Below, piece by piece: positions 1 to 64,000 of a DNA stretch of 64,000 nt. Location: sequence record NC_054934.1; one strand, written 5' to 3'. The notes beneath the pieces were generated by a model that ran no database searches, was not told where the DNA came from, and saw only the letters and a program-made list of their open reading frames with translations. How positions within the stretch are numbered: position 1 is the first letter of the stretch; each line of letters opens with the position of its first letter. The stretch comes from Escherichia phage teqskov. Position numbers and translations under genes: made by a program.

Positions 1-2
1 AA

Positions 3-566
3 ATGTTCTATTTCAAGAACTTCGTATCCACATCGCTTAAACCAAATATCTTCGGTGAGCATGGTAAAAACTATATGGCTCTAGATGATTCCGGCGCAGT
101 ATTTTCTGGTGAAGGAGAAGGTTCCGTTGATGCAGAAGATTTGATGCATATGGGTAGTCATTCTACATATGCTAATGAAGATGCTGAAACTAGCATGGGT
201 ATGGTAATTAAAGGAGCTGAGCGAATCAAAGTTATCGTTCCAGGTCATTTATCAGGATTTCCATCAGAAGCTGAAGTTATTCTACCACGTGGAATTTTAC
301 TGAAGATTAATAAAGTGAGCACGTACATGATGAAAGAAACTGCTTATAATAAGTATCTAATCGAAGGCACAATCGTTCCTCCTTCTGAGCAATTAGAAGA
401 ATCAGTATATGATGGCGATCATTTGATGGAAACTGGTGAAGTTCGTCCAATGGCTGGATTTAATCAATTCCTTGTAGAAGAATCAAAAGAAGAGGAAAAC
501 GAAGTTTCTCAAATCTTGGCTTCTTTGGTTAACATCAACGGAATGTCTAAAAAGTTCAAGATGTAG
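3..566 (+). CDS. alt: C-terminal part of a larger protein continuing upstream of the window; probable ADP-ribosyltransferase Alt
   Basis: ORF open to window start; PSEAEVILPRG resembles the E-x-E catalytic motif of ADP-ribosyltransferases; position next to gene 54 matches T4 alt synteny. Confidence 0.45.
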   Translation: MFYFKNFVSTSLKPNIFGEHGKNYMALDDSGAVFSGEGEGSVDAEDLMHMGSHSTYANEDAETSMGMVIKGAERIKVIVPGHLSGFPSEAEVILPRGILLKINKVSTYMMKETAYNKYLIEGTIVPPSEQLEESVYDGDHLMETGEVRPMAGFNQFLVEESKEEENEVSQILASLVNINGMSKKFKM

Positions 567-626
567 TTTACAAGTCCCTCGTGTTGTGTTATAGTAATCT
601 TACTGACATAACATGAGGAACACAAA

Positions 627-917
627 ATGAAATCTTCTTTACGCTTTTTAGGTCAAGAACTTGTAGTTGAAGGCGTTATTCCTGCTGATAACGCTTTTAA
701 TGAAGCAGTTTATGATGAATTTATCAAAATTTTTGGAACAGATAAAAAGTTCGGAATTTTTCCTTCTGAAAATTTTTCAAAGCCACAGCAGACTGAAAGC
801 ATTTTCCAAGGTGTAGTAACAGGTAAATTTGAGTCAGAAGCTCCGGTAAAAATTGAAGTTTATATTGAAGACAGTTTAGTTGCTTCAGTTGCTGCTTTTA
901 TTTCATTCCGTAAATAA
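627..917 (+). CDS. hypothetical small protein (96 aa) between alt and gene 54
   Basis: ATG ORF, followed by a GGGGACC-TTTC-GGTCCCC hairpin; no recognised motif. Confidence 0.5.
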   Translation: MKSSLRFLGQELVVEGVIPADNAFNEAVYDEFIKIFGTDKKFGIFPSENFSKPQQTESIFQGVVTGKFESEAPVKIEVYIEDSLVASVAAFISFRK

Positions 918-923
918 AAATAT

Positions 924-941
924 GGGGACCTTTCGGTCCCC
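924..941. terminator. hairpin GGGGACC-TTTC-GGTCCCC between convergent genes
   Basis: perfect 7-bp GC stem between the 96-aa ORF (+) and gene 54 (-). Confidence 0.6.
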
Positions 942-945
942 ATTG

Positions 946-1911
946 TTATATTGCTCCTAATATTTTACTTTGCGAGTTGACAATTCCCGTCATAGTATTA
1001 ATGTTTGAAATGCTTCCAGCAGTTCCTCCTAATCTACTAAGTCGTGAAAGCGAATTAGATAATCCAGTAACACCTCCACTATTTCCGAGAACACTTTGAA
1101 TGCCATTTATAGCAGCAGATTCAAGCCACTCAAGCGCAGCTTGTCTATCAACCGACCCAGCCTGCATGACTCTATACGCAAAAGTAACATCAAATGTAGT
1201 TATTTGGTTATCTCCATCATATGATAACTCAGGAGCGCTCACTGACACTGGAATGCATCCGGTGAACATCACCGCAGTATGAGGTAATCCATTACGAGCA
1301 TGAAGATTAACCTGAATATCTGCCTCGACATCCTGTGGCAAAGCACGCAGTCCAGTTACTGGGTCTTGAACAGCGTTAACCCAGTCTTGCATCGCACGAT
1401 AGTTACAAGCTTCTGAATCCATTCTAAATGAAATAACCAAAGGGTCCAATTCTCTCCCAGTTATACGAATATTAGGAGAGTTATAATTCCAGTCAGTTTC
1501 ATAGGATAATCTATTCTCTGGCATTTTTACAGAGTATATCATCAATCCAGATGAATTATATGCCATATTAAAGAAGTCAATTAAATATGTACCAACTGTA
1601 AATGAGCCCAATAAACTTTGAACTGTACGTTGACTCATGGCACCAATAAGATATTTACTAACCCCTGATTTTCTTATCAGTTTTTGTGTGCCAGCAGTAA
1701 TTAGCGTGGTAATTCCCTGATTAATATCGCCTTGAGATAATCCTAACCAGTCTGAATTTAGACCCAAGTTATTATAAGAAAAGTTGCTAATTGAACTTAT
1801 CAACGAAGAGCTTTTAGTTGATGGAGTTGTCGCAAAAACGCAGCTAAACATATTATTACGTTGGAAATCTGCGTTTATTGCTTGATTATTAAATTCCTCT
1901 AAAGAATACAT
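946..1911 (-). CDS. 54: baseplate tail-tube initiator gp54
   Basis: 321 aa, synteny 54-48-29; length close to T4 gp54. Confidence 0.8.
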   Translation of the reverse strand: MYSLEEFNNQAINADFQRNNMFSCVFATTPSTKSSSLISSISNFSYNNLGLNSDWLGLSQGDINQGITTLITAGTQKLIRKSGVSKYLIGAMSQRTVQSLLGSFTVGTYLIDFFNMAYNSSGLMIYSVKMPENRLSYETDWNYNSPNIRITGRELDPLVISFRMDSEACNYRAMQDWVNAVQDPVTGLRALPQDVEADIQVNLHARNGLPHTAVMFTGCIPVSVSAPELSYDGDNQITTFDVTFAYRVMQAGSVDRQAALEWLESAAINGIQSVLGNSGGVTGLSNSLSRLSRLGGTAGSISNINTMTGIVNSQSKILGAI

Positions 1912-3005
1912 TAAAAAGTCCCCGCATATAAAGAAGCACGGTTTAACGTGATAATTTCTCTCATAGTAATCTCAAGAGTAAATGTACTAGGGAGGTTTGG
2001 AGCAATAGCTAATCCGTTAAAGTTACCATTAGGTGTTTTATCAAATCTGATGCTCTGTATTTGGCATGGACCAAATATTTCCGTTTTTCCATCAAACTTA
2101 GATGTTGCACCAAAGTTTTTCACCATCCAAATTGTCGGGTTTGAAACTACTAGAACGTTAGTTAAGCTCGATGTCATTTTCTCAAATAGTGTTTTATTTT
2201 TAGCTGCGTCTTCCGGAGATAAAGGTTCAATTAACGTAGAACGATACCAATCATCCAAATACCCCTTTATTTCAGCAGCATATTGAGATTTGCCTGTTTC
2301 ACCATAAGAAAAATAGTTAAAATATTGATAGATATTGATAATAGCCATCAAATCTTCTGTTGAACGTGGAGTCAAATCCCATGTAAACACTTTAGTTCTA
2401 TTCTCAGCACCACCATACATACTTCTGGCTGTCGTATAAATCTGTTCATTATTATCAGCCATTATACCTTGTGTTATACTTTCCAGTGCCCCAAATACTG
2501 CAGTTGAAGCAATATTACTTAACACACCAGTAGCAGTACCTCCGCCTCTGCTGATAAGACTTTCTTGAACATCATTAAATCTATGTGATGATGTATCAAC
2601 GTCAGATTTAGATCTCGGTAAAAGAATGTTTGCGACAGGAGCTTTACTTATTGTTCCTGAATTATTGTTTGATATTAATCCATTTGATAGTTTTGATACT
2701 GTACTACTAATAGTGTTTCTAGCTGTACTTAAAATACTCGAAGATGAAGAAGAGTAGTTAGATCTCATCGATCTAAGACTTCCAGAATCCCTAGATGACA
2801 TATTGTATGCAGTAAATAATAATCCATTCTTATATAGATCTGTTACCTGGAAGTCCCCTGTAGTGTCATTACCACTAGCACGCCCAGTTGGAAACTGGGC
2901 AGTGTATGTTTTAGTTGCTACTTCTGATTTAGTACTCTGTCCGGCTGAAATTTTCTCACCGGACTTTTTAATTAAATCAGCAGTTATTTCTTTAACAATT
3001 GCCAT
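1911..3005 (-). CDS. 48: baseplate tail-tube cap gp48
   Basis: 364 aa, same length as T4 gp48; synteny. Confidence 0.8.
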   Translation of the reverse strand: MAIVKEITADLIKKSGEKISAGQSTKSEVATKTYTAQFPTGRASGNDTTGDFQVTDLYKNGLLFTAYNMSSRDSGSLRSMRSNYSSSSSSILSTARNTISSTVSKLSNGLISNNNSGTISKAPVANILLPRSKSDVDTSSHRFNDVQESLISRGGGTATGVLSNIASTAVFGALESITQGIMADNNEQIYTTARSMYGGAENRTKVFTWDLTPRSTEDLMAIINIYQYFNYFSYGETGKSQYAAEIKGYLDDWYRSTLIEPLSPEDAAKNKTLFEKMTSSLTNVLVVSNPTIWMVKNFGATSKFDGKTEIFGPCQIQSIRFDKTPNGNFNGLAIAPNLPSTFTLEITMREIITLNRASLYAGTF

Positions 3006-3013
3006 ATTATTCC

Positions 3014-4786
3014 TTAATTAACTCCAGTCGCATCAAATACACCAGGAGCAGTCGTGCTCGTTACGGGTGTCATATTATGAACGACAGTATTTTTCTTAAT
3101 AACATTATTAGTATTATTGATCGAAGGAGATGCTTGTTGAACAGGAGCTTGCTGTGCTTTGTTCTTTTCTATTACCTGGACTTGTTTTGCTTCTGGCGAT
3201 TTAGCAGAAGTTTCAGGTTTGGCATTAGGCTGATTTTTCTTGAGCTCTTGATAAGTAGCATCAATTTTAGAAAATCTAGCAGCAAGTTCTTTTTTAACTG
3301 CCGGTGAATTATTTAAATCCGGGTCATCCATCCGTTTTTTAAGGTCTTCATAGGCAGCTTCAACTGATTTAACCGTTGAGTCTTTACTCATATCAGCTGA
3401 ATCAGCATATTTTTCAAAACGAATCATCGCGGCACGGGCTTCATTAGCCTTCATTAAAGCATTTTTTCTTTCTTCAGGTGAAAGTTGCTTTAATTTTTCT
3501 TCTTCTGCTGCGCGTTCTTCATCGGTTGTCAATGCTTCTTTATTATCAACGCCACGAATCCAGTTAGATGCACGAGTTTTCCAATTAGCAATTTTATCTA
3601 ATCCTTTTGCTATCGGACCAAGGTCTCCGTTCATTCGTTTATCTTGATAATTTGCAACTTTTTCCTGGTCTTCTTTATTGAGAGATGCTCCAGTAGAATT
3701 TTGGAAATTTTCTAGTGCTCTTCCTTCTACTTCATCAGCGGTATCCTTCATGCCAGGAATGACTCGAAGAATTGCAGCAGATAATTTAGCCATTCCAAGC
3801 TGAATAAGTTCTCCTAAATTATAAAGAACCTTTCCAAGCCCTTCTACAATAGCTACCGTCAAACCGCCCCAATCTCCCTCTTCCCAGAATTTTTTAATTT
3901 CATCAATAGAACTAAAGATGCTCTGTAATAAAGGACCCCATGTTCCGGTTTCGCTAGAGAATTTAGTAAAGTCTGTACTAAACAAATCCCAAGCCTGCGA
4001 AAATTTATCTGACCAATATTTGAAATGAACCATCAGCAGATCTATTCCAACAACAACAGCCAATATCATTGCAGTCATTTTAGCAGCTTCAATAGCAGCA
4101 CTAACGGTATACTTAAATAGCATGCTTGATATTTTATCAGTAATTGAAATGGATTTCTTAAATCCAAAATCAACAGTCTTTGTTAATTTATCTAAAGCTT
4201 GAGATAATTTTAAGTTAAATGCGTCTTTTTTCTGTTTTTCTTCTGGCGATTCTTGTTTAGGTTCAACTGGCTGAGGGGTAGGGAAAAAATCAGCATCAGG
4301 ATCATTATTAACTGCTTCAGGAGCCGGTAATAAAGGACCCACAGATTCAGCTGTATCGTCCTCAACAACTTTAACAGGAATAGCGCTTTCAACCGTAGCT
4401 AAACTAGTTCCTGTTTGTTGAATTCCAGCTGTCTGAATTTTTTGTTCTAATAAACTCGTTAATTTATCTAATTTGCTTCCGAGTGATTCGCCTATTTCTT
4501 TATTGATATTATTGCCAATTTCAACAGTCTCGGCAATTAACTCAGAACCAGCAGTAGTATCACTCACTGCGCTTTCTACATTGTCAATTGCTCCAATTAT
4601 TTCATTCGATTTTTCTTCGACAGTTTGAGCAATTAATTCAGAAGCAGCTTGAGCATCATCCAATTTCGTAGATATATCGTTAAGTCCAGATAAAGTGTTA
4701 GAAGCGGATTTAGCCGCTTCCTGTGTTGGTTTATTATCTGAAATAACTTTTCTACGCATCGTTTGCATTTCTTGTGGCTTTTTCAT
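3014..4786 (-). CDS. 29: tail tape-measure / baseplate hub protein gp29
   Basis: 590 aa as in T4 gp29; extended low-complexity/coiled regions; synteny. Confidence 0.8.
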   Translation of the reverse strand: MKKPQEMQTMRRKVISDNKPTQEAAKSASNTLSGLNDISTKLDDAQAASELIAQTVEEKSNEIIGAIDNVESAVSDTTAGSELIAETVEIGNNINKEIGESLGSKLDKLTSLLEQKIQTAGIQQTGTSLATVESAIPVKVVEDDTAESVGPLLPAPEAVNNDPDADFFPTPQPVEPKQESPEEKQKKDAFNLKLSQALDKLTKTVDFGFKKSISITDKISSMLFKYTVSAAIEAAKMTAMILAVVVGIDLLMVHFKYWSDKFSQAWDLFSTDFTKFSSETGTWGPLLQSIFSSIDEIKKFWEEGDWGGLTVAIVEGLGKVLYNLGELIQLGMAKLSAAILRVIPGMKDTADEVEGRALENFQNSTGASLNKEDQEKVANYQDKRMNGDLGPIAKGLDKIANWKTRASNWIRGVDNKEALTTDEERAAEEEKLKQLSPEERKNALMKANEARAAMIRFEKYADSADMSKDSTVKSVEAAYEDLKKRMDDPDLNNSPAVKKELAARFSKIDATYQELKKNQPNAKPETSAKSPEAKQVQVIEKNKAQQAPVQQASPSINNTNNVIKKNTVVHNMTPVTSTTAPGVFDATGVN

Positions 4787-5316
4787 TCAAATAATCCAAT
4801 AATATTGCCAATTCCGGTTATTGGACCATTAGGGCCAGGAATTGCTAAAGTTGTAAAAATATCATTTGCCCATTTTAAAACGAATGCTGGCATCTCAAGA
4901 AAATTAATTTCTTTAACTTCATCATTGACCTTAAGCAAGCATTTGGATAACATATCGCTCACCGTTAAAAATTGTTCAAATTTTCCAGGAGGTCTAAAAT
5001 AAAATGTATTTCCTTGGTATTGAAATTCTAATCTTTGGCATACATAAACATCATTAATGTCATAAGTATAACCATCTATTTCTTTACGAGATTTAATCTT
5101 TCCATTAAATTCCAATAAATGAATGGAAACGAAATCAACTTCTGCTGGTGATAAATTCGGGCAAATAGAATCAATAAGAAGTTTTAAATTTTCATCAGGA
5201 CCTTTAACATCTTTTAAAATGTTATAATGTTTAAGACCCATTTTAGGAATAGAAACTTCTTTATTGCTTATTGGAAGAACTACTTTCTTCAGTGGTAGTA
5301 TCAGATTTAAATTCAT
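4783..5316 (-). CDS. 28: baseplate hub protein gp28
   Basis: 177 aa as T4 gp28; overlaps start of gene 27. Confidence 0.75.
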
Positions 5317-6436
5317 TTTTAACCTTAACTGGGTCTATTGTTTCCAGTTTCGTTGCATTAGTGAACATATATAGATGAGTTACTGAATTATTATTAGATA
5401 ATTCGTGGATAACTTCATCAACGTAAAATTCTGTTTTAAATTGGTTTTTACTATCATTAAAAATAATTTTAACGCCAGGAGTCAAGTTAAAATTACCGAC
5501 AGTAGAACATTTAGCATAGCCATCGTATTGTGCCATAGTTTGAAGACGAATAGCTTCTTCATATCCATTCCTATAAGTCATTTCAGAATAAGCACCTGAC
5601 CTTGACACTACAATAGAGTTTTCTCCCTTTCCTGTAGTAATCATTGGCAATGAAGAATCTAAAAATGAATGAGCATAGATAGTAGCGTTTTTCATTGGGT
5701 CGCGTTTATGAGGATTCGATTTAGTCAACCAAACGAAATCATATGCTAATGGATATTTTAATTCTTGGATGAATTGACCTATTAAAGATGGCTCACCGAC
5801 AATCATTGGATACGGTTCTTGATTTATCATCATATCATAGTCCATCATGTTAACTCCCATGATGTCTTGCCACACAAATACAAATTTGTCACTTCCTACA
5901 GCTAGAGCAACTTCTCTTACATAGGATAAATAATTTTCAAATGTACTAGTCCATGGAATATCAGGAACATAAGCATTTATAGCATTTATTGCTGGAGTTA
6001 ATAATGTGCGATCTTGATAAATGACACCAAGCATTTCTTTTATAGATTCACCTGCATCAGGGAAAAATGGTCTACCAAATTTAAGATTTTCTATAGAATG
6101 AATAGTTCCCAATTCAATAGCAATGATGTTATCACCTTTTGAATCTACGGACACAGAAAAATGCTTACATCCATAAATTCGTGTTTTAACATTATTAATA
6201 TCATTTGCATTAGCTACAGAAATCTGAATTATTTCATTTCCATCCATTTTTGTATGGATGTTTTTAGAATCATAAAACTGCAGCATTCCTTCATTTCGTC
6301 CATAAAGAGAATCCCGCATAGTTAATGTGGTAATAGTAGCAGCTAATTCAACAAATCTATTATTACTCCAAGCGTCGTAGCTATCAAATAATTTAACGCT
6401 GAGATTTGGATATCCTGGGCGTTGCAACATACTCAT
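5261..6436 (-). CDS. 27: baseplate hub protein gp27
   Basis: 391 aa as T4 gp27; synteny. Confidence 0.85.
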
Positions 6437-7185
6437 TATTGTTTATCCTTCTCAATCAGTTTTAATACGAATCCGCGCTCAGCAGGAATCATTTTCATTA
6501 TTGAATTTAAGCTATAATTACTTTTTACGAGTGTGTGATTAATTTGATAAAAAGTAAATATCTCATCTGGGTTAACTAATAGCTTAAACACGTCTACTAT
6601 ATCAGTGTATTTTTTAATGTACTTATTACAGCATGACATATGTAGAGTTAAATTAATAGGATTCATTGCATCGAGAATTTTTTCTAATGTTTCTATCTCG
6701 ATGGCATCAACAAGTTCTATTTGGCTTGATTCACTAATTTCCTTCCAATCATACCATATTTCATCTACTTGAACAGAATGAATATTTTCAGTAATCATCT
6801 TTGCTTTATTTTCATAAAACTCAGAAGGAAACTTTAATTTAATTTTAACATTAGCTACATCAAAAACAGGTTCCTTTAATTCTTTTTGATATATTTCAAA
6901 TGGAACTGTCTTTTCTTTTTTACATTTTGGACATACGAATGTGACTGGTACTTTTGTTTTACCTATTGACCCTACAAATACCTGCAAAAATATAAATGGT
7001 TGCCAAGTCTTCGGATAGTCTCCAAAATAATCATCAATTAAATCAGTAATTATTTCTTTTTGTTCTTGTGGTGACCGATGTTCTATATCGTTTCGAACTA
7101 ACAAAAAATCTCGATAATCTTCTACCGTAAATGGTTTAAAACGATGAACACCATCTGGTAATTTACAACGAATAATGTTTGCCAT
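6436..7185 (-). CDS. 51: baseplate hub assembly protein gp51
   Basis: 249 aa as T4 gp51; divergent from gene 26 across a late-promoter palindrome. Confidence 0.8.
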
Positions 7186-7202
7186 AGATGCTCCTTTTAT
7201 TC

Positions 7203-7214
7203 TATTTATAAATA
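7203..7214. promoter_or_regulatory. bidirectional late promoter palindrome TATTTATAAATA (genes 51 and 26)
   Basis: TATAAATA late-promoter consensus present on both strands in one 12-bp palindrome between divergent late genes. Confidence 0.6.
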
Positions 7215-7235
7215 TGATAAATAAAGGAGCTAAAT

Positions 7236-7862
7236 ATGTATGAATACAAATTTGATGTGAGAGTTGGTTCTAAAATAATCAATTGTCGCGCATTCACGCT
7301 TAAAGAATATCTAGAACTTATTACTGCCAAAAATAATGGTTCCGTAGAAGTAATTGTTAAAAAGCTAATCAAAGACTGCACAAATGCAAAAGATTTAAAC
7401 CGCCAAGAATCAGAACTATTGTTGATTCATTTATGGGCACATTCTCTCGGTGAAGTTAATCACGAAAACTCCTGGAAGTGCACCTGTGGAACTGAAATAC
7501 CAACCCATATAAATCTATTACATACACAAATAGATGCACCAGAAGACCTCTGGTATACACTGGGTGACATTAAAATTAAATTCCGATACCCTAAAATTTT
7601 TGATGATAAAAATATAGCCCACATGATAGTATCATGTATAGAAACGATTCATGCTAACGGGGAAAGCATTCCCGTTGAAGACTTAAATGAAAAAGAACTG
7701 GAAGATTTATATTCTATCATCACAGAGTCAGATATTGTAGCTATAAAAGATATGCTTTTAAAGCCTACCGTTTATTTGGCTGTTCCAATTAAGTGTCCAG
7801 AGTGTGGAAAAACTCATGCTCACGTAATAAGAGGCCTCAAAGAGTTCTTTGAGTTACTATAA
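7236..7862 (+). CDS. 26: baseplate hub protein gp26
   Basis: 208 aa as T4 gp26; synteny. Confidence 0.8.
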
Positions 7863-8260
7863 TGGCAAATATTAATAAGCTTTATTCTGATATTGACCCG
7901 GAAATGAAAATGGATTGGAACAAAGACGTTTCCAGATCGCTTGGATTAAGGTCAATTAAAAACAGTCTTTTGGGAATTATTACAACAAGAAAAGGTTCAA
8001 GACCGTTTGACCCTGAATTTGGATGTGATTTATCAGATCAGCTTTTTGAAAATATGACTCCTCTTACTGCTGATACGGTTGAGCGCAATATCGAAAGCGC
8101 AGTAAGAAACTATGAGCCACGTATTGATAAATTATCAGTTAATGTGATACCCGTTTATGATGATTATACTCTGATAGTAGAAATACGCTTTTCGGTCATC
8201 GATAATCCTGATGATATTGAGCAGATAAAACTGCAACTGGCTTCCAGTAATAGAGTATAA
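7862..8260 (+). CDS. 25: baseplate wedge / sheath initiator gp25
   Basis: 132 aa as T4 gp25; N-terminus [19 protein letters not shown] recognised. Confidence 0.85.
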   Translation: MANINKLYSDIDPEMKMDWNKDVSRSLGLRSIKNSLLGIITTRKGSRPFDPEFGCDLSDQLFENMTPLTADTVERNIESAVRNYEPRIDKLSVNVIPVYDDYTLIVEIRFSVIDNPDDIEQIKLQLASSNRV

Positions 8261-8326
8261 TGCTTCACGTATAAACGTGGTATAATGAATCTAAGTCCAT
8301 CCAATAACAATTGAATAGAGAACAAT

Positions 8327-8740
8327 ATGAGATTAGAAGATCTTCAAGAAGAATTGAAGAAAGATGTGTTTATAGATTCGACTAAATTACAGTATGAAGC
8401 AGCTAATAATGTGATGTTATATAGTAAATGGCTTAATAAGCATTCAAGTATTAAAAAGGAAATGCTTAGAATTGATGCACAGAAAAAAGTTGCTCTTAAA
8501 GCTAAATTAGACTACTACTCGGGACGAGGAGATGGTGATGAATTTAGTATGGATCGTTACGAGAAATCAGAAATGAAGACAGTTCTATCAGCTGATAAGG
8601 ATGTTTTAAAGGTTGATACCTCGCTGCAGTATTGGGGGATTTTATTAGATTTCTGTAGCGGAGCTCTTGATGCTATTAAATCACGTGGATTTGCTATTAA
8701 GCATATTCAAGACATGCGAGCATTTGAGGCTGGAAAATAA
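8327..8740 (+). CDS. uvsY: recombination mediator UvsY
   Basis: 137 aa as T4 UvsY; sequence recognised. Confidence 0.85.
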   Translation: MRLEDLQEELKKDVFIDSTKLQYEAANNVMLYSKWLNKHSSIKKEMLRIDAQKKVALKAKLDYYSGRGDGDEFSMDRYEKSEMKTVLSADKDVLKVDTSLQYWGILLDFCSGALDAIKSRGFAIKHIQDMRAFEAGK

Positions 8741-8964
8741 TGAGATATAGCATTGATGATGCTTTTAATTATGAAGAAGAATTTGAAACTGAGATTCAAT
8801 TCTTAATGAAAAAGTATAATCTTAAGCGTCAGGATATTCGTATCCTGGCCGACCACCCGTGTGGTGAAGATGTCCTTTATATTAAAGGAAAATTTGCCGG
8901 ATATCTTGATGAATATTTTTATTCTAAAGATATGGGCATTGATATGCATATGAGAGTTGTATAA
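8740..8964 (+). CDS. hypothetical protein (uvsY.-1-like)
   Basis: 74 aa ORF immediately after uvsY with ATGA stop/start overlap. Confidence 0.6.
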   Translation: MRYSIDDAFNYEEEFETEIQFLMKKYNLKRQDIRILADHPCGEDVLYIKGKFAGYLDEYFYSKDMGIDMHMRVV

Positions 8965-8992
8965 ATAGATATATAATTCAGAGGAGACAATC

Positions 8993-9160
8993 ATGTCAGA
9001 TAAGATTTGTGTTGTCTGTAAAACTCCAATCGATTCTGCATTGGTTGTTGAAACAGACAAAGGTCCTGTACATCCTGGGCCTTGCTATAATTACATTAAA
9101 GAACTACCAGTTTCAGAAAGTTCGGAAGAACAATTAAATGAAACACAACTTTTGCTATAG
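8993..9160 (+). CDS. small Cys-containing ORF (55 aa), possible zinc-ribbon-like protein (uvsY.-2 position)
   Basis: ATG at 8993 preceded by GAGGAG; C-x-x-C ... H-P-G-P-C pattern; below the ORF-track length cutoff. Confidence 0.45.
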   Translation: MSDKICVVCKTPIDSALVVETDKGPVHPGPCYNYIKELPVSESSEEQLNETQLLL

Positions 9161-9183
9161 TGTGACCTTTAGTCTATAGTTTT

Positions 9184-9212
9184 GGCCCTTCCTTTTCGGT
9201 TGGGCCTTTTTT
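9184..9212 (+). terminator. terminator-like hairpin followed by T-run after the uvsY operon
   Basis: GGCCCTTCC...GGTTGGGCC then TTTTTT. Confidence 0.5.
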
Positions 9213-9215
9213 AAT

Positions 9216-9446
9216 TTAAAAGCTTTCTTCTACTTCATCGTCTGAATCTTCTAATTCAGCTCTTTTTCCTGCCAAAGCATCTCTCACAGAGATGTCATCA
9301 GTATCTTTTAATTCAGTTTCTTTAACTCTTTTCTTATAATAAGCTTCAAGTTCTTCTAAACCTTCTAATGTTTGACAAGAGGCAATTTTACCCATAAATT
9401 CATCAATAGAAGCTTCATAAAGAAATTGTTTAAATTCTAGTAACAT
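9216..9446 (-). CDS. uvsW.1: UvsW.1-like small acidic protein
   Basis: ORF-track start is a TTG at 9458; first ATG at 9446 gives about 76 aa; lies directly downstream of uvsW in a different frame. Confidence 0.6.
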   Translation of the reverse strand: MLLEFKQFLYEASIDEFMGKIASCQTLEGLEELEAYYKKRVKETELKDTDDISVRDALAGKRAELEDSDDEVEESF

Positions 9447-9471
9447 CTTTTTCTCCAAAGGGCCGAAGCCC

Positions 9472-10983
9472 TTATAAATTAACTGTTTTCATTACGTAAT
9501 TAAATTTTTCATCTGCGTAGCGCTGAATACGATCAATGCCATGTTTTAAAAGATAGTTCAAATGAACGTATTTCTTTTTCGTATTAGCAGATTTTGGTTT
9601 AACACCGCAATCATCGATGAGGTCCCAGACCGTTGCGATTGTTTTAGAACCATGCTTACGTAATACGCGACCTATTGTTTGCAATACAATAATTTTAGAT
9701 TTAACACCGTGCGCTAAAACAACGTGATGCAGATTTTTAACTGAAATACCAGTAGAAAATACACCATAACTAGCTACTATAATTATTCCTTTACCATTTT
9801 CAGCTAAGGTTTTCATTATATTGCGGGTTTCGGTATCAACTTCCCCTGATACGTAATAAACTTTATCGTATTCATTTTTAATTAAATCGAAAATAGCTTT
9901 ACCATGTGATACATGTTTAAACATGACAAAAGCGTTTTCATCTTTTTGCGCAAGCTTAATAGCTAATTTAGCGATCCATTTATTTCTTTTACTAAGCCCA
10001 GTAATAATTTTTATTTCTTCTTGATAAGTTTTTCCCTTTAATTTAGTAGTGAACTCATCTGGATAGCGAAGAAAAATACTATTAATTTTTAGCTCAGTTA
10101 CTTGTCCATCTTCCATTAATTTAGAAGTCGTTACTGGCTTAAATATTTCACCAAACATTCCAACATACTGCATGATATTAGCTTTGCCATCACGTAATGA
10201 ACCTGATAGACCAAATTTAAACATACAGTTATTTAATCCTGATATGATAGATGAAATACTTTTTCCTGTAGCAAGATGGCATTCATCATTCATCATCATT
10301 CCAAATTGTGAGAACCATTCTTTTGGTTGTTTTACTACAGTTTGCCATGTACCAACAACGACTGGTGCATCATTTTTATATTTATCATCTTTTGATGCTC
10401 CGCCGCCAATTTTCTTTATCATTGCATGGCTGAATAAACGATAGTCGACGAAGTCATCAGCCATCTGAGTTGTTAAGGCAGTTGTTGGAACAATGATAAG
10501 AATTTTACCTTCATAATTTTCCAAATAATATCGCGCAAGCAAAGCTTGAATTAAAGATTTACCTGCAGATGTTGGAAGATTAAGAATTCTACGACGATTA
10601 ACTAATCCTTCGAACACTGCATCTTTTTGATACCAGTGCGGTTCAATTCTTTTATTTCCTGAATAGATTTCTAATTTAGAAAGCCATTCATCAAAATCTT
10701 TTCTTGATAATTCTTCTTTTTCGTTAATTTGCGGGTCAATCCAGGCTTTATAGCCAAAGTTATCACAGAACTTTTTAATTTGCCCGACTAAGCCGAATGG
10801 AAGAAGACGATTATAATCTAAAAGACGGATTCGTCCATCCCAGTGGCCATATTTGTATTTCGGATTAAAACGATACCCATCAGCTTCAAAGCTAAAGAAA
10901 TCACGGAGTTCATGAAATGTACTTTCTTCACAATCAATTCTCACGTGACTAAAATCATAAAAATGTACTTTAATGTCAGTCAT
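9472..10983 (-). CDS. uvsW: UvsW DNA/RNA helicase (SF2)
   Basis: 503 aa; helicase motifs (GKS Walker A, DECH); synteny inh-uvsW. Confidence 0.85.
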   Translation of the reverse strand: MTDIKVHFYDFSHVRIDCEESTFHELRDFFSFEADGYRFNPKYKYGHWDGRIRLLDYNRLLPFGLVGQIKKFCDNFGYKAWIDPQINEKEELSRKDFDEWLSKLEIYSGNKRIEPHWYQKDAVFEGLVNRRRILNLPTSAGKSLIQALLARYYLENYEGKILIIVPTTALTTQMADDFVDYRLFSHAMIKKIGGGASKDDKYKNDAPVVVGTWQTVVKQPKEWFSQFGMMMNDECHLATGKSISSIISGLNNCMFKFGLSGSLRDGKANIMQYVGMFGEIFKPVTTSKLMEDGQVTELKINSIFLRYPDEFTTKLKGKTYQEEIKIITGLSKRNKWIAKLAIKLAQKDENAFVMFKHVSHGKAIFDLIKNEYDKVYYVSGEVDTETRNIMKTLAENGKGIIIVASYGVFSTGISVKNLHHVVLAHGVKSKIIVLQTIGRVLRKHGSKTIATVWDLIDDCGVKPKSANTKKKYVHLNYLLKHGIDRIQRYADEKFNYVMKTVNL

Positions 10984-11033
10984 GTCTAAATACCATGTAA
11001 TAAATATATCTATATTTATACTGAGGAAATATT

Positions 11034-11714
11034 ATGATAGATAAAGATTATATTGCAGAGCTGAAGGCTCTTGATGATAATAAAGAAGCTAAAGCTAAAT
11101 TAGCTGAATACGCTGAACAGTTTGGTATAAAGGTCAAAAAGAATAAATCTTTTGATAATATCGTTGTTGATATTGAAGAAGCCCTCCAGAAGCTCGCTAG
11201 TGAACCTATGCCAGAGACTGATGGGTTATCTATTAAAGACTTAATTGATGCTGCTGATGCCGCAGAGGGATTAAAATATGACGATGGAGAAGTCAATCCA
11301 GAAGCAGCACTTCTGATTGATTCTCCGGTTAAATCTGACATTAAAATTGAAGTAGTAGAAACGGATAAAATTCCTGAAAATACCGATGTTTTGATTGAAG
11401 ATACTCCCTTTGTTGAAGAAAAATTTGAACAGGCTGTAGCTGAGATTATTGAATCTGAAAAGCCGTCTGTATTTACTCTTCCAGAAAACTTTAGTCCGAA
11501 TCTTCAACTGATTGGAAAAAATCCAGGATTCTGTACTGTTCCTTGGTGGATTTATCAATGGATTGCTGAAACTCCTGATTGGAAATCTCACCCAACTAGT
11601 TTTGAACATGCGTCAGCACACCAAACTTTATTTAGTTTAATTTATTACATTAACCGTGACGGATCAGTTTTAATTCGTGAAACACGCAATTCTTCTTTCG
11701 TAACATTAAAATAA
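11034..11714 (+). CDS. inh: inhibitor of prohead protease Inh
   Basis: 226 aa as T4 Inh; synteny next to hoc. Confidence 0.7.
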   Translation: MIDKDYIAELKALDDNKEAKAKLAEYAEQFGIKVKKNKSFDNIVVDIEEALQKLASEPMPETDGLSIKDLIDAADAAEGLKYDDGEVNPEAALLIDSPVKSDIKIEVVETDKIPENTDVLIEDTPFVEEKFEQAVAEIIESEKPSVFTLPENFSPNLQLIGKNPGFCTVPWWIYQWIAETPDWKSHPTSFEHASAHQTLFSLIYYINRDGSVLIRETRNSSFVTLK

Positions 11715-11723
11715 GGATAACTT

Positions 11724-13142
11724 ATGGCTTTTACAGTTGATATAACTCCTAAAACACCTACTGGAGTTATAGATCAGACTCAGCAGTTTACTGCTACACC
11801 CAGTGGTCAAACTGGAGATGGACCTATTACATATGCTTGGACTGTAGATGATGTTCCACAAGATGGAGCTGAAGCAACTTTTAATTATGTATTAAAAGGA
11901 CCTGCCGGTCAAAAGACTATTAAAGTAGTTGCAACAAACCAAGTCCCAGATACTGATGCTGAAACAGCAGAAGCTACTACAACTATCACAGTTCAAAATA
12001 AGACACAAACGACCACCTTAGCTGTAACTCCTAATAGCCCTGACGCTGGAGTAATCGGAACAGCTATTGAATTTACTGCCGCTTTAGCTTCGCAGCCATC
12101 GGGCGCAAACGCTACTTATCAATGGTATGTAGATGATTCTCCTGTGGGCGAAGCAACTAACGCTACGTTCAATTACACTCCTGCCGAAAGCGGGGTAAAA
12201 AGAATTAAGTGTGTGGCTCAAGTAACTGCGACAGATTATGATGCACTAAGCGTTACTTCTAATGAAGTATCACTGACTGTTAATAAAAAGGAGCAGACAA
12301 CTACTTTGGCAGTAACTCCTGATAGTCCTCCAGCAGGAGTAATCGGAACCCCAGTTCAATTTACTGCTGCCTTAGCTTCTCAACCAGTTGGAGCGTCTGC
12401 TACTTATCAGTGGTATGTAGATGATTCACAAGTTGGTGGAGAAACTAACTCTACATTTAGCTATACTCCAACTACAAGTGGAGTAAAAAGAATTAAATGC
12501 GTAGCCCAAGTAACCGCGGCAGATTATGATGCAAAGGAAGTTACTTCTAATGAAGTATCATTAACGGTTAATAAGAAGACAATGAATCCACAGGTTACAT
12601 TGACTCCTCCTTCTATTAACGTTCAGCAAGATGCTTCGGCTACATTTACCGCTAATGTCACTGATGCTCCAGAAGAAGCGCAAATTGAGTATTCATGGAA
12701 GAAAGATTCTTCTCCTGTAGAAGGGTCAACTAATGTATATACCGTTGATACCTCATCTATTGGAAGTCAAACTATTGAAGTTACTGCAACTGTTACTGCT
12801 ACTGATTATGATAGCAAAACTATTACAGCAGAAGGTCAAGTTCAGGTAACTGATAAAGTTGCTCCAGAACCAGAAGGTGAATTACCTTATGTTCATCCTC
12901 TTCCACATCGTAGCTCAGCTTACATCTGGTGTGGTTGGTGGGTTATGGATGAAATCCAAAAAATGACTGAAGAAGGTAAAGATTGGAAAACTGAAGATCC
13001 AGATAGTAAATACTACCTGCATCGTTACACTCTTCAGAAGATGATGAAAGACTATCCAGAAGTTGATGTCCAAGAATCGCGTAATGGATACATCATTCAC
13101 AAAACTGCTTTAGAAACTGGTATCATCTATACCTATCCATAA
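11724..13142 (+). CDS. hoc: Hoc outer capsid decoration protein with an extra Ig-like domain
   Basis: 472 aa; N-terminal Ig-like repeats and C-terminal capsid-binding region (HPLPHRSSAYIWCGWW) recognised; one internal domain is tandemly duplicated. Confidence 0.85.
   Translation: MAFTVDITPKTPTGVIDQTQQFTATPSGQTGDGPITYAWTVDDVPQDGAEATFNYVLKGPAGQKTIKVVATNQVPDTDAETAEATTTITVQNKTQTTTLAVTPNSPDAGVIGTAIEFTAALASQPSGANATYQWYVDDSPVGEATNATFNYTPAESGVKRIKCVAQVTATDYDALSVTSNEVSLTVNKKEQTTTLAVTPDSPPAGVIGTPVQFTAALASQPVGASATYQWYVDDSQVGGETNSTFSYTPTTSGVKRIKCVAQVTAADYDAKEVTSNEVSLTVNKKTMNPQVTLTPPSINVQQDASATFTANVTDAPEEAQIEYSWKKDSSPVEGSTNVYTVDTSSIGSQTIEVTATVTATDYDSKTITAEGQVQVTDKVAPEPEGELPYVHPLPHRSSAYIWCGWWVMDEIQKMTEEGKDWKTEDPDSKYYLHRYTLQKMMKDYPEVDVQESRNGYIIHKTALETGIIYTYP
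12003..12575 (+). repeat. tandem duplication (two units of about 285 bp) inside hoc encoding two consecutive Ig-like domains
   Basis: units TQTTTLAVTPNSPDAGVIG...SLTVNKK (12003-12290) and EQTTTLAVTPDSPPAGVIG...SLTVNKK (12291-12575); diverged at nucleotide level, protein near-identical. Confidence 0.8.
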
Positions 13143-13148
13143 TCATAA

Positions 13149-13168
13149 GGGGCTTCGGCCCCTTTCTT
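13149..13168 (+). terminator. rho-independent terminator after hoc (GGGGC-TTCG-GCCCC then TTTC)
   Basis: UUCG tetraloop hairpin plus T-rich tail. Confidence 0.65.
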
Positions 13169-13231
13169 CATTTTGAAAGCACACAAAACACAATCAGAAA
13201 ATGATGTATATAATTGCACCAACTCGATAAC

Positions 13232-13447
13232 ATGAGATTGATTATGAGAACTGAGGTTGTGGTGTTTACTCTTCATGAGTCTGGAAAGTCATTCATTGAA
13301 ATTGCTCGTGAATTAAACTTACAGGTGAAAGAAGTGGCTGTATTATGGGCTCGAGCTATGACTGCTAAGAATAAATTTGAAACTCGAGAAAAAGTTGTCT
13401 ATAGAAAAAGACATATCAATAAAAAGGTGAAAAATGGAACAGTATGA
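13232..13447 (+). CDS. hypothetical small protein, possible helix-turn-helix
   Basis: ORF-track start is TTG; first ATG at 13232; segment SFIEIARELNLQVKEV is HTH-like. Confidence 0.45.
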   Translation: MRLIMRTEVVVFTLHESGKSFIEIARELNLQVKEVAVLWARAMTAKNKFETREKVVYRKRHINKKVKNGTV

Positions 13448-13712
13448 TCTTTATGAAAATGAATCTTTTGCTAATCAATTACGCGAAAAAGCATTCAAAA
13501 GTAAACAGTTTAAGCTAGAGTGTTTTATTAAAGATTTTTCGGAACTTGCTAATAAAGCAGCTGAACAAGGTAAAACACATTTTAATTATTATTGTATTGC
13601 TCGTGATAAATTGATTACTGAAGAAATTGGTGATTGGCTGAGAAAAGAAGGATTCAGCTTTAAAGTCAATAGTGATCAGCGTGATGGTGATTGGTTAGAA
13701 ATTACATTTTGA
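13434..13712 (+). CDS. hypothetical protein (92 aa)
   Basis: ORF between hoc and rnlB in the position of T4 24.2/24.3. Confidence 0.5.
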   Translation: MEQYDLYENESFANQLREKAFKSKQFKLECFIKDFSELANKAAEQGKTHFNYYCIARDKLITEEIGDWLRKEGFSFKVNSDQRDGDWLEITF

Positions 13713-13721
13713 GGATTAATT

Positions 13722-14726
13722 ATGTTTAAAAAGTATAGCAGTCTTGAAAATCATTACAACTCTAAATTTATTGAAAAACTTTATAGTTTGGGATTGACTG
13801 GTGGGGAATGGGTAGCTCGTGAAAAGATTCACGGCACAAATTTCTCGTTGATTATTGAGCGTGATAAAGTGACTTGCGCTAAACGTACTGGCCCCATTCT
13901 TCCTGCTGAAGATTTCTTTGGGTATGAAATTATTTTAAAGAATTACGCTGATTCCATTAAAGCAGTACAAGATATTATGGAAACCTCAGCGGTTGTATCT
14001 TATCAAGTCTTTGGCGAATTCGCTGGACCTGGCATTCAGAAGAATGTCGATTATGGCGATAAAGATTTTTATGTATTTGACATTATTGTCACTACAGAAA
14101 GCGGCGATGTGACTTATGTCGACGATTATATGATGGAATCATTCTGTAATACATTTAAATTTAAAATGGCTCCACTTTTAGGTCGTGGTAAATTTGAAGA
14201 GCTTATTAAATTGCAAAATGATTTAGATTCTGTCGTCCAAGATTATAATTTTACAGTAGACCATGCTGGATTAGTTGATGCAAATAAATGCGTTTGGAAT
14301 GCCGAAGCAAAAGGCGAAGTATTTACCGCTGAAGGATATGTATTGAAACCTTGTTATCCTTCTTGGCTTCGTAATGGAAATCGTGTAGCAATTAAATGCA
14401 AGAATTCCAAATTTAGTGAAAAGAAAAAGTCCGATAAGCCTATTAAAGCTAAAGTTGAACTATCAGAAGCTGATAACAAATTGGTGGGAATTTTAGCTTG
14501 TTACGTTACACTGAACCGAGTAAATAACGTTATTTCTAAAATTGGCGAAATTGGTCCTAAAGATTTTGGAAAGGTGATGGGGCTAACTGTTCAAGATATT
14601 TTGGAAGAAACTTCTCGTGAAGGTATTACTCTAACTCAAGCAGATAATCCTTCTTTGATTAAGAAGGAATTAGTTAAAATGGTACAAGATGTACTTCGTC
14701 CAGCTTGGATTGAGTTGGTGAGCTAA
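13722..14726 (+). CDS. rnlB: RNA ligase 2 (Rnl2)
   Basis: 334 aa as T4 Rnl2; nucleotidyltransferase lysine motif K-I-H-G-T-N-F. Confidence 0.85.
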
Positions 14727-14733
14727 ATAAAAA

Positions 14734-14749
14734 GGGACCGAAAGGTCCC
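14734..14749. terminator. hairpin GGGACC-GAAA-GGTCCC between convergent rnlB and gene 24
   Basis: GNRA tetraloop hairpin flanked by A/T runs on both sides. Confidence 0.65.
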
Positions 14750-14755
14750 TTTGCT

Positions 14756-16039
14756 TTATTCATCAATAATAATTTTTGGTAATTTAACACCTAATAAAAC
14801 AGACAAATCTGAACGACCAGCCATTTTATCCATGTCTCCACCGTCAATTATTCTTGCTTCTTTTTCATCTTTTGCTACGGTATAAGGATTTGCTGATAAA
14901 GCATATCTAACTAATAAACCGATAGACGGCTGTAAGCTTTCTGGATCAACAACAACTTTAAATGCACCTACATGTTCAGGGTCATCTAAGTCGAGACCTT
15001 CTGTATACGGAGCATAGAAAATTGATCCAACAATTTCTTTTTCACCGATATTTTCTACTACACCAACGATTACATAATCTAATGGGCTGTTAGTATCGCA
15101 ATAAAGCGGTAAACCATTAGCTAAGAACCCGTAGGCATTTTGTGAAAGATATTTATCATCTTCCGGTTTATGTTTTAACCAACCTGATGCAGCAAGAATC
15201 GCAGCAGCACGAGCTGAAGCAACACAAAACGTTGCTGTATAAGTTGATTCTTTTTGGATATGCGAAACCATTTCACATACCATTCGGTATAATGAACGAC
15301 CCGCTTCAGGTGCAGATGCATAACTCAAATCAATGAATCCAGTGTCAGTAATTCCTGTAACTTTATAACGTTTTGATACTGTAATCAAAGACTGCAGAAT
15401 ATCTTTATTGATTTCATCTGCCATTTCAGTTGCAAGCAAATCTTCCAAGAAATTAGGAGCATCGAATCCATTTGCTTCTAAATCTTGTGCTAATTCAACT
15501 GTGATGCCAGTTTTAAGTTTACGAGATTTAACGGCGGTTTGCCATTTATTAATCTGGAATCTAGCATCCGCAATTTCACTATCAGAGCTTTCAAATTTGC
15601 TTGTTGATGCTGCGTCAGAAAATAGACGAACCTTTAAAAGAACAATTGCAATCTGAAGAGCTAATTCTAAATCGCTTTCTTCAATATCAGCAAATGGAGT
15701 ATCTTCTAATACTTTATAAACGATATTATTATATTTGAATAAATCGCCTTTATTGAGAGTTAATTTAGACTCTTCTGTCAATTCTGTGATTTGTTCTCGG
15801 TCTACATATCCAGCTTCGCCAGCGTAAGTAGCACCAGTTTTAAATGTAAATTCATTGTCTGGGTTAAGGTATTTGATACCATAAAAAGCAGCAACAGGTT
15901 GATTAGTTCTTTGCGTTGCTACAATGTCAGAATATATTAATTTAGTGGTAGCGCGAGTCAAAGCAACGAGATTTGGGCGACCGATTGAGTTGCTATTCGT
16001 TGTGGTTGATTCGCGCAGAAGTTCGTTGATTTTAGCCAT
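14756..16039 (-). CDS. 24: head vertex protein gp24
   Basis: 427 aa as T4 gp24; paralogous to gp23. Confidence 0.9.
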   Translation of the reverse strand: MAKINELLRESTTTNSNSIGRPNLVALTRATTKLIYSDIVATQRTNQPVAAFYGIKYLNPDNEFTFKTGATYAGEAGYVDREQITELTEESKLTLNKGDLFKYNNIVYKVLEDTPFADIEESDLELALQIAIVLLKVRLFSDAASTSKFESSDSEIADARFQINKWQTAVKSRKLKTGITVELAQDLEANGFDAPNFLEDLLATEMADEINKDILQSLITVSKRYKVTGITDTGFIDLSYASAPEAGRSLYRMVCEMVSHIQKESTYTATFCVASARAAAILAASGWLKHKPEDDKYLSQNAYGFLANGLPLYCDTNSPLDYVIVGVVENIGEKEIVGSIFYAPYTEGLDLDDPEHVGAFKVVVDPESLQPSIGLLVRYALSANPYTVAKDEKEARIIDGGDMDKMAGRSDLSVLLGVKLPKIIIDE

Positions 16040-16066
16040 TGCGCTTTCCTTTCAGTTTATATGATT

Positions 16067-16074
16067 TATTTATA
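16067..16074 (-). promoter_or_regulatory. late promoter TATAAATA upstream of gene 24
   Basis: octamer 28 nt upstream of start codon on minus strand. Confidence 0.55.
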
Positions 16075-16091
16075 CCATAAAAACAACTAAA

Positions 16092-16107
16092 GGGACCCGA
16101 AGGTCCC
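16092..16107 (-). terminator. hairpin GGGACC-CGAA-GGTCCC between gene 23 and gene 24
   Basis: GC stem with tetraloop immediately 3' of the major capsid gene. Confidence 0.55.
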
Positions 16108-16122
16108 TTAAATCGTCAAAGA

Positions 16123-17688
16123 TTAGATACCTTTAACATATACACGGCGGAAGTAAGCGTTCTTACCAAGGCTGTTCAGGATAGAAGGCATACCACTCTG
16201 AATGCGAGAAGCCGGAGCCTGAGCAGCGGATTCTGCAAATGGGTTGATACCGATACCGTAACGAGTTTTGAATCCCATTACTGGTTGGAAGTTCTTCGGA
16301 TCGGAACCACGCAGCGGAGTCAGAGCTACATATGGAGCATAGTAAATACCAGCATCCATTTCGTTCGGACCTTTATAACCTACAGTGAAATAATCCTGTT
16401 TAGCATACTGGTCGATATATACGCGGTATTTACCACCCAGAACACCAGCAAATACTGACTTGGTAGTATCAGTGTTAAAGCCGGTAGCCAGACCTTGTGC
16501 AGCATAAGAAATGCCAGTATCAACTGAAGCCAGAACGTTAACTACGTTACGGGAAGCGATAATGAAGTTACCTTCACCACGACCGGTCTGACGAGCAATT
16601 TCAACTGCTTCTTTGTCAATCTGGAACAACAGAGCTTTAAAGGATTCACCTGCCCAGCGAGCACCACGAATATCGATTGGGTCCTGGAAGTCAAATACAC
16701 CAGCTTTAGAACCCGGAGTCAGGGTCATACCAGATTTACCAACCTGTGCAGAGTAGTTAATCCAATCAACAACTTCACGGTTGATTTCCAGCATAATTTC
16801 TGTAGCCAGAATACCAGACAGTTCAGCATCAGCATCCATACCGTGAACAGCGCGGAGGTCTTGTGCTAATTCAATAGAGTAAGCAGCTTTCAGCTGACGA
16901 GATTTAGCTTCGATAACTTGCTTATCGATACGGAAGCCCATTTCATTCCATGGGTTATCGGTAGAACCATTGAAACCTTCCTGGAGTTCAGCGATAGAAG
17001 TAGCCATACCTTCAGCGATTTCTACCAGTGTACCAGCTTCCATTTGTTTCTTAATTTCAGCATCTAATTTAGCAGCATCAGTCGCGCCAGCATCGATTGT
17101 TACTTGAACAGAAGCTTGCAGATATACAGTACCAGTTTCCTGGAAGAAGTGAGTATAGATATCACCTACTGTGGTTTGTGTGCTAGCAGCCAGAGCTGGG
17201 AATTTCTTAGCAGCACCCTGACCAGAGAACATTGCATCTGGACCATACATTGGGTGGAATGCTTCTTTAGCGCCGGAAGCGATTGGGTCTTTACCATATA
17301 CCGCACGAAGTGCGAATACCTGACCAGTCGGGCTGTTCATCGGCTGAACACCACAAATATCGAAAGCAATCAGGTTAGGAATAGCACGACGTACCATACC
17401 CATAACAGCTGGGCCAATCTGAGTTACTGCGCCAGAAGTCTGACCTGCAGCGATGTTGGTAGCATTGTAACCGTGGTCACCACCGATTTCAGCTTCTGTT
17501 AAGAAAGAACCAAATGCCTGAGCAATTTTTTCGTCTTTATATTCTGGAGCTGTCTGGAAATCTTTTTCCTGGTTTTCAAAGATTTTAGCGATAATCGCTT
17601 GTTTGCTATTAGCAATTTCCGGTAAACCTTCACCTTCCAGTAATGGCTTCCATTTGTTCAAAAGTTCAGCTTTAGTTTTGATAGTCAT
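16123..17688 (-). CDS. 23: major capsid protein gp23
   Basis: 521 aa as T4 gp23; sequence recognised. Confidence 0.95.
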   Translation of the reverse strand: MTIKTKAELLNKWKPLLEGEGLPEIANSKQAIIAKIFENQEKDFQTAPEYKDEKIAQAFGSFLTEAEIGGDHGYNATNIAAGQTSGAVTQIGPAVMGMVRRAIPNLIAFDICGVQPMNSPTGQVFALRAVYGKDPIASGAKEAFHPMYGPDAMFSGQGAAKKFPALAASTQTTVGDIYTHFFQETGTVYLQASVQVTIDAGATDAAKLDAEIKKQMEAGTLVEIAEGMATSIAELQEGFNGSTDNPWNEMGFRIDKQVIEAKSRQLKAAYSIELAQDLRAVHGMDADAELSGILATEIMLEINREVVDWINYSAQVGKSGMTLTPGSKAGVFDFQDPIDIRGARWAGESFKALLFQIDKEAVEIARQTGRGEGNFIIASRNVVNVLASVDTGISYAAQGLATGFNTDTTKSVFAGVLGGKYRVYIDQYAKQDYFTVGYKGPNEMDAGIYYAPYVALTPLRGSDPKNFQPVMGFKTRYGIGINPFAESAAQAPASRIQSGMPSILNSLGKNAYFRRVYVKGI

Positions 17689-17706
17689 TTGTGTTAACCT
17701 TTAAAA

Positions 17707-18516
17707 TTAGAAACGAGATGCGACTTTCGCATATACACTTACAATATCTTCTGCACCCTGTGCAGCTTTATCTTCTACAGCTTCAGTGACGAAATTCAGT
17801 CCGGCTGCTTCAGTATCAGGAGTATTTATACTCTCAGTAATAGTGCTTTCATCTTTATTAGATTTCTTCACCATTTCTACGATTGCACTCAATTTACTTG
17901 AGAATGCATCTGAATAATCCATACCTTCGACCAGAGCAGAGACTTTTTCTTTTTGAGACTCAGTCAGATCTTTAGTACTTTCGCTCAATGCCACTTCACG
18001 CTGCACATAATTGATATATGCGTCACGCTTATTGAGTTCTTCGAACAGACGAGCTGATTCTTCTTTATGTTCTTGCAGCTCTTCTTCCATTTCAGCTACA
18101 ACATCAACTGATTCTTCTGGAACAACAACGTTGTGTTCAACAAAGAGCTCTTTTAATCCACCAAGCATGGATTCAAACAGTTCGGCTTTGATGCCTTTAT
18201 CAACTGCTAATTTATTTTCAGCGAGCCATTCTTTTGCAAGATGGTCAATGAATTTAGAAGCTTGCTCAGCGATTTTCTTCTCAGCTTTTTCTTCGGCTTC
18301 TTCTTTATTTTTTTCTACTTCTTCTTCTGCTTTTTCAGCAATTTTAGCGATATGAGATTCAGCTAATTTAACGGCGTGCTGCTTGACGGTAGCTTCGAAT
18401 ACAGTGCCGAAAGTTTCTTTTGCTTCCGGAGAAATATTAACTGATTCGAAAATACTATCAAGAGCAACGGAAGCATCAATTTTCTGCGCTTCGGCAATCA
18501 GTTGTTCTTTAAGCAT
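17707..18516 (-). CDS. 22: prohead scaffolding core protein gp22
   Basis: 269 aa; acidic coiled-coil; synteny. Confidence 0.85.
   Translation of the reverse strand: MLKEQLIAEAQKIDASVALDSIFESVNISPEAKETFGTVFEATVKQHAVKLAESHIAKIAEKAEEEVEKNKEEAEEKAEKKIAEQASKFIDHLAKEWLAENKLAVDKGIKAELFESMLGGLKELFVEHNVVVPEESVDVVAEMEEELQEHKEESARLFEELNKRDAYINYVQREVALSESTKDLTESQKEKVSALVEGMDYSDAFSSKLSAIVEMVKKSNKDESTITESINTPDTEAAGLNFVTEAVEDKAAQGAEDIVSVYAKVASRF
17823..17830 (-). promoter_or_regulatory. candidate late promoter TATAAATA inside the 3' end of gene 22, upstream of gene 23
   Basis: octamer about 135 nt upstream of gene 23 start. Confidence 0.4.
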
Positions 18517-18546
18517 TTTGTAGTCCTGTTGTTTAGATAATAATAT

Positions 18547-19185
18547 TTATAACGCTTTTTTCATGGCCTCTGCGAGAGCCATATAGGCGTCATCGGCACT
18601 TGTATCGGCTTCCGCCGTCTGTGATTCGGTAATTTCCTTAGGAGTTACCCATGCATCTGGAGCACTTGGACCCCATACTGCATCAACACCTACAGTTAAT
18701 TTGAATCCTTCGTTTACGATACGATAACCTTTATTTGTGTCAGTCAATGAACCTAATCCACGAGAAGAAACTCCTGGAATCCATCCGGCACGAATATTAG
18801 CTGCTAATTTATCTCCAGGACCATGGTCACCTTCAATAACACGAGCTCGTCCGTATACGTCATTTCCTTTCCACCACATATCTTCTATAATGATAGCGGC
18901 TTGCATCGGGTCAACATTAGCGCGTGGAGGATGATTTAATTCTCCGAGAGCTTGTTTAGTTAAAACTTGCTCATTAATATAGTCTTTTACCGCTTTTTCT
19001 AATATACGTTTTGGATAAAGACGTTTATTTCTATTGACGACTTCCGCTTGCATGAATATTCCTTCGATGTATAAACCCGGTTTTAAACCTAAGTCTTTTC
19101 CATCGTGAGATTCAAGCATTGGCACGCCATCAATAATTTCGCCAGGTTGACCCCAAGTTTCAATTAGTAATTGGGGTTCATTCAT
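18547..19185 (-). CDS. 21: prohead protease gp21
   Basis: 212 aa as T4 gp21; synteny. Confidence 0.9.
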   Translation of the reverse strand: MNEPQLLIETWGQPGEIIDGVPMLESHDGKDLGLKPGLYIEGIFMQAEVVNRNKRLYPKRILEKAVKDYINEQVLTKQALGELNHPPRANVDPMQAAIIIEDMWWKGNDVYGRARVIEGDHGPGDKLAANIRAGWIPGVSSRGLGSLTDTNKGYRIVNEGFKLTVGVDAVWGPSAPDAWVTPKEITESQTAEADTSADDAYMALAEAMKKAL

Positions 19186-19610
19186 TAGCTTAATCCTAAT
19201 GCTTTACGGCGTTTAAGAGCTTTTTTACGCTTACGCTGAGCACGAGATTGACCTGCTGGATTGGCAATCTTCGTTTTGGTAGCTTTACGAGCAATTTGTC
19301 TACGTTTTGCTTTAGACAGCCCAGTGGTTTGAAATGCATTACGTTCACGCGTTTTGCGGTCTTTAGTGCGAGTAATTTCACCACGGGCAGAAACATGTTT
19401 AACGATGAATTCATTTAACGGCATATTTTCATTAATAGAAGCTAATGCAACCGCTAAATCAGTTTCATCATCAAGCATATTCTCGACAATTGTATTTATA
19501 TCGTCTTTATTTAAAGCAGAAGACAATTCGTCAAAGCGACCCTGTGCTTCAGGAATAAGTGCTTCGACATTCTCGAGAACTAATTCATGAGTTTCAGGGA
19601 TCAGAAGCAT
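19185..19610 (-). CDS. 68: prohead core protein gp68
   Basis: 141 aa; basic C-terminus; synteny. Confidence 0.7.
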
Positions 19611-19848
19611 TATTCATCATCCTCGTCTTCGTCAGAGTCTTTGTCTTTTTTGTCGTCTTTATCATCACTATCTTCGTCTTCGTCATCATCCTCATCATCA
19701 GGTTCTTCACCTTCGATTAAGAAATTGCGAGCGATAGCGATTTTTTCTTCTTTAATTAAATCAATCGTTCTTGCAGCCATGGCTTCAGCAAAGAATTTAC
19801 GAGCGGCTACGAGGTCGTTTGATTTAATAGCTTCAATTAAACCTTCCA

Positions 19849-19849
<1 letters not shown>
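19610..19849 (-). CDS. 67: prohead core protein gp67
   Basis: 79 aa with poly-Asp/Glu C-terminus; synteny. Confidence 0.7.
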
Positions 19850-21474
<1,625 letters not shown>

Positions 21475-21506
21475 TTAAGCAGGATGGGGATTTCTCCCCA
21501 TTCATT

Positions 21507-21998
21507 TTATTCCCAATAATCGAGAGCAAGAGTTACTTCAAAGGTTTGGATTTCATTGTTTGAATCCCAATCTAATTGAAGTTCACCCACGTTAGTAGGC
21601 CACAGACCTTTAATTTCAATTTCTTTTGTTACTGTTTTAGCGTCACGAGCATATTGACGAACGATAGCGCTCTTTTTATACTCTGCAGGTTTTCCACCAG
21701 TAATTTCGTTTCCTTGACCAGCAGCAATGCTTTGCCAATCAACGAACTTCTGGCGAGCATCATGTGCCTCATCGTTCATTACTGTAACAGTCCAGTCATC
21801 GAATGTACGATCACCTGCTACGTTAATTTTACGGTTCATAAATCCGACTGGAATTTTTTCTACAATACCAGCTGGTAAAGCAGTGGCTTTACATTGGAAC
21901 GTGAAATTTTGTCCAAGATAAGAAATTTCTACTTGGAATAAGTTAGGTCGAGCAAAATCACCAGATTCAAACGCTCGTGTTACATCATCTACAAACAT
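21507..21998 (-). CDS. 19: tail tube protein gp19
   Basis: 163 aa as T4 gp19. Confidence 0.9.
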   Translation of the reverse strand: MFVDDVTRAFESGDFARPNLFQVEISYLGQNFTFQCKATALPAGIVEKIPVGFMNRKINVAGDRTFDDWTVTVMNDEAHDARQKFVDWQSIAAGQGNEITGGKPAEYKKSAIVRQYARDAKTVTKEIEIKGLWPTNVGELQLDWDSNNEIQTFEVTLALDYWE

Positions 21999-22012
21999 AT
22001 TAGCCTCTGTAG

Positions 22013-22020
22013 TATTTATA
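22013..22020 (-). promoter_or_regulatory. late promoter TATAAATA upstream of gene 19
   Basis: octamer 15 nt upstream of gene 19 start; a second copy at 22072-22079. Confidence 0.55.
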
Positions 22021-22114
22021 TCCCTATGTTTAACCTAGGGCATATAGAATTAAAGAATTAAGGATATAGTGTATTTATATGGCCTGCCGAAACAGGCCTT
22101 TAGAATGCACCGTA

Positions 22115-24094
22115 TTAACCTGCAAGACCAGTTAACTCATCGAAATCTGCACCGGTAGCAGTTGCTACGAAGTTTAAGGTAATGTAGTTAATGCTTCTAG
22201 CCGGTTGGATGTAGAATGTTGCAACAAACTCATTTCTATCAATTACTGACGGAGTGTTATTTGTTGTATCGCAAACTACACGATATTCATAAATTCCACC
22301 GAGAGCTTTAATTCCCTGTAAGTACTGGGCAGTTTCTGTGCGGAATGATGAACGAGTAAACGCATTGTTTAATTCGAACAAACGATATTTTGAACTACGT
22401 CCGATATTCGTTTTCAACATATTAAACAGACGACGAACGTTAATACGATCAAACGGAGAAGGAACAGAAGTAGCTGTTTTATCACCATACAATACGTAAC
22501 CATCACCACCTGTACCAGTTACTGGGTTGATAGCTTCTTGGTATAAACGGTCGCGCTGCGCCTGACGAGTTTCAATAGCAAGTTTAATAACGTTAAGAAT
22601 CTGGCCACGATTATAACCAGCTGGAGACATCCAAGTCTGAGAAACGTTATCAGTTCTTGCGCATAAACCAGCAATATCAGCTGCTAATGGAACCCAACGA
22701 TTCACATCATTATATTTGTCGTACTGATACTTGTAGTTACCATCAATTGCTGCGTAGGTTGAACTGATATTAAAGTTATTATCAGTGTATGAACCTGCTG
22801 CGGTTCTCCAATTGACTAAGTTATCAACAGCACGAGTTACAGGAATTCCAACTACAGTTTCACGCGGTGGTGAGCACAGTACTAAGCAATCTTGGCGAGC
22901 ATCCCCAATTGAAACGACGTGTTTTTGGACAGTAGATGCTGTTTCTAAAGATTCACCGGCACAAGAACCCGCAATAAACAACTGAACGTCAACAGATTCA
23001 CGGTCAGCAAAGAAGTCCCAAGCTTCCATCAAATCTCCTGCTGTTACTTCAGCATTTGATGATAAACCACCAGACAGAGTTAAAATTCCAGAGAAGCCTT
23101 CTGGCCAGTTTTGTGCAGTTGCGAAAATATATTCTGAACCACCTTTTGCGAAAAAGTCATCAATATAGATGTTACTATCGTAAATATCTTTTTCACCACG
23201 CTTCGTTGAAAGAACAACGCTTTGAACAATAGCATCATTGCGACGAACTATAATAGCGTATTGTGAATCAGTTTGTGGTCCATATCCAAACACTGCTTTG
23301 GCAGTAGATGCGCGTGTTCCGCCACCTGGATAAATTGGGAGTAATGCAGAAGCACCTTTTGCGTAGTCAGCTTTAGATACGATTTCAATTTCGATTTTAT
23401 CGCCCAACTCGCCTGGATAAAGAGCTACTACTCCTGGAATTCCATATTTTTCGAGATTTGCTTGAAAGTCAACAGCTGTCATAGCAGCTTCGGCATTTTC
23501 AATTTCAGCTAATAAAATACCAGAATCAGTAATAATTTTTCCAAGAGTTATTACTGCAGCTAAACCAGAGGAAGACGAAGAAATTTCCGCAGTCCAGTTA
23601 GAACCTAATGCTGGATATTCGCCTACTTCTTTCGCTTTAGCGATAATTTTTGCGGTAGGAATATTAATTTTCTTAATTTTTCCATCAGCATCTACTTCAG
23701 TAATTTTACCTTCTGTTTCAACATCTTCTGAAACATACTTAACAGTGATTTTATCTCCAACCGCGTAGTTACTACCTGGGGTAGAAATAGTGTATTCAAT
23801 ATTACCGGCAATCGGAGATGAGTTTTTAGCGGTATCTCTATCGACAGCACGCACAACTCGCAAATCATTTCCGTATTGTAAGAAATTCATTGCAGACATA
23901 AAATAGTCAGCAGTTTCAGCTGTAGGTTGACCAAAAGTATTAACTAAATCTACTTCATTTGTAACCTGTTTAATTTGAAAAGCAGGACCCCACTGGAATT
24001 TACCGGCCAAAGCTGCTGTACCAGTAGAGTTATTAACCACGGTGCTTTGAACCGTAGTTTCTTTGAGCTCAATGCCCGGAGATAATAAAGTCAT
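22115..24094 (-). CDS. 18: tail sheath protein gp18
   Basis: 659 aa as T4 gp18. Confidence 0.9.
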   Translation of the reverse strand: MTLLSPGIELKETTVQSTVVNNSTGTAALAGKFQWGPAFQIKQVTNEVDLVNTFGQPTAETADYFMSAMNFLQYGNDLRVVRAVDRDTAKNSSPIAGNIEYTISTPGSNYAVGDKITVKYVSEDVETEGKITEVDADGKIKKINIPTAKIIAKAKEVGEYPALGSNWTAEISSSSSGLAAVITLGKIITDSGILLAEIENAEAAMTAVDFQANLEKYGIPGVVALYPGELGDKIEIEIVSKADYAKGASALLPIYPGGGTRASTAKAVFGYGPQTDSQYAIIVRRNDAIVQSVVLSTKRGEKDIYDSNIYIDDFFAKGGSEYIFATAQNWPEGFSGILTLSGGLSSNAEVTAGDLMEAWDFFADRESVDVQLFIAGSCAGESLETASTVQKHVVSIGDARQDCLVLCSPPRETVVGIPVTRAVDNLVNWRTAAGSYTDNNFNISSTYAAIDGNYKYQYDKYNDVNRWVPLAADIAGLCARTDNVSQTWMSPAGYNRGQILNVIKLAIETRQAQRDRLYQEAINPVTGTGGDGYVLYGDKTATSVPSPFDRINVRRLFNMLKTNIGRSSKYRLFELNNAFTRSSFRTETAQYLQGIKALGGIYEYRVVCDTTNNTPSVIDRNEFVATFYIQPARSINYITLNFVATATGADFDELTGLAG

Positions 24095-24122
24095 TTTTAA
24101 TCCTCTTTAATATGCTTTAATA

Positions 24123-27263
<3,141 letters not shown>

Positions 27264-27304
27264 GATTTCTCCTAATCTGGGCTTTAATTAGTTTATAATA
27301 TTTA

Positions 27305-29006
<1,702 letters not shown>

Positions 29007-29019
29007 TTAAAAATCCTTT

Positions 29020-29035
29020 GGGGCCTTGCGGCCCC
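29020..29035 (-). terminator. hairpin GGGGCC-TTGC-GGCCCC between wac and gene 13
   Basis: perfect 6-bp GC stem. Confidence 0.5.
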
Positions 29036-29038
29036 ATG

Positions 29039-30490
29039 TTATGCTGGTGATAAAAAGGTAGAAAGCAATACCCATTCGCTGTCTTTACGAACGTAAGCTT
29101 GGCCATCTTTTGGAGCTTCAGGAATATAACCGGCTTCTTGGAGAGCTTGAACATCGTCTTGTAAAGAAGATATATTGCCTTTAGCTGTATTCACTTCTTG
29201 TGTAACTGATGCAATGTTAGTTTCGTTAGCTTTTATTGAATTGGTTAATCCGCGTTCTTCAACAGTTGAACCGTTTGGATTAGTTCCATTTACTAAAGTA
29301 TTTAACGCTACAACTTGCCCTTTAATTCCTGTGCTGTTATTACCAATCTCTACTTGTAGGTTTTGAACATCGTTATTCAAGCCTGAAACAGAAGTTTCAA
29401 TTGTAGAAACTCGGTTTAAAAGAGACCCAGGAGGAGAAGGTTGTCCACCGCTAGAATCAGTTCCAACAATTTGGTTTAACCACGAAACATTCGCTCTTAA
29501 ACCAGATGAAGTGTTTTCACCGACGATTCCATTTAAAGATTCGATTGAAGTTGTATTATCTTTGATTTGGCCTTTAATACTCGAAGGAATATCATCTGAA
29601 CCAATAGAAGTTTCAATAACGGTTAAACGCTGTTTAATACCACCACTTTGATTTAGCTCTAAATTAATAGATGCAATATTATCAGTGTTTGTATTAATCG
29701 AATTATTTCCTGGATATCCTATTGAGGTCTTAATAGCACTAATATCAGACTCAACTGTTGTCTGTTTAGTGTCAATTTCATTTAAGCGGCTGTAAATGTT
29801 TTGTGAAAAAGACGGTGGTTTCGGTCCAAGCTCTTCGCGAAGATTGCCAACTTCAATGGTCAAAGAACCTACATCAGATTCAATAAATTTTGTTTCTAAT
29901 TCACTTAAACGTATTCCCTGTGAAGTAATGACATCAGTATTATTAATAATGCGATGCTTCATTCCACTACTAGGATTTCCTACAACAGGAAGACCATTAA
30001 TATCTTGACCAGTGTATTGTCCAAGTTCACGCTTTATCCACAGTAAATCATTTCTGATCGTTCTGTATACAGAGTTGGCCTCGGAGTTAAATGGACCAAT
30101 ATCAGCAAGAATGTTGTCAACTGTACTATTAGTTCCATTTAATATTTCTGTATGTTCACTGGTTAGCGTTTTGAGGTCAGAAATATCCTTTTTATTGATA
30201 CTTATTTGTGCTAAAGCTTCTATATCACCAGATACATCTAAGATGCCCTGGATGGTTTTAATATCACTATTTGCGGTTTCTAAAGATGTTTTAAGTATTC
30301 CAATGTTTTTATCAAGAACTTCAACATTTCTTAGTACAGAAACTGTAGGTCTATTCATTGAACCTTCGCTTCCATACTGTGTGTCAGCTCCTAATATTTC
30401 TTCGCCGTTTTTAATCCAGGAAATGCGGCTCTGGCCCTCCTGCGGAGGGCCGTCAACGAATGGTAAGTCATTCAGTACAATATCTGTCAT
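29039..30490 (-). CDS. wac: fibritin (whisker) with C-terminal foldon
   Basis: 483 aa; C-terminal [27 protein letters not shown] is a foldon; coiled-coil repeats. Confidence 0.9.
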
Positions 30491-32070
30491 TCTTTTACCT
30501 TAATTATGTAGTTTAAAGAAATGTTCCATGGACGTGTTTCATTTCCAATTAATTCAGGACGATTTAATGTATATTTGGAATTTCGTTGTGATGCCGGGTC
30601 AATTTCATATCCGTCATTGGTGAAGTATGAACGGTTATCCCAGTCAAGTCCTTTACGTGTACCAACAAAATTTGATCTACGGGTATTACCGAATGCTCCA
30701 GAATCATCATGCTCACCAAATCCGCCCGCATGTTTATGATAAGACATCTGTTGTTTCTGTACTTCACCAACATATCCACCAGTACAACCTACACCTAATC
30801 TAGGTTTACCAAACTGGTCATTACCATTAACATTTGGATTTGTTAAGTGAGAGCCACGACCAGAGCCACGAACAAAAAGACCACGCATATCAGGTAATCC
30901 AGGATTTGATGAGCTTCCGCCATATCTTGTTCCAATTCTAGAAGCATATAATGGACAATCTGACGCTGAAACGGTTCCACCATGGCAAAAACGCCAAGCA
31001 TCACTAGGAAGACTATCAGCGGCCCACATCATAATAGCTCCGACAGGAATAGTTCTATCAATTTCATTTTGTGTTACGACACGCTTACCTTGAATATAAC
31101 CACCGGTCATGTTAACTGTTCCGGTAATATTTGCTCCACCTGAGGCTATTGTAAGCGTGTTATTAATGCGGAGTGTTCCATTAATAGTTTGACCGCCTCT
31201 TTGATGGATAACGTCAGCATTCCAAGCTAGTGCTGATGAAGCATCACCTCCACTCTGTGAGCCGGCAGTTGTAGTTAATTTAACTACACCTCTCATTGAC
31301 GTTGTAGAACCACGACCATTAAGAGTTGCACCAGTAACAGCAACAGAAGCATTATTCGAGTTAACTTCTGATTGTGTTCCTAATTTAATTACGCCTTTAT
31401 ATTCTTCAGTAGCAGATGAATTCATAAACGTATAAGGAGAAATTGCATAGCCTTCTCTTAAAGTTCCCTGACGAACCTGCGCTACTGTTGCTAATTGAAC
31501 AACACCTTGGTCCGATTCGGTAGCTGTGGTTTCAGAAGGAGCAATTTGCGCAATTAATTTAATAGCTAACTGCTGCGTTTTTAATGGAGTCATTGCAGTA
31601 GTATCATCTGCACCAGCTAATGCTTGCGGTAGAGATGATAACTTAATAACGCCAAGTGAACTTTCAGAAGAAATTCGTGTATCAAAAATGTGATTAATTG
31701 CTGTAGTAAATTTAGCCGGAGTTATAGATGATTCATTATTAACACCAGCTACAGCTTCATCGTCTGTTGAATAACGTGTAAGTCCATAAACTTCTTCGGT
31801 AGCATTTGGATATGATAATCTTGTTGCCAACGTTGCCGGTGTAACTGCTTTGGTATTATTAGTTCCATCTATAACTTCCTGTTCAGTGGCAAGAAATAAA
31901 ATTCCCTTTGTTGTTGACGATGCATCAGGAACTCCATTTACGCCAGCAGGAGAAATGGCTGCTATAGCAGCCTGAACATCAGTAATCTCTGGTGGAAAAT
32001 TCGTATCGGTAGGATCAAATTTTACATAACGAGATTCATTAGAAACGTGTTGATATGTATTATTACTCAT
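30487..32070 (-). CDS. 12: short tail fibre gp12
   Basis: 527 aa as T4 gp12. Confidence 0.9.
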
Positions 32071-32726
32071 GCTGTTCTCTCAAAATGATAAAGTACTGTA
32101 GGAGTCTGCTGATTATCTAAAGTTACAGTTTGTGCGCCTAATAAATTCCATGTACCATAGCCAGGTTTAGACTCAGAAATAATTTCCTGCGAAATAGTTA
32201 TTCCATATGTAGAATATGTGCTTAATACATGTTTTTGATTGTCTAAATAAGTAACTTCTAATTTACTACCATCTGTTGGATGGTCTTTATATGAATTGAT
32301 AGCAGTAAATGACGCAATAGCTTCTTGTAGTGCAACACGAACTTTGGCAACAAACTCGATAGCTGTCATTCCGGTTGTTGCTGAAACTGGAAGACCAAAT
32401 ACTAATACAGTAACAGGAGAACCAGGAGGAAGCGAATCATCTGTCACAGTTCCTGAAAATGCCCAATAATCAGTTTGAGAAACGCCCTCAGGAGAAACAC
32501 CAGTTTTATTAGTAATAATTGTACCAACGTCTTTTATAGAAAAATTATGAACGTCATTAATAGCTGATTCTACGTTTGGTTCATAAAATCCTTTCGCTAA
32601 TTGAGAAATTGTCACTGACCCAACTGATTGACGATTCATTACATCTATATTACCAGCTTTAGGTCTAAAACCAAGAAAATCGGCTAAGCGGGAAATAACT
32701 CCCGCTTTATTATTAAGTAAACTCAT
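32067..32726 (-). CDS. 11: baseplate wedge protein gp11
   Basis: ORF-track start 32744; ATG at 32726 gives 219 aa as in T4 gp11. Confidence 0.8.
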
Positions 32727-34534
32727 TATGCAATCCTTATCCAACGATAAACTGTAATATATGGTTGAATGTTAGTTATTGATGTTGGCGGAGTGTGAGT
32801 AGAGTTAGTAGATGCTTTAGCTTCACGGTATTTAGTGTAGATTGGACCGGATTCATCTGGATCGTATTGACACCCACCAACAATGACTGATCCATTTTCA
32901 TCAACTATTAGAACTTCTTCATCTGTTTCAGTTGCAGGAAGATTAGCATTTTCCAATGTAACAGAAGTAGAACCACCTGTTCCACCTGCAGTATGTGAAG
33001 GATTTCCACCCGAATCTAAATCGTTGTTATTTAGAGCAAAGTTAGGGTCCGAAATATCTTCATTCCATCCAACTAAAACTTTTCCTTGCCCAAATAATTT
33101 CCATGAGCCGAATCCCATATATGTAACAGGGTTATTTGGATTAACAGCGTTTTCATATATAGTTCCAATAGGATAAATCGTATCAAAGATATTTGAAACA
33201 GCATTAAATTCGCGTTGGTAAGATTGAACTGCTTCTACATTTGGCCAACCAATTTTATCGAAGTCTGTTAAATTTACATCACCAGAAATATCTACTCCCG
33301 GTCCTTGCGATACATAAAGATTATCAGTTTCATCAATAATCTCATCTTTTGTTAATAATGTACCCAAATCATTATTAAACCAGGTGATATTGATAATGTC
33401 ACCATGCTCAAATACTCTATCGAAATGTAAAATTTCCGGTATGCCGTTTTCATCAGTTTCAACTGAATAATCGGTATGAGATTGTTCCCAAGTTCCACCT
33501 AAAACAGAGCATTCTACTTCATCGTCTGAATCGGCACCAACACAATGAAATAATGGCATTCCAACTGTTCCAGCCAATTCCTGCAAAATCCCGTTAAAAC
33601 GAACCTCAAGAGAATTAGGATTAATAGGTTCTCCTGGAATTAATCCAAAAGCAGAAAATGGAATTGATTTCATTGTTGATAAATCAGTAACGTAAATACT
33701 TCCTTCTAAAGAAGTTTTTGACGTTAATTTTGAATCTAACAATCTAATTTGACGTCTTGTATATGAACTTCTCCACTGCGATACACCATCCATAAATGTT
33801 TCAATTTGAACAGTGTCACCAATATTACAAGGCTGTCTTAATCGAATATTAAATCCATCAAGAGGAACTAGTTCTCCTTCATTTTCGCCCGGAGAGCCAA
33901 AATCGCTGTTTTCGCTAAACACATCGCCGTAATACAATTCGTTACCACGATGTTTTACTCTGATGTTATTTACATTATAACTGGTTCCACGGAAAACATC
34001 TAAAAAGTCTGTTTGTCCTTGGACTTCGACTAAAAATTCTTTACGAGCTACATTACTAATGTCTGAACTGGTAATTTTGTCAATTTGTTTATTTTTGACA
34101 TATTCCCAACGTCCTGGGGCACAATACACTAGTTCTAAATCGCTGAATTGAACATTAATTTCAACTGGTACTGCAGACCCTTTAATCGTATCGCCGGAAG
34201 CAGCTACTAGTGTAACTGGGTTGACGTTCCATGTAGCAAATACGTCTCTAGCTCTAATTACCTTGTTGTAATCATTAACTGTACCCTTTGGAAGATTTAT
34301 AGTCACTCTTCCAGAAGATGTATTAATAGCGTACGATTTTCCCCATTCTGCTGTTAATGTTTGTCCTGATGAAGCATTATAAGTTTTCCAGGCACCGGCT
34401 GAATATGGAACATCACCATCACCGAGTTCATAATAAAGCTCATCAAAGTTTTCATTTATTTTTATACCACCTTTACGCAGGTAGTCACCGGTACCATCAT
34501 CTACAACATTACCGATATTAATATTTTGTTTCAT
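32726..34534 (-). CDS. 10: baseplate wedge protein gp10
   Basis: 602 aa as T4 gp10. Confidence 0.85.
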
Positions 34535-35400
34535 TATTGAGCCACCCCGATTTTCTGCGTAGCGATAACTTTAACTGCTGCTCTCATACCGACAGTTGAA
34601 GAACTTATAGTCGCCGTTACGTAATTTTCTTTAATACTAAATGCAATATTAGCGATTTCGTCTTCTTCGGTTTCATTCCCAACTTGCATGACAGCATATT
34701 CAGAAGAAATTACCTCTGAATTGACAGTATCCACAAGAATATTTATTTCTGCTGTTTTAATTTTTCTTCCATCTACCGATTGGCATGTAACTAGTAATTT
34801 AGCCATATTGTATTCAGTGCGATGAAATAGTGGAATATCAACTGATCCAGATGTAGAAATATTCCATGTACCTTCAGCTGGTGATTCCTTTTGTCCAAAC
34901 ATACTTTCAATAGAATAATTCCAAACCGACGTAGAATTATCAGATGAAATACAGCGTAAAGTAACTTTACTATATGGGCTAGTTACTACTAAATTACCTG
35001 AAACACCTTTAATTGAATCAATAGCTTGAATTGTCAAAGGATTAGTAACTGATATTGATCCGTTAGAATTAATGAATTCAACACAATCGCCGAGTTCGCC
35101 TCTTTCAATGATAACTTTAACACCTACAGTAGAGGTATCAATATCATGCCTAGTGCCAACTTTTACTGGAGTTGCATACTCTGCAATAGAGTGTTTTTGA
35201 TAATATCCAGTAGCATGGATAATTTGACCATCTGCTCCGGTGCCATTTGCTACTGCCATTTTACGTTGATCGCCAAACGCATTATAAATTGCGTTAAAAT
35301 CACTATTAATTTTATTACCACCGTCGAATAAGATATCACCAGTAGAAGCGTTACCAATTTCGCCGGTATCAATCAATTTCTTTGGTTCTTGAATGAACAT
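34534..35400 (-). CDS. 9: baseplate wedge protein gp9 (long tail fibre socket)
   Basis: 288 aa as T4 gp9. Confidence 0.85.
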   Translation of the reverse strand: MFIQEPKKLIDTGEIGNASTGDILFDGGNKINSDFNAIYNAFGDQRKMAVANGTGADGQIIHATGYYQKHSIAEYATPVKVGTRHDIDTSTVGVKVIIERGELGDCVEFINSNGSISVTNPLTIQAIDSIKGVSGNLVVTSPYSKVTLRCISSDNSTSVWNYSIESMFGQKESPAEGTWNISTSGSVDIPLFHRTEYNMAKLLVTCQSVDGRKIKTAEINILVDTVNSEVISSEYAVMQVGNETEEDEIANIAFSIKENYVTATISSSTVGMRAAVKVIATQKIGVAQ

Positions 35401-35424
35401 AGCGGTTTCCTTATGAGTTTATAG

Positions 35425-35432
35425 TATTTATA
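35425..35432 (-). promoter_or_regulatory. late promoter TATAAATA upstream of gene 9
   Basis: octamer about 25 nt upstream of gene 9 start; next to palindrome GGGAGCC-CATG-GGCTCCC at 35441-35458. Confidence 0.5.
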
Positions 35433-35463
35433 AAGAAAAAGGGAGCCCATGGGCTCCCTTAAT

Positions 35464-36468
35464 TTAAAATGTAAACAGAATATTGATTTCTTCTGTCTGA
35501 TCCATTGCCATAATAATAGGTGGCCTATTTTCCATATAAATCATTTCGCCCGAATGCCTCATTAAATCTTCCGGATCATAATAATCCTTTTCAGCTTTAA
35601 CGTTTGGGTCATTTGGATGAGCTTTAGCTTCAAGAGGATTCGTGATTATTGATATTTGTCTAAATCCTTTATTTCCTGGCAATGCAGCTTCAGGAAAATA
35701 AACTGAATCTAAATATGCTTTAAAACGGATAGTATTTGCCTTAACACGGTAAATTAATCCAAAATCATCTTGCTGCCAAGTGAGATTATCTTCATACCCC
35801 CATCTAGTCGGGTCTTCTTTTAATTCCTCAGGCCAAGGAACCACGATATATTCATTCGTGCATCTATTTATAGATACATCAGGCGGAATCTCAAATAGAT
35901 ATTCCCACACATACCCGTCCCCAGGTTCAATTGTTCCTTCAGCATCTCCTCGACCTTCAGGAGGAGTCATTGACCTAGCAGAAGGAGTCCATTTTCCACC
36001 TAACTTAAGGCATTCATCCTTATCAGTTAAAGATGCGATTGAACACATTCCGGTATCAGGAACATCTAAACAACGATATACTAACCAGCCTGCGCCTGAT
36101 TCAGTAGCGTTGTAAGGAGCTGAGTTACACACTACAATATCGTTAATTCTAAATGTGTATGGATCCGGATATCTAGTATCTCCCCAATCTCTGCGAGGAA
36201 TAACAGCATCAAGCATTGATGGAAGAACTTTTACTGTTCCCATCATATGAGTCCACATGTCAGTTACACCTAATACAGAATCGGTAGGATAAGGTGGGGC
36301 AAAGCCCACCTCATTTTCATTTGATGACCACGGTTCTGATCTTCCAAATGTGATAAAGATAGTGTTTTTATCCGGACCACTTCCAATTGAATTATAAAAA
36401 TTCAACATTTTTTCTGTTCTAAATTTTGAAGTAACTATCGCACGATAGATAACACTTGAATCATTCAT
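35464..36468 (-). CDS. 8: baseplate wedge protein gp8
   Basis: 334 aa as T4 gp8. Confidence 0.85.
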   Translation of the reverse strand: MNDSSVIYRAIVTSKFRTEKMLNFYNSIGSGPDKNTIFITFGRSEPWSSNENEVGFAPPYPTDSVLGVTDMWTHMMGTVKVLPSMLDAVIPRRDWGDTRYPDPYTFRINDIVVCNSAPYNATESGAGWLVYRCLDVPDTGMCSIASLTDKDECLKLGGKWTPSARSMTPPEGRGDAEGTIEPGDGYVWEYLFEIPPDVSINRCTNEYIVVPWPEELKEDPTRWGYEDNLTWQQDDFGLIYRVKANTIRFKAYLDSVYFPEAALPGNKGFRQISIITNPLEAKAHPNDPNVKAEKDYYDPEDLMRHSGEMIYMENRPPIIMAMDQTEEINILFTF

Positions 36469-39400
36469 CTATTTTAACCTGTGTTGGATTTTCAGGGTCT
36501 CTTGGATTTCCTATATTATCTTTTAGACGTTTATTAACTAAATCTCTAAATTGCGCAAATGTTGTTCCAGATGCATCAAATAAAGGACTCATTAATTTAC
36601 GTCGTTCAGACGGCAATTGACCTTGAAATATTGAATTATTATTTTCAGCATTATAGTCATCAGGAAGAGGATATTCTACACCAGCCATTGGGCCAGGCTC
36701 ATAAATTGCTTCGCCTGTTACCGAATCATGCTCAATTTCACCAGTTGGAGTCAATTTAGCTACTCTATCAGCATATTCAGTAGGCAATCCAGAATCCCAT
36801 TTATAGTTTTTGTATTTATTAATTATAGTCTCTGTGTGTTTAAGAGTTAAACCAACATTAATAAACATCGTTAAAAGGGTAATTGCTATAAATCCAAATC
36901 CTACTGGATGAACAAAACGAATAACGTCAGATTTCCAACGAGAAGAAGGTAAATTGGATTTAATTTTCATTACATAATATGATCGACTTCTATTAATATA
37001 GTCTATATTATTTTGAAGCAAATCCTTTCCTTTAACCCCACGAATAATTTCGCCTTCAAAACTAGGAAGTCTTTCTGCTTTAACTTCTTGGCCAGCAATT
37101 AATCGTCCCAAAAGATTATGAATAGTTACGGTCCATTGCAATTTACCATTAGAATAGCTTCTTTCTATATAAGTAACATTACATCTTCCTGTAGCTGTAT
37201 AAATCGTTTGTCCTACTAAGTCTTCAGTCAAAGAATCAGATTGAACGATTATATCATATTCAGTACCAGCCCCAGATTCAATTTCAATTTCAACCTCTTC
37301 ATTATAAAGAACTTTAAAAAGAAATTTGTATGATGCTTCAATTCCTTTAGTAGAATAAAAATCATAGCTACGTGATTCGAAAAATCTTGCAACAGCATCA
37401 CGTTTGTCAGCATTTAAATAAATGTTTCTTTTATATATCTCTGACCACAAATATTCCCATGCATGCTCTTCTCGTGGATATTTGTTACGAATTAAATTTC
37501 GTAAATTGTTATACTGAGTTCCATATCCATCAGAAAGATACTGAATATATGCTTCGCAAAATGCCTCAAAATTCGAATCCTGCAACAAATAAGAATCAGG
37601 CATCATTGTGCCAATCAATGGTCTTAAATCAGGGTCAGCCAATCCACGCTCTTCTTCAGGCGACCAAGGAGTTTCATGCTCTTGGTTTTGTAAAAATGCT
37701 TTTAAAAATACTTCAGTTGGCTTCCAAATAATTTCTACTGTATCTCTCACGCGATAGTTAAAATCATAGTAAGAAATTATTTCACCAGAGGCTTTATAGA
37801 AAAGCATCCCAGATGCATATTTTTTAAATCCAGTGAATTTAACATTTGGCATTACTATAGTGCAATCGCCATCATCCCAGTATTCATGAACTAATCTATC
37901 TGGTGATGTTTCCGGAATATTTTCTATAACTTTAGTGTATTTTAAATCAGCATAAACTACTACAACCCTATCAGAGTTGTTTATCCAACAACGTGTGTTA
38001 GATTTTTTAGACCAGTTAAAGAATGGTTCTGCATAGTATTTCATCGGCTGAGGAGTAAAAGTTTCCCAATCAGACTTTTCATCTGCTATAAATGCCATCA
38101 TATGATAATGCTTATCAGCTAACCATTCACGAGGAAATTCATATTTAACAGCACCGATTAACTGATATTTTGCTGCAGTTTCAGGGTCATTAACAACATT
38201 ATCACTTAAAAATTTAAAATTACTCGAAGACAGAGAAACTAATTTACCGTCAGTTGACATATTCGCATATCCGGGTTGAATACGTCTTCTTTCTTCTTCG
38301 GTATTACCAAAAACTCTTTTCCATGTTTTTTCGTCATGATTTAAAACATATATTCCTTTATCAGCGGAATCAATTATTTTTGATGTTCTAGGATTAGCAT
38401 TTAATGTTTCAACTTCACCAATAATAAGAGCAAAAACTTTATCACCGATAGAATCCATTTTATAGCATACTGCTTTAGGATTTCCGGTTATAGTCATTGT
38501 ATCAGGCTCAAAAAGCCTTTCCGAATATGTTGGAGATAATGGATCAGAATCTATAGGTGCATTACTCGTTTTTATGTATCTAACTTTGTCTCTGGCGACA
38601 ACGTAAATGTAATCATCGGTGCAAGTAATAGCTTCTGCAATGCGATATACATTCGCTGGCAAAGTTGCGTAAGTTGCAAAAATTTCTACATCAAATCCTA
38701 AATGTAATTGGTCGCCAAGTTTAGCGAATGTTATATCCTGAGAACTAAATCTGACATCGTCAGCTGACCATCTAACATCAGTCGATTTGCGGCCATAGAA
38801 AATCTTGTCGTATCCTAGAACGTATGTTGTGTTCGCAGATTGGTAATATACTGTCTTAGATAAAGGATATCCTACGCGGTCATTGAAGAGCTTTACAGCT
38901 TTCCAAGTTTGTCCTTTATCATTGGATACTTTAACTACAGGTTGATAACGCTCAAAAAGATATAGAATTCCTTCTGATTCCATCAAATAAACTCGGTTAA
39001 TATCCTTACATACTTGCTGAATAGAACCTTGTATTTCATGATACTCATTTTCACCAATAATAAAATTACTTATTGATGAAACATCAACATATGATGGGCT
39101 GAATTGAAATGATTCATTCATCAATGCAGCCATTATAGTGTCATTATTAAAATTAACATAATCAGAATTATTAAGAGTAAATTTTTCCTGAATGAATTTA
39201 TTGGCTAATTGCATTTCAATCATGTTTTGAAATGTATAAGCATTTGTAGCAAAAGTTTCAAACTCTTCGGTATAAATCCAATCAGACTGCTCAAAATCTT
39301 GTGCAGCTGTAGCTACTCTAATAACGTATGATGTCAATGGGTCAGCATCATCAAAAAAGAAGCTGTTATTTGCAGTATATCCTAAGTTAATCCATCTGTA

Positions 39401-39559
39401 TTGATTACTCGGGAGATTTTCCCCCGAGTTTGTTTTTGTCTCAGCGATTTCTACAAAATAGTAGAAATTAGCACCAACGTCATCCCAGCGTACTTGCACC
39501 TGATTTGCGGATAACTTGGAAATTCTGAGACTAGTGACTGAAGGTGCTTTTACTGTCAT
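36461..39559 (-). CDS. 7: baseplate wedge protein gp7
   Basis: 1032 aa as T4 gp7. Confidence 0.85.
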   Translation of the reverse strand: MTVKAPSVTSLRISKLSANQVQVRWDDVGANFYYFVEIAETKTNSGENLPSNQYRWINLGYTANNSFFFDDADPLTSYVIRVATAAQDFEQSDWIYTEEFETFATNAYTFQNMIEMQLANKFIQEKFTLNNSDYVNFNNDTIMAALMNESFQFSPSYVDVSSISNFIIGENEYHEIQGSIQQVCKDINRVYLMESEGILYLFERYQPVVKVSNDKGQTWKAVKLFNDRVGYPLSKTVYYQSANTTYVLGYDKIFYGRKSTDVRWSADDVRFSSQDITFAKLGDQLHLGFDVEIFATYATLPANVYRIAEAITCTDDYIYVVARDKVRYIKTSNAPIDSDPLSPTYSERLFEPDTMTITGNPKAVCYKMDSIGDKVFALIIGEVETLNANPRTSKIIDSADKGIYVLNHDEKTWKRVFGNTEEERRRIQPGYANMSTDGKLVSLSSSNFKFLSDNVVNDPETAAKYQLIGAVKYEFPREWLADKHYHMMAFIADEKSDWETFTPQPMKYYAEPFFNWSKKSNTRCWINNSDRVVVVYADLKYTKVIENIPETSPDRLVHEYWDDGDCTIVMPNVKFTGFKKYASGMLFYKASGEIISYYDFNYRVRDTVEIIWKPTEVFLKAFLQNQEHETPWSPEEERGLADPDLRPLIGTMMPDSYLLQDSNFEAFCEAYIQYLSDGYGTQYNNLRNLIRNKYPREEHAWEYLWSEIYKRNIYLNADKRDAVARFFESRSYDFYSTKGIEASYKFLFKVLYNEEVEIEIESGAGTEYDIIVQSDSLTEDLVGQTIYTATGRCNVTYIERSYSNGKLQWTVTIHNLLGRLIAGQEVKAERLPSFEGEIIRGVKGKDLLQNNIDYINRSRSYYVMKIKSNLPSSRWKSDVIRFVHPVGFGFIAITLLTMFINVGLTLKHTETIINKYKNYKWDSGLPTEYADRVAKLTPTGEIEHDSVTGEAIYEPGPMAGVEYPLPDDYNAENNNSIFQGQLPSERRKLMSPLFDASGTTFAQFRDLVNKRLKDNIGNPRDPENPTQVKIDE

Positions 39560-41538
39560 TGTGATATAGGCTCCAAATCGATAGTTAAGTATTGTGGACG
39601 TAAGTCATTTTCAAATACAATCAGTGAACCGTCGCGAGTAAAGATAACATCATCGGTTGGGTCAGAATATAATTCGATGGTCTGAACTTCAAATTTTTCA
39701 GATGTTAAATTAATTTTAGCGATATTCCAATAAATCACATCAGCTGGATAATTTATTTCACCGATAACATAGTATTTGTCGCGTCCATCAGAATTTGCTA
39801 ATTTGTTAAAATCGTTGCCTGTATACGGCTGAATGTTTTCATTTTCTGTAACATCGCCAGAAGCAAATGGACCAATAATAACTTTACCAATTCCTTTAGA
39901 ATCTCGGTCTGTTGATACTATACGAACGTCATATAATACATCTTCTTCTAAACCAGTATCAGGATTTACAACCTTTCGTCCAGAATTAAATGAAAACGTA
40001 TTAGATTCCATAGAACGATCTTTTATTTGATTATTGTATTTAATACCTGCTTCAGGTGTTTTATAGAAGTTTTGTACTTCACGAACAATTTGAATTGTCG
40101 CTGATGAACCAATGATAGAATGATCTGCATCATCTACATATGTCAACATCTTAGACTTGGCAAAAGACGAGTTAAAAATTTCTACATCTTCGGTATAATA
40201 ACGATCAATTTTATCAATTATTTGACCTTCGAGCCACTGTTCGGATTCTTGCAGCTTATTTAAAGCATATGTGACTTTTAAATTAGTCTTAATAAAAAGA
40301 TAATTAGGAGAAATAATTGATGGCGTAATAGGAGCTAAATTATAGTCTTTGAGATAATTTTTAATATCTTCACGTTGCACAGTAGTTAAATACAATCCTG
40401 ATTTAGGTTTAGCAGCAATAAATGCATACCCAGGTTTAGTAGAATCAGTGAAAGTCTGAACAGCTTGAATAATAGAACCAAATCTCTCTGAAACGAATGT
40501 ATCGTAGTCAGTCGCAGTTACGCAGCGTTGCTGGGTTTCGCGTTTAATAGTACCCAATTCGCGAATACGCTCAATATCTTCTGGATCACCGCCGCCATCT
40601 GCTCCGACAAAATCTGGGTCGTCGTTTGGATTTTCATTAATATTGATGACAGTTATATTTGTTAATGTATCTGCATATGAAAATCCGACTGCGCCATTCG
40701 CATCTGCACCGTTAGTACTGATGTACTCAATAACAATCGTAGAGTTCTGGGTAGGTTTAAGACCTCCGATATAATTAGCGGTCAAAGCTCCTTCAGAAGC
40801 ATTAACAGAAATTTCACCTTCGCCAAAATAGAATTCAGTGTTTCCATCAATAGTTTCACGCATATAGTAAATCGTTGATGTTGAACCAGCATGAACCATT
40901 GACTTTCTTGTCCAGTTAATCCATTCCGCTCCATCAACATATAATTTAACCTGGTTTCTATCAATATTTTTATCATAAATGATAATAGGTGTTAATTTAT
41001 CATAAATGATTTCAGTTCTTACTATACGTCCCTGGGCCAATTTTAAACGTGGAAAATATTGGTTATTTTTATCACGAATAGCAATAACGTCTTCGGTAGA
41101 AACGAAGTTATATGGATTAACAGAAGTATCTTTTGCATATGCTAAAAAGCGAGTTCCGCGAGGAATTGTAATGTAATTCCTATTCAATGCGTCGGTGCAT
41201 GTTAACATAATTTCGGTCTGCGCAGCGGATTTTGAAGTAGGTAAATATCCGTTATCTTGTGCAGCTTGAACAACTGAACTTCGTAAGTTAGCAGTACGCA
41301 TAAAGCTTTCATACACAGCAGCATTACCAAACTGTTGAATGTACAACGTATTATAAGCCAAAAGGTCACACAGAACGTTTAATCTTGAGCCTTCAAAATC
41401 ATAATCCAAAAATTCATTTTGGCCATTAAGCCATTCAATGAGGTTTTGTTTTATTTCAGCAAACGTACCCCCGACGAATATCTCGGGAATAGCATTTGCT
41501 GTTCTTGTTAATTGATAATTTACAGGGGTATTTGCCAT
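39556..41538 (-). CDS. 6: baseplate wedge protein gp6
   Basis: 660 aa as T4 gp6. Confidence 0.85.
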   Translation of the reverse strand: MANTPVNYQLTRTANAIPEIFVGGTFAEIKQNLIEWLNGQNEFLDYDFEGSRLNVLCDLLAYNTLYIQQFGNAAVYESFMRTANLRSSVVQAAQDNGYLPTSKSAAQTEIMLTCTDALNRNYITIPRGTRFLAYAKDTSVNPYNFVSTEDVIAIRDKNNQYFPRLKLAQGRIVRTEIIYDKLTPIIIYDKNIDRNQVKLYVDGAEWINWTRKSMVHAGSTSTIYYMRETIDGNTEFYFGEGEISVNASEGALTANYIGGLKPTQNSTIVIEYISTNGADANGAVGFSYADTLTNITVININENPNDDPDFVGADGGGDPEDIERIRELGTIKRETQQRCVTATDYDTFVSERFGSIIQAVQTFTDSTKPGYAFIAAKPKSGLYLTTVQREDIKNYLKDYNLAPITPSIISPNYLFIKTNLKVTYALNKLQESEQWLEGQIIDKIDRYYTEDVEIFNSSFAKSKMLTYVDDADHSIIGSSATIQIVREVQNFYKTPEAGIKYNNQIKDRSMESNTFSFNSGRKVVNPDTGLEEDVLYDVRIVSTDRDSKGIGKVIIGPFASGDVTENENIQPYTGNDFNKLANSDGRDKYYVIGEINYPADVIYWNIAKINLTSEKFEVQTIELYSDPTDDVIFTRDGSLIVFENDLRPQYLTIDLEPISQ

Positions 41539-41546
41539 TTTAAATC

Positions 41547-41840
41547 CTATTTAATGAATACTTTAGATGATGCCTGAGCCACAGTATCACCGCATGATAT
41601 TGGATCAGCCATTTGAACAGCTTTCTTTCCAGTGACATATACCTTAGAAGTTCTGGGTTGTGTCACTCCGCCATGTGTTTCATATGGCTTTTTAATTTCT
41701 GTATGTTCTGTAATTGGATCGCCTGCTACTAGAACAGCAATTCCTCCAGTGAATACTTTGCTTTGTGTAGCATTCACAACTGTTGGAGGCCACGCTTCAT
41801 GGCCAGCAGTAACACACTTATCATAACTTAATCCTGACAT
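41547..41840 (-). CDS. 5.4: PAAR-repeat spike-tip protein gp5.4
   Basis: 97 aa as T4 gp5.4; PAAR-like beta-rich sequence. Confidence 0.85.
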
Positions 41841-42398
41841 TTATGGCCTCTCATACACATAGCTTCTCAATTTATTAGCCCAACGACTCCAATTTCCAAC
41901 TATAGTTTTAGTATAATTTTTAACGAGAGTTTTTCTTACTGGAGCAGGAGGATCCGTCGGTTCAGTAGTATCAGAAGATGACCTAGAATTACTGCCAGAA
42001 CCTCCAGATTCACTTTGTTCTTGGTAGTCATATATTAATGTTACTTCGTAAGTGAATGTCTTCTGGAGATTTTGAGGAGCTTTCCACAAATACAACTGAG
42101 TATCAGAATCAGTAGGAAGTTCTTCCCATGAAGCAGCAGTTTTAAATTCATCGCCTAAACGATATTTCAACGCGTCATTTCCGAAACCAAATACAGATTC
42201 ATATGTTCCATATAAGCGATTTTCTTCTACTAAAACCCCAGGAGTTTCTTCGTAACTAGTTATATTTATAGATACTAACGTTTCACCTGTTTCTAATTGA
42301 GCGGTAAAGGTGACGTCGATAGAAGAACCTTCCATGGATTCTCCTAAATCAGCGCTCATTGGAAGTATATTAGCCAATGTCAATCCTCGATCCATCAA
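41841..42398 (-). CDS. hypothetical protein gp5.1-like
   Basis: 185 aa ORF between gene 5 and 5.4; ORF-track start overlaps gene 5 by 29 nt, so true start may be internal. Confidence 0.55.
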
Positions 42399-44097
42399 TT
42401 GTGTATTGACCAGATGAAATAGAACTCATAGATGCAATTTTTTCTGTCCAATCACCACCAACGTCCCAATCAACTGTCCCAGCAACTTTCCAAGAAAGAT
42501 TTCCATTTACTGTATTAGTCTGATTTCCTTCAACTAAAGTGGTAGCATCTCCTTTAACTGTAATGTCAGCATTACCTTCAACTACAATAGTAACATTACC
42601 TTTAACTAGGATAGTTCCATTACCTTCAACCGTCTTAGTTTCATCGCCTCGAACAAATATCGTATTGCTTCCATCTATTTGGTGAAGACGATTATCCATG
42701 TTGTAATAAATTTCTGATCCACCGACGTTAGTCTTTTTATCACCGGCTACCAAAAAATTACCATCAGCGTTGGTTATATCATACAAATTATCAACAGTTT
42801 TTCTTGTTCTTCTCCCTGACGGTGATACTTCTTCATAAGTTCCAGTTGGATGAACTAATCTATATCGTTCTTGCCCAGGGGTATCATCAAATTCCTGAAT
42901 ATGTCCACTTTCAGTTTCCATTGTATGCACATAAGGATATTCGCCTTTATATGAAGAAACTGGTTCTTTGAATAAAATTCTCGAGTCATTTGGAATAGGA
43001 GGGTCAGCAGGGTCAGAAGATTTAGTTACAGTCGCAGCCATTGCCGATAAAGACCTAGCTGGAGTTTTCACTTCAACACCATATGATTCCAAATTCCCCG
43101 TAAGAATAATCATGGTAACACGGGATGCACGGCCTTTTGTTTGTTGATACCACAATGAATCACGACCGGCTTTATATGCTTTTTCCCAATCTCCTGCTAA
43201 CATAGCAGTTAACATTGTGTTAAATTTAGCTACACCGCCAACCCCCATCTGAAATGCCATATTTTCTAATGCCATTTGACGAGAACGGTTGACAGCTTGC
43301 CAGACTGGTCCTACTTTAGAATGCGATTTAATGTCACGTTGCATATCAGCCAAATCACGCTCAAATAAAGTCGTCGCCTCTTCCATTGTAATAGAACCTG
43401 GATTTCCTGTAATTTCACGACCAACTTGTTTTGATAAAACTTTATTAATTTGAGCCATATCACGAACTGGCTGCTTCATGATAAGATGACCAATACCAAT
43501 TGTCGGATATCCTTCGGTATCCCAATAAACTTTTAATCTTAATCCTTCATCACGGCGAAGCATTTCAGCCATTGACATATTTGGATTATCATCAGTTGGA
43601 ATCTCTGATAGTGGTCTATCATCGGGATTTATTGCGGTGTCTAAGTTACTATCTTGAATAACATTAGAAGAGGAATCATATCCTACTTCTCCGCCTTGGT
43701 TTAATACGTTAGTATCATTTCCTAAACGTCTAGGATACTGCCCAGTTGGGTCAGAAAATCCTTCAAGTCTATTCGGTTTTTCGCGAACTATTCCACCATA
43801 CGTGCCAAGGACAATTCCGTTAGTTTTCCATTTGTCTAAAAAATGACCGTAAACTCTAGTTCCTTCTACCGGTCCAGTAACAGAACCTCCAATTCCTGAC
43901 ATTGCTGCAGAAGTTATAGGTTGAATAACTGACATCCATGGTAATTTTTCAGTTGGAATACCCATTACATCACCTTGTGCTCTTTGAGGTGGATGCAGAC
44001 CAACAACACGAACACGAACACGACCTAATTTTAATGGGTCCATTCTATCTTCAACAACACCAACAAACCAATTAAGGTTATTACTTATCATTTCCAT
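42370..44097 (-). CDS. 5: baseplate central spike / cell-puncturing lysozyme gp5
   Basis: 575 aa as T4 gp5; lysozyme motif GLRLKVYWDTEGYPTIGIGHLI; C-terminal beta-helix repeats (VEGN..). Confidence 0.9.
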   Translation of the reverse strand: MEMISNNLNWFVGVVEDRMDPLKLGRVRVRVVGLHPPQRAQGDVMGIPTEKLPWMSVIQPITSAAMSGIGGSVTGPVEGTRVYGHFLDKWKTNGIVLGTYGGIVREKPNRLEGFSDPTGQYPRRLGNDTNVLNQGGEVGYDSSSNVIQDSNLDTAINPDDRPLSEIPTDDNPNMSMAEMLRRDEGLRLKVYWDTEGYPTIGIGHLIMKQPVRDMAQINKVLSKQVGREITGNPGSITMEEATTLFERDLADMQRDIKSHSKVGPVWQAVNRSRQMALENMAFQMGVGGVAKFNTMLTAMLAGDWEKAYKAGRDSLWYQQTKGRASRVTMIILTGNLESYGVEVKTPARSLSAMAATVTKSSDPADPPIPNDSRILFKEPVSSYKGEYPYVHTMETESGHIQEFDDTPGQERYRLVHPTGTYEEVSPSGRRTRKTVDNLYDITNADGNFLVAGDKKTNVGGSEIYYNMDNRLHQIDGSNTIFVRGDETKTVEGNGTILVKGNVTIVVEGNADITVKGDATTLVEGNQTNTVNGNLSWKVAGTVDWDVGGDWTEKIASMSSISSGQYTIDGSRIDIG

Positions 44098-44671
44098 AAG
44101 ATTTCTCCATTATACGTATAAGGTCGTTCATAAATGAATTAATGTCTGATTTTGCTATTATTTTTATTTGACGAAGTTTTTCATTTTCAAGAACAGCCGC
44201 TTCATACGTATCGACCGCAGCAAGTGCTCCTTCATATTGAGGATATTTTCTAGCTTTATCGCCTTTGTCATACCAAACATATGGATTATCATCGTATGAT
44301 ATTAAATTATAAAATTTTTCACCGTTCTCATTCACATGATATACTATCTGGTCTCCACCCACATTTTTGTATTTTTGTATAGATGCTTGATAAGCAGCTT
44401 CTTGTGAAGTAATCCATCCATAATACGGATCATAATTATCATTACACATCAATAAAACCCAATACAACTGTGGATTTCCGTATATAGTATTTGCTAATTC
44501 TTCCGGGCGTGGTGAACCTTTAATATAATAAGTACGTAAGCGGTATCCCGCAAGAGCACGTTTGAAATAGTCTTTATAGTTTCTAAAAATATCTGTCATA
44601 GGAATAGTCGGCGCGTTTTTATTCACCGTTTTGGCCGCATATTCAATCGGATCAAAAAATGTAAAGAGCAT
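44081..44671 (-). CDS. 53: baseplate wedge protein gp53
   Basis: 196 aa as T4 gp53. Confidence 0.85.
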   Translation of the reverse strand: MLFTFFDPIEYAAKTVNKNAPTIPMTDIFRNYKDYFKRALAGYRLRTYYIKGSPRPEELANTIYGNPQLYWVLLMCNDNYDPYYGWITSQEAAYQASIQKYKNVGGDQIVYHVNENGEKFYNLISYDDNPYVWYDKGDKARKYPQYEGALAAVDTYEAAVLENEKLRQIKIIAKSDINSFMNDLIRIMEKSYGNDK

Positions 44672-44684
44672 GGGCCCTCCTGTT

Positions 44685-44707
44685 TATAAATATATTATCT
44701 ATTTATA
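44685..44707. promoter_or_regulatory. divergent late promoters: TATAAATA (plus, gene 4) at 44685 and TATTTATA (minus, gene 53) at 44700
   Basis: late-promoter octamers upstream of both divergent late genes. Confidence 0.6.
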
Positions 44708-44718
44708 AGGAGAATCCA

Positions 44719-45171
44719 ATGGCATATTCTGGAAAATGGGTTCCTAAAAATATATCAAAATATAGAGGTGACCCTAAAAAAATTACGTATAGATCAAATT
44801 GGGAAAAATTCTTTTTTGAATGGTTAGATAAAAATCCAGAAATTATTGCATGGGGTAGTGAAACAGCAGTAATTCCTTATTTTTGTAATGCAGAAGGGAA
44901 AAAACGTAGATACTTCATGGATATTTGGATGAAAGATTCTTCTGGACAAGAATTTTTTATTGAAATAAAACCTAAAAAAGAAACACAACCACCAGTTAAA
45001 CCAGCACATCTAACAACTGCAGCGAAGAAAAGATTTATGAATGAAATTTATACATATTCCGTTAATACCGACAAATGGAAAGCAGCGCAAGCTTTAGCTG
45101 AAAAGCGTGGAATAAAATTTAGAATTCTAACAGAAGATGGATTACGAGCTCTTGGCTTTAAGGGGGCATAA
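44719..45171 (+). CDS. 4: head completion protein gp4
   Basis: 150 aa as T4 gp4; divergent from gene 53 across late promoters. Confidence 0.8.
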
Positions 45172-45995
45172 TGGCTATTTTTCAAATAATTAATGAAAGC
45201 ACTCCCCAAGTTCCAAAGGTTAAGCAATCATTAAACGAAAAGAAATGGATTCAAATAGGTCTTGAATATAAAAAGGCCAAAGCAAAAGGAATGACAGGAA
45301 AGCAATTTGCTGAAGAAAGAGGAATCAAATACTCTACGTTTACTTCAGCAATGTCAAAATATGCTTCAGGAATTAAAACAGCTGAAAAGATTCAAAAGCT
45401 TGAATCAAAACCAATGAATAAACTCAATAAGCAAGAAAGACAACTGCTTATGATAAATTCATTCAGACAAACATTGCGCGATAAAATTCGTAATGAAGGT
45501 GCAGCAATTAATAATAAAACCAGAAAATGGTTTGCTGAAACTATTAAGCAAGTAAAAGGACATAAAGTTGTTCGCCCGCAGCCGGGACGAATATATGCTT
45601 TTGCTTATGACGCTAAACACAAGGAAACTCTTCCTTACTGGGATAAATTTCCTTTGATAATTTATCTTGGTTTAGGTAAGCATAACTTAATGTACGGATT
45701 AAACTTGCACTATATTCCACCTAAAGCTCGTCAGCAATTCCTAGAAGAGCTTTTAAAGCAATATGCAAATACACCTACTATTACTAATAAAACGAAATTA
45801 AAAATTGATTGGAGTCAAGTGAAAGGATTTAGGGGTGCAGACCAAATGATTAAGGCATATATACCTGGTAATATTATGGGTAGCCTTGTTGAAATCGCCC
45901 CGAAAGACTGGGCGAACGTTGTGTTGATGCCACTTCAGCAGTTCGTTTCAAAAGGAAAACGTTTCTCTGCAAACAAAGTCTGGTCAAATATCTAA
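45171..45995 (+). CDS. 2: DNA end-protector protein gp2
   Basis: 274 aa as T4 gp2. Confidence 0.8.
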
Positions 45996-46101
45996 TTCTA
46001 TTATCTTCCATTCTTTTCTGTTGTTTGTTCTAAATGGAATTGAATGGAAGGAACTTAGACCCATTATACCACCAACAGTTATAAAGCATTATGAGGAATA
46101 T

Positions 46102-46632
46102 ATGTCGCAAGCTCTGCAGCAAATTTTTAACCAAGCAAATACAACTAATTTTGTAGTATCAATACCACATAGTAATACTACATCTGCTTTTACTTTAAAT
46201 GCTCAGTCAGTTCCTATTCCAGGAATTAGAATACCTGTTACTGATACCGTGACTGGGCCGTTTGGACTAGGCCGAGCACAACGTCCAGGTGTTACATTTG
46301 AGTACGACCCACTCATCGTGAGATTTATAGTTGATGAAGAGCTTAAGTCATGGATAGGAATGTATGAATGGATGCTAGGAACTAGTAACTATCTTACAGG
46401 CGAAAATACTGCCCAAAAAACAGGTCCTGAGTACATTACGCTTTACATTTTAGATAATAGCAAAACTGAAATCGTGATGTCAATAAATTTTTATAAGCCT
46501 TGGGTTTCTGACCTGTCTGAAGTAGAATTTAGCTACACAGAAGATTCAGACCCAGCCTTAGTATGCACAGCAACGATTCCTTATACGTATTTTCAAGTAG
46601 AAAAAGATGGAAAAATTATAGCAGAAGTTTAA
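46102..46632 (+). CDS. 3: tail tube terminator / sheath stabiliser gp3
   Basis: ORF-track start 46021 is non-ATG; ATG at 46102 (MSQALQQ) with GAGGAA upstream gives 176 aa as T4 gp3. Confidence 0.8.
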   Translation: MSQALQQIFNQANTTNFVVSIPHSNTTSAFTLNAQSVPIPGIRIPVTDTVTGPFGLGRAQRPGVTFEYDPLIVRFIVDEELKSWIGMYEWMLGTSNYLTGENTAQKTGPEYITLYILDNSKTEIVMSINFYKPWVSDLSEVEFSYTEDSDPALVCTATIPYTYFQVEKDGKIIAEV

Positions 46633-46681
46633 TGCTTCAGTTTCATGTGTTATAATCTTAACTAAATTTGAGGAGAAACAT

Positions 46682-47406
46682 ATGAAACTAATCTTTTTAA
46701 GTGGTGTAAAGCGTAGTGGAAAAGATACTACTGCAGATTTTATTATGAATAATTATTCTGCAGTTAAATATCAACTTGCTGGTCCTATTAAGGATGCATT
46801 GGCTTATGCATGGGGTGTATTTGCAGCAAACACTGACTATCCTTGTTTAACTCGTAAAGAGTTTGAAGGAATTGACTATGATCGTGAAACTAATTTAAAT
46901 CTGACTAAATTAGAAGTAATTACGATTATGGAACAAGCATTTTGCTATCTTAATAGTAAAAGCCCAATTAAAGGTGTGTTTGTTTTTGATGACGAAGGAA
47001 AAGAATCAGTTACTTTCGTAGCATTTAATAAGATTGCTGACGTTATAAATAATATTGAAGATCAATGGTCAGTCCGTCGTCTGATGCAAGCCCTAGGTAC
47101 GGATTTGATTGTTAATAACTTCGACCGCATGTATTGGGTAAAATTATTTGCTTTAGATTATCTTGATAAATTTAACTCAGGTTATGATTATTATATCGTT
47201 CCTGATACTCGTCAAGATCATGAAATGGATGCGGCTAGGGCGATGGGTGCTACAGTAATTCATGTAGTTCGTCCTGGTCAAAAATCCAATGATACACATA
47301 TTACAGAAGCTGGATTGCCAATTCGTGATGGCGATTTAGTAATTACAAACGATGGTTCTCTTGAAGAACTTTTTTCTAAAATTAAAAATACACTAAAGGT
47401 ACTATA

Positions 47407-47407
<1 letters not shown>
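46682..47407 (+). CDS. 1: deoxynucleoside monophosphate kinase gp1
   Basis: 241 aa as T4 gp1; P-loop GVKRSGKDT. Confidence 0.85.
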
Positions 47408-48104
<697 letters not shown>

Positions 48105-48116
48105 CTTCATAAAGTT

Positions 48117-48146
48117 GTTTACACGCTGATGAGGTAGTGATACTAT
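48117..48146 (+). promoter_or_regulatory. T4-type early promoter (GTTTAC-N18-TACTAT), ip cassette 1
   Basis: -35 at 48117, extended -10 TG-a-TACTAT at 48141; ATG at 48177. Confidence 0.65.
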
Positions 48147-48176
48147 TACCTCATCAAAATTAATTAGGAAAATAAA

Positions 48177-48434
48177 ATGAAAACTTATAAAGAGTTTGCT
48201 ACAGAAACTATTATCACTGAATCTTCTCATGGTATGGAAGTAAAGCTTGGAATGGCTTTAGCTGAAGCTGAGCGTCTTTTTTCTCGTATTAAAGAACTTG
48301 CTGCTGCAGTCGATCCTTCATCTTTTAAAGGAGACCAAACTAAAGTTAAAGCACTTTTAGCATTATGCTCTGATGCAGGAGAAATCGCTAAGAACGGTTC
48401 TAAGATGAAGAAACGATTAGAAGATTTAAAATAA
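48177..48434 (+). CDS. internal-protein-like small protein with capsid targeting signal (CTS)
   Basis: N-terminus MKTYKEFATE matches the CTS consensus of T4 internal proteins; own early promoter. Confidence 0.6.
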   Translation: MKTYKEFATETIITESSHGMEVKLGMALAEAERLFSRIKELAAAVDPSSFKGDQTKVKALLALCSDAGEIAKNGSKMKKRLEDLK

Positions 48435-48446
48435 TTTCACAAAGTT

Positions 48447-48476
48447 GTTTACACGGGGTTTTAGTAGTGATACTAT
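48447..48476 (+). promoter_or_regulatory. T4-type early promoter (GTTTAC-N18-TACTAT), ip cassette 2
   Basis: -35 at 48447, -10 at 48471; ATG at 48513. Confidence 0.65.
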
Positions 48477-48512
48477 TACCCTATCAAAACAAATGTGAAA
48501 TTGGAGAATAAA

Positions 48513-48746
48513 ATGAAAACGTATCAAGAATTTATTGCTGAAGCTGCTGATGTAAAAGTTGAGTTTATTTACATTGGCAAGAAAGATAAAATGGGCGAAA
48601 TGCCTCATGGAGTTCTTCGTGATGCATTAGATAATTTCGGTCAACTCGGTGGTGAAGAGTTTGGTGATTATTTTGTTATCTATGGACCAGAAAAAGTCAT
48701 CGAGAAATGGGCTGATAAATATAAATCAATTTTTCGTAAAAAATAA
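48513..48746 (+). CDS. internal-protein-like small protein with CTS (IPI-family candidate)
   Basis: ORF-track start 48495 is GTG; ATG at 48513 with GGAGAA upstream gives MKTYQEFIAEA... (77 aa); own early promoter. Confidence 0.6.
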   Translation: MKTYQEFIAEAADVKVEFIYIGKKDKMGEMPHGVLRDALDNFGQLGGEEFGDYFVIYGPEKVIEKWADKYKSIFRKK

Positions 48747-48776
48747 GTTTACTTTTAGATAGGGTAGTGATACTAT
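48747..48776 (+). promoter_or_regulatory. T4-type early promoter (GTTTAC-N18-TACTAT), cassette 3
   Basis: -35 at 48747, -10 at 48771; ATG at 48805. Confidence 0.65.
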
Positions 48777-48804
48777 TACCCTATCTACTACTGAGGAGAA
48801 TAAA

Positions 48805-48990
48805 ATGAAACGTTGTGAATTAATTCGAAATGTTGCTATTGCAATTTCTGCTTCCGCTTTTAGTTTTTCAATGTTTGTTGGATTTATATGCGGATTATTA
48901 ACTACAGCAGAAAATGTGTTTTCACTTGTAGTAGCATTTTTAATTGGTTTAATCGCTATCGTTATGGATAAAATTTCTAAAGGTGAATAG
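48805..48990 (+). CDS. small hydrophobic membrane protein (61 aa, two predicted TM helices)
   Basis: own early promoter; GAGGAG upstream of ATG; hydrophobic composition. Confidence 0.5.
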   Translation: MKRCELIRNVAIAISASAFSFSMFVGFICGLLTTAENVFSLVVAFLIGLIAIVMDKISKGE

Positions 48991-49401
48991 ATGAGTATTA
49001 ACGAATATTATGTTTATGCCGGGGATTATGCAAATCCTTCTCATTTTGAAGGTAATTTAATACCTGATAAAGTTTTTAATACTCCTTTTGAAGCGTGGAG
49101 TTGGATTGAAAGTAAAAATGGATTTTCTTACCGTTATGTTGAAGTAACTGATTGGAGAGGAACTAAATATCCTAAAGACCATTATTACGTAAATCCATCT
49201 AAGGTAAATTTTCTTTTATTCGCAGGTGATAATTATTATCCTTGTGGCGGATATGATGATTTAATTGCGTATGCTGAAACAGAAGATAAACTGCGTGATA
49301 TCATTAAAGAAAATGAAAATAAACCAGATTATGGTTCCAATCGTTTCGACTGGTGGCAAATCGTAAATGCCCATACTCATGCTATCGTTGATAGAGGCTG
49401 A
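48991..49401 (+). CDS. hypothetical protein (136 aa)
   Basis: ORF with phage-like composition; coupled to downstream ORF. Confidence 0.5.
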   Translation: MSINEYYVYAGDYANPSHFEGNLIPDKVFNTPFEAWSWIESKNGFSYRYVEVTDWRGTKYPKDHYYVNPSKVNFLLFAGDNYYPCGGYDDLIAYAETEDKLRDIIKENENKPDYGSNRFDWWQIVNAHTHAIVDRG

Positions 49402-49403
49402 TA

Positions 49404-49697
49404 ATGATTCTTTATGCTAAAGTATCATCCATTGAAAATGGATATAAATATGATCAAGAAGCAGCTAAAGCCTTGATTGATGATTATGGCATTTTAACAT
49501 GTTTTGAAGTTGAAAAGGTTTACATTGACCGTTCATCTTCTCAGGTTAAATTAGTGAAGGAAGACCGTAAATTTAATACAGTAAATTTTGATTTCTTTAT
49601 TGAAACGGAAAAAGGTCCTCTTGAATATGATATTTTCAAGAATCCTTTGGGTCTTGAATGTATTGAATATACTTACATTAATATGGTGAGCAAATGA
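49404..49697 (+). CDS. hypothetical protein (97 aa)
   Basis: ORF 2 nt after previous stop. Confidence 0.5.
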   Translation: MILYAKVSSIENGYKYDQEAAKALIDDYGILTCFEVEKVYIDRSSSQVKLVKEDRKFNTVNFDFFIETEKGPLEYDIFKNPLGLECIEYTYINMVSK

Positions 49698-50209
49698 ATA
49701 TTTGTTTAGGTACTACAATTCCACAGGGTTACGTAATTGATGTCACTACCTGGGAAAATGATGGTGACAACTATAAAACTAAAACACTGTTTGGCGTAGA
49801 AGAGCATGAAATCTTACAATTCCAATATCTTTTAAAGAAGTTTAAAAGCAGACATTCTAGTACTAAAGCTGAACGTTATTGTGGTAATGGCTTGTTCAGC
49901 GAGCAATCGCTTTTTATTTATGAATACTTGGTTGAAGGACTGTTCTCAGAACAACTTTATCCAGAATTCATTAAAAAGGTCTTTGATATAGAAGTTGACC
50001 TTGGTAATAAATCCGAAGAAGACGAAGAACGCATATTTGACTTATTCTTTGTGAATGGTAATAAAGTGCTTGAAGGACTTATTAATATTTTAGGTAATGC
50101 TTCTGAGTATTATGATTATGATTTTTTGCGTGTAGTTGAGAGTGTTAAATACTCTTATATAGAAGAAGAAATTGTTTTGCCGACCGTTAAAATGTTTAAT
50201 TTGCTTTAA
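49694..50209 (+). CDS. hypothetical protein (171 aa)
   Basis: ATGA overlap with previous ORF. Confidence 0.5.
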   Translation: MNICLGTTIPQGYVIDVTTWENDGDNYKTKTLFGVEEHEILQFQYLLKKFKSRHSSTKAERYCGNGLFSEQSLFIYEYLVEGLFSEQLYPEFIKKVFDIEVDLGNKSEEDEERIFDLFFVNGNKVLEGLINILGNASEYYDYDFLRVVESVKYSYIEEEIVLPTVKMFNLL

Positions 50210-50295
50210 GAATTATTTGTTATTATTAACTCATACCGCACTGATTAATACCCTCTATCATCAAGGGTTCTTGTTTGAGAGCCTTTGTTAATAAT

Positions 50296-50368
50296 TGGGA
50301 ATTAGCCAAGTTGGTAAGGCATAGCACTTTGACTGCTAGATGCAAAGGTTCGAGTCCTTTATTCCCAG
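50296..50368 (+). tRNA. tRNA-Gln (anticodon TTG)
   Basis: cloverleaf folded by hand: acceptor TGGGAAT/ATTCCCA, anticodon stem TAGCA/TGCTA, loop CTTTGAC, T-loop TTCGAGT. Confidence 0.85.
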
Positions 50369-50369
50369 C

Positions 50370-50456
50370 GCGAGAATGGTCAAATTGGTAAAGGCACAGC
50401 ACTTAAAATGCTGCGGAATGATTTCCTTGTGGGTTCGAGTCCCACTTCTCGCACCA
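50370..50456 (+). tRNA. tRNA-Leu (anticodon TAA), long variable arm, encoded CCA
   Basis: acceptor GCGAGAA/TTCTCGC; anticodon stem CAGCA/TGCTG, loop CTTAAAA. Confidence 0.85.
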
Positions 50457-50461
50457 AATTT

Positions 50462-50536
<75 letters not shown>

Positions 50537-50545
50537 TTTAATTTA

Positions 50546-50619
50546 CTCCGTGTAGCTCAGTTTGGTAGAGCGTCTGCTTTGGGAGCAGAATGTCGTAGGT
50601 TCAAATCCTGCCGCGGAGA
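50546..50619 (+). tRNA. tRNA-Pro (anticodon TGG)
   Basis: acceptor CTCCGTG/CGCGGAG (one G-T pair); anticodon stem TCTGC/GCAGA, loop TTTGGGA; T-loop TTCAAAT. Confidence 0.85.
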
Positions 50620-50621
50620 CT

Positions 50622-50711
50622 GGAGGCGTGGCAGAGTGGTTTAATGCACCGGTCTTGAAAACCGGCAGTCGCTCCGGCGACTCATAGGTTCAAATCCTAT
50701 CGCCTCCGCCA
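50622..50711 (+). tRNA. tRNA-Ser (anticodon TGA), long variable arm, encoded CCA
   Basis: acceptor GGAGGCG/CGCCTCC; anticodon stem CCGGT/ACCGG, loop CTTGAAA. Confidence 0.85.
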
Positions 50712-50716
50712 GTTTT

Positions 50717-50792
50717 GCTGATTTAGCTCAGTAGGTAGAGCAGTTGACTGTTAATCAATTGGTCCATGGTTCGAATCCATGCATGTCCGCCA
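50717..50792 (+). tRNA. aberrant tRNA-like gene (Asn-type anticodon GTT) with non-pairing acceptor stem; probable chimeric or pseudo-tRNA
   Basis: D-arm, anticodon arm (GTTGA-CTGTTAA-TCAAT) and T-arm (CATGG-TTCGAAT-CCATG) fold, but 5' acceptor GCTGATT cannot pair with 3' CATGTCC (3 of 7 pairs); ends in GCCA. Confidence 0.5.
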
Positions 50793-50918
50793 AACTTGTG
50801 ACAGTTGTCACATTAATATCTACTTGACGCGATTATAGGGGTTGAACTGATCACACTTCTCTTAATTTCGTGTGAAGACATCTTGATTGTTGGAGTAGGT
50901 ATTGCTGTGAACTAATTA

Positions 50919-50995
50919 CGGGGTGTAACTCAATTGTATAGAGTAGCGGTCCTCTAAACCGCAGGTTAAAGGTTAGAATCCTTTCACCCTGACCA
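50919..50995 (+). tRNA. tRNA-Arg (anticodon TCT), encoded CCA
   Basis: acceptor CGGGGTG/CACCCTG (one G-T pair); anticodon stem GCGGT/ACCGC, loop CCTCTAA; T-loop TTAGAAT. Confidence 0.85.
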
Positions 50996-51016
50996 AATTA
51001 TTGAGAGAATAATATT

Positions 51017-51571
51017 ATGAGAAGTGATGTAGACTGGGACCAAATTAATTTGGCTATAAAAGCTGGATTAATATACCATGGTAATTTTGAAATAACACAA
51101 GAACTAATTGAAAATGTTGCTTTTCTTAAAATAACAGATAAGAAAAAATTCTTTTCTATGACTGAAGCCAAACGCTTGTCAAAATGGAAAGTATTTTGTA
51201 GGACTGCCGCCCTAAATCTTTTGAAATTTAAAGATGAATTTGATATAGAAAAAAGCTATCGACAGGCTTTCGTATACATAATGGTAGATACTACAAATCC
51301 TAATTATTATAAAATAGGAAGAAGTATAGAACCTGATGTTAGAGTTATAACAGCAAATACATTTTCACCGTTTAAAAGTTTTAAAATAGTATCATTTAGA
51401 TATTCCCAGGATGCAGTAGAACTTGAAAAATATATGCACAGCATTTATAATCAGGACCATATAAATGGTGAATGGTTTTTCTTTCATGACATAAGTTCCA
51501 TAGTTAAAAAATTAGATACTAAATCTACACAATTTGAAATACCAAATGAGAAACCGGGTCGCTACCGGTAA
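51017..51571 (+). CDS. T5orf172 / GIY-YIG-like domain protein (184 aa)
   Basis: C-terminal half has VYIMVD...YYKIGRS...R......ELEKYMHSIY...GEWF, matching the T5orf172 (GIY-YIG superfamily) pattern; lies directly after tRNA-Arg. Confidence 0.55.
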   Translation: MRSDVDWDQINLAIKAGLIYHGNFEITQELIENVAFLKITDKKKFFSMTEAKRLSKWKVFCRTAALNLLKFKDEFDIEKSYRQAFVYIMVDTTNPNYYKIGRSIEPDVRVITANTFSPFKSFKIVSFRYSQDAVELEKYMHSIYNQDHINGEWFFFHDISSIVKKLDTKSTQFEIPNEKPGRYR

Positions 51572-51589
51572 GTCGTCGGACTGATGTTC

Positions 51590-51859
51590 CCTGAGTAAGG
51601 AATTGCGTTAATAATCTTTGCGTTTATTGATGCCCTCTTACATCACAGCAGAAACGGCGCACCGAATTATCGATTCGAGGAAATATCTTTGCCGTAAGCC
51701 GAGTAGCGTTTTTGACGGAACGTTCGGATATGGTCGAGATATGGCCTTTTAAAAATATTGAGTAGCGTCAACTACTTAATAACCGGGTTCAAGTCCCGGC
51801 GTTTCGTACAAACACTTGCCTTAGCAGGTGGAACCCCGACAAGGTTGCCGCAAGGCTTA
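51590..51859 (+). ncRNA. structured non-coding region, possible small stable RNA(s) as at the distal end of the T4 tRNA cluster
   Basis: no ORF; tRNA-like T-arm hairpin CCGGG-TTCAAGT-CCCGG and several inverted repeats; ends at a rho-independent terminator. Confidence 0.25.
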
Positions 51860-51886
51860 GCCCCGACCGAAAGGTTGGGGCTTTTT
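51860..51886 (+). terminator. rho-independent terminator (CCCCGACC-GAAA-GGTTGGGG then CTTTTT)
   Basis: 8-bp GC-rich stem, GAAA loop, T-run. Confidence 0.7.
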
Positions 51887-51932
51887 AGTATAAATAAGTA
51901 TATTAAAACCACGAATTAAAACAGGAAATAAG

Positions 51933-52406
51933 ATGAAATCATATGCTCAATTTTTAAATGAAGCGGTGTTAAATGAAGCATCTAGCACTGAAATTCAAGC
52001 TGTTGCAAAAGCTGCCATTGCCGCGGGTAAATATTCCTATAAAGATGCTTCCGATGAATCACGATTCCAATTTGCTCGTGATATGAAAGCCGAAGGATTT
52101 ACAGGGAATGCAGTTAGTATGGCTTGGAAAAGTTTAGTTGCTACTGGAGCTGCTTTTGCAAAGGCTTCAGGTAAACCTGCTCCTAAGGCTGATCCTAAAG
52201 CAGCACAAGAAAAAAATATTGCTAAAGGAATTATCTCTAGGTATGAAGCAATTCTTAAAGAACTTTTGATAATCAAAACTGAAGGCCAAAAGCTAGCTCG
52301 TGCTTATAGTTTCAAAGATAACCCACATGTTCACTCTCTTGAATATGTTGAAGACATCCAAAAAATTATTAAAGACCGCATTTGGTCTGCTAAACAAATC
52401 AAATAA
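51933..52406 (+). CDS. CTS-bearing putative internal (head-packaged) protein, 157 aa, Lys/Ala-rich
   Basis: N-terminus MKSYAQFLNEAVLNEA resembles the CTS with L-x-E cleavage motifs; followed by a terminator. Confidence 0.5.
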   Translation: MKSYAQFLNEAVLNEASSTEIQAVAKAAIAAGKYSYKDASDESRFQFARDMKAEGFTGNAVSMAWKSLVATGAAFAKASGKPAPKADPKAAQEKNIAKGIISRYEAILKELLIIKTEGQKLARAYSFKDNPHVHSLEYVEDIQKIIKDRIWSAKQIK

Positions 52407-52414
52407 CATTCTTA

Positions 52415-52442
52415 GCCCCAGCCGAAAGGTTGGGGCTTTTTG
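52415..52442 (+). terminator. rho-independent terminator (CCCCAGCC-GAAA-GGTTGGGG then CTTTTT), near-duplicate of the one at 51860
   Basis: stem-loop plus T-run. Confidence 0.7.
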
Positions 52443-52575
52443 GTATCTAGGCCTTTCCGGGCCTCTCTGGGCATCATTTAGTTTATACCCTTTATAATAT
52501 ATTATCCTACCTTTTAATTGTCCCTCCTGACCCTAGAATTCCCTAAAACTTTTTAAAAAATTTTTTCACAAAACT

Positions 52576-52605
52576 GTTTACATCCCTGTTCTTCCATGGT
52601 ACTAT
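52576..52605 (+). promoter_or_regulatory. T4-type early promoter (GTTTAC-N18-TACTAT)
   Basis: -35 GTTTAC at 52576, TG-n-TACTAT -10 at 52600; 30 nt upstream of ORF 52637. Confidence 0.6.
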
Positions 52606-52636
52606 ACAACTATCAACTACTGATACAGAAAACAAT

Positions 52637-52912
52637 TTGGAGAATGAAATGGATAATTACGGCGAACTGTTCAACTTCTTTATGAAATGTGTTTCAGAAG
52701 ATTTCGGTCGTACAGTGAATGATATTAAAGTTATCGGTCCTGATCATCCGATGTTTGAAACTTACGCAGTAATGGGTAATGAAGACGGTCAGTGGTATAC
52801 TGTAAAGGTTGTGATTAACATGTTCACGGCAGAAGGTTATGTTAAACTGTCTTCTAAAGTTTACCATGATAACGACGAAATCGCAGAAGAATATTTCAAT
52901 AATATGAAATAA
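52637..52912 (+). CDS. hypothetical protein (91 aa, e.8-position)
   Basis: ORF downstream of early promoter. Confidence 0.5.
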   Translation: MENEMDNYGELFNFFMKCVSEDFGRTVNDIKVIGPDHPMFETYAVMGNEDGQWYTVKVVINMFTAEGYVKLSSKVYHDNDEIAEEYFNNMK

Positions 52913-52981
52913 TTGTGTACAAACACCAAGGACGGTGTTATTATAGACTTATCAAAAACAAATACAGAAACGGAGAAATAA

Positions 52982-53194
52982 ATGACTACTTTAATTATTT
53001 GGTTCGACGAAAATGAAGAAACATACTGCGTGAACATTGGCGAAAGCCCAATGCCAGAATTTGAATCTTCAGATAAAAACTCGGTTGTATCTTGGGCTGA
53101 AGGTTATAAAGCAGCAAAAGGCGATGTTGAAATAGTTTACAAACTCTTGGGAGTAGAGTATAATACTCCCACGGATTATAAAACCCTTAATTAA
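52982..53194 (+). CDS. hypothetical protein (70 aa)
   Basis: ORF with GGAGAA upstream. Confidence 0.5.
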
Positions 53195-53208
53195 CTAAAG
53201 GAAATGCT

Positions 53209-53802
53209 ATGAACATGCTGAAGAAAATTGTTGAGTTTATTCGCACTAAACTTGGTTCTGCTATGGCTAAAAATTTATCTGTTGAAGAACAGTATACTGC
53301 TGCGGCAGCAAAACTACTTGATAAGATTAAAGATCTAAAAACTGCTTCTGTTAAATCTATTAATGAAGAAAAACGTATTCGTGAACTTATTGTCGAAAAG
53401 AATCGACAGGCCGAATCAAAAGAGCGTGAAATTCGCAAGCTTCTTTCTGAAGGTCAAGATGTAACAATGCATGCTAAACTCGGCTTGCTATATCGTCGAA
53501 CAGCTGAACAGTTGACTACTAAAGCTGATGGTTATGCTGAAATGCGAATTGAAATCGCCAAGAAAGTAGTTGAATTGGATGATGCTCGCCAAGAACTTGC
53601 AGTTAAATTGGAATATATCCGTGAAACTCGTGCAGCAAATGCCCTTGGAATTAGTACTGCTGATGATGTAGTTGAAATTGCAGCGCTAACTAAAGTTGAT
53701 ATTGAAGATACTCTCGCCCGAGTTGAAACCTTTAATGGTAATATTTCTGGGGTTGAAACTACCTCTGCCGATGTTCAGGAATATATTAATTCTCTGAAAT
53801 AA
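53209..53802 (+). CDS. hypothetical coiled-coil protein (197 aa)
   Basis: charged, helical composition; followed by GGGGC-TTCG-GCCCC hairpin. Confidence 0.55.
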
Positions 53803-53843
53803 TGATAAGGGGCTTCGGCCCCTATTACTTGGAGTAAGTAGGA

Positions 53844-54449
53844 ATGAAAATGCAAAGTGATTTCAATTCAATGTTTGAAGAGTTCCAAAGACAGGTTGAT
53901 GTTCCAGACCAATTACTAAATGCTCTTAAACGCATGGCAGAAGGACGTAATTACTATTGGGGGTCTTCATATGAAACTGATGAAAGTCTTTCTGGATTTT
54001 ATAAAGGTAAAAAGTCTTTAATACGTCCTGGAATACTTATTAACAGTATTGAATCAATTCATTTATTAACATGCGATTTTGACGTTGAATTTACTGATTT
54101 TGTTTCTCCTGAATGGACGGTCTGTTATTTAAACGACGATTATGATTATCTTGGCGTTTATAGTTTAAGTGATGCATGGTTTAAACGTAATTTACAAAAG
54201 TCAAATTTATTCTATATTGATACTACTGTAAAATTTCAGGGCAAGAAATATTTCTTTACTCTTATAGTTGATTCTGAAACGAAGCATGAAAATAAACGTA
54301 TTCTTAGTAAAAAGAATATCTTAACTATTGTCGATGTTCTTTTTGATAAATTCGTAGAAAATCCTAATTTTGAAAGCGATTTATTATTAGAAAAATTTGT
54401 TAAGGAATGTAGAGAATATGTCAAAGCCATCACTATACCTTCCAAGTAA
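53844..54449 (+). CDS. hypothetical protein (201 aa) with C-terminal FVKECR motif
   Basis: ATG ORF; C-terminus shares motif and nucleotide repeat with the next three genes. Confidence 0.55.
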   Translation: MKMQSDFNSMFEEFQRQVDVPDQLLNALKRMAEGRNYYWGSSYETDESLSGFYKGKKSLIRPGILINSIESIHLLTCDFDVEFTDFVSPEWTVCYLNDDYDYLGVYSLSDAWFKRNLQKSNLFYIDTTVKFQGKKYFFTLIVDSETKHENKRILSKKNILTIVDVLFDKFVENPNFESDLLLEKFVKECREYVKAITIPSK

Positions 54450-54810
54450 ACCCTTAAAGTATGAATTAAAGCGTCAGATAATTTCTACTGATGTGTTAAT
54501 AGGTCCTGTGGTAGCTGTATCATTTGTGATTCTGCTGATTGCTGGAATGGTTATAGACGTTATGACTGATATTGAATCTGGTGCAATATTTGGAGCAACA
54601 CTAATTCTTCCATTGGTAGTTCCGCTTTTATTAGTACCTATAAATTGGATAGGATATTGGTATCAAGGAAGACACTATCGTAAACGTGTACGTGATTGGA
54701 AAGCTCAGTGTAAAAAGATTAAAAAGGAACATCAGCTTAAACTTGCTGCGCATGAATTTGATGAAATTATGAAATTTGTTAAGGAATCACGATGCAAAAG
54801 CCAAAACTAA
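54418..54810 (+). CDS. small membrane protein, paralogue family member (C-terminus KFVKESRCK)
   Basis: ORF-track start 54397 is TTG; ATG at 54418; two hydrophobic helices then a basic segment. Confidence 0.55.
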   Translation: MSKPSLYLPSKPLKYELKRQIISTDVLIGPVVAVSFVILLIAGMVIDVMTDIESGAIFGATLILPLVVPLLLVPINWIGYWYQGRHYRKRVRDWKAQCKKIKKEHQLKLAAHEFDEIMKFVKESRCKSQN

Positions 54811-55154
54811 ATAAAGTCAAATATTCTCTTCCTGAGGCACTATTAATTCTTGCCGTATCAGCATTTGCAGCTCTTGCAGGTAGTCTTATTGGATTGTTAA
54901 TTGACTGTTTTATTTTAAACATCGACGGCACAGTAATTATAACAGAGGTTTGGAGTGAACTTCGTTTTACTATAGCGATTTCATTATTTTCATTCTTTGG
55001 TACAATGTTATATTTTCATTATGATAATTTTAAAATAAATTGGCAAAGAAAAAAGGATTACAAAATACAATTAAAGGAATATAATAGCTACATGTCTTAT
55101 ATTGAAAAAGAATCAATGGAAGAGTTTGTGAGTGATTGTAGGAAAATTAAATGA
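54792..55154 (+). CDS. small membrane protein, paralogue family member (C-terminus EFVSDCRKIK)
   Basis: two hydrophobic helices, basic segment, conserved tail. Confidence 0.55.
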   Translation: MQKPKLNKVKYSLPEALLILAVSAFAALAGSLIGLLIDCFILNIDGTVIITEVWSELRFTIAISLFSFFGTMLYFHYDNFKINWQRKKDYKIQLKEYNSYMSYIEKESMEEFVSDCRKIK

Positions 55155-55639
55155 TTTTAAAAACTCGCTGGTATGATTTAGATGATGGGGACGATGGCAT
55201 TTCAGTTGATAGAGTTGATTGGAGTGGCTGTTCTGAAGATACAAAGAAACGATTAATTAGGGAGTTTAGAATGGGATATCAAGCAGCTAAGCCATCTACT
55301 GTAACAGATGATAAATTCGTGTGTATTCAAAATGGTCGTGCTAAGTTAACGAACGCTGATTGGTTCACAGATAAGAAGGTTATTCTGTGGTATATTATTA
55401 GTTTTCCTGTGACATCATTTGTATTTTGCTTCTTTGGAGAAAGTCCAGTAGGCAGAACGGAAGATTGGATTCTTTTAATTATACTTGTTAATATTTTTAC
55501 AGCAACAGTACTATCAGGAATATGGTGCGTGTTCATTGAAATGCCATGGCGGTTACGTAGGCAGCAAAAGATTTTTGATGAAAAGAAATATACTCAAAAT
55601 TTAAATAATTTTATCACTGAATGCAGGAAATTAAAATGA
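55151..55639 (+). CDS. small membrane protein, paralogue family member (C-terminus NFITECRKLK)
   Basis: two hydrophobic helices, basic segment, conserved tail. Confidence 0.55.
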   Translation: MILKTRWYDLDDGDDGISVDRVDWSGCSEDTKKRLIREFRMGYQAAKPSTVTDDKFVCIQNGRAKLTNADWFTDKKVILWYIISFPVTSFVFCFFGESPVGRTEDWILLIILVNIFTATVLSGIWCVFIEMPWRLRRQQKIFDEKKYTQNLNNFITECRKLK

Positions 55640-56076
55640 AAACATTATCAGCTGGTATTATCTTTATGACAGAAGATAAAGATTTATTTATGGGACGAGT
55701 TACTGGTTCTCGTAAGCCTGGAATGATGGCACATCGCTGGGATATTCCAAAGGGGCGTGTAGAAAATTCTGATTTAAGCGCATTAGATGCAGCACGAAGA
55801 GAATGCTCAGAAGAGACTGGTTTTAACAATTATAATCCAGACCTTCTAGAAGACCTAGGTGTATTTAAATATTCTAGTAATAAAGACTTACAGTTATTTT
55901 ATTATACGATTCCAGTAGAGCATGAGATGTTCAGAAATTGCCATTGCGAGTCTTATTTTGAAAATAAAGATGGTGTTATGATTCCAGAGATGGATGCTTT
56001 TGCCCTTATTCCTCGTACTCAGTGGCAATATGTGATGGGTCCTTCACTTTACCGAATAATGAACAGCCTCTTTTAA
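55621..56076 (+). CDS. nudE: Nudix hydrolase NudE
   Basis: Nudix box G-x5-E-x7-R-E-C-S-E-E-T-G (KGRVENSDLSALDAARRECSEETGF); 151 aa; alternative start at 55636 is translationally coupled to the upstream gene. Confidence 0.85.
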   Translation: MQEIKMKTLSAGIIFMTEDKDLFMGRVTGSRKPGMMAHRWDIPKGRVENSDLSALDAARRECSEETGFNNYNPDLLEDLGVFKYSSNKDLQLFYYTIPVEHEMFRNCHCESYFENKDGVMIPEMDAFALIPRTQWQYVMGPSLYRIMNSLF

Positions 56077-56607
<531 letters not shown>

Positions 56608-56666
56608 AGTTGTTTACTTTCTCCTAGAATTGTGATAGTATATTCACAGTTACTTGGAGGGATAAA

Positions 56667-57083
56667 ATGACTCGTATTAATTTGACTTTAGTATCTGAAC
56701 TTGCTGATCAACATTTAATCGCAGAATACCGTGAATTGCCACGTGTTTTTGGTATAGTTCGTAAGCATGTGGCAAACGGTAAGCGCGTTAAAGATTTTAA
56801 AATATCTTCCGAGTTTATTTTAGGTTCTGGTCATGTTACGTTCTTTTACGATAAGTTAGAATTTTTGCGAAAGCGTCAATTAGACATTATAACGGAATGC
56901 TTAAAACGAGGGTTCAGTATAAAAGATACTGAAGTTCCTGACATCAGCGATATTCCAGTAGAATGGAAAAATGATTATAATCCATGCAAATCAGCTATTA
57001 AATTGAGTCAACAACGACTTGATGAAAAAATTTTAATGAAACCACATTGGTATAAGTATTACGGTAAAAATATTTACATTTAA
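56667..57083 (+). CDS. denV: endonuclease V (pyrimidine-dimer DNA glycosylase) DenV
   Basis: 138 aa; [17 protein letters not shown]... recognised. Confidence 0.9.
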
Positions 57084-57092
57084 AGGAAACAT

Positions 57093-57566
57093 ATGAAAAC
57101 ATATCAAGAATTTATCACTGAAGCAGCTATTAATTCTCAAATTATTGCTGAATCTTTTACCGATCTTTTGAAATTTAAAAAAGGTCAAAAAATCACTGCT
57201 GTATTGGATGATGGTACAGAAGTTGAGATGGATGTACAGGGATATAATTATGCAGTAGATGGAAAACTGTATAATAAATCTCATGCTAAATTTGATTCAT
57301 TTGACGACTTTGTTAATACAGTTGAAGATGAAAAAACTCGTAGATCCATTGCAACTGGTGATGCTAAGGTTCTTATGGCACATGGTCATGAACGCATTCG
57401 CGCTAAACAGAATAAAATGGGTGAAGATAATTTTGCATTAGTTGGTTATCAATCTGGTAAACAAACTTATGGCTATCAACGTACTGCTACCATGTATAAT
57501 AAAAATGGTAAAATCGCTTTCGTGAATAGTAAAGGTTCTATTCAGTACGTTAAATCGTTCAAATAA
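57093..57566 (+). CDS. CTS-bearing internal protein (ipII/ipIII locus), 157 aa
   Basis: N-terminus MKTYQEFITEAAINSQIIAE; position after denV corresponds to T4 ipII/ipIII. Confidence 0.6.
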   Translation: MKTYQEFITEAAINSQIIAESFTDLLKFKKGQKITAVLDDGTEVEMDVQGYNYAVDGKLYNKSHAKFDSFDDFVNTVEDEKTRRSIATGDAKVLMAHGHERIRAKQNKMGEDNFALVGYQSGKQTYGYQRTATMYNKNGKIAFVNSKGSIQYVKSFK

Positions 57567-57707
57567 TATGGGAACAACCTGGACCTCATGATTCTATGAG
57601 GGATTCCCGCCAACCTGTAATAAGGTCGAGCCTGAGTGCGGTAATGGGTAAATACAGAAATGGACAATTCATGCGCCACGGAATGGCCCAAATTTAGAGA
57701 GAATAAA

Positions 57708-58247
57708 ATGAGAACATTTTTAACTGGTCCTTATCTATCCCTGATGAATGCTTTTACACACCATTCTGACGCTAGAGTAGAAGAAATTTGTAAAAACGAA
57801 TATATCCCGCCATTTGAAGAATTACTTAAACAGTACTGCACACTTCGACTAGATGGTGGACGTCAATCTGGTAAATCAACTGCAGTAACTAATTTTGCCG
57901 CTAATTGGTTGTATGACGGTGGAACAGTTATTGTTCTTTCTAATACTTCAGCTTACGCTAAAATTTCTGCAAATAACATTAAAAAGGAATTTTCGCGTTA
58001 TTCTAATGATGATATACGTTTTCGTTTATTTACTGATTCTGTACGCAGTTTTATTGGTAATAAAGGAAGTAAGTTCAGAGGTTTATCGCTTTCGCGAATT
58101 TTGTATATAATTGACGAGCCTGTCAAATCTCCTGATATGGATAAGATTTATAGTGTCCATATTGACACTGTACACTGCTGCTGTAATATTAAATGTTGTA
58201 TTGGTGGTATTACTCGTCCACAGTTTTTCGTAATCGGAATGCAATGA
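57708..58247 (+). CDS. small P-loop NTPase (Walker A GGRQSGKST, Walker B ILYIIDEP)
   Basis: ATG at 57708 with GAGAGAA upstream (the ORF track extends to an ATG at 57660); Walker motifs read directly. Confidence 0.55.
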   Translation: MRTFLTGPYLSLMNAFTHHSDARVEEICKNEYIPPFEELLKQYCTLRLDGGRQSGKSTAVTNFAANWLYDGGTVIVLSNTSAYAKISANNIKKEFSRYSNDDIRFRLFTDSVRSFIGNKGSKFRGLSLSRILYIIDEPVKSPDMDKIYSVHIDTVHCCCNIKCCIGGITRPQFFVIGMQ

Positions 58248-58573
58248 TGACAGACACTCAGCTTTTCGAATATCTTTATTTTTCGCCAAAAACTATTAAA
58301 AATAAATTGGTGAATCATTTTGAAATTTTGGCAAATAATAACACTTTGAGCGAATTTTATCCCAAGCAATACAAATTACAAAAAGGTATATTCAAAGGAT
58401 GCAGAGTTTTGTGCACTGCTCCTAATGCACGGCTAATGAATAAAATTCCATATTTTACCATGGAATTTATTGATGGACCTTTTAAAGGATTAATTACCCA
58501 AAGTTTAATGGCATATGATTCTGAGCCATTTTTAATTAAAGAACAATCTTGGATAAATTTATTTTCTAATTGA
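58244..58573 (+). CDS. hypothetical protein (109 aa) translationally coupled to the P-loop NTPase
   Basis: ATGATGA start/stop overlap at 58244-58250. Confidence 0.5.
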
Positions 58574-58580
58574 GGTTTAT

Positions 58581-58943
58581 ATGAAAGCATATCAAATTCT
58601 TGAAGGCACACATAAAGGCACTATTTATTTTGAAGATGGTATTCAAGCACGAATTATTGTCTCTAAAACCTTTAAAGAGGACTCTTTTGTAGACCCAGAA
58701 ATTTTCTACGGTTTGCATGCCCGTGAAATTGAAATTGAGCCACAGCCTACAGTTAAAATTGAAGGTGGTCAACACCTGAACGTTAACGTTCTGCGTCGTG
58801 AAACTCTGGAAGATGCAGTTAAGCATCCGGAAAAATATCCGCAGCTGACCATCCGTGTATCCGGTTATGCAGTTCGCTTTAACTCTCTGACTCCGGAACA
58901 GCAGCGCGACGTTATCGCTCGTACCTTCACCGAGAGTTTGTAA
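58581..58943 (+). CDS. autonomous glycyl-radical cofactor (GrcA/YfiD-like)
   Basis: C-terminal [29 protein letters not shown] contains the glycyl-radical motif RVSGY; 3' half has host-like GC and codon usage. Confidence 0.8.
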
Positions 58944-59164
58944 TGGCAAAGATAATTATTGAAGGTTCTAAAGATGTGCTAAATGCTTTCGCCGAGTGGT
59001 TTAGTAATTCAGGCGAACAGCAATTTAACGAAGCGTGGAATATGGGTGATATTGATGGAATTTATCCTACTACAGAAATTTCTGTTCAGGGATATGGCAT
59101 TCATGAACCTATTCGTTTAGTTGAATACGATTTATGTACTGGTGAGGAAGTCAAATATGATTGA
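58943..59164 (+). CDS. hypothetical protein (73 aa)
   Basis: ATG overlapping previous stop. Confidence 0.5.
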   Translation: MAKIIIEGSKDVLNAFAEWFSNSGEQQFNEAWNMGDIDGIYPTTEISVQGYGIHEPIRLVEYDLCTGEEVKYD

Positions 59165-59453
59165 AGATATTAAAGGTTATAAGCCACATACCGACGAAAA
59201 AATCGGTAAAGTAAATGCTATTAAAGACGCTGAAGTTCGTTTAGGACTTATCTTTGATGCTTTATACGATGAATTTTGGGAAGCATTTGATAGCTGTGAA
59301 GATGATGAACTCGCGAAGAATTACGCCGAAAGCCTCGATCAGTTAACTATTGCTAAACGAAACTCAAAGAAGCCAGTATGTGGGCTTGTCGTGCAGTGTT
59401 CCAACCAGAGGAAAAATACTAATGGCTCAATTAAGTGCAGGGTTTGGTTATGA
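59157..59453 (+). CDS. hypothetical protein (about 98 aa)
   Basis: ATG at 59157 overlapping previous stop (ATGA); ORF-track start 59121. Confidence 0.45.
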
Positions 59454-59700
59454 GTATTATACTGCCCCTCGTCGTGTATCTGTCGCTCCTAAGAAAATTC
59501 AAAGTCTTGATGACTTCCAGGAAGTAGTCCGTAAAGCTTTCCAGGACTATGCACGTTATCTTAAAGAAGATTCACAGGACTGTCTCGAAGAAGATGAAAT
59601 TGCTTACTATGAGCAGCGTCTTGAACAGCTTAAAAACTTACATGAGGTTCGTGCAGAAGTTTCAAAGTCTATGAATAAATTGATTAGATTTAAAGAATAA
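59422..59700 (+). CDS. hypothetical protein (about 92 aa)
   Basis: ATG at 59422 with GAGG upstream; overlaps 3' end of previous ORF in another frame. Confidence 0.45.
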
Positions 59701-59702
59701 CT

Positions 59703-59732
59703 GTTTACTTTTCCTCTTGACTGTGGTATAAT
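59703..59732 (+). promoter_or_regulatory. T4-type early promoter (GTTTAC-N18-TATAAT) for regB
   Basis: -35 GTTTAC at 59703, -10 TATAAT at 59727, ATG at 59760. Confidence 0.7.
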
Positions 59733-59759
59733 TTTTCTATCAGTTAAGAGGAGAATAAC

Positions 59760-60221
59760 ATGACTATCAATACAGAAGTTTTTATCCGTCGAAATAAGCT
59801 TCGTCGTCACTTTGAGTCGGAGTTTCGTCAAATTAACAATGAGATTCGTGAGGCATCAAAAGCAGCAGGAGTCTCATCGTTTCATCTAAAATATTCTCAA
59901 CATCTTCTTGATCGTGCAATTCAACGGGAGATTGATGAGACATATGTTTTTGAATTATTCCATAAAATAAAAGACCATGTTTTAGAAGTTAATGAATTCC
60001 TGAGTATGCCTCCGCGTCCTGACATTGACGAGGATTTTATTGATGGGGTTGAATATCGTCCTGGACGTTTAGAAATCACAGATGGAAATCTTTGGCTTGG
60101 ATTTACGGTTTGTAAGCCTAATGAGAAGTTCAAAAACCCGTCACTTCAATGCAGGATGGCAATTATCAACAGTCGTCGTTTACCAGGAAAGGCTTCTAAA
60201 GCAGTAATTAAAACTCAATGA
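59760..60221 (+). CDS. regB: RegB endoribonuclease
   Basis: 153 aa; MTINTEVFIRRNKLRRHFESEF recognised; own early promoter. Confidence 0.8.
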   Translation: MTINTEVFIRRNKLRRHFESEFRQINNEIREASKAAGVSSFHLKYSQHLLDRAIQREIDETYVFELFHKIKDHVLEVNEFLSMPPRPDIDEDFIDGVEYRPGRLEITDGNLWLGFTVCKPNEKFKNPSLQCRMAIINSRRLPGKASKAVIKTQ

Positions 60222-60228
60222 GGTAAGC

Positions 60229-60774
60229 ATGAGAAAAGCACTACTCGCTGGTCTATTGGCCATTTCAATGATGGCACATAGCTCCGAGCATACTTTCAGT
60301 AATGTCCAACTCGATAACATGCGTTACGCGTATCAATTCGGGGAACAATTTTCTAAGGATGGAAAATATAAAACACACAAAAATATCCACAAGAGCGGAT
60401 TAGGTCATATAATGGCTGCTATTTTATGGCAAGAAAGCTCTGGCGGAGTTAATTTAAAATCTAAACCAAAGCATCACGCCTACGGAATGTTCCAAAATTA
60501 TTTGCCTACTATGCGAGCAAGAGTTAAGGAACTTGGTTATAATATGACCGATGCTGAAATAAAAAGAATGTTGAATAAACGGTCCAATTCAGCTTCCTGG
60601 GCGTACATTGAACTTTCTTATTGGTTAAATATACATAAGGGCGATATAAGAAAAGCAATATCCTCTTATAATTCGGGATGGAATGTTAAAGCAGGTTCTA
60701 AATATGCTTCTGAAGTCCTAGAAAAGGCTAATTACCTTAAAAATAATAAACTTTTGGAAATAGTAAATGACTAA
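60229..60774 (+). CDS. secreted lytic-transglycosylase-like protein (vs.1 position)
   Basis: N-terminal signal peptide; ILWQESSGG resembles the SLT catalytic-Glu motif. Confidence 0.5.
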   Translation: MRKALLAGLLAISMMAHSSEHTFSNVQLDNMRYAYQFGEQFSKDGKYKTHKNIHKSGLGHIMAAILWQESSGGVNLKSKPKHHAYGMFQNYLPTMRARVKELGYNMTDAEIKRMLNKRSNSASWAYIELSYWLNIHKGDIRKAISSYNSGWNVKAGSKYASEVLEKANYLKNNKLLEIVND

Positions 60775-61108
60775 AATTTTGGTTTTATGTATAGGATTAA
60801 TTTCATTTTCTGCGTTAGCAGATACATCATATACTGAAATTAGAGAGTATGTAAACCGTACTGCCGCGGATTATTGTGGGAAAAATAAAGCATGCCAAGC
60901 TGAATTTGCGCAGAAATTAATATATGCATATAAAGACGGAGAAAGAGATAAATCAAGCAGATACAAAAATGATACATTGTTAAAACGATATGCTAAAAAG
61001 TGGAATACCTTAGAATGTTCAGTTGCGGAGGAGAAAGATAAAGCCGCTTGTCATTCAATGGTTGACCGTTTAGTAGATTCTTATAATCGAGGATTGAGTA
61101 CTAGATGA
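60767..61108 (+). CDS. small secreted Cys-containing protein (vs position)
   Basis: signal peptide MTKILVLCIGLISFSALA; synteny between regB and tk. Confidence 0.45.
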   Translation: MTKILVLCIGLISFSALADTSYTEIREYVNRTAADYCGKNKACQAEFAQKLIYAYKDGERDKSSRYKNDTLLKRYAKKWNTLECSVAEEKDKAACHSMVDRLVDSYNRGLSTR

Positions 61109-61584
61109 TTGTAAAATATATCAAGGGCGATATTGTCGCCCTATTTCTTCAAGGTAATATTATTGCGCATGGGTGCAATTGCTTCCACACAATGGACTCT
61201 GGCGTAGCAGGTCAATTAGCAAGAGCCTATCCTAAAATTTTGGAAATAGATAAAACCACTACCGAGTACGGTTCTCGTGATAAATTAGGCGATATGTCTA
61301 TTGTTTTTAAACATAATCCTACAGGATTTGGTATATGCTATAACCTGTATACGCAATATGAACCGGGTCCTAATCTTGATTATGGTGCTTTAGTAAACTG
61401 CATGATAGAATTAAATCTACAGGCAGAAACCCTTTTGTTTAAACCAGTAATTTACATTCCACGCATAGGTTGCGGTATTGCTGGCGGCGATTGGGATAAG
61501 GTTTCTAAATTAATCGACATGTTTACTCCTGATATTGATTTAATAGTGGTGGATTATGAAAGTACATTACCCGCATCCGTTTGA
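61105..61584 (+). CDS. macro-domain-like protein (putative ADP-ribose binding/processing)
   Basis: KGDIV...IIAHGCNC...MDSGVAGQLA and IPRIGCGIAGGDW resemble macro-domain motifs (GDIT..VNAAN..GGGV.. and P-x-IS-TG-x-x-G). Confidence 0.5.
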   Translation: MIVKYIKGDIVALFLQGNIIAHGCNCFHTMDSGVAGQLARAYPKILEIDKTTTEYGSRDKLGDMSIVFKHNPTGFGICYNLYTQYEPGPNLDYGALVNCMIELNLQAETLLFKPVIYIPRIGCGIAGGDWDKVSKLIDMFTPDIDLIVVDYESTLPASV

Positions 61585-61768
61585 TCCTAAAAACAAAGTG
61601 GAAATTATTCGTCAATGGGAACGCATTTGCCGTACTAAATGTCCAATTAATAGTCCGCATGATGTAGATAAAGACTATATTGGAACATTCGTTGAATATA
61701 CCTTTATTGATAAGAAAGGTCGTAAACAGCACGTAGAAGAATATTGCTTAAAGGTTACATGGTTATGA
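61556..61768 (+). CDS. hypothetical protein (70 aa)
   Basis: ORF overlapping end of previous gene. Confidence 0.4.
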   Translation: MKVHYPHPFDPKNKVEIIRQWERICRTKCPINSPHDVDKDYIGTFVEYTFIDKKGRKQHVEEYCLKVTWL

Positions 61769-61971
61769 GCCAAACAAGTATTCTTAAAAATGCCCACTGC
61801 GAAAAGTGTGAATGGCCGGTTGTTTTTGCTTTATGTAATGATGAAATGGCTTGTGATTTCGATTATTGGTGCTATTGTTCTAATAAAGGATGCATCAATC
61901 ATAAAGGTGAAGGATTTTATTCAGGATTTTATCCTTATCCTGATTTCGTTAAAGAAGGTAAACCAAAATGA
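61765..61971 (+). CDS. small Cys-rich protein (about 68 aa; C-x-x-C plus additional Cys/His)
   Basis: ATG at 61765 overlapping previous stop; ORF-track start is TTG at 61744. Confidence 0.4.
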   Translation: MSQTSILKNAHCEKCEWPVVFALCNDEMACDFDYWCYCSNKGCINHKGEGFYSGFYPYPDFVKEGKPK

Positions 61972-62137
61972 ATAGTTTTGAGTTACAATATGAAGTGTTA
62001 CGTGAGCTTGATAATTTAATTGAACTCGCTGTCAATAAAGGTTTTGCCATTGGAATCGGTCAAAAAGATACTGGTCATTTAACCATGGAAATATTTAAGC
62101 AAAAGCGAATTATTTTAAAACTCCTGGAAATTAATAT

Positions 62138-62323
62138 ATGAGTCTGAGTAAAGAACAAAAAGATAAATTGTTTGAGCTTATCCATGAACTTCTAGATGAG
62201 CATACAGAAGCAAACACCTTTTATGATGAATACGGCCCGCTATCTCCCGAACAACAGGAAGAATTTGCTGATCGGTTTGATAAGAAAGAAAACGAATTAA
62301 TAGCTTATGTGAATACGCTTTAA
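62138..62323 (+). CDS. hypothetical acidic protein (61 aa)
   Basis: ATG ORF upstream of tk. Confidence 0.45.
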   Translation: MSLSKEQKDKLFELIHELLDEHTEANTFYDEYGPLSPEQQEEFADRFDKKENELIAYVNTL

Positions 62324-62332
62324 GAAGGTGAT

Positions 62333-62914
62333 ATGGCGAGTTTAATTTTTACTTATGCAGCAATGAATGCTGGAAAATCTGCTTCTCTTTTGACTGCTGC
62401 GCATAATTATAAAGAACGCGGAATGGGTGTATTAGTTCTTAAGCCTGCTATTGATACTCGCGATTCTGTCTGTGAAGTCGTTTCTCGCATTGGAATTAAA
62501 CAGGAAGCGAATATTATTACGGATGATATGGATATTTTTGAGTTCTATAAATGGGCTGAAGCACAAAAAGATATTCATTGCGTATTTGTAGATGAAGCCC
62601 AATTTTTAAAAACTGAACAAGTGCATCAATTGAGCCGAATTGTTGATACATATAATGTTCCTGTTATGGCTTATGGATTAAGGACTGATTTCGCTGGAAA
62701 ATTGTTTGAAGGTTCTAAAGAACTTTTAGCGATTGCAGATAAACTTATTGAACTAAAAGCAGTTTGTCATTGTGGTAAAAAAGCGATTATGACAGCTCGA
62801 TTAATGGAAGATGGAACACCAGTTAAAGAAGGTAATCAAATCTGTATTGGTGATGAAATTTATGTTTCTTTGTGTAGAAAACACTGGAATGAATTAACTA
62901 AAAAGCTCGGTTAG
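62333..62914 (+). CDS. tk: thymidine kinase
   Basis: 193 aa; P-loop AMNAGKS; C-terminal Cys cluster C-H-C-G ... C-R-K-H. Confidence 0.9.
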   Translation: MASLIFTYAAMNAGKSASLLTAAHNYKERGMGVLVLKPAIDTRDSVCEVVSRIGIKQEANIITDDMDIFEFYKWAEAQKDIHCVFVDEAQFLKTEQVHQLSRIVDTYNVPVMAYGLRTDFAGKLFEGSKELLAIADKLIELKAVCHCGKKAIMTARLMEDGTPVKEGNQICIGDEIYVSLCRKHWNELTKKLG

Positions 62915-62956
62915 TGCAAAAGTTATAAATAGGTTTATCTAACTAAAGGGGTATAT

Positions 62957-63169
62957 ATGCTACAATTAACTGAAAAGCAACTTCGCAATCTTACTGTTCT
63001 TCAATTAGATGAAATTCGTAGGGAAGTTGGAAATGTTATTTCAGCTTTGCGTCGAGAAGTATCACTCAACCAATCTCCGGCAGACTATACTAGATTGCGA
63101 AATTTTGAAAAATACCTTGATAAAGTTAAGGCCGTGCATCGGCATAAAGTAAATACAGGACAAAAATGA
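62957..63169 (+). CDS. hypothetical protein (70 aa, rI.-1 position)
   Basis: ORF between tk and rI. Confidence 0.5.
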
Positions 63170-63181
63170 TAGGAGGCCTTT

Positions 63182-63475
63182 ATGGCCTTAAAAGCAACGG
63201 CACTATTTGCCATGCTAGGATTGTCATTTGTTTTATCTCCATCGATTGAAGCGAATGTCGATCCTCATTTTGATAAATTTATGGAATCTGGTATTAGGCA
63301 CGTTTATATGCTTTTTGAAAATAAAAGCGTAGAATCGTCTGAACAATTCTATAGTTTTATGAGAACGACCTATAAAAATGACCCGTGCTCTTCTGATTTT
63401 GAATGTATAGAACGAGGCGCGGAGATGGCACAATCATACGCTAGAATTATGAACATTAAATTGGAGACTGAATGA
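63182..63475 (+). CDS. rI: lysis-inhibition antiholin RI
   Basis: 97 aa; N-terminal signal-anchor MALKATALFAMLGLSFVLSP; sequence recognised. Confidence 0.8.
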   Translation: MALKATALFAMLGLSFVLSPSIEANVDPHFDKFMESGIRHVYMLFENKSVESSEQFYSFMRTTYKNDPCSSDFECIERGAEMAQSYARIMNIKLETE

Positions 63476-63858
63476 AATTCAGCGACTTTTCACAAAGTGG
63501 AAAACCTTCAAAGGCAGATGAATACTTAGGTTTATTAATGGCTGCACAAGCTTATTTTCATTCTGCACATTTTGAAACTAAAAGTTATGCTAGACACAAA
63601 GCATACGATTTTATTTTCTCCGAGTTGCCAGATTTGATTGATAAATTTGGTGAGCAATATTTGGGGTATTCTGGTAGAAAATACACACCTTCAATTCCAG
63701 ATGCCAGTAAACTTCCTACCGACACAATTAAAATGATTGATCGCATACTAGACCAATCTAACAGCATTTATAAAGAAATGCCTCCAGCCATTCAAAGCAC
63801 GATAGATGATATTACTGGAATGTTTTACCAGAGTAAGTATCTTCTTTCCCTCGAATAA
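63472..63858 (+). CDS. hypothetical protein (128 aa, rI.1 position)
   Basis: ATGA overlap with rI; followed by terminator. Confidence 0.55.
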   Translation: MKFSDFSQSGKPSKADEYLGLLMAAQAYFHSAHFETKSYARHKAYDFIFSELPDLIDKFGEQYLGYSGRKYTPSIPDASKLPTDTIKMIDRILDQSNSIYKEMPPAIQSTIDDITGMFYQSKYLLSLE

Positions 63859-63862
63859 CATT

Positions 63863-63886
63863 AGTCTCCTTCGGGAGACTTTTTTC
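63863..63886 (+). terminator. rho-independent terminator (AGTCTCC-TTCG-GGAGACT then TTTTT)
   Basis: stem-loop with UUCG loop and T-run. Confidence 0.75.
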
Positions 63887-63895
63887 ATTTTACCG

Positions 63896-63925
63896 GTTTA
63901 CTTTCCGTTTGAGCTGTGGTACTAT
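63896..63925 (+). promoter_or_regulatory. T4-type early promoter (GTTTAC-N18-TACTAT)
   Basis: -35 GTTTAC at 63896, TG-n-TACTAT at 63920; ATG at 63954. Confidence 0.6.
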
Positions 63926-63953
63926 ACAACCATCGGATAAAGAGGAGAACATC

Positions 63954-64000
63954 ATGAAAATTGAAGCACTCAATCAAGAAGGAAATATCTACGTCATCAT
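63954..64000 (+). CDS. 5' end of an ORF running off the window (MKIEALNQEGNIYVI...)
   Basis: ATG with GAGGAG upstream, downstream of early promoter. Confidence 0.4.
   Translation, partial: MKIEALNQEGNIYVI

Follow-up and report, generated by a model that had tools for sequence, protein, structure and literature searches.

Orthologs of T4 vs.8 and vs.7 in Escherichia phage teqskov: a putative stand-alone terminase-type ATPase core, its small neighbor, and a structured leader

The early genes vs.8 and vs.7 of phage T4 have long been catalogued, neither has a proven function, and both belong to the many conserved T4 early genes lacking an assigned one. In 2026, T4 vs.8 was reported to activate EcAvs2, a bacterial immune sensor whose usual target is the packaging motor, as revealed by toxicity upon coexpression; an AlphaFold 3 model placed vs.8 in the Avs2 pocket (ipTM 0.84), and the authors raised antidefense as one possibility (PMC13601566). 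The relation between vs.8 and terminases was published independently along with this toxicity (PMC13601566). The nearby gene vs.3 encodes TadIV-1, a counterdefense sponge; when vs.3 to vs.8 were tested one by one, only vs.3 blocked type IV Thoeris, and a fragment comprising vs.8 to vs.3 was cloned without toxicity (PMC13243611). Early RNA and, by proteomics, early protein are reported for T4 vs.8 and vs.7, and the packaging ATPase gp17 is late whereas vs.8 is early (PMC9697503 supplement). Engineered T4-like phages tolerate a deletion of ~7 kb extending from pin to vs.7 (PMC10869271), and the vs.8-vs.7 region is dispensable for laboratory growth.

Here, the corresponding locus was analyzed in a window of 64,000 nucleotides from Escherichia phage teqskov (NC_054934.1). 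The best overall explanation, to which we assign a probability of roughly 0.55, is that vs.8 is a relative of the terminase ATPase core that acts with vs.7 as its partner in phage-host conflict. The two genes as such, the likeness of vs.8 to terminase ATPases, and the triggering of EcAvs2 are already known. Added here are a residue-level case for the probable catalytic competence of vs.8 and its ending at the C-motif position, the SH3-like fold predicted for vs.7 along with its very narrow occurrence, the range and limits of the linkage between the two genes, and a structured leader of vs.8, which has been annotated until now (including in RefSeq T4) as coding sequence or empty spacer. The reason for keeping an early packaging-ATPase core that looks catalytically intact bears on how phages answer sensors of indispensable proteins. 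Whether vs.7 alters the host's view of vs.8 is also of interest.

Orthologs of T4 vs.8 and vs.7 in the window

A first-pass annotation of the window had claimed two coupled open reading frames. Both exist on the plus strand, the first at 57708..58247 (vs.8; 179 amino acids plus stop) and the second at 58244..58573 (vs.7; 109 amino acids plus stop). Sequence comparison showed that they are orthologs of the T4 early genes vs.8 and vs.7. The vs.8 protein is 95 to 100% identical to those of T4 and RB27, with 100% identity to RB27 in a tblastn search, and vs.7 is 97% identical to T4 Vs.7 (NP_049731). Alignment with T4 Vs.8 (NP_049732), the protein reported as Avs2 activator, revealed 91% identity over 195 amino acids and ~95% identity over the conserved 179 amino acids, with conservation starting at MRTFL. 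The profile phrog_1488 matched vs.8 over residues 3 to 179 (E 9e-80), and phrog_2049 matched vs.7 (E 7.6e-54), which places the proteins in PHROG 1488 and in PHROG 2049/PF26834, respectively; homologs of vs.7 bear a precomputed PF26834 label. The gene order vs.8, vs.7, vs.6, vs.5, vs.4, vs.3, and regB is common to the window and T4/RB14. The likeness to T4, RB14, RB27, and RB69 thus comprises orthology, gene order, and an ATGA overlap between the two genes, whereas the upstream neighborhood differs: a gene for an Ip4-type internal protein lies between denV and vs.8 in the window, and denV directly precedes vs.8 in T4. The first-pass statement that neither frame could be matched to a T4 gene of known function therefore holds for function, since neither has a proven job, but not for identity, since both are T4 genes in the same order. 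The "endoribonuclease" labels that several GenBank records attach to vs.8 and vs.7 represent a propagated annotation error. Neither protein is similar to RegB, and BLASTP of both against the RegB of the window (59760-60221) returned only chance matches of 3 to 11 residues.

Purifying selection was detected on both genes (dN/dS of 0.07 to 0.11 for vs.8), and vs.8 and vs.7 were found in about 1000 and about 930 phage records, respectively. Together with the early RNA and protein of T4, these results indicate that vs.8 and vs.7 are genes and not chance open reading frames. All vs.8 homologs are 173 to 196 amino acids long. Their occurrence is lineage restricted, and some T4-like lineages do without vs.8. 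Comparison of the T4 and RB69 types revealed ~63% identity for vs.7 and 88% for vs.8, so that vs.7 is the faster evolving of the two.

The leader upstream of vs.8

RefSeq annotates T4 vs.8 as a protein of 219 amino acids, whereas conservation across genera begins at the methionine equivalent to position 57708 of the window, and the extra N-terminal codons fall inside a conserved noncoding element. This element, the apparent spacer at 57571-57689 upstream of vs.8, is conserved and strand specific and has a structure supported by covariation. Its structured core (57571..57653, plus strand) consists of a P1/P1a stem-loop and, 3' of it, a three-way junction in which P3 closes P2 and P2b; this is the stretch that appears in RefSeq T4 as N-terminal codons. 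The most widely kept piece is a hairpin, GCCA-CGGAA-UGGC followed by CC (57675..57687, plus strand), located ~20 nt before the start of vs.8. The GCCA/UGGC hairpin precedes vs.8 in nearly all loci and shows compensatory variants, GGCA/UGCC in locus L021 and GACA/UGUC in locus L044. Reading of the sequence further revealed a purine-rich, Shine-Dalgarno-like tract, AGAGAGAA, at 57696..57703 on the plus strand, ahead of the vs.8 ATG by 5 to 12 nt. In most loci, a similar tract (AGAGA or AGGAA) stands before the conserved vs.8 start.

A search with covariance model R1 located the element only once in the window, on the same strand as vs.8 (83.4 bits, E 1e-20). RNAalifold predicted 20 base pairs, and compensatory changes occurred in 7 of these. 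In alignment A8, 89% of the cells were paired, 13 of the 20 pairs changed on both sides, and the covariation score was 0.307, whereas shuffled alignments gave 0.137 and slid controls no more than 0.126. When the leader was folded as a single sequence, no signal was obtained (z = -0.19); structure emerged only from comparative analysis. The element is shared with rV5-like phages (Vequintavirus), and with these included there are roughly 900 genomic copies. An internal-protein gene separates a full leader copy from a repeated 3' hairpin in Marfa and Roth66.

Several explanations for the leader were rejected or found no support. A search of 4227 Rfam covariance models at E values up to 1 produced no match for the region in the window, for six loci of T4-like phages, or at the position of the element in Vequintavirus-type loci, and ARAGORN was likewise negative, which argues against a tRNA, a tmRNA, or another known RNA. 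Coding sequence is contradicted by insertions and deletions between genera that are not multiples of three. Sigma-70 promoter and terminator sites were no more common than in shuffled sequences, and none lay in the leader; an arrangement GTTTAC-17-AATTAT is seen in some genera, but T4-type sequences do not preserve it, and in Merlin a 37-nt insertion interrupts it. The promoter-terminator PeSL cassettes of T4-type phages resemble the leader in being conserved intergenic elements beside variable genes. Two accounts (PMC2839356, PMC4122927) describe PeSLs as short composite motifs with many repeats per genome; compared with that description, the leader occurs once in the window, has a length of ~120 nt and covariation support, and is present in Vequintavirus as well.

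vs.8 and the ATPase core of gp17

The motifs of vs.8 were evaluated in 21 homologs, down to 39% identity. The Walker A motif or P-loop, GGRQSGKS (57855..57878, plus strand; residues 50 to 57, including the P-loop arginine R52), and the Walker B motif, ILYIIDE (58098..58118, plus strand; residues 131 to 137, including the predicted catalytic glutamate E137), are invariant or nearly so in this set, which confirms the first-pass description of a small P-loop NTPase with both motifs. The residues D49, G50, G51, R52, Q53, G55, and K56 are invariant, as are L132, I134, I135, E137, and P138 in and next to Walker B, where position 136 is D or E. A further Arg-Gly motif, R124-G125 (58077..58082, plus strand), is invariant across the vs.8 homologs, lies 11 to 13 residues before Walker B, and aligns with R245-G246 of gp17. 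The role of arginine fingers is drawn from published work on terminases, and by analogy R124 is a candidate arginine finger. Since all candidate catalytic residues are invariant, vs.8 most likely binds and hydrolyzes ATP, probably as an oligomer. An AlphaFold2 model of vs.8 was obtained with a pLDDT of 80 and a pTM of 0.81, and its fold is common to helicases and translocases.

The first-pass annotation had named clear homology to a housekeeping kinase as the finding that would speak against its reading. No such match was found, and the Walker B Asp-Glu is instead that of the ASCE class. Kinases and other P-loop classes were rejected for vs.8, the Pfam matches to AAA_14 and AAA_30 being weak and below threshold. 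The NCBIfam search revealed nothing meaningful, the PADLOC search only noise (E above 0.005), and searches of PDB sequences no match for vs.7 and none of significance for vs.8. The same annotation had pointed to a terminal cysteine cluster. The stretch HCCCNIKCC is present (58173..58199, plus strand; residues 156 to 164) but does not define the family: it is a variable loop conserved only in vs.8 sequences of the Tequatrovirus/Mosigvirus type, and AlphaFold2 gave a pLDDT below 50 for residues 157 to 167. A zinc- or other metal-binding site was rejected for this segment, as its cysteine ligands are unconserved in the family and it is predicted to be disordered.

Profile searches showed vs.8 to be a truncated, stand-alone relative of the gp17 ATPase core (N-subdomain I), as judged by sequence. 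The terminase large subunit profile phrog_2 matched 20 of the 21 family members from Walker A to Walker B (best E 6e-8), and Pfam Terminase_6N matched 14 of the 21 (best E 1.4e-5); the window protein itself scored 14.3 bits against Terminase_6N, below the curated cutoff of 22. A vs.8 profile aligned to the gp17 of the window with an E of 6.7e-4 and did not recover gp17 in a search of PDB sequences. This alignment pairs R52, K56, R124-G125, and D136-E137 of vs.8 with R162, K166, R245-G246, and D255-E256 of gp17. Within it, the vs.8 Walker A aligns with 161-SRQLGKT-167 of gp17, including the P-loop arginine, and the vs.8 segment FRGLSLSRILYIIDE aligns with the Arg-Gly/Walker B segment of gp17, including Arg-Gly and hhhhDE. 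The likeness to N-subdomain I of T4 gp17 (PDB 2O0H) thus comprises an RQxGK[ST] P-loop with its arginine, the RG motif, and an hhhhDE Walker B. In both proteins, a beta-strand ends at the C-motif site. The C-terminal end of vs.8, FFVIGMQ, occupies this position; G177 and Q179 are invariant, and G-M-Q stands where gp17 has TTT. The two proteins share only about 12% identity and differ in early versus late expression. Moreover, gp17 has 610 amino acids with subdomain II (lid) and an RNase H-like nuclease, whereas vs.8 has 179 amino acids and lacks both. As vs.8 ends at the C-motif and its homologs keep to a narrow length range, it is to be regarded as a putative homolog of the ATPase core and not as a terminase.

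The homology to the gp17 core, and the residue that vs.8 has kept opposite the intersubunit arginine in the alignment, would fit a regulator of packaging. In this role, vs.8 would be an extra or poison subunit that joins or caps assemblies of gp17, gp16, or the portal and thereby times or restrains the terminase. We consider such a regulator improbable. The vs.8 protein is early and gp17 late, vs.8 has neither subdomain II nor the nuclease domain of gp17, and some T4-like lineages and all other phages that use a terminase manage without vs.8.

vs.7, the gene junction, and phage-host conflict

The AlphaFold2 model of vs.7 (pLDDT 89) predicts a small SH3/KOW-like beta-barrel after two N-terminal helices. 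The conserved core covers approximately residues 41 to 95 (nt 58364-58528), and its characteristic columns, G48, F50, P69, F75, G82, and S87, are present in the window protein. HMMER was run exhaustively against 1.84 billion representatives and revealed only 11 vs.7 clusters, all of 70 to 133 amino acids; this search yielded neither homologs from sources other than T4-like phages nor fusions of vs.7 to another protein. Overall, vs.7 homologs range from 70 to 139 amino acids, and some do not have the N-terminal 40 residues. No fused vs.8-vs.7 protein was found among the homologs of either length range (173 to 196 and 70 to 139 amino acids). The idea that vs.7 supplies the missing half of a split terminase ATPase was rejected, as a gp17 profile comparison was empty and an SH3-like barrel is predicted for vs.7.

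The predicted vs.7 barrel resembles nucleic acid or peptide binders of the KOW, SH3, and KIN17 types, which would suit an early enzyme unrelated to immunity. In that case, vs.8 would be a small ATPase that forms oligomers and targets DNA, RNA, or a host protein during takeover, vs.7 would be its substrate-binding adaptor, and recognition by Avs2 would be a side effect of shared terminase ancestry. The full invariant catalytic set under strong purifying selection, the fold that vs.8 shares with helicases and translocases, and the mildly basic character of both proteins (pI 8.8 to 8.9) are in favor of such an enzyme. We nevertheless regard it as possible but unlikely: neither a nucleic acid-binding domain nor a second RecA-like domain is recognizable in vs.8, laboratory growth does not require the region, and no substrate was suggested by the Pfam, NCBIfam, PADLOC, or PDB sequence searches.

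The vs.8 stop codon TGA (58245-58247) and the vs.7 ATG (58244-58246) form an ATGA overlap at 58244..58247 on the plus strand, as read from the sequence, and another ATG follows at 58247. The ATGATGA overlap of the first-pass annotation is thus real, and the same type of junction recurs across genera. Among 48 loci from many genera, vs.8 and vs.7 overlap in 42 of the 47 with readable downstream sequence (ATGA in 32 loci, TAATG in 10), and vs.7 lies directly 3' of vs.8 in 44 of the 48. Three loci (L025, L047, and L046) have vs.8 without vs.7. In L025 and L047, TAATG couples vs.8 directly to a vs.5 homolog, and vs.7 and vs.6 are absent. In the T4 annotation, 10 of 23 neighboring pairs of the region overlap by 1, 4, or 8 nt. 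Stop/start overlaps are ordinary in this genome, so that little about a functional partnership can be concluded from the overlap by itself.

These overlaps, together with the vs.8-vs.5 junctions in L025 and L047, the faster evolution of vs.7, and the absence of its N-terminal 40 residues from some proteins, could mean that vs.7 is merely the next gene in a compactly packed T4-type genome, with an independent function. We hold this to be the less probable relationship, since the adjacency of vs.7 to vs.8 persists across genera where other neighbors change and since the HMMER search revealed vs.7 homologs in T4-like phages only and none in fused form. The vs.7 protein is most likely a stoichiometric partner or adaptor of vs.8.

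A host-takeover or antidefense module, as suggested by the first-pass annotation, may describe the pair. Our best guess is that vs.8 itself binds ATP, mimics the terminase, and acts in phage-host conflict. According to this proposal, the early-made vs.8 would be bound to ATP and probably oligomeric, and vs.7 would join it as stoichiometric partner or adaptor. In the early phase of infection, host factors recognizing the terminase fold would then encounter the pair as a terminase-shaped surface loaded with ATP. The benefit to the phage might lie in decoying, in counterdefense, or in another early ATP-driven task. Activation of EcAvs2, as opposed to its inhibition, is the only functional result for vs.8; taken at face value, it harms the phage and counts against the proposal. 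The catalytic glutamate, which is superfluous for a pure decoy, also counts against it.

A dedicated decoy or counterdefense function is a narrower possibility, in which vs.8 would bind Avs- or Upx-type terminase sensors early and unproductively and titrate them, with vs.7 masking or tuning the complex. The terminase-like shape with its ATP site and the production of vs.8 well before gp17 are consistent with such a function, and so are the dispensability and restricted distribution of vs.8. The proven counterdefense sponges vs.3 (TadIV-1) and vs.4 (Acb2) are neighbors of the pair. The AlphaFold 3 placement in the Avs2 pocket and the suggestion of antidefense by the authors point in the same direction (PMC13601566). 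However, vs.8 expressed alone activates EcAvs2 and does not block type IV Thoeris, and the invariant catalytic glutamate and candidate arginine finger exceed the needs of binding mimicry. We rate this function as rather unlikely. Bolder and more doubtful still is the idea of one regulated "terminase-mimic" module, comprising an active vs.8 copy, a vs.7 that caps or tunes it to subvert Avs2- or Upx-like sensors, and the leader as a new class of cis-regulatory RNA that sets timing and amount.

With respect to the preferred reading, a terminase-ATPase-core relative with its vs.7 partner, the closest described proteins also include the Avs2 activators Ksap1 and Ksap2 (PMC13601566). They resemble vs.8 in being small phage proteins with a terminase-ATPase-like core of sheet and helices. 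Like T4 vs.8, both are toxic when coexpressed with Avs2, and all three are limited to particular phage lineages (PMC13601566). Unlike what is reported for Ksap1 and Ksap2, vs.8 has detectable sequence homology to terminases and has kept both Walker A and Walker B.

Genome setting and identity of vs.8 and vs.7

The window is a segment of a T4-like (Tequatrovirus) genome. DNA matches to 57560-58600 were found in 712 phage records, the closest being phages REP2/REP3 (98.6%) and RB27 (98.1%). Locally, the genes are arranged as nudE, e (56113-56607), denV (56667-57083), an Ip4-type internal virion protein gene (57093-57566, + strand; DUF7412; N-terminus MKTYQEFITEA), the two ORFs under study, vs.6, vs.5, vs.4, vs.3, regB (59760-60221), vs.1 and vs. 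The internal-protein locus is polymorphic, and T4 has ipII and ipIII on the opposite side of denV.

Both ORFs are genes, named vs.8 and vs.7 in the RB14 annotation. The first-pass annotation had described them as a translationally coupled small P-loop NTPase (57708-58247, + strand, 179 aa) and a 109-aa partner (58244-58573, + strand), and these coordinates are correct. So are the Walker A (GGRQSGKS, residues 50 to 57) and Walker B (ILYIIDE, residues 131 to 137) motifs of vs.8 and the ATGATGA junction, in which the vs.8 stop codon TGA (58245-58247) overlaps the vs.7 ATG (58244-58246). The reported Cys cluster HCCCNIKCC is present (residues 156 to 164) but is not a conserved metal site, because it falls where the family varies most, in a loop with a pLDDT below 50. 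The statement that neither ORF matched a T4 gene of known function was right insofar as no function has been assigned to T4 vs.8 and vs.7, but both ORFs do match these T4 genes. The earlier finding is real and its description of the motifs correct, but the genes had already been catalogued.

vs.8 is 100% identical to RB27 vs.8 (tblastn) and 91% identical to its T4 counterpart over 195 aa; the divergence from T4 lies wholly upstream of the Met at 57708, and identity is nearly complete from MRTFL on. vs.7 is 97% identical to its T4 counterpart. A tblastn search located vs.8 in 1008 and vs.7 in 928 phage records. The dN/dS ratio was 0.07 to 0.11 for vs.8 and 0.02 to 0.34 for vs.7, the latter estimated from few substitutions. 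In T4, a time-resolved transcriptome and proteome (PMC9697503, supplementary files 4 and 6) places both genes in the early class, at the RNA as well as at the protein level. Several GenBank genomes (e.g., phage teqhad, L002, 1649-2514) carry the label "endoribonuclease" on vs.8, vs.7, vs.3 and vs.1. Since neither vs.8 nor vs.7 has similarity to RegB, the label on those two is a propagated annotation error.

A conserved element upstream of vs.8

The 140-nt gap separating the internal-protein gene from vs.8 is more than a neutral spacer. A conserved, strand-specific element (57571-57689, + strand), composed of a predicted P1/P1a stem-loop, a three-way junction and a 3' hairpin (57675-57687), is positioned immediately upstream of vs.8. 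Alignment of the upstream regions of distant genera revealed long blocks CCTGTAATAAGGTCGAGCCCAAGTGCGGTAA, then ATGGAC...GTGCCA.GGAATGGCCC. Conservation in these blocks exceeds that of vs.8 itself (71 to 86% identity in a 43-nt core versus 57 to 68% for vs.8 coding DNA), and their indels are not multiples of three. In RefSeq T4, the annotated vs.8 takes in this stretch as its first 40 codons, which gives a protein of 219 aa; the window ORF can likewise be read from an ATG at 57660, giving 195 aa. Conservation of vs.8 across genera begins at Met 57708. The long start is probably an over-extension because the extra codons (57660-57707; 5794-5913, minus strand, in the T4 locus L003) lie inside the conserved noncoding element.

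RNAalifold analysis of T4-type and Vequintavirus-type copies predicted the P1/P1a stem-loop followed by the three-way junction (P3, P2 and P2b), with 20 pairs and compensatory changes in 7 of them. A covariance model built from this alignment detected a single copy in the window, at 57571-57653 on the + strand, with 83.4 bits and an E value of 1e-20. Of 22 other loci, 21 had one copy or two, without exception on the same strand as vs.8; L046 was the only searched locus without the element. In the covariance-model alignment, 89% of cells were paired (76% for shuffles), both-sided changes occurred in 13 of 20 pairs, and the covariation score was 0.307; shuffles reached 0.137 and slid controls no more than 0.126. 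This covariation is supportive, not conclusive, given that the model was used to fit the alignment and that its sequences are related to one another. The 3' hairpin has compensatory variants of its own. Searches with Rfam, ARAGORN and a promoter/terminator scan returned nothing for the element, and no earlier examination of this leader, or of vs.7, was found in the literature. Judged from sequence, the element is probably a structured leader or a small RNA, and it may control vs.8-vs.7 expression.

The core occurs in approximately 924 phage records, generally without an underlying annotated feature. It is also present in Vequintavirus (rV5-like) phages, where it is intergenic, upstream of a small ORF, a tRNA cluster and terminase genes. 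Marfa- and Roth66-type phages carry a full copy, then an inserted internal-protein gene, and then the 3' hairpin part alone, repeated just before vs.8 (approximately 1956-2494 in Marfa, L007; approximately 1962-2491 in Roth66, L005); it looks as if the gene had been inserted by recombination at the hairpin. Two tandem, diverged copies precede vs.8 in L017 (2717-2927) and in L029 (2768-2934) according to the covariance model. In L044, the model detects one copy only (2768-2843), and an apparent second, degenerate copy just downstream was recognized by eye. In three Vequintavirus-like contigs (L063, L068 and L075), group I introns (Rfam Intron_gpI, matching at up to 81 bits) split the terminase large-subunit genes, whose reading frames also suggest an insertion resembling an intein, immediately past the Walker A region.

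vs.7 and its linkage to vs.8

The vs.7 family is very small. When 1.84 billion representative proteins were searched exhaustively by HMMER, a 43-sequence profile yielded 11 vs.7 clusters, all of 70 to 133 aa; an indexed search yielded 48 proteins, each with a precomputed PF26834 label. The conserved core spans approximately residues 41 to 95 (KxYxFxxGPFKG ... P.F..EF..G...G....SL..YD), and Merlin- and Marfa-type proteins lack the first 40 residues. The structural model is confident (pLDDT of 89) and consists of two helices followed by a small beta-barrel. Sequence comparison with gp17, the terminase large subunit, and with solved structures revealed no similarity, and no functional discussion of vs.7 was found in the literature.

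The 48 loci analyzed for linkage belong to Tequatrovirus, Mosigvirus, Dhakavirus, Karamvirus, Moonvirus, Marfavirus, Klebsiella phages and metagenomic contigs. In 44 of them, the vs.7 HMM gives a match directly 3' of vs.8; one other locus is truncated at the end of vs.8. The overlap is conserved, as ATGA in 32 loci and as TAATG in 10. On the partner reading, vs.7 would act together with vs.8; the rival is that vs.7 is an unrelated neighbor. Overlaps are also general packing in this region, with 10 of 23 neighboring T4 pairs (T4 annotation, 59 to 68 kb) overlapping by 1, 4 or 8 nt, and no vs.8-vs.7 fusion exists. In L025 and L047 (approximately 3507-3525), vs.8 is joined via a TAATG overlap straight to a vs.5 homolog, with vs.7 and vs.6 absent, and vs.7 is likewise absent from L046. 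The linkage is therefore strong but not obligatory. A promoter-like site (58162-58190, + strand; TTGACA, 16- to 17-nt spacer, TAATAT) is found toward the 3' end of vs.8, in its variable part, shortly before vs.7; such sites are no more common in the region than in shuffled sequence.

The GrcA-like gene vs.6 (58581-58943, + strand) directly follows the pair; it has a C-terminal glycyl-radical domain (Pfam Gly_radical, E value of 2.8e-18) and belongs to the GrcA/YfiD-like spare parts of pyruvate formate-lyase. The homolog (59157-59453, + strand) of vs.4, the CBASS sponge Acb2, closely matches T4 over the first approximately 67 residues, then diverges and is 10 residues longer, so that its 3' end overlaps the vs.3 start (59422) by 32 nt; this pattern suggests a frame change in the C-terminus. 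The vs.3 homolog (59422-59700, + strand) is 98% identical to T4 Vs.3, recently named TadIV-1, which sponges up the signal of type IV Thoeris. A T4 vs.8-vs.3 fragment was cloned under the vs.8 promoter, and vs.3 to vs.8 were also expressed singly; among these, only vs.3 inhibited type IV Thoeris (PMC13243611).

vs.8 as a terminase-type ATPase core

Searches of curated libraries with vs.8 revealed P-loop matches to AAA_14, AAA_30 and Terminase_6N, all subthreshold, and nothing meaningful in NCBIfam and PADLOC. Among 21 family members, AAA_14 matched 20, Terminase_6N 14 (best E value of 1.4e-5), the PHROG terminase large-subunit family phrog_2 20 (best E value of 6e-8, residues 43 to 142), and phrog_2586, an unnamed family of small proteins, all 21. 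A profile search of PDB sequences gave no significant match. The AlphaFold2 model is confident (pLDDT of 80, pTM of 0.81), with alternating strands and helices, and Foldseek returned weak generic matches only; the predicted fold may therefore be described as a helicase/terminase-type ASCE ATPase.

The vs.8-family profile aligned to the window's own gp17 (24126-25958, minus strand) with an E value of 6.7e-4, placing GGRQSGKS opposite 160-LSRQLGKT-167 and FRGLSLSRILYIIDE opposite gp17 residues 244 to 256. Invariant in the family, which keeps the catalytic residues, are the N-terminal helix motif YLxLMxAF, TLxxDGGRQxGK, A59, F63, W67, R113, R124-G125, LxII(D/E)EP, K146, Y148 and a C-terminal F..G.Q followed by the stop. 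The spacing puts the last strand and G-M-Q at the position of gp17 KIIITTT (C-motif); vs.8 therefore matches the ATPase N-subdomain I alone. A packaging regulator is a rival explanation for a protein resembling gp17, to be weighed beside the early expression of vs.8. In T4-like phages, approximately 7 kb between pin and vs.7 were replaced with viability kept (PMC10869271).

The terminase-like ATPase nature of vs.8, the main insight from its sequence, is already published. [quoted passage not shown] It reported toxicity when vs.8 and EcAvs2 were co-expressed and an AlphaFold 3 model with an ipTM of 0.84, and it raised anti-defense as one possibility for the role of vs.8 in infection. Our reading takes as established the identity, early expression and constraint of the genes, the retained catalytic residues, the small-barrel neighbor, dispensability and the published Avs2 response. 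vs.8 would bind and turn over ATP, probably as an oligomer, with vs.7 as its partner, and the pair would work at the phage-host interface, where a terminase-like, ATP-loaded surface would be presented early in infection. We give this joint reading a probability of approximately 55%; its identity and predicted biochemical parts are nearly certain, and the biological role is uncertain. Two rivals differ on that role: a dedicated decoy, and an enzyme without relation to immunity, which would fit the retained catalytic residues.

The motifs of vs.8, above all the P-loop arginine and the RG-Walker B block, point to the terminase lineage. The vs.8 arginine aligned with gp17 R245 is a candidate counterpart of the inter-subunit arginine finger described in other terminases.

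Follow-up and report, generated by a model that had tools for sequence, protein, structure and literature searches.

Two proteins have been validated as spare parts for pyruvate formate-lyase (PFL): YfiD, the GrcA protein of Escherichia coli, and Y06I, the vs.6 product of phage T4 (PMC8683613). According to Wagner et al. 2001, as cited in that paper, Y06I takes a glycyl radical from PFL activase and restores PFL that has been cleaved by oxygen. Residues 61-127 of YfiD copy PFL residues 693-759, while residues 1-60 are disordered and aid binding to cPFL (PMC8683613). On the phage side, vs.6 is among the few open reading frames (ORFs) that every T4-like genome in the comparison of Nolan et al. 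retains (PMC1524935). The biochemical role of vs.6 is therefore already established, and the protein itself is nothing new.

Phages of the T4 family are lytic, destroy the DNA of their host and modify their own. In T4-like cyanophages, intragenic recombination between phage and host psbA was reportedly described by Zeidner in 2005. Sullivan (2006) documented intragenic host-phage recombination in cyanophage psbA and psbD (PMC1484495). The exchange of psbA between cyanophages and their hosts is the closest analog of the vs.6 conversion described here. Like vs.6, psbA and psbD are host-derived metabolic genes in T4-like phages, with patchy G+C content and segments that have been exchanged with the host. 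The vs.6 case differs in that a single domain-sized block at a fixed position is 100% identical to one host species, and in that another host's version of the block is found in another phage genus. It also concerns classical hmC-containing coliphages, and exchange is seen only in the direction from host to phage.

Host-phage intragenic recombination in carried metabolic genes is thus a process already known, of which vs.6 is a new and unusually clean example. The searchable literature holds no description of recurrent host-to-phage conversion of vs.6/grcA; the older T4 literature lies outside that scope, and an earlier notice there is possible. From the evidence given below, we consider it highly probable that vs.6 is an old phage homolog of grcA, a PFL spare part whose glycyl-radical domain has been overwritten by host grcA through recombination during infection.

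The vs.6 locus

The window, by which we mean the whole 64-kb stretch of Escherichia phage teqskov DNA that was analysed, is a segment of a Tequatrovirus (T4-like) genome. Its region 56000-62000 is ~98% identical to many Escherichia T4-type phages, and the order of its ORFs (e, denV, vs.8, vs.7, vs.6, vs.5, vs.4, regB, vs.1) agrees with the T4 annotation. The gene under study occupies positions 58581-58943 on the plus strand, stop codon included, and encodes 120 amino acids. An initial annotation made from the DNA letters alone had given exactly this ORF, and the C-terminal sequence that it quoted agrees with the translation. The ORF itself, matches to Pfam, PHROG and PDB entries and the T4 gene order together identify it as vs.6, the ortholog of Y06I and an autonomous glycyl-radical cofactor of the GrcA type.

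In the annotations of both T4 and RB69 it likewise stands in the denV-regB segment, with vs.7 before and vs.5 after it. A comparison with the T4 locus, one of the checks proposed in the initial annotation, gave 96.6% DNA identity across 2.9 kb with unchanged gene order; T4 carries the same neighbours (vs.8, vs.7, vs.5, vs.4, regB, vs.1), a 120-residue product and the same host-identical tract. The two proteins are one residue apart, R73H (R73 here, H73 in T4). The initial annotation had called Y06I a T4 homologue and a spare glycyl-radical domain; the link and the function are right (PMC8683613), but the relationship is in fact that of an ortholog. The biochemistry was shown for the T4 protein, and by analogy with it, at one residue's distance, the window protein is predicted to be a PFL spare part as well.

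Profile searches agree with this assignment. The protein matches the Pfam Gly_radical family (PF01228) with an E-value of 2.8e-18 and 66.8 bits against a cut-off of 22.2. It also aligns over its full length to the PHROG 1209 profile (E 1.2e-62; residues 1-120 on profile positions 1-121) and matches YfiD in PDB entry 6OWR with an E-value of 8.6e-42. On the NCBIfam GrcA equivalog TIGR04365 it scores 153.3 bits, which is below the cut-off of 170 and well short of the 233.9 bits of E. coli GrcA; the alignment covers phage residues 20-120 against model positions 25-126, and the score falls short because the N-terminal half of vs.6 has diverged. All other testable features that define GrcA are present. 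Like E. coli GrcA, vs.6 is a stand-alone protein in which a disordered-type N-terminal half is followed by a glycyl-radical domain with RVSGY. The two differ in setting, as vs.6 lies in an early/middle gene cluster of a lytic phage and not between ung and eamB or srmB.

The gene in T4, RB51, RB69 and AR1 is annotated in the databases as vs.6 or 'autonomous glycyl radical cofactor GrcA'. PHROGs lists the vs.6 family as 'unknown function'. Annotators should label vs.6 neither 'pyruvate formate-lyase' nor 'unknown function'.

The product is small (~14 kDa) and stands alone, with its own Shine-Dalgarno sequence and ATG and with neighbouring ORFs in other frames. A Shine-Dalgarno-like GAGG (58572-58575, plus strand) lies 5 nt ahead of the ATG and shares bases with the TGA stop codon of the vs.7-like ORF upstream. 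The glycyl-radical motif RVSGYAV, recognized from the translation and its alignment to GrcA/YfiD, spans residues 92-98 (58854-58874, plus strand), and the radical glycine Gly95, equivalent to GrcA Gly102, is encoded by the GGT codon at 58863-58865.

Downstream, the vs.5-like gene occupies 58943-59164 on the plus strand, as judged from its ORF, its match to PHROG 1986 (E 1.3e-43) and the T4 and RB69 annotations. Its own Shine-Dalgarno-like GAGAG (58932-58936) lies inside the tail of vs.6, and the vs.6 stop codon overlaps its ATG (TAATG); vs.5 is likely to be translationally coupled to vs.6. An antisense ORF of 127 amino acids at 58566-58949 is regarded as a by-product of the sense gene. Scans of 56500-60300 for promoters and terminators gave 14 promoter-like sites against 14.6 expected and two terminator-like sites against 2.1 expected, which is chance level in both cases, and the sole result of Rfam and tRNA scans was the T4-type tRNA cluster, distant from vs.6.

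A tract identical to E. coli grcA

In pairwise alignment, the 169 nt from 58759 to 58927 (plus strand) are identical to E. coli grcA at 169 of 169 consecutive bases. This tract encodes the structured glycyl-radical domain, namely residues 61-115 and parts of the flanking codons. To its 3′ side, five mismatches to E. coli grcA, all synonymous and all within the last five codons, mark a phage-type tail (58928-58943, plus strand) that consists of the last base of TTC followed by ACC GAG AGT TTG TAA. Similarity to the host in the E. coli alignment ends at the vs.6 stop codon, and the start of vs.5 marks the limit. At the protein level, phage residues 61-120 are identical to E. coli GrcA residues 68-127 at all 60 positions, in keeping with the match to GrcA/YfiD that the initial annotation had noted for the C-terminal 60 residues.

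The initial annotation had also suggested a BLASTN search with grcA. Against 5,426 complete E. coli genomes, grcA was matched in every one, over gene positions 179-363 and with a best identity of 97.3%. When the whole 64-kb window was compared with the same genomes by Megablast, the tract was the sole matching stretch, accompanied by a weaker pflB echo, and there was no match across the first 40 kb of the window.

The tract has the composition of host DNA. Its G+C content is 49.7%, compared with 35.4% for the 5′ part of the gene (58581-58758, plus strand) and 36.1% for the window as a whole, and just 0.57% of all 169-nt windows are as GC-rich, some of them within the tRNA cluster. GC3 is 0.46 in codons 60-120 versus 0.24 in codons 1-59. 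In the 3′ half, CTG is used for five of six leucines, CGT or CGC for all six arginines and CCG for all three prolines, whereas the 5′ half uses CTT and TTG for leucine, CGA and CGT for arginine, and CCA and CCT for proline. The GC-richer 3′ half with host-type codons (CTG, CGT, CCG) that was pointed out in the initial annotation is therefore real; its placement of the host-like stretch at ~58740-58940 needs correction, since the left boundary lies at 58759 and not near 58740.

Synonymous sites give the sharpest contrast. Codons 61-115 of the tract show no synonymous difference from E. coli at 42 synonymous sites (pS 0.000, dS 0), whereas the third positions of the 5′ half are only 35% identical, and pS for the tract segment lies at 0.57-0.79 in Slopekvirus, CC31-like and RB43-like phages.

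Donor and direction of transfer

Among the grcA genes of 81 species compared with the window, that of E. coli is the best match (97.3%), followed by an Escherichia sp. representative (96.2%), Citrobacter (90%), Klebsiella (~85%) and Salmonella (81.6%). Over codons 61-115, the window differs from Klebsiella pneumoniae at 17 positions with a dS of 0.57, which is the same value that separates the E. coli and K. pneumoniae genes from each other. We also tried pflB as a donor; it is just 80.6% identical and was ruled out, and grcA is therefore the donor. The 3′ segment of vs.6 is host DNA, specifically that of E. coli, and the transfer went from host to phage.

The opposite direction, in which the phage copy would have been the donor for grcA on the chromosomes of E. 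coli and K. pneumoniae, has a precedent in the two-way exchange reported for cyanophage psbA (PMC1484495). However, the tract has the composition and codon choice of the host and not the 36% G+C of the phage. The dS of 0.57 between the two hosts in this tract is in line with that of their own 5′ halves (0.75), and divergence among hosts tracks species relationships, with the Escherichia sp. representative two bases off and Citrobacter at ~90%. Moreover, the phage-type tail is absent from all 5,426 E. coli genomes, in all of which identity reaches 97.3% at best. Transfer from phage to host is thus extremely improbable.

An old phage homolog with a replaced domain

The initial annotation read the gene as a captured host segment fused to a phage-derived N-terminus. 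The first part of this claim stands, because the 3′ segment is E. coli DNA with 0/42 synonymous differences. The second part does not, as the N-terminal half proves to be homologous to that of GrcA and the tail is of phage type.

Two observations would favor a fusion, in which illegitimate recombination once linked a fragment of host grcA with a phage reading frame of unrelated origin and so created a new chimeric gene: identity and composition break abruptly at 58759, and the N-terminal 59 amino acids alone matched no Pfam or NCBIfam model. In a codon alignment with E. coli grcA, the 5′ part retains 46.1% nucleotide identity, with 21/60 third positions and 17/60 amino acids (~28%) shared, and the N-terminal half of vs.6 is seven residues shorter than that of E. 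coli GrcA. When the N-terminal halves only were compared by hhalign, with 11 phage sequences against 10 bacterial GrcA sequences, they aligned over their full length (60 columns) with a probability of 96.6% and an E-value of 5.9e-10. Intermediate phage sequences such as L100 bridge the phage and bacterial N-terminal halves. This full-length homology already contradicts a fusion.

Further evidence comes from other phages. Every sampled straboviral lineage carries a full-length vs.6 of unchanged architecture, and the same 120-residue architecture is found in Slopekvirus (Miro, KMI9), CYPEBC003, CC31-like phages (L088-L092) and RB43/RB16-like phages (L096-L097). The 3′ halves in these last four groups are 77-85% identical to any host tested, and their pS values of 0.57-0.79 indicate saturation. 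GrcA-like genes of T5-like phages (Demerecviridae) likewise encode stand-alone proteins of ~122 amino acids with a conserved C-terminal domain and a related N-terminal half. These proteins are ~53% identical to vs.6. In the 3′ halves of their genes, identity to the hosts tested is 77-79% in every case, and so they show no sign of recent conversion.

Because the Slopekvirus, CYPEBC003, CC31-like and RB43/RB16-like copies are synonymously saturated, there must have been an old full-length phage homolog, and identity at the DNA level is not achieved by selection alone. Full-length genes in lineages with such saturated 3′ halves are not expected from a fusion, nor are five phage-type codons beyond the tract, and we regard a fusion as very unlikely. 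Since the last five codons and the vs.5 overlap are of phage type, the patch is internal to the gene; and since the N-terminal halves are homologous and these codons are phage-type, the mosaic represents a gene-conversion patch in an old phage grcA homolog. The extent of the patch matches that of the structured half of YfiD, and the old AT-rich 5′ part corresponds to its disordered, cPFL-binding residues 1-60 (PMC8683613). Judged from the sequences, a grcA homolog was already present in the phage, and the part of it that was homologous to the host gene has been replaced on more than one occasion.

The same phages bear on whether any DNA needs to have been transferred. If purifying selection on the glycyl-radical domain were combined with a preference for host codons, phage and host genes might converge, and the domain is indeed extremely constrained. 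In Slopekvirus, CC31-like and RB43-like phages, its protein sequence has between zero and nine nonsynonymous differences from the nearer host type; Miro and KMI9 have none relative to K. pneumoniae, and CYPEBC003 has none relative to E. coli. This shows that selection holds the glycyl-radical domain identical in protein sequence to that of the host even where no recent DNA exchange is visible. Yet Miro, KMI9 and CYPEBC003 also demonstrate that an identical protein is compatible with pS values of 0.66-0.76, whereas in the window 0/42 synonymous sites differ and 169/169 bases agree, and this match is specific to E. coli as a species. The synonymous data already contradict convergence, which is little short of impossible as a source of the tract.

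Recurrence across phages and hosts

Comparison with the Mosigvirus RB69 gives an indication of age. Identity between the window and RB69 is 98.8% for the tract, 90.4% for the 5′ part, 75% for the last 16 nt and 63-84% for the flanking genes, and pS is 0.024 in the tract versus 0.284 in the 5′ half. The contrast between tract and flanks means that the tract is younger than the split between Tequatrovirus and Mosigvirus.

In a reciprocal survey, the 3′ ends of E. coli and K. pneumoniae grcA were compared with 50,697 phage records. The E. coli 3′ end matched 637 records at ≥95%, with Escherichia, Shigella, Yersinia and Tequatrovirus names, and these records belong to Tequatrovirus and Mosigvirus. 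The K. pneumoniae 3′ end matched at least 106 records at 95-99% and 28 at 90-95%; among the matches listed, all in both bands are Klebsiella phages. Cross-scores (Klebsiella phages against the E. coli 3′ end, and E. coli phages against the K. pneumoniae 3′ end) were 86-88%. The donor thus tracks the host reciprocally, with E. coli phages carrying E. coli sequence and Jiaodavirus carrying that of K. pneumoniae.

In Jiaodavirus members (KP185, AM_K2, Nispero, 15882-6-2 and the IMG/VR contig L107), a tract occupies the same position and shares 94.8-96.6% identity with chromosomal grcA loci from metagenomes; one of these loci matches K. pneumoniae records at 100% across 1,181 nt. In L107 there is a single internal mismatch (CTG to CTA) from the left edge to the last codons; its codons 61-115 differ from K. 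pneumoniae at three synonymous positions, which gives a dS of 0.07, whereas the dS to E. coli is 0.62. Nispero carries three linked single-nucleotide polymorphisms (SNPs) of a second Klebsiella-clade allele (L172), two of which are also present in AM_K2. K. aerogenes was considered as the donor for Nispero; its grcA is available in one record with an indel in the gene, and the comparable right part differs from the Nispero SNPs. The 174-kb phage vB_Kpn_AM_K2 was at one point taken for a converted Slopekvirus. It is classified as a Jiaodavirus, and therefore no converted Slopekvirus was found.

CYPEBC003, which was isolated on Enterobacter, has E. coli-type and not Enterobacter-type residues, so host matching at the protein level is not universal.

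The two ends of the tract behave differently. Because homology ends there, the left boundary shifts by no more than one codon among all converted lineages. At the right end, at least six different states of host-type sequence occur in 13 Tequatroviruses that are 1-6 bases apart in the 180-nt 5′ part, from OES_C-2, with one phage-type site left, to MLF4, which keeps all six. Mosaics also occur among the right ends of these 13 phages, and two adjacent sites show every one of the four combinations. T4 itself differs from the window here, being host-type up to GAA with only AGT TTG of phage type, whereas in the window the phage-type sequence sets in at TTC. Mosigvirus has one and the same tail throughout (GAG AGT CTA). 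Three SNPs in the tracts of E. coli phages equal host alleles from metagenomes in both position and base; the probability of such an overlap by chance is ~0.03 by a rough estimate in which both sets are confined to third positions, and the agreement is just moderately unlikely.

These patterns bear on how often conversion has occurred. It may have happened only once per host group, rarely and not as an ongoing process, with vertical descent and phage-to-phage recombination accounting for its spread, and with later mutations and exchanges accounting for endpoints and SNPs. The uniform left boundary could arise in this way, from one event spread between phages within a host group; the uniform Mosigvirus tail and the fact that Tequatrovirus and Mosigvirus co-infect the same hosts fit as well. 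However, at least two donors, E. coli and K. pneumoniae, are needed in any case, and the three linked SNPs of Nispero belong to a different Klebsiella-clade allele. Among phages that are 1-6 bases apart in the 5′ part, the right ends are graded like a staircase and two adjacent sites occur in all four combinations, and the three SNPs of E. coli phages coincide with alleles that segregate in the host. A single conversion per host group is therefore unlikely, and across the genomes compared here the conversion of vs.6 appears to be host-specific and recurrent.

Finally, mis-assembly of host reads into phage genomes could in principle create such mosaics, and some IMG/VR contigs listed as viral do hold true host grcA or pflB; we rejected these (L110 and L150-L160) as phage genes. 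Nevertheless, the T4 reference and over 600 phage genomes that were sequenced independently show the same mosaic, in frame and flanked on either side by phage-type sequence; this makes the probability of an artefact practically nil.

Proposed mechanism and function

During infection, homologous recombination between host DNA and vs.6 would allow the host copy to overwrite the glycyl-radical domain, which is still similar in the two genes. The left limit of the patch (58759) would be set by the loss of homology between host and phage. The right limit, a few codons short of the stop, would reflect the end of the gene together with selection on the vs.5 ribosome-binding site. A first patch would raise identity to the host to ~100% and so favor further conversion. 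Such easy re-conversion would explain why E. coli phages carry E. coli sequence and Klebsiella phages K. pneumoniae sequence, and why endpoints vary among close relatives.

We infer that the recombination involves T4 UvsX-type machinery acting with host DNA fragments. T4 degrades cytosine-containing host DNA. This degradation should make such recombination rare, which counts against the explanation that we favor. T4 recombination proteins do act on non-phage DNA that is homologous to the phage genome (PMC3016281).

In the infected cell, oxygen would cut host PFL at its radical glycine, and the phage protein would receive a fresh glycyl radical from the host activase PflA. Bearing this radical, it could then dock into damaged PFL to restore the activity of the enzyme, and the restored enzyme would sustain fermentative production of acetyl-CoA and formate. 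Phage anaerobic ribonucleotide reductase uses formate, which is a possible link to PFL.

A more far-reaching proposal, whose chances we put at about even, is that the glycyl-radical domain moves in lock-step with the grcA of the current host by means of frequent, self-reinforcing conversion. The tract would then represent both an adaptive re-tuning to the local PFL and its activase, from which the phage may benefit, and a record of the recent natural host, as exemplified by the E. coli tract that Tequatroviruses isolated on Yersinia, Citrobacter or Serratia keep. If this is true, the lock-step would amount to concerted evolution across the boundary between virus and host.

Implications

The tract offers a natural and easily assayed reporter of how frequently a virulent phage recombines with the host chromosome, since it is only 169 nt long and open to synonymous watermarking. 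It also suggests a simple marker of the recent host species of T4-like phages. For the best-studied family of lytic phages, the finding means that a domain-sized block of a phage gene appears to have been exchanged time and again for chromosomal sequence of the respective host.

The 3′ end of vs.6 in close relatives

When 13 Tequatroviruses that are close relatives are compared, the six variable sites at the end of vs.6 (window 58926-58943; loci L251, L254-L261 and L162) form a staircase that runs from a fully phage-type state, ACA TTC ACC GAG AGT TTG, to an almost fully E. coli-type one. Mosaic states are also present, and at two adjacent sites all four possible combinations are found. The GAG codon near the end of the gene is kept by every one of these phages but T4, and it overlaps an SD-like GAGAG upstream of the vs.5 start codon (ATG).

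Lineages with no sign of recent conversion

Recent conversion was not seen in codons 61-115 of vs.6 from phages Miro, KMI9 and CYPEBC003. Over these codons there are no nonsynonymous differences from K. pneumoniae GrcA (Miro and KMI9) or from E. coli-type GrcA (CYPEBC003), while synonymous sites are saturated relative to the host gene. As judged from these comparisons, the combination indicates very strong protein-level constraint on the glycyl-radical domain in these lineages, where host matching possibly also occurs at the protein level. The isolation host of CYPEBC003 is Enterobacter, whose GrcA differs from the E. coli-type domain of the phage.

Metagenome and IMG/VR contigs

A 167-kb Jiaodavirus-like contig from IMG/VR (L107) carries a frameshift within the 5′ half of vs.6, due either to an error in sequencing or to the gene being a pseudogene; despite this, its 3′ tract is the nearest of all to K. 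pneumoniae grcA. In viral contigs from human-associated metagenomes (L100-L105, L116 and L118), the vs.6-like genes have N-terminal halves that are longer and more GrcA-like, and 3′ halves with 82-86% identity to Haemophilus parainfluenzae grcA. These may be Pasteurellaceae phages with older host-derived tracts. Other IMG/VR contigs labeled as viral (L110 and L150-L160) were rejected as sources of phage vs.6 because they contain true host genes, namely a full Yersinia-type grcA with a MITGIQ N-terminus and pflB 3′ ends. They are host or prophage-flank sequence inside a viral collection.

Other GC-rich and RNA regions

The other regions of the window that match the vs.6 tract in GC richness over 169 nt are 1226-1403, 12027-12196, 16140-16373, 17157-17499 and 51697-51885. 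None gave a megablast match to E. coli, and they were therefore rejected as host patches of the vs.6 kind. A shorter GC-rich stretch (57550-57700; 45-49% GC in 100-nt windows), located between a DUF7412 gene (57093-57566) and a vs.8-like gene (57660-58247), matched neither E. coli nor, at the gathering score, any Rfam family. The T4-type tRNA cluster at 50296-50995, located with ARAGORN and Rfam, holds six ARAGORN tRNAs (Gln, Leu, Gly, Pro, Ser and Arg). An additional partial Rfam match at 50724-50781 (model positions 8-63), where ARAGORN makes no call, may represent a tRNA that is degraded or of unusual form.

Annotation and host range

The PHROGs label of the vs.6 family (PHROG 1209) is ‘unknown function’, and many GenBank phage records name the gene ‘pyruvate formate-lyase’, ‘ribonucleotide reductase subunit’ or ‘acetyltransferase-related’. 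These labels stand despite a characterization of the T4 protein (Y06I) that dates from 2001, as cited in PMC8683613.

The E. coli-type tract is found in Tequatroviruses whose isolation hosts were Yersinia, Citrobacter and Serratia (PYps14T, phiD1, PYPS2T, PhiZZ23 and PhiZZ30), and thus the vs.6 tract may be a record of the natural host of a phage rather than of the host used for its isolation.

What the first reader, a model, noticed from the sequence alone, without database searches (positions are those of the whole stretch)
61105..61584. Macro-domain-like ORF in a phage that also encodes ADP-ribosyltransferase(s)
The 159-aa protein has KGDIV...IIAHGCNC...MDSGVAGQLA near the N-terminus and IPRIGCGIAGGDW near the C-terminus, resembling the ADP-ribose-binding and catalytic loops of macro domains. 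The T4 family uses ADP-ribosylation of host proteins (Alt, ModA, ModB), and ADP-ribose-derived molecules act in some bacterial defence systems. A macro domain could reverse or read such modifications.
Basis: inference. Interest (0 to 1): 0.5.

Follow-up and report, generated by a model that had tools for sequence, protein, structure and literature searches.

The report
Phage Tk.4/AdfM macrodomain, anti-DarT2 enzyme
This 159-residue gene is the T4-family gene tk.4, a real macrodomain whose T4 counterpart was recently shown to protect the phage from the bacterial DarTG2 defence (which ADP-ribosylates phage DNA), so the finding is correct but already known.

Summary
The ORF at 61105-61584 (+) is real and is a macrodomain. 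It hits Pfam Macro above the curated cut-off, the AlphaFold2 model has pLDDT 93, and the best fold matches are TARG1, Poa1p, BT1257, DarG and SCO6735. It is gene tk.4 of a Tequatrovirus, lying between vs and tk.3. The sequence is identical to the 'phosphatase / Macro domain protein' of Escherichia phage teqskov.

T4 tk.4 was named adfM in a 2025 preprint because a knockout makes T4 sensitive to DarTG2. The most likely function is therefore removal of ADP-ribose that host DarT2 puts on thymidines of phage DNA.

Three details go beyond the preprint as I read it:
- The family has an invariant Gln where DarG and TARG1 have the catalytic Lys. That matches SCO6735, a proven thymidine-ADP-ribose DNA hydrolase.
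- This copy is only 57% identical to T4 Tk.4, yet sits in flanks 98-100% identical to T4, so it is a sharply bounded allele swap.
- It carries a private G31D change in the substrate-binding loop.

Verdict: ordinary and already known.

The parts
61105..61584 (+). tk.4 / adfM homologue: 159-aa single-domain macrodomain protein (stop codon included)
   Evidence: ORF; Pfam Macro above the gathering cut-off; PHROG 335 E = 3e-70; AF2 pLDDT 93.4; macrodomain fold matches; exact sequence = Escherichia phage teqskov YP_010074652.1; 57% identical to T4 Tk.4
61089..61108 (+). Translation start region: Shine-Dalgarno-like GAGGA (61089-61093) and ATGA overlap of the vs stop codon with the tk.4 start codon
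   Evidence: Read directly from the sequence and the ORF ends. Coupling with vs is an inference.
61168..61179 (+). Codons H22-G23-C24-N25 (AHGCNC motif). H22 corresponds to SCO6735 H24; N25 corresponds to SCO6735 N27, DarG N22 and PhiKZ gp104 N23.
   Evidence: H22, G23 and N25 are invariant in 118 family representatives and C24 is in 114 of 118. Residue correspondence from the alignment with natural numbering. SCO6735 N27S nearly loses activity (PMC9411070); a conserved asparagine mutant of gp104 (the N23A construct) has reduced activity (PMC13309987).
61195..61197 (+). Codon 31, GAC (Asp): a private G31D substitution in the substrate-binding loop TM[G]SGVAG
   Evidence: The only difference from ECP2301 Tk.4. 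Gly in 104 of 118 representatives, Asp only here. The exact sequence is on one contig only.
61354..61356 (+). Codon Q84: Gln at the position of the catalytic Lys of TARG1 (K84) and DarG (K80); equals SCO6735 Q85
   Evidence: HMM alignment to TARG1; MAFFT alignments; Q in 118 of 118 representatives; SCO6735 Q85A is inactive (PMC9411070).
61459..61494 (+). Codons P119-W130 (PRIGCGIAGGDW): phosphate-binding loop. G122 and G124 correspond to SCO6735 G126 and G128; A126 is at the position of TARG1 D125.
   Evidence: SCO6735 G128E loses much of its activity (PMC9411070).
61143..61555 (+). Body of the divergent tk.4 allele: 50-63% nucleotide identity to T4, inside flanks that are 95-100% identical
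   Evidence: Pairwise alignment with T4 in 100-nt bins and base by base.
60767..61108 (+). Upstream gene vs (valyl-tRNA synthetase modifier), same strand; syntenic anchor
   Evidence: ORF; annotation of ECP2301 and T4.
61556..61768 (+). Downstream gene tk.3 (DUF7202), which overlaps the 3' end of tk.4 by 29 nt; syntenic anchor
   Evidence: ORF; Pfam DUF7202 E = 1e-37; annotation.
1..566 (+). 3' end of an Alt-like ADP-ribosyltransferase gene, cut by the window edge. Context only; not shown to be functionally linked.
   Evidence: Local blastn against ECP2301, its annotation, and Pfam ADPrib_exo_Tox.

Best explanation
The gene is the tk.4 (adfM) orthologue of a T4-like phage. It encodes a free-standing, single-domain macrodomain enzyme made from the early-gene cluster regB-vs.1-vs-tk.4-tk.

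When the host carries a DarTG2 toxin-antitoxin defence, infection releases DarT2, which puts ADP-ribose on N3 of thymidines in single-stranded phage DNA (TNTC motif) and blocks replication. Tk.4 most likely binds the ADP-ribose in its macrodomain cleft and hydrolyses the thymidine-ribose bond, restoring normal DNA. In effect the phage carries its own copy of the antitoxin activity.

Catalysis is probably of the SCO6735 type. The invariant Gln84, held by Asn25, positions the distal ribose, and a water molecule does the chemistry. This differs from the Lys-dependent mechanism of DarG and TARG1.

Shown here: macrodomain identity, orthology and synteny with T4 tk.4, and conservation of the SCO6735-type residues. 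Taken from papers: the T4 knockout phenotype and the SCO6735 biochemistry. Inferred: that this 57%-identical allele has the same target and that it acts by hydrolysis.
For: Identity and orthology:
- Macrodomain by HMM, profile and predicted fold.
- Same locus as T4 tk.4, between vs and tk.3, in flanks 98-100% identical to T4. PHROG 335 E = 3e-70. 57% identity to T4 Tk.4 over 97% of the length.

Function of the T4 orthologue:
- T4 tk.4 was the only significant hit of a transposon screen on a DarTG2 host. A clean knockout became DarTG2-sensitive, and the gene was named adfM (10.1101/2025.11.20.689424).
- Independently, T4 lacking both adfA and adfN stays DarTG2-resistant, which predicted an unknown anti-DarTG2 factor (PMC11257639).

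Catalytic residues:
- Q84, N25, H22, G122 and G124 are invariant in 117-118 of 118 family representatives.
- They align with SCO6735 Q85, N27, H24, G126 and G128. Q85A is inactive, N27S nearly so, and G128E loses much of its activity; H24Y is inactive but misfolded. SCO6735 cleaves thymidine-linked ADP-ribose from DNA and rescues cells from DarT (PMC9411070).
- BT1257, 54% identical to SCO6735, is the best sequence match in the PDB.
- The phosphate-binding loop of this allele (GCGIAGGDW) is closer to the family consensus and to SCO6735 (GCGLAGGTW) than the loop of the tested T4 allele (GAGIGKGNW).

Precedent:
- Another phage macrodomain, PhiKZ gp104, removes DarT2-made ADP-ribose from DNA in vitro (PMC13309987).
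Against: - No biochemistry exists for any Tk.4 protein. The T4 evidence is genetic and comes from a preprint, which itself only says that enzymatic removal 'seems likely'.
- This allele is only 57% identical to the tested one, so target specificity could differ.
- It lacks the DarG/TARG1 catalytic Lys and TARG1 Asp125. It scores only 22 bits on the DarG models (NCBIfam cut-off 250; PADLOC gives PhiKZ gp104 133 bits).
- It lacks the five-residue-longer mobile loop and the K34 and K89 residues that were proposed to help SCO6735 bind DNA.
- The private G31D change puts a negative charge in the substrate-binding loop and might weaken this particular copy.
- No DarT gene can be examined here, because the host is unknown.
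Confidence: 0.65

Rival explanations
1. It is a small-molecule enzyme, as the database name 'phosphatase' implies. It would act as an ADP-ribose-1''-phosphate phosphatase (Poa1p-like) or O-acetyl-ADP-ribose deacetylase, tidying NAD-derived metabolites during infection.
For: - PHROG 335 and RefSeq call it 'phosphatase'; RB69 tk.4 is annotated 'contains A1pp phosphatase motif'.
- Poa1p is among the best sequence and fold matches.
- H22 aligns with Poa1p H23, a residue that was mutated in the solved Poa1p structures.
Against: - The name is inherited from the domain family and has not been tested.
- I know of no source of ADP-ribose-1''-phosphate in T4 infection; T4 tRNA repair leaves no 2'-phosphate (my own knowledge).
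- The NCBIfam O-acetyl-ADP-ribose deacetylase model gives 13.6 bits against a cut-off of 291.
- This reading does not explain the DarTG2-specific phenotype of the T4 knockout.
Confidence: 0.08
2. It reverses or reads the phage's own protein ADP-ribosylation (Alt, ModA, ModB), tuning or limiting those modifications.
For: The phage does encode Alt-like transferases: a fragment at window 1-566 and two genes in the near-identical ECP2301. Macrodomains of this class can remove ADP-ribose from proteins; SCO6735 and TARG1 act on Glu/Asp-linked PARP1.
Against: - Alt and the Mod enzymes modify arginine. As far as I know, arginine-linked ADP-ribose is removed by ARH-type hydrolases, not by macrodomains.
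- tk.4 is not adjacent to alt or mod.
- tk.4 homologues occur in many phage groups (2,749 records, many outside the T4 family). I did not check whether those phages encode Alt/Mod homologues.
- tk.4 was reported as a hit only in the presence of DarTG2 (reduced read counts specifically with that system), not as generally required.
Confidence: 0.04
3. It blocks DarT2 mainly by binding it (or by shielding its product) rather than by hydrolysis. It would be a stoichiometric inhibitor that happens to have a macrodomain fold.
For: Catalytically dead SCO6735 Q85A, DarG K80A and TARG1 K84A all still inhibit DarT in vitro, and SCO6735 does so most strongly (PMC9411070). Tk.4 lacks the Lys used by DarG.
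Against: The whole set of residues needed for SCO6735 hydrolysis is invariant across 118 diverse family representatives, which argues for selection on catalysis. The protein has no extra domain comparable to the DarT-binding C-terminal domain of DarG: it is 159 aa and the macrodomain fold spans residues 2-151.
Confidence: 0.08
4. Its real or additional substrate is ADP-ribosylated RNA (uracil-linked), or the product of a host transferase other than DarT2. The two tk.4 allele classes would then differ in target.
For: TARG1, DarG and SCO6735 also remove uracil-linked ADP-ribose from RNA (PMC13036486). tk.4 exists as at least two sharply swapped allele classes, 57% identical, each in hundreds of phages.
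Against: No bacterial uracil-ADP-ribosylating defence acting on T4-like phages is known to me. The active-site residues are the same in both alleles. Cassette-like allele exchange is also common for T4 accessory genes with no known arms-race role.
Confidence: 0.1

Closest known systems
T4 Tk.4 = AdfM (anti-DarT factor Macrodomain), HIDEN-SEQ preprint 10.1101/2025.11.20.689424
   Same: Same gene slot (vs - tk.4 - tk.3), same length class (159 vs 155 aa), same PHROG, and the same invariant residues (H22, N25, Q84, G122, G124, W130).
   Different: Only 57% amino-acid identity and 50-63% nucleotide identity, inside otherwise near-identical DNA. The phosphate-binding loop is GCGIAGGDW here and GAGIGKGNW in T4. 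This allele has not been tested.
Streptomyces coelicolor SCO6735 (PDB 5E3B) and Bacteroides BT1257 (2FG1/2AFC): Gln-type ALC1-like macrodomains
   Same: Gln at the catalytic position, plus the Asn that holds it and the Gly-rich phosphate loop. BT1257 is the best PDB sequence match. SCO6735 is a proven thymidine-ADP-ribose DNA hydrolase that protects against DarT.
   Different: About 25% identity. The T4-family proteins lack the five-residue-longer mobile loop and K34/K89. SCO6735 is a cellular, DNA-damage-regulated protein rather than a phage counter-defence gene.
DarG antitoxin macrodomain (M. tuberculosis 5M3I, T. aquaticus 5M31/5M3E)
   Same: Same fold and class, the same conserved Asn, and the same presumed substrate (DarT2-modified thymidine).
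   Different: DarG uses Lys80 (FPTK motif), has a C-terminal DarT-binding domain, and is encoded next to darT. Tk.4 has Gln, no second domain and no darT neighbour. DarG models give only 22 bits.
PhiKZ gp104, also named AdfM (Cell Rep 2026, PMC13309987)
   Same: A phage-encoded free-standing macrodomain that counters DarTG2. Removal of ADP-ribose from DNA has been shown in vitro.
   Different: gp104 is a true DarG-clade macrodomain (FPTK Lys; PADLOC DarG 133 bits against 22 bits here) and is imported into the phage nucleus. The shared name covers two different macrodomain subfamilies.
Human TARG1/OARD1 (4J5R/4J5S)
   Same: Best Foldseek match (E = 6.5e-10, TM 0.73-0.84). Shares the PRIGCG...W loop and the His of the AH motif.
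   Different: The TARG1 catalytic dyad K84/D125 is Q84/A126 here.
Yeast Poa1p, ADP-ribose-1''-phosphate phosphatase (6LFQ-6LFU)
   Same: Strong N-terminal similarity (residues 3-79), including the H(S/G)CNC motif. It is the source of the 'phosphatase' label.
   Different: Poa1p acts on a small molecule from tRNA splicing. The C-terminal half is much less similar. There is no evidence that Tk.4 is a phosphatase.

Membership tests
Macro domain (Pfam PF01661) | Score at or above the curated gathering threshold over most of the model | tested here: met
   30.8 bits against 22, model positions 2-117 of 118
Macro domain (Pfam PF01661) | Macrodomain fold: mixed beta-sheet flanked by helices, matching solved macrodomains | tested here: met
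   AF2 pLDDT 93.4 with alternating strands and helices. The listed matches are macrodomains or designed proteins with the same fold, all at probability 1.00.
Macro domain (Pfam PF01661) | Binds ADP-ribose | not testable with these tools
   Needs a binding assay or a co-crystal. The Gly-rich loops that hold the diphosphate are conserved.
ALC1-like / TARG1-like macrodomain class | Closest solved relatives are TARG1, DarG, SCO6735 and BT1257 rather than MacroD, PARG or viral Mac1 | tested here: met
   Profile E-values of 4e-19 to 1e-11 for that group, against about 5e-3 for alphavirus and coronavirus macrodomains. Foldseek gives the same ranking.
T4 Tk.4 / AdfM orthologous group | Encoded between vs and tk.3 in the regB-tk early region of a T4-like phage | tested here: met
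T4 Tk.4 / AdfM orthologous group | Full-length sequence similarity to T4 Tk.4 | tested here: met
   57% identity over 97% of the query, tblastn E = 3e-56; same PHROG 335
T4 Tk.4 / AdfM orthologous group | Needed for growth on a DarTG2-carrying host | not testable with these tools
   Shown only for the T4 allele
SCO6735/BT1257 Gln-type subclass | Gln in place of the catalytic Lys, held by a conserved Asn | tested here: met
   Q84 = Q85 and N25 = N27; both are invariant in 118 of 118 representatives
SCO6735/BT1257 Gln-type subclass | Mobile loop five residues longer than in DarG and TARG1 | tested here: not met
   The window and T4 proteins have the short loop (QYEPGPNLDY). Some more distant family members carry a 3-4 residue insertion there.
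SCO6735/BT1257 Gln-type subclass | Hydrolyses thymidine-linked ADP-ribose on single-stranded DNA | not testable with these tools
   Needs a gel-shift assay on a DarT2-modified oligonucleotide
DarG antitoxin (NCBIfam NF048014, PADLOC DarG) | Model score at the family cut-off | tested here: not met
   22.4 bits against a cut-off of 250. PADLOC DarG gives 22 bits here and 133 bits for PhiKZ gp104.
DarG antitoxin (NCBIfam NF048014, PADLOC DarG) | Catalytic Lys80 (FPTK motif) | tested here: not met
   Gln84 at that column
DarG antitoxin (NCBIfam NF048014, PADLOC DarG) | C-terminal DarT-binding domain and an adjacent darT gene | tested here: not met
   The protein is 159 aa and only positions 2-145 of the roughly 330-position DarG models are matched. 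The neighbouring genes are vs and tk.3.
TARG1 | Lys84/Asp125 catalytic dyad | tested here: not met
   Q84 and A126 at those columns
Poa1p-like ADP-ribose-1''-phosphate phosphatase | Residues equivalent to Poa1p H23 and S30 (the positions mutated in 6LFS and 6LFT) | tested here: inconclusive
   H22 aligns with H23 and is invariant. The S30 position is T29 here and is variable in the family (T in 70 of 118).
Poa1p-like ADP-ribose-1''-phosphate phosphatase | Phosphatase activity on ADP-ribose-1''-phosphate | not testable with these tools
   Needs an enzyme assay

The most novel reading that the evidence does not exclude
tk.4 may be an exchangeable counter-defence cassette. The two or more allele classes (57% identical, swapped precisely between codon 14 and the stop codon) would have different specificities. 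For example, they could target different DarT2 variants, or thymidine-ADP-ribose on DNA versus uracil-ADP-ribose on RNA. All of them would work by a Gln-based, Lys-independent mechanism that phages acquired from the SCO6735/BT1257 lineage rather than from the DarG antitoxin.
Probability: 0.15. Interest if true: 0.5.

Novelty: already known. Interest (0 to 1): 0.2.

Why it matters
It shows how T4-like phages escape a DNA-ADP-ribosylating toxin-antitoxin defence by carrying their own eraser enzyme. That is already in the literature for T4 (AdfM) and for PhiKZ.

What this window adds is small:
- The widespread database name 'phosphatase' is probably misleading.
- The T4-family enzyme belongs to the Gln-type (SCO6735-like) branch, not the DarG branch, so the name AdfM now covers two mechanistically different macrodomains.
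- The gene exists as sharply swapped alleles, which could be used to test whether DarT2 variants and phage erasers co-evolve.

Tried and rejected
- **NCBIfam and PADLOC.** Only weak DarG hits (22 bits) and a 13.6-bit O-acetyl-ADP-ribose deacetylase hit, all far below the cut-offs. They are not usable for assigning a family.
- **Promoter and terminator scan, 59500-63000.** Fewer promoter-like sites than in shuffles (9 against 13.9). The only well-placed one (59704-59732) lies upstream of regB. Nothing is specific to tk.4.
- **GC-rich hairpin at 61124-61142.** It lies inside the 5' end of tk.4 at the left junction of the allele swap. Folding of the 81-nt stretch around it (61085-61165) is not unusual (z = -1.58, 13 of 200 shuffles fold as well), so I treat it as coincidence or at most a junction marker.
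- **Genomic context of a bacterial homologue** (Pelagimonas phthalicica, P0096). It sits among housekeeping genes with no ADP-ribosyltransferase nearby, so it gives no functional clue.
- **RB69.** I checked whether RB69, reported as DarTG2-resistant, carries the window-type allele, which would have supported this allele indirectly. It does not: RB69 Tk.4 is 59% identical and of the T4 type.
- **First MAFFT run with seven sequences.** It misaligned BT1257 around the Gln. This was corrected by the HMM alignment and by a larger alignment whose numbering reproduces every published residue number.
- **Not used.** I did not use the representative-library search, the metagenome or genome scans, or a second structure job. 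The identity of the gene was already settled.
Full report
**1. The observation**

The window has an ATG ORF at 61105..61584 on the + strand. The start codon overlaps the stop codon of the preceding ORF (ATGA), and a GAGGA lies 11 nt upstream. The next ORF starts 29 nt before the stop. The gene is therefore tightly packed in a same-strand array.

**2. Is it a macrodomain?**

Yes, by three independent tests.
- Pfam Macro (PF01661) scores 30.8 bits against a gathering cut-off of 22, covering practically the whole model.
- A profile of 50 homologues (alignment A1) hits solved macrodomains: BT1257 4e-19, TARG1 1.6e-16, SCO6735 7.8e-16, Poa1p 8.5e-15 and M. tuberculosis DarG 1.3e-11. Alphavirus and coronavirus macrodomains reach only about 5e-3 to 1e-2.
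- The AlphaFold2 model built on A1 has mean pLDDT 93.4 and pTM 0.88. Its Foldseek matches in the PDB are led by TARG1 (E = 6.5e-10, TM 0.73-0.84), then Poa1p, BT1257, T. aquaticus and M. tuberculosis DarG, and SCO6735.

**3. What gene it is**

- The 2.75 kb around the ORF is 98-99% identical to many Tequatrovirus genomes; the best is Escherichia phage ECP2301 at 99.1%.
- The annotated order there and in T4 is regB, vs.1, vs, this gene, tk.3 and several small ORFs, tk, rI.1, rI. Pfam on the window's own neighbours agrees: RegB, an SLT-domain protein, DUF7202, thymidine kinase.
- The gene is therefore tk.4. Phage records name it 'Tk.4', 'phosphatase', 'Poa1p-like', 'Appr-1-p processing domain protein' or 'macro domain protein'. 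The RB69 record says 'contains A1pp phosphatase motif'.
- The exact 159-aa sequence is in public databases as 'phosphatase' of Escherichia phage teqskov (YP_010074652.1) and as 'Macro domain protein' in UniRef.
- The macrodomain nature of this gene is thus already recorded in public annotation.

**4. What is known about its function**

- A 2025 preprint on transposon mapping of phage genes (HIDEN-SEQ, 10.1101/2025.11.20.689424) infected a DarTG2-expressing E. coli with a T4 insertion library. It found one significant hit, tk.4.
- A clean tk.4 knockout became sensitive to DarTG2. The authors named the gene adfM (anti-DarT factor Macrodomain) and proposed, without biochemistry, that it removes ADP-ribose from DNA.
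- This fills a gap predicted earlier. T4 lacking both AdfA and AdfN, the anti-DarTG1 factors, is still DarTG2-resistant (PMC11257639).
- Independently, a Cell Reports 2026 paper gave the same name, AdfM, to PhiKZ gp104. It showed in vitro that gp104 removes DarT2-made ADP-ribose from a TNTC oligonucleotide (PMC13309987).

**5. Which kind of macrodomain**

I took real sequences of the solved proteins from the PDB search outputs and gp104 from the paper's methods. I aligned them with the window protein, T4 Tk.4 and twelve family members. That alignment reproduces every published residue number: TARG1 K84 and D125, DarG K80, SCO6735 H24, V25, N27, K34, Q85, G87, K89, G126 and G128, and gp104 N23. 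I therefore trust the correspondences below.

| Window residue | Equivalent in other proteins |
|---|---|
| Gln84 | Catalytic Lys of TARG1, DarG and gp104; Gln85 of SCO6735 and Gln of BT1257 |
| Asn25 | SCO6735 N27, DarG N22, gp104 N23 |
| His22 | SCO6735 H24 |
| Gly122, Gly124 | SCO6735 G126, G128 |
| Ala126 | TARG1 D125 |

- In 118 cluster representatives of the Tk.4 family, H22, N25 and Q84 are invariant in all 118 and G122 and G124 in 117.
- SCO6735 was shown to cleave thymidine-linked ADP-ribose from DNA faster than DarG or TARG1, and to rescue cells from DarT. Q85A is inactive, N27S nearly so, and G128E loses much of its activity. Its authors propose a water-mediated mechanism in which Gln positions the distal ribose (PMC9411070).
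- The T4-family proteins therefore carry the SCO6735-type active site, not the DarG-type. In line with this, the PADLOC DarG model gives 133 bits to gp104, 36 bits to T4 Tk.4 and 22 bits to the window protein. The NCBIfam DarG model gives 22 bits against a cut-off of 250.
- Tk.4 differs from SCO6735 and BT1257 in lacking their five-residue-longer 'mobile loop' and the basic residues K34 and K89.
- In what I read of the HIDEN-SEQ preprint (searched passages only), Tk.4 is compared only with DarG. I did not find the Gln/Lys difference mentioned there.

**6. How it most likely works**

- Host DarT2 is released on infection. It ADP-ribosylates thymidines in single-stranded phage DNA and stalls replication.
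- Tk.4 is made from the early region together with regB, vs and tk. It binds the ADP-ribose and hydrolyses the base-ribose bond through the Gln84/Asn25 arrangement.
- Macrodomain identity, orthology and the conserved residues are shown here. The T4 phenotype and the SCO6735 chemistry come from papers.
- Transfer of that function to this allele, and hydrolysis rather than binding as the mechanism, are inferences. I put 0.65 on the whole chain.

**7. Rival explanations**

- **Small-molecule phosphatase or deacetylase.** This rests on an inherited name only and does not explain the DarTG2 phenotype.
The phage does encode Alt-like transferases: window 3-563 hits ADPrib_exo_Tox, and ECP2301 has two Alt-like genes there. 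However, those enzymes modify arginine. To my knowledge macrodomains do not cleave arginine-linked ADP-ribose. The gene is also widespread in phages outside the T4 family; I did not check those phages for Alt/Mod homologues.
- **Non-catalytic inhibition of DarT2.** This is conceivable, because dead SCO6735, DarG and TARG1 mutants still inhibit DarT. Invariance of the catalytic set argues against it being the main mode.
- **An RNA (uracil-ADP-ribose) substrate, or a different substrate for different alleles.** This cannot be excluded, since TARG1, DarG and SCO6735 all act on uracil-ADP-ribose RNA (PMC13036486).

**8. The allele**

- The window protein is only 57% identical to T4 Tk.4 but 92.5% identical to the JS98 protein.
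- At the DNA level the window matches T4 at 98-100% through regB, vs.1 and vs, and is identical to T4 from well upstream through codon 13 of tk.4 (base 61142).
- Identity then falls to 50-63% up to the end of the gene. It recovers to 95% in tk.3 and to 96-100% from tk onward.
- The tk.4 body is therefore a sharply bounded replacement.
- In the phage collection, 311 records carry the window-type allele (at least 90% identity). 224 carry the T4 type at 90% or more, and 159 more lie at 80-90%.
- The phosphate loop of the window allele is closer to the family consensus and to SCO6735 than that of T4. This makes loss of function by divergence unlikely.

**9. A private substitution**

- The window protein differs from the ECP2301 protein by one residue, G31D (codon GAC at 61195-61197).
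- The position lies in the substrate-binding loop, next to the position of SCO6735 K34. It is Gly in 104 of 118 representatives and Asp only here.
- The exact sequence is recorded on a single contig.
- The position is not invariant: A, N, K and R occur, and one T4-type cluster has Lys. I cannot say whether G31D weakens the enzyme.

**10. Verdict**

The functional guess is partly right.
- The gene is a known one whose orthologue already has an assigned counter-defence role.
- The Gln-type active site, the allele cassette and G31D are modest additions, not a new kind of system.
- Interest is low (0.2). Novelty: already known.

Noticed in passing
window 61195-61197 (codon 31 of tk.4): A private G31D substitution in the substrate-binding loop. 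It is the only difference from the ECP2301 protein, Asp occurs at this position in none of the other 117 family representatives, and the exact sequence is recorded on one contig only (phage teqskov). It might weaken DNA binding or be neutral.
   Followed up: partly
window 61143-61555, compared with L002 (T4): The tk.4 body is a sharply bounded allele replacement: 50-63% nucleotide identity to T4 inside flanks of 95-100%. The left junction is at codon 14 and the right junction at the tk.3 start. Both allele classes are common (311 and 224 or more phage records).
   Followed up: yes
window 61124-61142: A GC-rich inverted repeat, AGGGCGATATTGTCGCCCT, followed by a T-rich tail. It lies inside the 5' end of tk.4, is identical in T4, and ends exactly where the allele divergence starts. 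Folding energy of the 81-nt stretch around it (61085-61165) is not unusual (z = -1.58).
   Followed up: partly
window 61770-62330: The tk.2/tk.1 region between tk.3 and tk is not alignable with T4 (18-45% identity with many gaps). Here it holds a Phage_zn_bind ORF (61744-61971), a 57-aa ORF with no Pfam hit (61968-62141) and a DUF7438 ORF (62138-62323). This is a second variable cassette next to tk.4.
   Followed up: partly
window 1-566; L003 18190-22344 (ECP2301): The window starts inside an Alt-like ADP-ribosyltransferase gene (C-terminal 187 aa; Pfam ADPrib_exo_Tox). The near-identical phage ECP2301 has two tandem Alt-like genes at this place.
   Followed up: partly
literature: T4 Tk.4 and PhiKZ gp104: Two different phage macrodomains were independently named AdfM. 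PhiKZ gp104 is a DarG-clade enzyme with the FPTK Lys (PADLOC DarG 133 bits). T4 Tk.4 is a Gln-type enzyme like SCO6735 (36 bits; the window protein scores 22 bits). The shared name hides a likely mechanistic difference.
   Followed up: yes
window 60229-60774 (vs.1): The 181-aa protein upstream of vs has an N-terminal signal-like sequence and a Pfam SLT (lytic transglycosylase) hit at 25.1 bits, just above the cut-off of 21.3. Phage records mostly call it hypothetical.
   Followed up: no
window 63901-64000, compared with L002: Identity to T4 drops sharply in the last 100 bases of the window (28%, with a large gap), just after the rI.-1-like ORF 63472-63858. T4 and this phage differ in content there, near the mobD region.
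   Followed up: no
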